Under the pieces are notes generated by a model that ran no database searches, was not told where the DNA came from, and saw only the letters and a list, made by a program, of their open reading frames with translations. A program made the position numbers and the translations under genes. This document shows positions 1 through 20,000 of a stretch of 20,000 nucleotides of DNA, piece after piece. The stretch lies in IMG/VR virus record IMGVR_UViG_3300025778_000013; one strand, 5' to 3'. The DNA comes from an uncultured virus (IMG/VR IMGVR_UViG_3300025778_000013). Its lineage: Duplodnaviria > Heunggongvirae > Uroviricota > Caudoviricetes. How positions within the stretch are numbered: the stretch's first letter is position 1; each line of letters starts with the position of its first letter.

Positions 1-1
1 A

Positions 2-2434
2 AAAGCATTGGAAGCATTTGATGCAAACTTAGCGGAGGACATGAACGAGGGCGAGTTAGCCCATATTGTTGGTGATTTACTTGGCGATTTTGATTCCGAT
101 ATTGCCTCGAGAAAAGACTGGATACAAACATATGTTGATGGTCTGCAGCTCCTTGGTTTAAAGATTGAGGAAAGAACAGAGCCTTGGGAAGGCGCTTGCG
201 GTGTGTATCACCCGATCATGAGCGAAGCATTGGTTAAATTCCAAGCAGAAACAATGATGTCTACATTCCCAGCAGCCGGTCCAGTTAAGACACAAATCAT
301 TGGTAAAGAAACACCAGATAAAAAAGCAGCGTCCGAACGTGTAGCTGCGGATATGAACTACCAGTTAACAGATGTAATGAAAGAGTATCGCCCTGAGCAT
401 GAGCGCATGTTGTGGGGCTTGGGTCTGGCTGGTAATGCGTTTAAAAAGATTTATATTGATCCAGCTCTAAACCGTCAAGTATCTATGTTTGTGCCTGCGG
501 AAGACATTGTTGTTCCATATGGTGCTTCAAGCTTAGAGACTGCGGATCGTGTAACCCACGTGATGCGTAAAACCGAGAACGACCTGCGTCGCTTACAAGT
601 AGCTGGGTTCTATCGTGATGTAGAGTTAGGTACGCCTGATAATATTTTAGATGAAGTTGAGAAGAAGATTGCTGAGAAGCTTGGCTTTAGAGCAACGACA
701 GACGACCGCTATAAGATTCTAGAGATGCATGTCAACCTTGACTTGCCAGGATATGAGCACAAAGACGAGAACGGTGAACCTACAGGCATAGCACTGCCAT
801 ATGTAGTAACAATCGAAAAAGGTAGTAACACCGTACTATCTATCCGCAGAAACTGGGAGCCAGATGATGAAACGTATCAAAAGAGACAGCACTTCGTCCA
901 CTACGGGTATGTACCTGGTTTTGGCTTCTATTGTTTTGGTCTCATCCATCTTATTGGCGCTTTTGCTAAAAGCGGTACTTCCATTCTTCGCCAGTTGGTT
1001 GATGCAGGGTCACTTGCAAATCTGCCAGGTGGCTTTAAGACCCGTGGCTTGCGAGTCAAAGGCGATGACACACCGATAGCTCCAGGTGAGTTCCGCGATG
1101 TCGATGTACCTAGTGGAGTTATGCGTGATAACATCATGCCGCTTCCATACAAAGAGCCAAGCCAAACATTAGCAGCTCTGCTAGACAAGATCATTATGGA
1201 AGGCCGTGCGTTTGCATCTGCGTCTGATATGCAGATCTCTGACATGGGCGCTAACACCCCAGTTGGTACAACACTAGCGATTCTAGAGCGTACGTTAAAA
1301 GTAATGTCTGCTGTTCAGGCTCGCATCCACTACAGCATGAAACAAGAGTTCCGTCTCTTAAAGAAAATCATTGCTGACTACACACCAGAGGAATATTCTT
1401 ATGAGCCGGACGAAGGCTCTCCACGTGCGAAAAAATCGGACTACGATAACGTTGACGTCATACCGGTGTCTGATCCCAATGCGTCGACAATGGCGCAAAA
1501 GATTGTCCAGTATCAAGCGGCTCTTCAACTGGCCCAGACAGCCCCGCAACTATATAACCTCCCGCTCTTGCACCGTCAGATGCTCGATGTTCTGGGGATT
1601 AAGGATGCGGCAAAACTTGTTCCGATGCAAGAAGACCAGAAGCCGGTGGACCCAATTACCGAGAACCAAAATCTTCTAACTAGTACACCAGTTAAAGCGT
1701 TCTCTTACCAAGATCATCAGGCGCATATCGCTGTACATATGTCATTCCTACACGATCCAAAGATTCAAGAACTGATGCAAAATAACCCACAAGCGCAAGT
1801 GATTCAGGCTGCTGCAATGGCCCACGTCAACGAGCACTTAGGATTTGCTTACCGTATTCAGATCGAACAACAATTGGGTATGACTTTACCTCCTCAAACC
1901 GACGAGTCTGGCGAAGATACCCATATGCCTCCAGAAGTAGAGGCACGCCTCGCTCCGTTGCTCGCCCAAGCTGCTACGCAATTACTCATGCAAAATCAAC
2001 AGCAAGCGGCGCAGCAACAAGCACAACAACAAGCCCAAGATCCGATTGTTCAAATGCAACAGCAAGAACTACAGATCAAGGCTGCCGAGCAGCAACGCAA
2101 AGCACAGAAAGATGCAACTGACGCACAACTCAAGCAGCAGCAATTGCAAATCGAAGTGCAGCGCATACAAACCCAAGCCCAAACAGACATGGCTAAAACT
2201 GCTGTTCAAGCACAGCAAGTCAAAGAAAAGATGGGTGTGGATTTAGTTAAGCAGCAAAAAGACCTGTTTGCCCAAGGACTAGATAATGCTCACAAACATG
2301 CTGCCGCAAAACATCAGCGTGAACAACAAGCAGAACAGTCTAACAAGCAGATGGAACACCAAGCTAAGCAAATGGAGCATCAAACTGCCCAAGTTGAAGC
2401 TAAACCAAAGGAAAAACCGACAAAAGGTAAATGA
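2..2434 (+). CDS. Phage portal protein (P22-like, long Gln-rich coiled-coil C-terminus); 5' end lies outside the window
   Basis: The frame is open from the window edge; the TTG at 8 is unlikely to be the real start. It encodes over 800 aa with portal-like segments (PWEGACGVYHP, GLAGNAFKKIY, FVHYGYVPGFGFYCFGLIH) and a Q/A-rich helical tail. It is the first gene of a head module. Confidence 0.85.
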   Translation, partial: KALEAFDANLAEDMNEGELAHIVGDLLGDFDSDIASRKDWIQTYVDGLQLLGLKIEERTEPWEGACGVYHPIMSEALVKFQAETMMSTFPAAGPVKTQIIGKETPDKKAASERVAADMNYQLTDVMKEYRPEHERMLWGLGLAGNAFKKIYIDPALNRQVSMFVPAEDIVVPYGASSLETADRVTHVMRKTENDLRRLQVAGFYRDVELGTPDNILDEVEKKIAEKLGFRATTDDRYKILEMHVNLDLPGYEHKDENGEPTGIALPYVVTIEKGSNTVLSIRRNWEPDDETYQKRQHFVHYGYVPGFGFYCFGLIHLIGAFAKSGTSILRQLVDAGSLANLPGGFKTRGLRVKGDDTPIAPGEFRDVDVPSGVMRDNIMPLPYKEPSQTLAALLDKIIMEGRAFASASDMQISDMGANTPVGTTLAILERTLKVMSAVQARIHYSMKQEFRLLKKIIADYTPEEYSYEPDEGSPRAKKSDYDNVDVIPVSDPNASTMAQKIVQYQAALQLAQTAPQLYNLPLLHRQMLDVLGIKDAAKLVPMQEDQKPVDPITENQNLLTSTPVKAFSYQDHQAHIAVHMSFLHDPKIQELMQNNPQAQVIQAAAMAHVNEHLGFAYRIQIEQQLGMTLPPQTDESGEDTHMPPEVEARLAPLLAQAATQLLMQNQQQAAQQQAQQQAQDPIVQMQQQELQIKAAEQQRKAQKDATDAQLKQQQLQIEVQRIQTQAQTDMAKTAVQAQQVKEKMGVDLVKQQKDLFAQGLDNAHKHAAAKHQREQQAEQSNKQMEHQAKQMEHQTAQVEAKPKEKPTKGK

Positions 2435-2625
2435 TGGATAAGAATCTAGAGTACCTCTTAAGTGAGTACAAAGACCGCATAGCTATGCTTCAAGAGGCGT
2501 TGCACCGTGGTAATTGTCAAAACTTTGAGGAGTATAGGTATATATGTGGTCAGCTTCGAGGTCTCGAGGCCGCATGTTTAACAATCGTAGATCTCAAAAA
2601 ACGAATGGAGAACTCGGATGAGTGA
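2431..2625 (+). CDS. Small helical hypothetical phage protein
   Basis: 64 aa; the ATGA overlaps the portal stop (translational coupling). Contains an EEYRYICGQLRGL motif. Confidence 0.75.
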   Translation: MMDKNLEYLLSEYKDRIAMLQEALHRGNCQNFEEYRYICGQLRGLEAACLTIVDLKKRMENSDE

Positions 2626-3073
2626 AATCCTTATCGGCTCAAACCCCGATAGCAGTGAAATAGTTATTACCGATGCACTAGGCAACCCAATGCCTTCTAT
2701 TAAACCAAAAGAAGAAGTACCTATTGAGGATAGAGGTAGACAACTTCCAAATCCATCAGGGTACAGAATCCTTTGCGCAATACCAGAAGTAGAAAAGGAA
2801 TTTGAAAGCGGACTGATTAAACCAGATGAAATGGTGAAAAAGGACGAGCTATTAACTACGGTTTTATTTGTAGTTCAGCTAGGCCCAGATTGCTATCAAG
2901 ATAAAAGCCGTTTCCCAAATGGACCTTGGTGCCAAGTAGGTGATTTTATTTTAGTACGTCCAAACGCTGGTACTCGTGTCGTGATTCATGGCAAAGAGTT
3001 CCGGATTATTAATGATGACTCGGTAGAAGCGGTGGTCCAAGACCCACGTGGAATTAGCCGTAAATTTATTTAA
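2618..3073 (+). CDS. groES: GroES/Cpn10-like co-chaperonin
   Basis: PSGYRIL...ESGLIKP...VVQLGPDCY...CQVGDFILV..NAGTRVVIHGKEFRIINDDSVEAVV follows the Cpn10 pattern (PLxDRV, GGIVL mobile loop, VAVGPG, VKVGDxV, GxEV, I.ESDILAIV). It has an N-terminal extension of about 40 aa. Confidence 0.85.
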   Translation: MSEILIGSNPDSSEIVITDALGNPMPSIKPKEEVPIEDRGRQLPNPSGYRILCAIPEVEKEFESGLIKPDEMVKKDELLTTVLFVVQLGPDCYQDKSRFPNGPWCQVGDFILVRPNAGTRVVIHGKEFRIINDDSVEAVVQDPRGISRKFI

Positions 3074-3085
3074 GGAGCCTACAAG

Positions 3086-4057
3086 ATGGCTGAAATGCAA
3101 AAAGAAGAATACAAATTTCCTGATGAAGTAGAGGATAAAGGAGTATCTGAAGGCGAGTTCGAGATTGAAATCGAAGATGATACACCCCCAGAAGACCGTA
3201 ACAAAGAGCCAATGCCCAAAGAAATTGTGGAAAAGCTCGATAAGGATGAACTAGATAAGTACGAAGGTGAGACTAAAGAAAAGTTCAAACAACTCAAAAA
3301 GGTCTGGAACGACGAACGTCGGGAAAAAGAAAAGGCTGCTCGGGAACGTGAAGAAGCACTGGCGTTAGCCCGTAAAGCTATTGAAGAAAACAGACAGCTA
3401 AAAGAAAGACTTAGTTCTGGCGAACAGGTAATTGTGGATTCTCACAAAGCCGCAGCCCAGTCTGAGCTAGATTTAGCTAAAAAAGAGTACCGTGAAGCAT
3501 ATGATTCTGGCGATGCAGACAAGTTAATTGAAGCACAAGAGAAGCTAACAGCTGCCAAAATCAAAGCAGATCGCTTAGAAAGATATGAAGCACCTAAACA
3601 AAAAGCTTTACAAGAAGAAGAATATGTAGTACAAAGGGAGCAACCTGCACAAATTGAGCCAGACAAAAAGGCTGCAAAGTGGCAGAAAAAGAACAAATGG
3701 TTTGGTCGTGATGAAGAAATGACGAGCCTTGCCCTTGGTCTACATGAAAAACTCAAACGAAACGGTGTTCCCATCGGATCTGATGAGTATTACAGTAGCA
3801 TTGACAAAACAATGCGAAAACGTTTCCCAGAAGCTTTTGAAAAAGAGCAGAAGGAAAAAGAAGTAGAAGCTGCGGAAGACGATCGACAAAAGACTTCTAA
3901 ACCCAAAGCGAGCACGGTTGTAGCGCCCGCAACTCGTAGTACCTCGTCGAAAAAGGTTCGATTGACTACTACACAGGTCCAAATCGCAAAAAGATTAGGG
4001 CTTTCCCCTGAGCAATACGTCCGTGAACAATTGAAATTGGAGGCCCAAAATGGCTGA
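3086..4057 (+). CDS. Putative capsid scaffolding protein
   Basis: AGGAG RBS upstream. The protein is highly charged (E/K) and coiled-coil-like, with an acidic N-terminus and a C-terminal helix-turn-helix-like segment (LTTTQVQIAKRLGLSPEQY). It lies between portal and capsid genes. Confidence 0.65.
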   Translation: MAEMQKEEYKFPDEVEDKGVSEGEFEIEIEDDTPPEDRNKEPMPKEIVEKLDKDELDKYEGETKEKFKQLKKVWNDERREKEKAAREREEALALARKAIEENRQLKERLSSGEQVIVDSHKAAAQSELDLAKKEYREAYDSGDADKLIEAQEKLTAAKIKADRLERYEAPKQKALQEEEYVVQREQPAQIEPDKKAAKWQKKNKWFGRDEEMTSLALGLHEKLKRNGVPIGSDEYYSSIDKTMRKRFPEAFEKEQKEKEVEAAEDDRQKTSKPKASTVVAPATRSTSSKKVRLTTTQVQIAKRLGLSPEQYVREQLKLEAQNG

Positions 4058-4505
4058 AGCAAAAAATAGACTTACCCGTGAAGTAGAGAACCGTGAATTT
4101 GTCGAGCGTCCTAAACAGTGGATGCCTGCCGAACTTCTCCCAGAGCCGGACAAACAGGCTGGTTACGCTTACCGTTGGATTCGTACTGCTACGCTAAATC
4201 AAGCAGACCCTCGCAATCTTTCTGGAAAACTCCGTGAAGGTTGGGAACCTGTAGCGTTAGAAGAACAACCTAAATTTAAACTGTTAGTCGACCCAACTAG
4301 TCGTTTTAAAGACAACATTGAGATCGGCGGGTTATTACTTTGCAAGACTCCTGAAGAATTTGTGCAGCAGCGTAACGAACATTATGCTAAACAAACACAA
4401 GCTCAAACGGAAGCTGTAGATAATAACTTAATGCGCCAAAGTGATCCTCGTATGCCTATTTTTAAAGAAGGTAAAGCGACGACTACATTTGGTTCTGGTA
4501 GTTAA
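4050..4505 (+). CDS. Conserved hypothetical head-module protein
   Basis: GGAGG RBS; overlaps the scaffold stop; 151 aa with YRWIR, REGWEPV and GGLLLCK motifs. Confidence 0.7.
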   Translation: MAEAKNRLTREVENREFVERPKQWMPAELLPEPDKQAGYAYRWIRTATLNQADPRNLSGKLREGWEPVALEEQPKFKLLVDPTSRFKDNIEIGGLLLCKTPEEFVQQRNEHYAKQTQAQTEAVDNNLMRQSDPRMPIFKEGKATTTFGSGS

Positions 4506-4531
4506 TTTTTTATTAATCTTAGGAGATTTAA

Positions 4532-5158
4532 ATGGCTTATCCAACCGTTTCTGCTCCCTACGGCCTAGTCGCTGTTAACCGTGCTGATTTCATGCCATAT
4601 GCTGGCGCAACTCAGCTTTTGCCAATTGCAAGTACTTATAATACTGCGATTTTCAACGGTGACATCGTTATGGTCAAAGGTGGCAATATCATCAAATCTA
4701 ACGTAACTGTAGACTCTACAACTGACAATACCGCTAACTTGACTTATGGCGTATTCGTTGGTGTTCAGTACGTTAACACACAAGGTCAAACTGTAGAAGC
4801 TCAGTACTACCCAGGTAATGCTGCTGCAACCACAGCTTATGCTTATGTTGTTAGCGATCCTATGGCTGCGTTTAAAGTTGCTGTTACGTATTCTGGTAAT
4901 ACAACTGTTACTACTGCTAACGCTTCTGTAGTTGGCACAAACTTGAGCATTGTACAAAGCGCTGGCTCTACTACTACTGGTGATTCTGCTATTTCTGTAG
5001 CTGCTCCAGTAACTGGTACAGGTAACGCCGCTGCATGGCCTGTTAAGTGCATCGCTGTAGTTCCTGAAACTGCAACCGGTACAAACGCCTTCACTGAAGT
5101 TATCGTGAAGTTGAACAACCCACAGATGCTGTCTACTGCAGCTCAAAACTACGTCTAA
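4532..5158 (+). CDS. Structural protein, possibly capsid decoration/cement protein
   Basis: Strong AGGAG RBS; T/A/V/G-rich beta-type composition; immediately upstream of the major capsid gene. Function is inferred from position. Confidence 0.55.
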   Translation: MAYPTVSAPYGLVAVNRADFMPYAGATQLLPIASTYNTAIFNGDIVMVKGGNIIKSNVTVDSTTDNTANLTYGVFVGVQYVNTQGQTVEAQYYPGNAAATTAYAYVVSDPMAAFKVAVTYSGNTTVTTANASVVGTNLSIVQSAGSTTTGDSAISVAAPVTGTGNAAAWPVKCIAVVPETATGTNAFTEVIVKLNNPQMLSTAAQNYV

Positions 5159-5170
5159 GGAGCTAATTAA

Positions 5171-6079
5171 ATGGCTATTTCTCGTGCACAGCTCCTAAAA
5201 GAGCTATTACCAGGCTTAAATGCTTTGTTCGGATTAGAGTATGCTCGCTACGGCGAAGAGCATAAAGAGATCTACGAAACAGAAACATCTGAGCGTTCTT
5301 TCGAAGAAGAAACAAAGTTGTCAGGTTTCAGCGCTGCCCCAGTTAAAAACGAAGGCTCCGCAATTGCGTACGATAATGCGCAAGAAGCATGGACAGCTCG
5401 CTACAACCATCAAACTATCGCTCTTGGCTTTAGCTTGACAGAAGAAGCGATCGAAGACAACTTGTATGATTCTTTATCTGCTCGTTACACTAAGGCACTC
5501 GCCCGTGCTATGGCTTACACCAAGCAAGTTAAAGCTGCTGCTGTATTGAACAACGGTTTCACCACTGGCTACAACGGTGGCGACAATACTACATTGTTCT
5601 CTACACAACATCCTTTGGTTTCTGGTGGTTATAACAGCAACACTCCATCTGTTGCCGCTGACTTGAATGAAACTTCTTTGGAAGCTGCCGTAATTCAAAT
5701 CGCTGCTTGGACAGACGAGCGTGGTCTCTTGATCGCTGCTAAGCCTAAGAAGTTAGTTGTTCCTCCTGCTCTCCAGTTCGTTGCAACTCGTTTGCTTGAA
5801 ACTGAATTGCGTGTTGGTACAAACGACAACGATATCAACGCATTGAAAAACAACGGTTCAATCCCAGAAGGTTACGCAATTAACCACTTCTTGACCGACA
5901 CCAATGCTTGGTTCTTGACAACTGATGTACCTAACGGCATGAAGCATTTCGTTCGCACCCCATTGCAAAACAGCATGGATGGTGACTTCGACACAGGTAA
6001 CGTACGTTACAAGTCTCGTGAGCGTTATTCTTTCGGCTGGTCTGATCCACTCGGTATGTACGGTTCTCCTGGAGCCTAA
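5171..6079 (+). CDS. Major capsid protein (HK97 fold, Mu gpT-like)
   Basis: 302 aa with an AAGGAG RBS and a following terminator. Recognisable segments include MAISRAQLLKELLPGLNALFG, SFEEETKLSGF, PKKLVVPPAL and DFDTGNVRYKSRERYSFGWSDP. Confidence 0.9.
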   Translation: MAISRAQLLKELLPGLNALFGLEYARYGEEHKEIYETETSERSFEEETKLSGFSAAPVKNEGSAIAYDNAQEAWTARYNHQTIALGFSLTEEAIEDNLYDSLSARYTKALARAMAYTKQVKAAAVLNNGFTTGYNGGDNTTLFSTQHPLVSGGYNSNTPSVAADLNETSLEAAVIQIAAWTDERGLLIAAKPKKLVVPPALQFVATRLLETELRVGTNDNDINALKNNGSIPEGYAINHFLTDTNAWFLTTDVPNGMKHFVRTPLQNSMDGDFDTGNVRYKSRERYSFGWSDPLGMYGSPGA

Positions 6080-6100
6080 TACCTCAAACCCCGTGTTTGG

Positions 6101-6131
6101 ACCCCGCTCACAAGGCGGGGTTTTTCTTTTC
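6101..6131 (+). terminator. Rho-independent terminator of the head operon
   Basis: ACCCCGC (6101-6107) pairs with GCGGGGT (6115-6121), followed by TTTTCTTTT, about 20 nt after the capsid stop. Confidence 0.85.
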
Positions 6132-6461
6132 TTCGTAGTGGTGGATTCTGTGGCAGTTAGCGCATAGCACTACACACTTTTTAATTTCTTCGTAAGCCTT
6201 TTTGTATTGGGCATTTGATACGTAGCGGTTTACGTTGCCTTCTTTCGTACTTGGATCTTCGTGGTGAAAATCTAATGCTGCATGGTGGTCAAACCCACAT
6301 TTTGTACACTTAAGTGTACATTTAAATGCATCCCATTCTTTTTTTAACTCTTTACGTCTAGCATTGATTGCTTCTCGTCTTTTGGCATAGTTGCCAAGAT
6401 AATGCTTACGGCTGTACTCCGCATGTTTGGCTTTTCTTACGTTCGCGTCTTTGTACGGCAT
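6108..6461 (-). CDS. HNH endonuclease (Zn-binding)
   Basis: CTKCG..HHAALDFHH...EIKKCVVLCANCHRIHH. The likely start is ATG at 6461 (MPYKD), with an AAGGT SD-like motif upstream, rather than 6539. Confidence 0.8.
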   Translation of the reverse strand: MPYKDANVRKAKHAEYSRKHYLGNYAKRREAINARRKELKKEWDAFKCTLKCTKCGFDHHAALDFHHEDPSTKEGNVNRYVSNAQYKKAYEEIKKCVVLCANCHRIHHYEEKKNPAL

Positions 6462-6894
6462 CCGGTTGTACCTTATATCTCCAATAGATCGCATTTTTAA
6501 ACGACCATTTGTTAGCGGGGGTATAAATTTTAAAACCACAACTAATAAGACTATTAGAGGAAGCTGGGTTATTTGTAGTGTCCGTAATTAACCAATTCCA
6601 ACCCAGCTCTTTAGCTTTCCGAATTCTTACTGATATTAAACGTTTTTGCAAACCATGTCCAGTATACCCATCTAATACACCTGCCCTACATAAATATCCT
6701 GTATCGCTCCACTTGATCGAGCGGACCAAACCCGCAAAACCTACAGGCTTTCCATCCTCTGCATAAGCAACCCACCAATGGCCCCGATCCGGTTGGTACG
6801 GCGTATCCGCCGGAAGTATTTTCTTTTGAAGAAAAAGTAGTGTGGTTTGAACTGACGGTACTCGAATATCCACTTTTTTTACTGTAAATTGCAT
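6406..6894 (-). CDS. GNAT-family N-acetyltransferase
   Basis: GKPVGFAGL strand, acetyl-CoA motif A-like GVLDGYTGHGLQKRL and motif B-like NPASSNSLISCGF. A GAGGAG RBS (6909-6904) lies 9 nt upstream of the ATG. Confidence 0.8.
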   Translation of the reverse strand: MQFTVKKVDIRVPSVQTTLLFLQKKILPADTPYQPDRGHWWVAYAEDGKPVGFAGLVRSIKWSDTGYLCRAGVLDGYTGHGLQKRLISVRIRKAKELGWNWLITDTTNNPASSNSLISCGFKIYTPANKWSFKNAIYWRYKVQPDAVQRRERKKSQTCGVQP

Positions 6895-6940
6895 TTCCCA
6901 TAGCTCCTCAATTATTTACCAGATTTATACTATTTTACCG

Positions 6941-6977
6941 AAAAAAGTGTTGCACAAATAAGAAAGTGTAGTATTAT
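6941..6977 (+). promoter_or_regulatory. Sigma70-like promoter
   Basis: A-tract at 6941-6946, -35 TTGCAC (6950-6955), 16-nt spacer and -10 TATTAT (6972-6977). The predicted start at about 6983-6985 is just before the structured RNA. Confidence 0.55.
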
Positions 6978-6985
6978 TGAAGAAA

Positions 6986-7058
6986 CCGGGAAAACCGGCC
7001 TTTTAGACTGTCCCGGCAGACGCATACACGACTAACTGGCTTATCTTTGTATGAAGGA
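6986..7058 (+). ncRNA. Candidate structured cis-regulatory RNA with two pseudoknots (reminiscent of the Polynucleobacter-1 motif)
   Basis: Complementary pairs: CCGGGA 6986-6991/TCCCGG 7011-7016; GCC 6998-7000/GGC 7038-7040 plus TTAG 7003-7006/CTAA 7032-7035; CTG 7008-7010/CAG 7017-7019; CATACA 7023-7028/TGTATG 7048-7053. The family resemblance is from memory and unverified. Confidence 0.6.
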
Positions 7059-7067
7059 CAATTCGTT

Positions 7068-7580
7068 ATGGCACTATCTACCACCCAGTCAATTTGGCGT
7101 TCTGGCGGCGGCGATCAAACTCGCACAGCATTATGTGGCACAGCAGGCATGTATTTGCCTTTTTATGTTGCAAACAGCTCCGCTACTGCAAATATCGTAA
7201 ATAGCTCAGCAAATTCACAAGCTTTGATTCTCCCAGCAGGTGCAGTTATTACTAGCATCACTGTTACTAATACAACTACTGGCGGTAACTCAGCAATTAA
7301 CATTGGCTACACACCTTTGGTCCAAGTTGGTCCAGGCCAAGCAACTACTTTAGGTACAAACGTTCCTGCAGCATTTGTTAACGGCGGTAACGTAGCTACT
7401 CGTACATTGTTTAATATTTCTTCTGCTACTGCTGGTTCTTCCATGAGCAACGTTGCTAATGCAACTAACTTAATTGTATTGACCGCTACTGCTGGCGCTC
7501 CTGGTGCTACTGGTGTTGCAATCTCTGGAAACATCCACTACTACGTAGCTGATCCAATTAACGGCGTACAAAACGTTTAA
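7068..7580 (+). CDS. Hypothetical virion structural protein
   Basis: The ATG at 7068 follows the AAGGA RBS (7054-7058), so it is preferred over the TTG at 7047. The 170-aa product is T/A/G/N-rich with a beta-type composition. Confidence 0.7.
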   Translation: MALSTTQSIWRSGGGDQTRTALCGTAGMYLPFYVANSSATANIVNSSANSQALILPAGAVITSITVTNTTTGGNSAINIGYTPLVQVGPGQATTLGTNVPAAFVNGGNVATRTLFNISSATAGSSMSNVANATNLIVLTATAGAPGATGVAISGNIHYYVADPINGVQNV

Positions 7581-7589
7581 TTAATCTTA

Positions 7590-7603
7590 GGGGCTTCGGC
7601 CCC
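7590..7603 (+). promoter_or_regulatory. GC hairpin with C(UUCG)G tetraloop; RNA-stabilising or processing hairpin, or weak terminator
   Basis: GGGGC-TTCG-GCCCC between genes, with no proper U-tract after it. Confidence 0.6.
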
Positions 7604-7626
7604 ACTTAAATCTTAGGAGATTAATT

Positions 7627-7917
7627 ATGACGATGCAATATGACGTAAAGTCGGCAAACGCAAACGCAAGTGCGCAGTTAGTTACTGGTCGTGTTCGTTT
7701 AAAACAACTTACTTTTGTAGGTAGTGGCACTGCTGGCTCTGTAACTTTATACGATACCGCGGCTAACTCTGCTACTGGTAATGTTCTTTGGCAAACAAAA
7801 ACAAGTACTGGAGTACAACCATTCCAAGTATTAATTCCCGGCGAGGGAATTTTGGTTTACAACGGTATTTATGCCTCGCTTGCAAACATCTTAACCGTTA
7901 CTTGTATTTATGGCTAA
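7627..7917 (+). CDS. Small hypothetical structural protein
   Basis: AGGAG RBS; 96 aa beta-type protein with an IPGEGIL motif. Confidence 0.7.
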   Translation: MTMQYDVKSANANASAQLVTGRVRLKQLTFVGSGTAGSVTLYDTAANSATGNVLWQTKTSTGVQPFQVLIPGEGILVYNGIYASLANILTVTCIYG

Positions 7918-8176
7918 GAAAAAAGGTGTCTCGCTTGCAGTTGGTCGTGGTGAAAAGCTGCCTGCATCTAAGGGCGCTGGGCTTACCGCCAAGGGTCGTG
8001 CTAAATATAACGCAGCTACTGGCTCGCATTTAAAAGCACCACAACCCGAAGGCGGTCCACGTAAAAAGTCTTTTTGCGCTAGGATGTCAGGTATGCCTGG
8101 TCCAATGAAAGATGAGAAAGGGCGGCCTACTCGTAAAGCCGCTAGTCTAAAACGTTGGAAATGTGGAACAAAATGA
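7910..8176 (+). CDS. Small basic protein with RKKSFCARM...SLKRWKC motif
   Basis: 88 aa, K/G/R-rich, overlapping the upstream stop. I recognise the KSFCARM motif from aquatic phage proteins of unknown function. Confidence 0.7.
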   Translation: MAKKKGVSLAVGRGEKLPASKGAGLTAKGRAKYNAATGSHLKAPQPEGGPRKKSFCARMSGMPGPMKDEKGRPTRKAASLKRWKCGTK

Positions 8177-8367
8177 AAGACCCATTTATTAACATGGATG
8201 AGGCATCAAAGCATATAGTCGATGCTCTTTCCGTTGCAACAGTATTAGGAACGCTAGTTGATATGCTGCCCTCAATTGCCGCTGTATTTACTATAGTCTG
8301 GACGGCTATTAGGATCTATGAAACTAAAACTGTTCAAGGCTGGCTAGGAAAAGACGATGCCGAGTAA
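8173..8367 (+). CDS. Small membrane protein (holin-like?)
   Basis: ATGA overlap at 8173-8176; hydrophobic segments ALSVATVLGTLV and PSIAAVFTIVWTAI; charged C-terminus. The holin role is speculative. Confidence 0.55.
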   Translation: MKDPFINMDEASKHIVDALSVATVLGTLVDMLPSIAAVFTIVWTAIRIYETKTVQGWLGKDDAE

Positions 8368-9172
8368 AACTTTAAAACAACATAATTTAATGGAAATGGT
8401 AGCCCACAACCCTGCCAAAGCCAAAGAATTAAAGATCCCTCAATCTGTCGGTAAAGATTTTGTTGCTGCAGATAAAGGTAAAAAGTTTAAAGCAGGTGGT
8501 AAAGTAATGCATGACGATATCGCAGAAGATAAGAAATTAATCAAGAGAGCGTTCGGAATGCACGATAAGCAGTTGCATGAAAGTAAGAAAACCGATTTAT
8601 CCAAACTCAAACAAGGCGGAAAAGTTATGAAAATGAAAGAAACAATGGGCCCAAAAAATATGTCTAAGGACGTAGAAAAAGGTTCAAACAAACTAGGCAA
8701 ATTTGGTGAATCCAAAGTGCAAAAACGTGGTCATACCAAAGGTTCTGAAGAGCGTGGCTACAAAACTGAAAAAGTCCAAGGCGGCGCTAAAGGCGGCAAA
8801 GGTATATTCGGTGCAGCTCCTATCAAGATGAAAAAGGGCGGCAAAGTTAAGCGTTACGACGAAGGTGGTGACATCGAGACTGAAACAGCTCAAGGCCAAA
8901 ACAAAAACATTGGTGATGATGTACGCTCCCGTGCTATGGCTGCTATGTCTAACCGTGAAATGGATGTTGGCGGTGGTGGTTCTACAGGCTCTACAGCTAA
9001 AAAATCTGCTCCATCATTTAAAGCTAAAGCAACCAAAGCTGGATTTACATCTGGTGAAACTGGTGGTGGCGCAGCCTTGATGTATCGTAAAGATCGCAAA
9101 ATGGCTAAAGGTGGCGTAACTCGTGCTGATGGTATTGCTTCTAAAGGCAAGACACGCGGAAAGATGTGCTAA
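8357..9172 (+). CDS. Lys/Gly-rich modular protein with repeated hydrophobic-x-x-GG motifs
   Basis: 271 aa with an AGGA RBS; highly basic; five GG motifs. Confidence 0.75.
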   Translation: MPSKTLKQHNLMEMVAHNPAKAKELKIPQSVGKDFVAADKGKKFKAGGKVMHDDIAEDKKLIKRAFGMHDKQLHESKKTDLSKLKQGGKVMKMKETMGPKNMSKDVEKGSNKLGKFGESKVQKRGHTKGSEERGYKTEKVQGGAKGGKGIFGAAPIKMKKGGKVKRYDEGGDIETETAQGQNKNIGDDVRSRAMAAMSNREMDVGGGGSTGSTAKKSAPSFKAKATKAGFTSGETGGGAALMYRKDRKMAKGGVTRADGIASKGKTRGKMC

Positions 9173-9174
9173 TC

Positions 9175-9489
9175 ATGGGTAAGCCACTACAGCAAGACGA
9201 AAACGGCAACATCATGAATGATGTGCAAACCCAAAAGAATCAAAAGGGTTATTCTAATTACGAAAAAGATTTAGAAAATAGTCAAAAACGTCGTGAAGCT
9301 AAAGACGAAAGCATGATGGAGACTATTAATAAAGCTAAGGAAAAGATTAGAAGCGTTTTGCCGTTTAAATCAGGTGGCTTTGTTGACCATAATATGCATG
9401 TTAAAAAACATGCGGCTGGCTTTAAACATCATGATGACCATGTAAAAGCTATGTGTGGTGGCGGTATGGCTAAAGGTAAACGCAAATGA
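9175..9489 (+). CDS. Basic, His-rich hypothetical protein
   Basis: ATG at 9175 just after the upstream stop; FKSGGFV and MCGGGMA motifs; His cluster. Confidence 0.65.
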   Translation: MGKPLQQDENGNIMNDVQTQKNQKGYSNYEKDLENSQKRREAKDESMMETINKAKEKIRSVLPFKSGGFVDHNMHVKKHAAGFKHHDDHVKAMCGGGMAKGKRK

Positions 9490-9737
9490 GACCTTCTCGT
9501 GGAATGGGTGATATTATGCCTTCAAAGATGGGTAAACCTAAGGTTAAAGCTCGTCGGGATAACACCGATTTCACTGAGTATAAAAAGGGTGGCGAAGTTT
9601 GGGACAAACCAAACCCAGCTAAAAAGCATAAAAAGCTAAGCCCAGCAAAGAAAGCTTCTGCTAAAGCGGCAGCCAAAAAAGCAGGTCGTCCATACCCAAA
9701 CCTCGTAGATAATATGAGAGCGGCTAGGAAAAAATAA
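9486..9737 (+). CDS. Small basic protein
   Basis: ATGA overlap; K/A-rich (KKLSPAKKASAKAAAKKAGRPYPNLVDNM); YKKGGEV motif. Confidence 0.7.
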   Translation: MRPSRGMGDIMPSKMGKPKVKARRDNTDFTEYKKGGEVWDKPNPAKKHKKLSPAKKASAKAAAKKAGRPYPNLVDNMRAARKK

Positions 9738-10675
9738 TGGCTGAAACAACCACCGGAACTACGCTATTTAACCTCGATGTAAATGATTTAATTGAAGAGG
9801 CGTTTGAGCGTTGCGGGAAAGAGCTGCGTTCTGGTTATGATTTTCGTACTGCTCGTCGTTCATTAAACCTACTGACTATTGAGTGGGCAAACCGAGGTAT
9901 TAACCTTTGGACTATTGAACAAGGCATTATTACTATGAACACCGGGCAGGCGACATATGCCCTGCCTGTAGATACTATTGACCTTTTGGACACCGTAATA
10001 CGCCAAAACAACGGCACAACTAACCAGATCGACATTAATATCAGCCGTATTTCTGAGTCTACATACATGACGCTGCCTAATAAACTAACACAGGGCAGAC
10101 CAATTCAAGTATGGGTAGACCGCCAATCTGGGCAATCAAACCCAACAACAGTGGTTACAACCGCTAACGTATCATCTACAGATACAACAATTACAGTATC
10201 AGACGTAACTCAACTAGGGTCTTCTGGCTTTATTCAGCTAGACAACGAGATTATTACTTACCCTAACGTGAACACTGCTACTAACCAGTTATTAAATTGT
10301 TTCCGTGGACAGGCAGGAACAACCGCAGCGTCCCATAATATTGGGTCTACAGTAACCGTACAGAACCTACCATCTGTAAACGTATGGCCTACACCTAATG
10401 CACCGGGTAATCAGTATTCGTTCGTGTATTACCGCATGCGTCGCATTCAAGACGCTGGGTCGGGTGGGTTTGTGCAAGATATGCCATTTCGTTTTATTCC
10501 GCCTATGGTGGCGGGTTTGGCGTACCAGTTGGCTACAAAGTTACCAGATATGGATATGAACCGTATTCCGATGTTAAAAGCGGACTATGAACAACAGTTT
10601 CAGTTGGCAGCAGACGAAGATAGGGAAAAAGCTCCGATTCGGTTTGTACCCCGCAATACTTTCTACTACAATTAA
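9737..10675 (+). CDS. Putative head-to-tail adaptor/connector protein with an inserted beta domain
   Basis: TAATG coupling. The N-terminal helices (LIEEAFERCG...ARRSLNLLTIEWANRG), a beta core, and VWPTP and C-terminal helices (AGLAYQLA) fit adaptor-type proteins. Confidence 0.55.
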   Translation: MAETTTGTTLFNLDVNDLIEEAFERCGKELRSGYDFRTARRSLNLLTIEWANRGINLWTIEQGIITMNTGQATYALPVDTIDLLDTVIRQNNGTTNQIDINISRISESTYMTLPNKLTQGRPIQVWVDRQSGQSNPTTVVTTANVSSTDTTITVSDVTQLGSSGFIQLDNEIITYPNVNTATNQLLNCFRGQAGTTAASHNIGSTVTVQNLPSVNVWPTPNAPGNQYSFVYYRMRRIQDAGSGGFVQDMPFRFIPPMVAGLAYQLATKLPDMDMNRIPMLKADYEQQFQLAADEDREKAPIRFVPRNTFYYN

Positions 10676-10681
10676 GATGCT

Positions 10682-11107
10682 ATGCCAAGTAAATATTCCT
10701 CTGGAAAATACGCAATTGCCGAATGCGATAGATGCGATCAGCGCTATATGCTTAAGGAGTTACGTACTGAGATAATTAAAACGCATCCGTTCAACATAAA
10801 AGTTTGTAGAGAATGTTGGGATCCAGATCATCCGCAGTTGTCGTTGGGCTTATACCCAGTTAATGATCCCCAAGCAGTCAGAGGACCGAGACCGGATGTT
10901 AGTTATTTGCAGTCAGGAACAAGTGGTTTACAAATTAATTTAACTGGGGCTGGTCCTGATGGGTTTGGTACTCCAGAGATGGGCAGTAGGATTTTTCAGT
11001 GGGGTTGGAACCCTGTTGGAGGCGCAAGGCTCAATGACTTTGGCTTAACCCCAAATGACTTGATTGCAGTAGGACAAATTGGTACAGTAACGGTAAGTAT
11101 AACTTAG
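10682..11107 (+). CDS. Hypothetical protein with Zn-ribbon-like CxxC...CxxC
   Basis: CDRC and CRECWD motifs followed by DPQAVRGPRPD; 141 aa. Confidence 0.7.
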   Translation: MPSKYSSGKYAIAECDRCDQRYMLKELRTEIIKTHPFNIKVCRECWDPDHPQLSLGLYPVNDPQAVRGPRPDVSYLQSGTSGLQINLTGAGPDGFGTPEMGSRIFQWGWNPVGGARLNDFGLTPNDLIAVGQIGTVTVSIT

Positions 11108-11117
11108 GAGCATTAAA

Positions 11118-11303
11118 ATGGGATTTAAAAGAGACGCTGATGGCGTAACAAAAACAGGTAAAACTAAGGGTAAAAACCTTGGTGATTCAGGTCCATCTGT
11201 AGGTATTCAGACTGGCAAAGGTAGCAAAGGCGCATCAACAGTTACTTCTGCTTCAATGAAAGCTATGGGTCGTAACTTAGCCCGTGCTAAAAATCAAGGA
11301 TAA
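11118..11303 (+). CDS. Small basic protein
   Basis: AGGAG RBS; 61 aa, K/G-rich; ADGVTKTGKTKGK motif. Confidence 0.7.
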   Translation: MGFKRDADGVTKTGKTKGKNLGDSGPSVGIQTGKGSKGASTVTSASMKAMGRNLARAKNQG

Positions 11304-11305
11304 TC

Positions 11306-11614
11306 ATGGCAACTGCAAAGAATGTAAAGCCTACTACTAAAAACAGCCCAGCTGTTAAAGTAGGTAGAAACCCTAATAACAAACCAGCCGAGTCTTATGA
11401 CAAGCGTGGTACTAGTGTTGCCGATTCTAAAGCAGCTACTGGTCACACTATGCGCGATCCAAATACATTACCAGCAAATGAAGTTACCCCTTCTACTGTT
11501 GCTATGAGCGTTTCTATTGGTAATAAAGATCGTGGTCCTAAGACTGACGGTATTGAAACTCGTGGTAACGGCGCGGCTACTAAAGGTCGTATTGCTAGAG
11601 GCCCAATGGCATAA
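11306..11614 (+). CDS. Small basic protein
   Basis: AAGGA RBS; C-terminal GIETRGNGAATKGRIARGPMA. Confidence 0.7.
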   Translation: MATAKNVKPTTKNSPAVKVGRNPNNKPAESYDKRGTSVADSKAATGHTMRDPNTLPANEVTPSTVAMSVSIGNKDRGPKTDGIETRGNGAATKGRIARGPMA

Positions 11615-12306
11615 TGGATTATCAAACGTTATTCTCGCAGGTTCAGGCGTACACGGAAAACATTTTCCCGCCTGCTTATCTTGCTAATGGAAGTTCGGTT
11701 TCTTACACAGACCAGATAAATACTTTCATTCAGCAAGCGGAAGAGCGCATTTATAACACGGTGCAGATCCCTTCTTTGCGTAAAAACGTTACTGGTAACT
11801 GCTCCGCAGCAAACAAATACTTAGCTTGTCCAAATGACTATTTGTCGACTTATTCTTTGGCTATTATTAATACAGACGGCACTTATACTTATTTGTTAAA
11901 TAAGGATGTAAACTTCATTAGAGAAGCGTATCCTAGCCCTACCGTTACTGGTACACCTAAGTATTATGCTTTGTTTGGCTCTAGGCTAAATGATCCTAAT
12001 GAGTTGACGTTTATTCTTGGACCAACACCAGATCAAGGTTATGGCGCAGAACTACACTATTTTTACTATCCAGCATCTATTGTTACTGCAGGCACTTCTT
12101 GGCTTGGGGATAACTATAGTCCCGTATTGCTTTATGGCTCTATTGTAGAAGCCTATACTTATATGAAGGGTGAACCGGATATTGCTGCCCAATATAAGGC
12201 TAAATACGACGAAGCAATGCAGCAATTGAAACGCCTTGGTGATGGTCTTGAACGTGGTGATGCTTATCGTGACGGTCAAACCAGGTTGCAGTACAACAAA
12301 CTGTAG
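11614..12306 (+). CDS. Putative second adaptor/tail tubular-type protein
   Basis: TAATG coupling; INTFIQQAEERIYN, GTPKYYA, LGPTPD and LLYGSIVEAYTYMKGE; helix-beta-helix layout similar to 9737..10675. Confidence 0.55.
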   Translation: MDYQTLFSQVQAYTENIFPPAYLANGSSVSYTDQINTFIQQAEERIYNTVQIPSLRKNVTGNCSAANKYLACPNDYLSTYSLAIINTDGTYTYLLNKDVNFIREAYPSPTVTGTPKYYALFGSRLNDPNELTFILGPTPDQGYGAELHYFYYPASIVTAGTSWLGDNYSPVLLYGSIVEAYTYMKGEPDIAAQYKAKYDEAMQQLKRLGDGLERGDAYRDGQTRLQYNKL

Positions 12307-12335
12307 TAAAATTAACACAAATTTAGGAGCAAGAA

Positions 12336-12770
12336 ATGGCAATTACCCAAGCAATGTGCGATTCGTTTAAGGTTCAAATCCTTAGCGGTCAGCAAAATTT
12401 GGTGTCTGGTTCTTCCCAGACTTATAAACTCGCACTGTACACAAGCTCAGCAACATTGAGCAACGCTACAACTGCATACACAACTGTGAACGAAGTAACA
12501 AGTTCAGGTTCTAACTACACTGCTGGTGGAAACACTTTAACAGTTAGCACAAGCCCAACATCTACTGGTAACGTGGCATTCATGTCATTTGCTAATACTT
12601 CTTGGACTAACGCTAACATCAGTGCAGCGGGCGCTTTGATTTATAACAGCACTGCTAATACCGCTGTTTGTGCATTGAGCTTCGGTAGTACAGTTACTTC
12701 GACTAACGGGACTTTTACAATCATTTTTCCTACTGCCGCCGCAGGATCAGCAATTATTCAGATTGGCTAA
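12336..12770 (+). CDS. Virion structural (tail-associated) protein
   Basis: AGGAG RBS; MAITQAMCDSFK..YKLALYTSSATL..NEV..YTAGGNTL pattern seen in phage tail-region proteins. Confidence 0.65.
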   Translation: MAITQAMCDSFKVQILSGQQNLVSGSSQTYKLALYTSSATLSNATTAYTTVNEVTSSGSNYTAGGNTLTVSTSPTSTGNVAFMSFANTSWTNANISAAGALIYNSTANTAVCALSFGSTVTSTNGTFTIIFPTAAAGSAIIQIG

Positions 12771-12773
12771 GGA

Positions 12774-13355
12774 ATGAAGCTTTGTGTTAAATGCAAAGCT
12801 CAAAAACCTTTAAGCGAGTTTTATAAACGCACTGATTCGCCTGATGGTTATCGGAACGACTGCAAAGATTGTCGTAAATCTGCTTCGCTTAAAAATCATT
12901 ACGATAATCAAGAGCAACGTAAAGCAAGATTTAGAGCGGCACATGCAAAACGTGTTGCGGAAAACCCAAACTTTTATGCCGAGCGTTATGCTAAAAATAG
13001 AGAACAAGATTTGCAAAACTCTAGAAATACATATGTTCGATATGCTGATAAGTGGAAAGCTAAGCAGCGCCTGTGGAGCAAAACCAATCGTGGCATTGCT
13101 AACGCCCTTGGTCGCAAGTACAAGCTTAAAAAAGCTAAGGCTACACCACTATGGTTAACGCCAGAACAGCTTTATAATATGCAATGTACTTACAAAGTTG
13201 CGGCGCAATTGAGTGAGACTAGCAGTGAAAAATGGCATGTTGACCACATAGTGCCTATTCGTGGCAAAGATGTATGCGGGCTTCATGTACCTTGGAACTT
13301 ACAACTATTACCGGCAAAAATGAATATGACTAAAGGAAACAGAGTATGGCGTTAG
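12774..13355 (+). CDS. Free-standing HNH endonuclease with N-terminal Zn-binding region
   Basis: CVKC...CKDC at the N-terminus and WHVDHIVPIRGKDVCGLHVPWNLQLLPAKMNMTKGN at the C-terminus. Confidence 0.85.
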   Translation: MKLCVKCKAQKPLSEFYKRTDSPDGYRNDCKDCRKSASLKNHYDNQEQRKARFRAAHAKRVAENPNFYAERYAKNREQDLQNSRNTYVRYADKWKAKQRLWSKTNRGIANALGRKYKLKKAKATPLWLTPEQLYNMQCTYKVAAQLSETSSEKWHVDHIVPIRGKDVCGLHVPWNLQLLPAKMNMTKGNRVWR

Positions 13356-14338
13356 TCGTCTTCGACCGAGTGAAAGAATCCAGTAATACTTCGGGTACTG
13401 GGACGATTGTTTTAGCTGGTGCGCAAACCGGCTATCAGTCCTTTGCGGTCGTTGGAAACGGGAATACAACTTATTACACCATTGCGGACCAACAAGGATC
13501 CAACTGGGAAGTAGGTATTGGCACGTATTATTCTGGCAACGTTTCTCTTGCCCGTACAACTATTCTTGCCTCATCAAACGCTAATGCTGCGGTCTCTTTT
13601 GGGTCTAACACCAAAGACGTATTTATTACATACCCAGCAGAGAAGTCTGTAAACCAAGATGCTACTGGTAACGTAACAGTAAGCCAATTTTTAACTGCAA
13701 ATAATTTTGTATCTGTTGGAAATACCGCAGTTAGTTCTAATGCTGGTGCTTTTTCTCTTGGCGCTCTTAGTTATTCAGATACTGGCATTTTTGCTTCTTA
13801 CGCAAATACAGCTAATACCTATGTACAAATTATTGCTCAGAACTTAAGCAATGGAACTAATGCTTCTACTGACTTTGTAGTAACAAACGATACAGGTACA
13901 GCATATGCAGACTTTGGTATTACTTCTAGCAAATATACTGGATCTGGCGCACTTTCAGCAGCCAACGTAGCTTATATTTATGCTGGCGCTGCCGATCTTG
14001 TTGTTGGTACAGCAACTGCTAACTCGATTCACTTTGTTGTCAACAACTCTGCGGTTGATGCGTTTACTATTAATGCAAGTGGAGCTTTGGCTGCTAATGC
14101 TTCTTATGGTACTGCTGGTCAAGTATTAACGTCACAAGGAAATGCCGCTGCTCCTACATGGTCTAGTCCTTCTGGCGCACAAGCTGCTGGTAATAGTTCT
14201 ATTCTTTTAAACAACGTAAACATTACCTCAAATGCTACAATAGCTGCTGGACAAAATGGGTTTTCAGTAGGTCCAGTAGCAACAGCAAACGGCGTAACAG
14301 TTACCGTTGCACCAGGTCAATCATGGGTGGTAATCTAA
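13346..14338 (+). CDS. Tail/tail-fibre-associated structural protein
   Basis: N-terminal DRVKESSNTSGTG...WEVGIGTY; a GTAGQVLTSQG fibre motif; A/T/S/N/G-rich; AAGGA RBS inside the HNH 3' end. Confidence 0.65.
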   Translation: MALVVFDRVKESSNTSGTGTIVLAGAQTGYQSFAVVGNGNTTYYTIADQQGSNWEVGIGTYYSGNVSLARTTILASSNANAAVSFGSNTKDVFITYPAEKSVNQDATGNVTVSQFLTANNFVSVGNTAVSSNAGAFSLGALSYSDTGIFASYANTANTYVQIIAQNLSNGTNASTDFVVTNDTGTAYADFGITSSKYTGSGALSAANVAYIYAGAADLVVGTATANSIHFVVNNSAVDAFTINASGALAANASYGTAGQVLTSQGNAAAPTWSSPSGAQAAGNSSILLNNVNITSNATIAAGQNGFSVGPVATANGVTVTVAPGQSWVVI

Positions 14339-15580
14339 ATGAGTACGATTAGCGCAGGAAATACAACTACTACAGCGTTTAAAGTAACGGCTGATACTAC
14401 AGGCAATTTAACGCTTACTGCAAACGCTACAGGTAAAGTTATTCTTACAAGCCCACTTCAATTTGCTGATGGTTCAACTGCTAATACTGCAGCATCTGGT
14501 GGTCCTGGTGCATACCAAGCTATTCAAGCAGCCAATTTTACAGCGGTAGTTAATTCAATTTATGCGGTTAATACTGTGTCTGCTACTGTTTACGCTGCGT
14601 TACCAGCCAGTCCATCTGCTGGTCAATATGTAACTTTTGTTGACTATAAAAGAAATTTTGGTGCAAACCCATTAATAATTACTCCAAATGGTAGCTATGT
14701 AGAGGGTACAACATCAAACTCTACTATTAGTACCAATGGCGCATCTGTGTCGCTTATTTATGCAGATTCAGTTCAAGGCTGGATACAATATTCTGGTATT
14801 ACTCAAGCAGTGGTTGGTGGATATTCTGTTACATATTTATCTGTTGCTGGTGGTGGTGCTGCTGCTGGTTATAACTCTGGCGGTGGCGGTGGCGGAGCTG
14901 GTGGTTTACTTACAAGCACAACCGTTGTTTCTCCTGGGGTTGCTTACTCTATTGTTATTGGTGGGGGCGGATCTGGAACAACTACTGCTGGAACTCAAGG
15001 AACAAATACTACAGGATTAGGAATAACTTCTGTAGGCGGTGGCGGATCTGGAACAAATAGCGGTAATGGAGGTTCTGGTGCTGGCTCAAGCTCTACTAAT
15101 GCTGGTGGATCAGGAACTTCTGGACAAGGAAACTCTGGTGGATCTGGCTCTTCTGGCAATGGATATAACTGCGGTGGTGGAGGTGGCGGTGCTGGAGCTG
15201 CAGGTGCAAGCACAAACAATGGAATAAGTGGCGCAAACGGTGGTATAGGTCTTGCATCCAGCATTTCTGGGTCTTCCGTTTATTATGCTGGCGGTGGCGG
15301 TGGAGCTACTGATACTCGTTCTGGTGGATCAAACGGATCTGGCGGTAATGGTGGCGGAGCTGGTGGCAGTACTAGCGGAAATGGTAGTGCTGGAACTGCT
15401 AATACTGGCGGTGGCGGTGGCGGTTCTGGTTACTCTACAGGTAACAATGGTGGTGCAGGTGGATCTGGAATATTTATTATTTCTTATGCAGGAGCGCAAA
15501 AAGGAACTGGTGGCACAGTAACTTCCGTTGGCGGGAACACCATTCATACATTTACAACTAGTGGTACTTATACGGCTTAA
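14339..15580 (+). CDS. Glycine-rich domain virion protein (paralog 1)
   Basis: N-terminal fibre-like segment (LPASPSAG); C-terminal domain from YLSVAGGG to GGSGIFII...HTFTTSGTYTA with repeated G3-G6 runs. Confidence 0.75.
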   Translation: MSTISAGNTTTTAFKVTADTTGNLTLTANATGKVILTSPLQFADGSTANTAASGGPGAYQAIQAANFTAVVNSIYAVNTVSATVYAALPASPSAGQYVTFVDYKRNFGANPLIITPNGSYVEGTTSNSTISTNGASVSLIYADSVQGWIQYSGITQAVVGGYSVTYLSVAGGGAAAGYNSGGGGGGAGGLLTSTTVVSPGVAYSIVIGGGGSGTTTAGTQGTNTTGLGITSVGGGGSGTNSGNGGSGAGSSSTNAGGSGTSGQGNSGGSGSSGNGYNCGGGGGGAGAAGASTNNGISGANGGIGLASSISGSSVYYAGGGGGATDTRSGGSNGSGGNGGGAGGSTSGNGSAGTANTGGGGGGSGYSTGNNGGAGGSGIFIISYAGAQKGTGGTVTSVGGNTIHTFTTSGTYTA

Positions 15581-15594
15581 CAAAGGAGAAATCA

Positions 15595-16083
15595 ATGGTT
15601 ACTCAAGAACTTCTCAAAAGCCTATTTGACTATCAAGATGGCCATTTAATTTGGAAAGTGCAAAAAGCAAAAAGAACCAAAATTGGATCTGCTGCTGGAT
15701 GGCAAAACATTGATAAACGTGGTCAGCGGTATTTGAACGTTGAAATTAACGGTAAAGCATATAAAATTCATAGATTGGTGTTTCTATATCACAACGGTTA
15801 TCTTGCCAAAGATATAGACCATATTGATGGCAATAGACTAAACAATCGCATAGAAAACTTGCGGGAAGTTACCGAAAGCCAAAATGCGTTTAACAGTAAG
15901 ATTAGAAATACCAATACCTCTGGATACAAAAATGTGTTCAAAGAAAAAAACAAGTGGAGAGTTCAGCTAAGTATTCAGGGCAAGAGTTTGAGTTTTGGAT
16001 CTTTTGATGACTTGGAGCTTGCTGGATTAGTGGCTGAAGAAGCTAGAGATAAATTTCATGGGGCTTATGCCCGTCATTTTTAA
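15595..16083 (+). CDS. Free-standing HNH endonuclease with C-terminal AP2-like DNA-binding domain
   Basis: HRLVF...IDHIDGNRLNNRIENLREVTESQN (HNH) followed by NTSGYKNV...KWRVQL...FGSFDD (AP2-like); AAGGAG RBS. Confidence 0.88.
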   Translation: MVTQELLKSLFDYQDGHLIWKVQKAKRTKIGSAAGWQNIDKRGQRYLNVEINGKAYKIHRLVFLYHNGYLAKDIDHIDGNRLNNRIENLREVTESQNAFNSKIRNTNTSGYKNVFKEKNKWRVQLSIQGKSLSFGSFDDLELAGLVAEEARDKFHGAYARHF

Positions 16084-16094
16084 GGAGCAATAAA

Positions 16095-16463
16095 TTGGGA
16101 CATTTTGCGAAATGTGTAGACGGTAAAGTAACGCAAGTTATTGTTGCTGAACCTGAGTTTTTTAATAACTTTGTCGATAGCTCACCTGGTAGCTGGATTC
16201 AATGTTCGTACAATACCCGTGGCGGTGTGCATTACGGACAAGATGGAAAACCAGACGGCGGTTTAGCATTAAGAGGTAACTATCCCGGTATTGGCTATAC
16301 ATATGACTCACAACACGATGTGTTTTATGCACCTCAACCATTTGCAAGCTGGACTATTTCAGCGCCTACATGGACTTGGCAAGCACCAACACCAATGCCA
16401 ACAGAAGGCGGACCATATCGCTGGGATGAAGCAACTACATCTTGGGTTGAAATAACAGTTTAA
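16095..16463 (+). CDS. Conserved hypothetical protein accompanying Gly-rich tail proteins
   Basis: AAGGAG RBS (16082-16087) with a TTG start; MGHFAK..VTQVIVA..WIQCSYN..RGNYPGIGYTYD..WQAPTPMP..WDE. Confidence 0.75.
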   Translation: MGHFAKCVDGKVTQVIVAEPEFFNNFVDSSPGSWIQCSYNTRGGVHYGQDGKPDGGLALRGNYPGIGYTYDSQHDVFYAPQPFASWTISAPTWTWQAPTPMPTEGGPYRWDEATTSWVEITV

Positions 16464-16472
16464 GGATTTACC

Positions 16473-17435
16473 ATGACGGTAATTATTGATGGTACGAACG
16501 GCATAACGCCAACACAATGGACTACTGCTGGTAGACCGTCTTCTCCTGCTCTTGGACAGTCTGGATGGAATACTACACTTTCAGTTTTTGAAATTTGGCA
16601 AGGAAGCATTTGGCAACCTGTTGCATCAAATTCATATTCTATTTCTTATTTAATTGTAGCCGGTGGCGGTGGTGGAGGTTGCACAGGCGGTGGTGGTGGC
16701 GCAGGTGGATTATTGGCAACTACAGCAACGCTATCAACTGGAACAAATTACACAGTTACCGTAGGGGCAGGGGGAACAGGAGCAACTAATTATACATCTT
16801 TTGGATCTAATGGGGCTAATTCTTCAATTTCAAGTTTAACTACCGCTATTGGCGGTGGTGGCGGTGGTAGCAATGGAACAGGTTATGGAACTGGTCAAAA
16901 TGGTGGTTCAGGTGGTGGTGGTGGTTTTACAAGCGCTGGAATAGGTGCCGGTGGTTCTGGCACATCTGGACAAGGCTATGCAGGTGGTTCATCTACAAAC
17001 GCTTCATTGTATGGTTCAGGTGGTGGTGGTGGCGCAAGTGCAATAGGCAGTAATGGTACAACTACAATAGGTGGTAATGGTGGTAATGGCGCATCTTCTT
17101 CAATTACTGGTGCAGCAATAAGCTACGCTGGTGGCGGTGGTGGTGCCATTCAAACTTCTGGTGGTACTGCTGGTATTGGCGGTACTGGGGGCGGGGCAAA
17201 TGCTACAAATGTAAGTACAACCCCAACCGCTGCAATTGCTAATTTTGGCGGCGGTGGCGGCGGCTCAGGATATTCAACTGGTTATGTTGCTGGTGGTAAT
17301 GGCGGTTCTGGTGTTGTTATTCTTTCTGTGCCAACTACAAATTATTCTGGCACTTATACAGGCACACCAACCATAACAACTTATGGTGCTTACAAAATAT
17401 TGCAATTTAATAGCTCTGGCTCATATACGGCTTAA
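16473..17435 (+). CDS. Glycine-rich domain virion protein (paralog 2)
   Basis: AAGGA RBS; WTTAGRPSSP N-terminal module; YLIVAGGGGGG...GGSGVVIL...FNSSGSYTA. Confidence 0.75.
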   Translation: MTVIIDGTNGITPTQWTTAGRPSSPALGQSGWNTTLSVFEIWQGSIWQPVASNSYSISYLIVAGGGGGGCTGGGGGAGGLLATTATLSTGTNYTVTVGAGGTGATNYTSFGSNGANSSISSLTTAIGGGGGGSNGTGYGTGQNGGSGGGGGFTSAGIGAGGSGTSGQGYAGGSSTNASLYGSGGGGGASAIGSNGTTTIGGNGGNGASSSITGAAISYAGGGGGAIQTSGGTAGIGGTGGGANATNVSTTPTAAIANFGGGGGGSGYSTGYVAGGNGGSGVVILSVPTTNYSGTYTGTPTITTYGAYKILQFNSSGSYTA

Positions 17436-17444
17436 GGACAAATA

Positions 17445-18635
17445 ATGGCTTCAACTATTAATGCCGATAATGGCGTCATATCAGGAATAACAGGGATTCG
17501 CACAACTGCGGATAACTCAGGCAACCTTGCACTCCAAGCTAATGGCGTAACGCTTTTAACTGTAGCTACAAATAACACAACTACTTTTGGTGGCACCGTT
17601 TCGCTTTCTAATTTAAGCAGCTCTACTGGCGTAATTAACGCTGCTTCTGCTACTGGTGGTTTTGTGGTACCTACCGGCACAACTGCGCAACGCCCAGCAA
17701 ACGTAACCGCTGGAACAATTCGTTACAACACCGACACAAATAAAACAGAAATTTGGTCTGGCACAGCTTGGACTACTATTACTGCACAAAACGTAACTGC
17801 TTCGTATCTATTAGTTGCTGGTGGCGGCGGTAGTGGTGATGCTTTATCGGGCGGTGGTGGAGCAGGGGGTCTTTTATCTGGTACTGCTACATTAATTCCT
17901 GGGACTGTGTACTCTTTTACAATTGGTGCAGGTGGTGCTGGAGGAGCGGTAACAAGTACATATATTTATGGAAATGCAGGTAGTAACAGCACTGGACTAA
18001 CTTTAACAGCTATTGGTGGTGGCTACTCTAACGCTTATAGTAATGGTGGTAGCTTAAACGGACCTAATGGTAATGGTGGTGCTGGCGGTTCGGGTGGCGG
18101 TGGTGGAACAACTGACTCAGGAGGCGGTGGAGGTCCTTGGTCTGGTGGCGCTGGTACATCTGGACAAGGTAATGCTGGCGGAACAGGTAACGCAAATACT
18201 GTTGCGGGGTATCCTTCGGGCGGCGGTGGCGGTGCTGGCGGTGCCGGTGGTAATTCTGCAGGAAGTGCAGCGGGTAATGGTGGTATTGGTATATCTTCTT
18301 CTATAACTGGAACCGCAGTTTATTATGCCGGTGGCGGTGGTGGTGGCTGTCAGTCAGCAAGTGGGTCTACTCCTGGCTCTGGTGGCTCAGGCGGCGGCGG
18401 AAATGGAAGCGGAAATGCGGTAGGAACTGCTGGAACTGCTAATACTGGTGGCGGTGCTGGTGGTTCTGGGTATGGTTCAGGCCACCCTGGTGGAGCAAAT
18501 GGAGGCTCAGGAGTTTTTATTTTATCCATACCAACATCTCAATATACAGGAACAACCACCGGCTCACCAACCGTTACAACTAGTGGTAGCAACACCATTC
18601 TTAAATACACAACTAGCGGTACTTACACAGCATAG
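17445..18635 (+). CDS. Glycine-rich domain virion protein (paralog 3)
   Basis: AAGGA RBS; VPTGTTAQRP..GTIRYNTD..EIWSGTAW module; YLLVAGGGG...GGSGVFIL...YTTSGTYTA. Confidence 0.75.
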   Translation: MASTINADNGVISGITGIRTTADNSGNLALQANGVTLLTVATNNTTTFGGTVSLSNLSSSTGVINAASATGGFVVPTGTTAQRPANVTAGTIRYNTDTNKTEIWSGTAWTTITAQNVTASYLLVAGGGGSGDALSGGGGAGGLLSGTATLIPGTVYSFTIGAGGAGGAVTSTYIYGNAGSNSTGLTLTAIGGGYSNAYSNGGSLNGPNGNGGAGGSGGGGGTTDSGGGGGPWSGGAGTSGQGNAGGTGNANTVAGYPSGGGGGAGGAGGNSAGSAAGNGGIGISSSITGTAVYYAGGGGGGCQSASGSTPGSGGSGGGGNGSGNAVGTAGTANTGGGAGGSGYGSGHPGGANGGSGVFILSIPTSQYTGTTTGSPTVTTSGSNTILKYTTSGTYTA

Positions 18636-18643
18636 GGTAGACC

Positions 18644-19945
18644 ATGTTCGGTTTTAGCCCATTTGCTTCAGCCCCCTTTGCAGATACAGGTGGCATAACT
18701 TCAGTACCGGCGTCAGTTACGCTTACTGGTGTAGTAGGCCGTGGACAAGTAAACTCTGTATCAACAACTGCAACTGCAAACACAACGCTTAATGGCGTAG
18801 TCGGTCTTGGTCAAATAAACAACGTATCGTTTATTACAACCGTTAATATTTCGCTTACTGGATTAAATGGCCCCGGACAGGTAAACAACGTAGTAGCAAC
18901 AGGTGCGGCAAACGACTATCTAGCAGGTATATCTGCGCCAGGACAGGTCAATAGTGTTTCTTTTGCTTCAGGTGCTAACGCTTCTGTAACTGGAATATCT
19001 GCGCCGGGCCAAGTTAATAGTGTAGCCGAAACCGGTACCGCAAACGCAAACCTTTCTGGAATTAATGCGCCGGGCCAAGTTAATTCCGTTTATGCTCAAA
19101 CTCCTGACGCTAGGATTTTCTTAAGTGGTGTAGTAGGTTTAGGGCAAGTTGGGTTTATATCGGCTCAAGATGATGGAAGAGTTGGCGTAATTGGTCTGGT
19201 TGGTTTAGGACAAGTTGGTTCTGTAACAGTAGCCGCCAACGCAAATGAGTATTTATCCGGAATAAATGCGCCTGGACAAGTAAACAACGTAACTGTCAAT
19301 GAAGACGGAATTATCTCGGTAACAAGCGTAACCGCAATTGGGCGAACTGGCACTTTAACCGCCGCAGGCACTGCAAACACCCTACTAACTGGAATATCTG
19401 GGCCAGGCCAAATAAACAGCGTAGTAGCTAAAGGCGCTGCAAATGACTATCTATCGGGTATTAATGCCCCAGGACAAATCAATTCTGTAACCCCAGCAGG
19501 TGCAGCAAACTTTGCTGTAACGGGCGTTCAAGGAATTGGTCAAGTACATTCCGTATCTGTTGCTGGTGGAGTTGGTGTAAATGTAACAGGCATCACAGGT
19601 CTAGGCGAAGTTAATTCCGTAACCATAGGGTTATCTGCATCTGTACAAGTAACGGGCGTTCAAGGAATTGGTAGGGTTGGCTCTGTATATGCGTCAGTAA
19701 GCAAAAATGTATTTGTATCTGGAGTACAAGCAGTAGGTATTGTAGGGTCAGTGACCGCTAACGGTACAGCAAATATCTACTTAACAGGAATAGTTGCACC
19801 GGGTATAATTGGACAAGTCCTTGTTTGGGGTCAAATTCCTGACGACCAAAACCCTAATTGGACAAATATTGACGATTCTGGTACAGATGGGTGGACGGCA
19901 ATTGATGATTCAGAAACCGCAAATTGGGAACTTATAGCAGCATAA
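18644..19945 (+). CDS. Repeat-containing fibre/shaft-like structural protein
   Basis: MFGFSPFASAPFA N-terminus, 17 tandem repeats of about 22 aa, and a Trp/Asp C-terminal repeat. Confidence 0.75.
   Translation: MFGFSPFASAPFADTGGITSVPASVTLTGVVGRGQVNSVSTTATANTTLNGVVGLGQINNVSFITTVNISLTGLNGPGQVNNVVATGAANDYLAGISAPGQVNSVSFASGANASVTGISAPGQVNSVAETGTANANLSGINAPGQVNSVYAQTPDARIFLSGVVGLGQVGFISAQDDGRVGVIGLVGLGQVGSVTVAANANEYLSGINAPGQVNNVTVNEDGIISVTSVTAIGRTGTLTAAGTANTLLTGISGPGQINSVVAKGAANDYLSGINAPGQINSVTPAGAANFAVTGVQGIGQVHSVSVAGGVGVNVTGITGLGEVNSVTIGLSASVQVTGVQGIGRVGSVYASVSKNVFVSGVQAVGIVGSVTANGTANIYLTGIVAPGIIGQVLVWGQIPDDQNPNWTNIDDSGTDGWTAIDDSETANWELIAA
18722..19821 (+). repeat. Degenerate 66-nt (22-aa) coding tandem repeat, about 17 copies
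   Basis: Consensus [LV][TS]G[IV]x[AG][PLI]GQ[VI][NG]SVxxxxxANxx; counted by eye from LTGVVGRGQ to LTGIVAPGI. Confidence 0.85.
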
Positions 19946-19954
19946 AGGACAAAC

Positions 19955-20000
19955 ATGGCATCTACATACAGCACAAGCCTAGGGCTTGAATTAATCGGTC
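19955..20000 (+). CDS. Start of next (probably tail) gene, 3'-truncated
   Basis: AAGGA RBS, then ATG at 19955 (MASTYSTSLGLELIG...), open to the window edge. Confidence 0.65.
   Translation, partial: MASTYSTSLGLELIG

Follow-up and report, generated by a model that had tools for sequence, protein, structure and literature searches.

Single pseudoknotted leaders that are tied to one gene and lie at its ribosome site are described for gene 32 of phage T4 and for rpsO of Escherichia coli. The T4 protein gp32 represses its own translation through a leader pseudoknot (PMC3014915), and S15 does so through a pseudoknot in the rpsO leader, where hairpin and pseudoknot are in equilibrium (PMC3985624). 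In both cases the knot is of the simple H type, the protein binds nucleic acids and repression is proven. T4 also has an inhibitory leader hairpin over the Shine–Dalgarno (SD) sequence of soc, a capsid accessory gene, and at its gene e late promoters placed inside such a structure remove that structure (PMC3014915). Autoregulation by the P22 scaffolding protein appears as the title of a reference in PMC2115188.

The RNA closest to the one described here is an orphan, Mu-gpT-DE (RF03012), which Rfam files as "Gene; sRNA" with a gathering score of 49 bits. A 2017 survey by Weinberg is its reported source. As far as it was available, the main text of PMC5737381 does not name Mu-gpT-DE, and the accessible portion of PMC7657543 only lists it as present in Rfam and ZWD.

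We have analysed a 20,000-nucleotide stretch of DNA (the window) from an uncultured member of the Caudoviricetes, in which a structured RNA of about 70 nt precedes the gene for a capsid cement (decoration) protein. On the comparisons given below this RNA is an uncatalogued, expanded relative of Mu-gpT-DE, and its probable role is to allow a protein, which may be the cement protein itself, to shut down cement production. It resembles the gene 32 and rpsO leaders in its position and in serving one gene, and the competition between its hairpin P0 and its first pseudoknot recalls the rpsO equilibrium. It differs from them in being a three-way junction with two knots before the gene for a virion surface protein, with a putative ligand. 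As in soc, the SD under RNA structure is that of a capsid accessory gene. Here the promoter precedes the leader as a whole, immediately upstream of it, so release would need a mechanism other than that of T4 gene e.

The late region

The window is the late region of a tailed phage (Table 1). Some 900 nt with two antisense genes separate the capsid stop codon from the leader RNA; in many relatives the slot of these genes is empty or holds other inserts. Two further HNH or endonuclease genes are found among the tail genes (12774-13355 and 15595-16083). Directly after the cement stop codon there is a GC-rich hairpin, GGGGC-TTCG-GCCCC (7590-7603), without a U run, which could bound or stabilise a cement-only mRNA.

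Matches to the capsid protein in GTDB fall on MAG contigs of many unrelated taxa, and the isolated phages with some form of the leader have Pelagibacter, Roseobacter or a gammaproteobacterium as host. Phages of the HTVC023P type are described as being among the most abundant pelagiphages (PMC9599517).

Table 1. Features of the late region and of the cement leader in window coordinates.
Feature	Position	Strand	Remarks
Portal gene	8-2434		
GroES gene			Between portal and major capsid protein in the listed gene order
Major capsid protein gene, HTVC023P type (gpT-like)	5171..6079	+	phrog_371; 63% identity to the capsid protein of Pelagibacter phage HTVC023P
Terminator-like hairpin	6099..6123	+	Closes the capsid operon
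HNH endonuclease and overlapping acetyltransferase genes	6108-6894	minus	Antisense, between capsid terminator and leader promoter
-35-like hexamer TTGCAC	6950..6955	+	Weak match to TTGACA
-10 hexamer TATTAT	6972..6977	+	Predicted transcription start ~6983-6985
PK1 5′ strand CCGGGA	6986..6991	+	Pairs with P3 loop TCCCGG, 7011-7016
P0, CCGG-GAAAA-CCGG	6986..6998	+	Exclusive with PK1; lineage-restricted
P2 5′ strand GCCTTTTAG	6998..7006	+	Closing helix of the junction; pairs with 7032-7040
RAY triplet 1 (GAC)	7006..7008	+	G7006-C7032 paired, A7007 unpaired, C7008-G7019 paired
P3 hairpin, 3 bp CTG/CAG (7008-7010/7017-7019)	7008..7019	+	Loop 7011-7016 is the PK1 3′ strand
RAY triplet 2 (GAC)	7019..7021	+	A7020 unpaired; lone pair C7021-G7030
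PK2 5′ strand CATACA	7023..7028	+	In 8-nt loop closed by lone pair C7021-G7030
RAY triplet 3 (GAC)	7030..7032	+	A7031 unpaired
P2 3′ strand CTAACTGGC	7032..7040	+	Pairs with 6998-7006; 7/9 paired in the window
PK2 3′ strand TGTATG	7048..7053	+	Pairs with 7023-7028; ends against the SD
Shine–Dalgarno AAGGA	7054..7058	+	Read in the sequence
Gene X, capsid cement (decoration) protein, 170 aa	7068..7580	+	Predicted jelly roll and homotrimer
Neck and tail genes			After gene X

Structure of the leader

A first-pass annotation of the window had proposed an RNA with an outer stem, an enclosed hairpin, two pseudoknots and an alternative 5′ hairpin, and every one of these pairings is present in the sequence. 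Its account of helices and knots stands; it missed the lone pair C7021-G7030, the RAY triplets, the identity of the downstream gene as that of a cement protein and the relation to Mu-gpT-DE. Taken together, the homologous leaders show the predicted fold to be a pseudo-three-fold three-way junction with one unpaired A in each strand and with two of its arms clamped by pseudoknots. The three RAY triplets pair in a ring, 7008 with 7019, 7021 with 7030 and 7032 with 7006. The three-fold look is a secondary-structure argument, and the three arms are unequal in length.

The only invariant columns in a structure-blind alignment of 104 leaders are A7007, A7020 and A7031. Among 225 distinct leaders A7007 is A in 215 and G in 10, while A7020 and A7031 are each kept in 224; no base of the leader outside these three is near-invariant. 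Pair 7008-7019 is CG in 218 leaders and UA in seven, and like 7009-7018 it is Watson–Crick in all 225. The lone pair 7021-7030 is CG in 199, UA in 22, UG in two and unpaired in two, and pair 7006-7032 is GC in 111, AU in 96, UA in three, GU in two and unpaired in 13. Because near-invariance is limited to the junction A's and the helices all covary, we consider that the shape may be read by a protein.

Among the best 80 of 466 loci with relatives of gene X, 78 carry the same leader and two are incomplete, and the same figures (78 of the best 80, two incomplete) were obtained with the HTVC023P protein as query. The best 80 loci for the DSL-LC04 protein divide into 39 with the long leader, 39 with shorter forms and two incomplete. 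IMG/VR contains at least 120 exact matches to a 20-base core of the leader, and a BLASTN search of deposited phages with the leader found four chance matches only. The element is single-copy, with one match in the window, one each in five of five near-complete virus records and one each in the three of five named phages that match at all. Two loci without a cement-like gene behind the capsid gene (L523 and L532) are also without the leader.

The helices are conserved and covary in these homologues, and to judge by this covariation the structure is real. In the structure-blind MAFFT alignment of 104 leaders 93.9% of the P2 cells are paired, and all nine pairs vary on both sides. The columns of PK1 and PK2 were out of register in the first MAFFT alignment (58 and 27% paired, respectively), so for both knots matching words were counted, with cross-swap controls. 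At least five Watson–Crick base pairs are formed by PK1 in 217 of the 225 distinct leaders (control 2.8%; 21 different words) and by PK2 in 211 (control 7.2%; 46 words), in a set that is partly circular because 106 of its rows were picked by a pseudoknot criterion. Held-out rows taken without that criterion, some of them mis-parsed, have PK1 in 92/96 and PK2 in 81/96 cases, and capsid-anchored loci found by a model without pseudoknot pairs have them in 24/26 and 23/26. The double pseudoknot is thus supported by the word counts.

Against a custom tree-based null of 40 simulations the helices P2 and P3 lie above all null values, as do four pairs of PK1 and the lone pair 7021-7030; the evidence for PK2 is the word matching with its cross-swap control. 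Some neighbouring columns of the PK2 loop also score against this null, from register shifts. On a smaller set of leaders the lone pair had an E of about 0.4, not yet significant. Pair 7008-7019 varies so rarely that it ranks 43rd of 2926 against the tree null and falls short of significance. Folding of the window sequence alone did not rise above shuffles (nested MFE z of 0.44, 0.06 and 0.13).

The alternative 5′ hairpin P0 had been taken as the sign of a switch between hairpin and pseudoknot. P0 occurs in 112 of 217 leaders (control 17%) and, where the 5′ strand is non-palindromic, in 44 of 88 leaders versus 29% in the control, and it is found in none of the 27 leaders of the HTVC023P type. 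Its pair 6987-6997 has an E of about 0.1 against the tree null, and P0 did no better than a slid control in the first MAFFT alignment. Crude nested energies for P0 and PK1 are close, at -6.9 and -8.9 kcal/mol, with pseudoknot terms outside the model. On its occurrence P0 is real but facultative. The proposed switch holds for about half of the family, and in view of its absence from the HTVC023P-type leaders it cannot be the core mechanism.

Relation to Mu-gpT-DE and other known RNAs

The Mu-gpT-DE model gave no match at E ≤ 10 in 6900-7120 and none at the gathering score in 20 homologous loci; two positive controls scored 72.3 bits (L206) and 74.5 bits (L521). Mu-gpT-DE itself occupies the same slot before the cement gene in Roseobacter phage CRP-902 (72.3 bits) and in L521. 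Both RNAs lie behind a gpT-type capsid gene and at their ends carry the SD and start codon of the structural gene that follows, and both have a closing helix, an unpaired A, a hairpin, a 12-13-nt AC...GA strand and three GACs. In Mu-gpT-DE the closing helix CCUG/CAGG contains the SD, whereas the 9-bp P2 of the window does not. The window leader is without the conserved ACUAGCCAC loop strand, its own loop being GCAUACAC, and adds two pseudoknots and a 5′ extension. The Rfam consensus line of Mu-gpT-DE draws neither the third pair nor the pseudoknots; the third GAC, which lay outside our search pattern, is nevertheless present in 104 of 105 distinct short-form matches.

Intermediates connect the two forms. 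PK1 is present and PK2 absent in L377, where a separate hairpin covers the SD; L512 has PK2 and not PK1. The other two are short forms: L522, whose first junction pair is changed to U-A, and L407, which our model matches weakly (E of 0.04). The junction is kept in leaders that have lost PK1 (L512), PK2 (L377) or the two together (L522 and L407). The shared slot, the shared three-GAC core and these intermediates lead us to regard the window RNA as an expanded variant of the Mu-gpT-DE family. Equally, our comparative data make this family a 5′ leader of the cement gene and not a downstream element of gpT.

With respect to the rest of Rfam, a covariance-model scan found no match at E ≤ 10 for the window leader and none at gathering in 20 homologues. 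The initial impression of a likeness to Polynucleobacter-1 (RF01718), an orphan motif of freshwater or estuary origin that PMC2864571 lists as possibly cis-regulatory, was not borne out: there was no Rfam match at E ≤ 10 over 6900-7120, and the nine seed rows compared, from supplement 5 of that paper, have a different and longer sequence. The long form is described nowhere in Rfam 15 or in the literature searched, although the supplements of PMC5737381 and PMC10690425 could list the motif. The terms riboswitch, noncoding and cement were not found in PMC9599517, and the part of PMC10085705 that was available does not cover the long form.

The leader was also compared with another class of doubly knotted RNA. 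HDV-like ribozymes nest two pseudoknots (P1-P1.1-P2-P3-P4) and keep a catalytic C in J4/2 invariant. The 5′ strand of the leader pairs inside the P3 loop, there is no P4 or J4/2 and the strand order is different, so the leader was not assigned to this class.

Promoter and ribosome-binding site

The leader had been placed directly behind a promoter, and the promoter words are indeed conserved at a fixed distance from PK1. The modal position of the -35-like word TTG[AC][AC], shared by 58 of 217 leaders, is 36 nt ahead of PK1. In 132 of 217 a TAnnnT is found 6-10 nt ahead of PK1, versus 9-30 in control bins, with a -10 peak at 8 nt. Both words of the window are at the modal spacings of the family; a consensus promoter scan of the window did not return this promoter. 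Since the words keep these spacings in the family and in the window, the RNA is predicted to start 1-3 nt before PK1. Sequencing runs contained at most 8% of the leader words, as contigs only, and were mostly probably DNA.

At the other end PK2 was expected to abut the SD. The gap between PK2 and the SD is 0-1 nt in 124 of 225 leaders; in 56 the two overlap and in 41 they are 2 nt or more apart, so that PK2 adjoins or overlaps the SD in 180. Between the capsid stop codon and the leader there can be as few as 30 or as many as 1577 nt, but the RNA adjoins the cement start in every case. The leader runs into the start codon of the cement gene, with no terminator after the RNA. The SD is occluded in three ways within the family, by PK2 in the long form, by the CCUG/CAGG closing helix in Mu-gpT-DE and by a separate hairpin in L377.

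Some short forms (L339, L525 and L235) follow a terminator without a -10 box and are therefore internal to a read-through transcript.

Gene X as a capsid cement protein

The gene in this position is annotated in relatives as a cement protein (DSL-LC04), a minor capsid protein (Pag-Yong1) or hypothetical. Gene X itself has no PHROG family, no sequence match in the PDB and no named Atlas cluster above 0.9. Its AlphaFold model is a jelly roll with a pLDDT of 74. The best three fold matches among 48161 chains are the cements of Pam1 (7eel_H), KHP40 (7dou) and GP4 (8h89), with 10-16% identity and Z of 7.9, 7.5 and 7.4, values under 8 that, according to the tool, may mean only a common arrangement. 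Foldseek searches with the model gave E of 0.004-0.006, with none at or below 0.001. As in gene X, the genes of these three cements lie behind the capsid gene.

Three copies of the gene X product were modelled with a score of 0.84 against 0.41 for the best control; this mark was reached by 20 of 30 solved pairs and one of 23 single chains. The runs had at least 50% of contacts in common and pLDDT of at least 78, and the N-terminal arm lies in the predicted interface, as in the Pam1, KHP40 and GP4 cements. We therefore predict a jelly-roll homotrimer, with the caveat that the trimer result may reflect likeness to solved cement trimers. The cements of GP4, KHP30 and Pam1 are trimers at three-fold axes (PMC9698820), and the title of the PDB entry for the KHP40 cement calls it trimeric.

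Ten proteins encoded behind such leaders have only their first 15-20 residues in common, with bodies of 64-237 aa. A modular look, with a conserved N-terminal motif of the TTFSGPV or HLGPW type and a variable body, was noted for the cement ORFs of L498, L504, L509, L517, L518, L519, L525, L526, L530 and L534. In the window the N-terminus of gene X has diverged and the junction of the leader is unchanged. No RNA-binding surface is evident in gene X, and our literature search found no report that the trimeric jelly-roll cements of Pam1, KHP40 and GP4 bind RNA.

A possible autogenous operator and its alternatives

The first-pass annotation offered several readings, of which the general one, a translational switch or protein-binding leader, is supported. 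What is constant in the family is the three-A junction and a helix over the SD, and the rest is exchangeable, which points to a translational OFF state stabilised by a protein. A pseudo-three-fold RNA before the gene for a predicted trimer further suggests autogenous control. By analogy with gp32 and S15, our tentative proposal is that the leader is an autogenous translational operator whose ligand is the cement trimer itself. Free trimer, left over once the matured capsids are saturated, would bind the pseudo-three-fold junction and stabilise the weak third arm, formed by the lone pair and PK2, so blocking loading of the 30S subunit. As new capsids titrated the trimer away, translation of the cement would resume. 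The outcome would be a cement output matched to the number of capsids despite the terminator and promoter between the two genes; P0 in this phage would be an unbound or early-folding form. It is a more speculative idea, about which we have some doubt, that the homotrimer reads the junction because the RNA mimics the three-fold site on the matured capsid, in which case a symmetry-matched operator would count finished capsids.

The same switch might be worked by another protein, such as unassembled major capsid protein, a scaffold, another conserved phage protein or a host RNA-binding protein, with cement synthesis held off (or turned on) by the state of head assembly. Divergence of the gene X N-terminus beside an unchanged junction means that a more conserved ligand, for example the major capsid protein, fits the conservation better: the capsid protein is 60-90% conserved across these phages, like the junction, and the cement body far less. 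Long and short leaders also alternate before closely similar cement genes (39 long and 39 other among the best 80). This version would, however, leave the three-fold pseudo-symmetry without a reason, the element is single-copy, unlike a regulon site, and the isolated carriers infect different hosts, Pelagibacter, Roseobacter and a gammaproteobacterium. On balance we think another ligand unlikely. That no ligand is involved, the structure serving constitutively to protect the 5′ end of an abundant late mRNA or to set the rate of translation through display or partial masking of the SD, seems improbable. The long form begins at the predicted transcription start with its first bases buried in PK1 or P0, and the stable hairpin at 7590-7603 follows the gene, both in favour of this reading; but three near-invariant unpaired A's would go unexplained, and the read-through short forms (L339, L525 and L235) are not at a 5′ end.

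Two readings that assign the RNA a chemistry of its own must also be weighed. In a metabolite- or ion-sensing riboswitch the A's would line a pocket, and binding would stabilise PK2 over the ribosome site. The RNA is compact and doubly pseudoknotted, runs from promoter to SD, has an alternative fold in half of the family and presents a helix that adjoins or covers the SD in 180 of 225 leaders. Against this, metabolite riboswitches combine numerous strongly conserved bases with target genes of a single metabolic function; here only three bases are near-invariant, all cases seen precede a virion structural (cement) gene with one copy per genome, and no Rfam riboswitch matches, which makes such a sensor distinctly improbable. 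We give very little credence to a self-cleaving ribozyme or to an RNA released for head assembly or packaging. The size, multistem junction and two pseudoknots fit the criteria for ribozymes quoted in PMC10085705, which also notes an enrichment of ribozymes near Mu-like phage genes; yet no Rfam ribozyme family matches, no G or C is invariant, there is neither a terminator nor a gap between RNA and SD, and the short form keeps the junction while burying the SD. The suggestion of a virion-assembly RNA made at first reading is not supported either: the RNA has no terminator after it and in every case continues into the start codon of the cement gene.

With the cement trimer as ligand, a capsid decoration protein would be exerting feedback on translation by way of an unusual junction with three A's; our literature search found no paper on feedback of this kind. 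Were the symmetry-matched operator true, it would be in use across very abundant aquatic phages and would supply a function for Mu-gpT-DE. Even with another ligand, an RNA of about 70 nt that combines a triple-A junction with two pseudoknots is a good structural target. For what was an orphan Rfam motif, the comparison makes out a family whose core and target gene are defined and whose mechanism is open to test. The long form is present in the cultured phages HTVC023P, HTVC027P and DSL-LC04 and the short form in CRP-902, so a test of the mechanism is feasible.

Atypical loci

Several loci depart from the common arrangement. Minimal cement leaders in L345, L355, L356, L383 and L393 have only two GACs around a small hairpin or a 6-nt spacer and are unexplained by the three-way model. 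In L551 (~1090-1200) capsid coding sequence passes straight into a cement-like match without a leader, possibly through a chimeric contig or a deletion; with capsid coding sequence where the leader was expected, this locus was dropped from one 96-row set. The short leader and cement gene of L522 (~3770-3840) come from a Pseudomonas MAG contig of 465 kb, which may point to a prophage and to the host. Directly behind the capsid gene of L529 there is, from ~3500, an ORF of 377 aa, the N-terminus of which resembles that of an IS200/IS605 TnpB-type protein.
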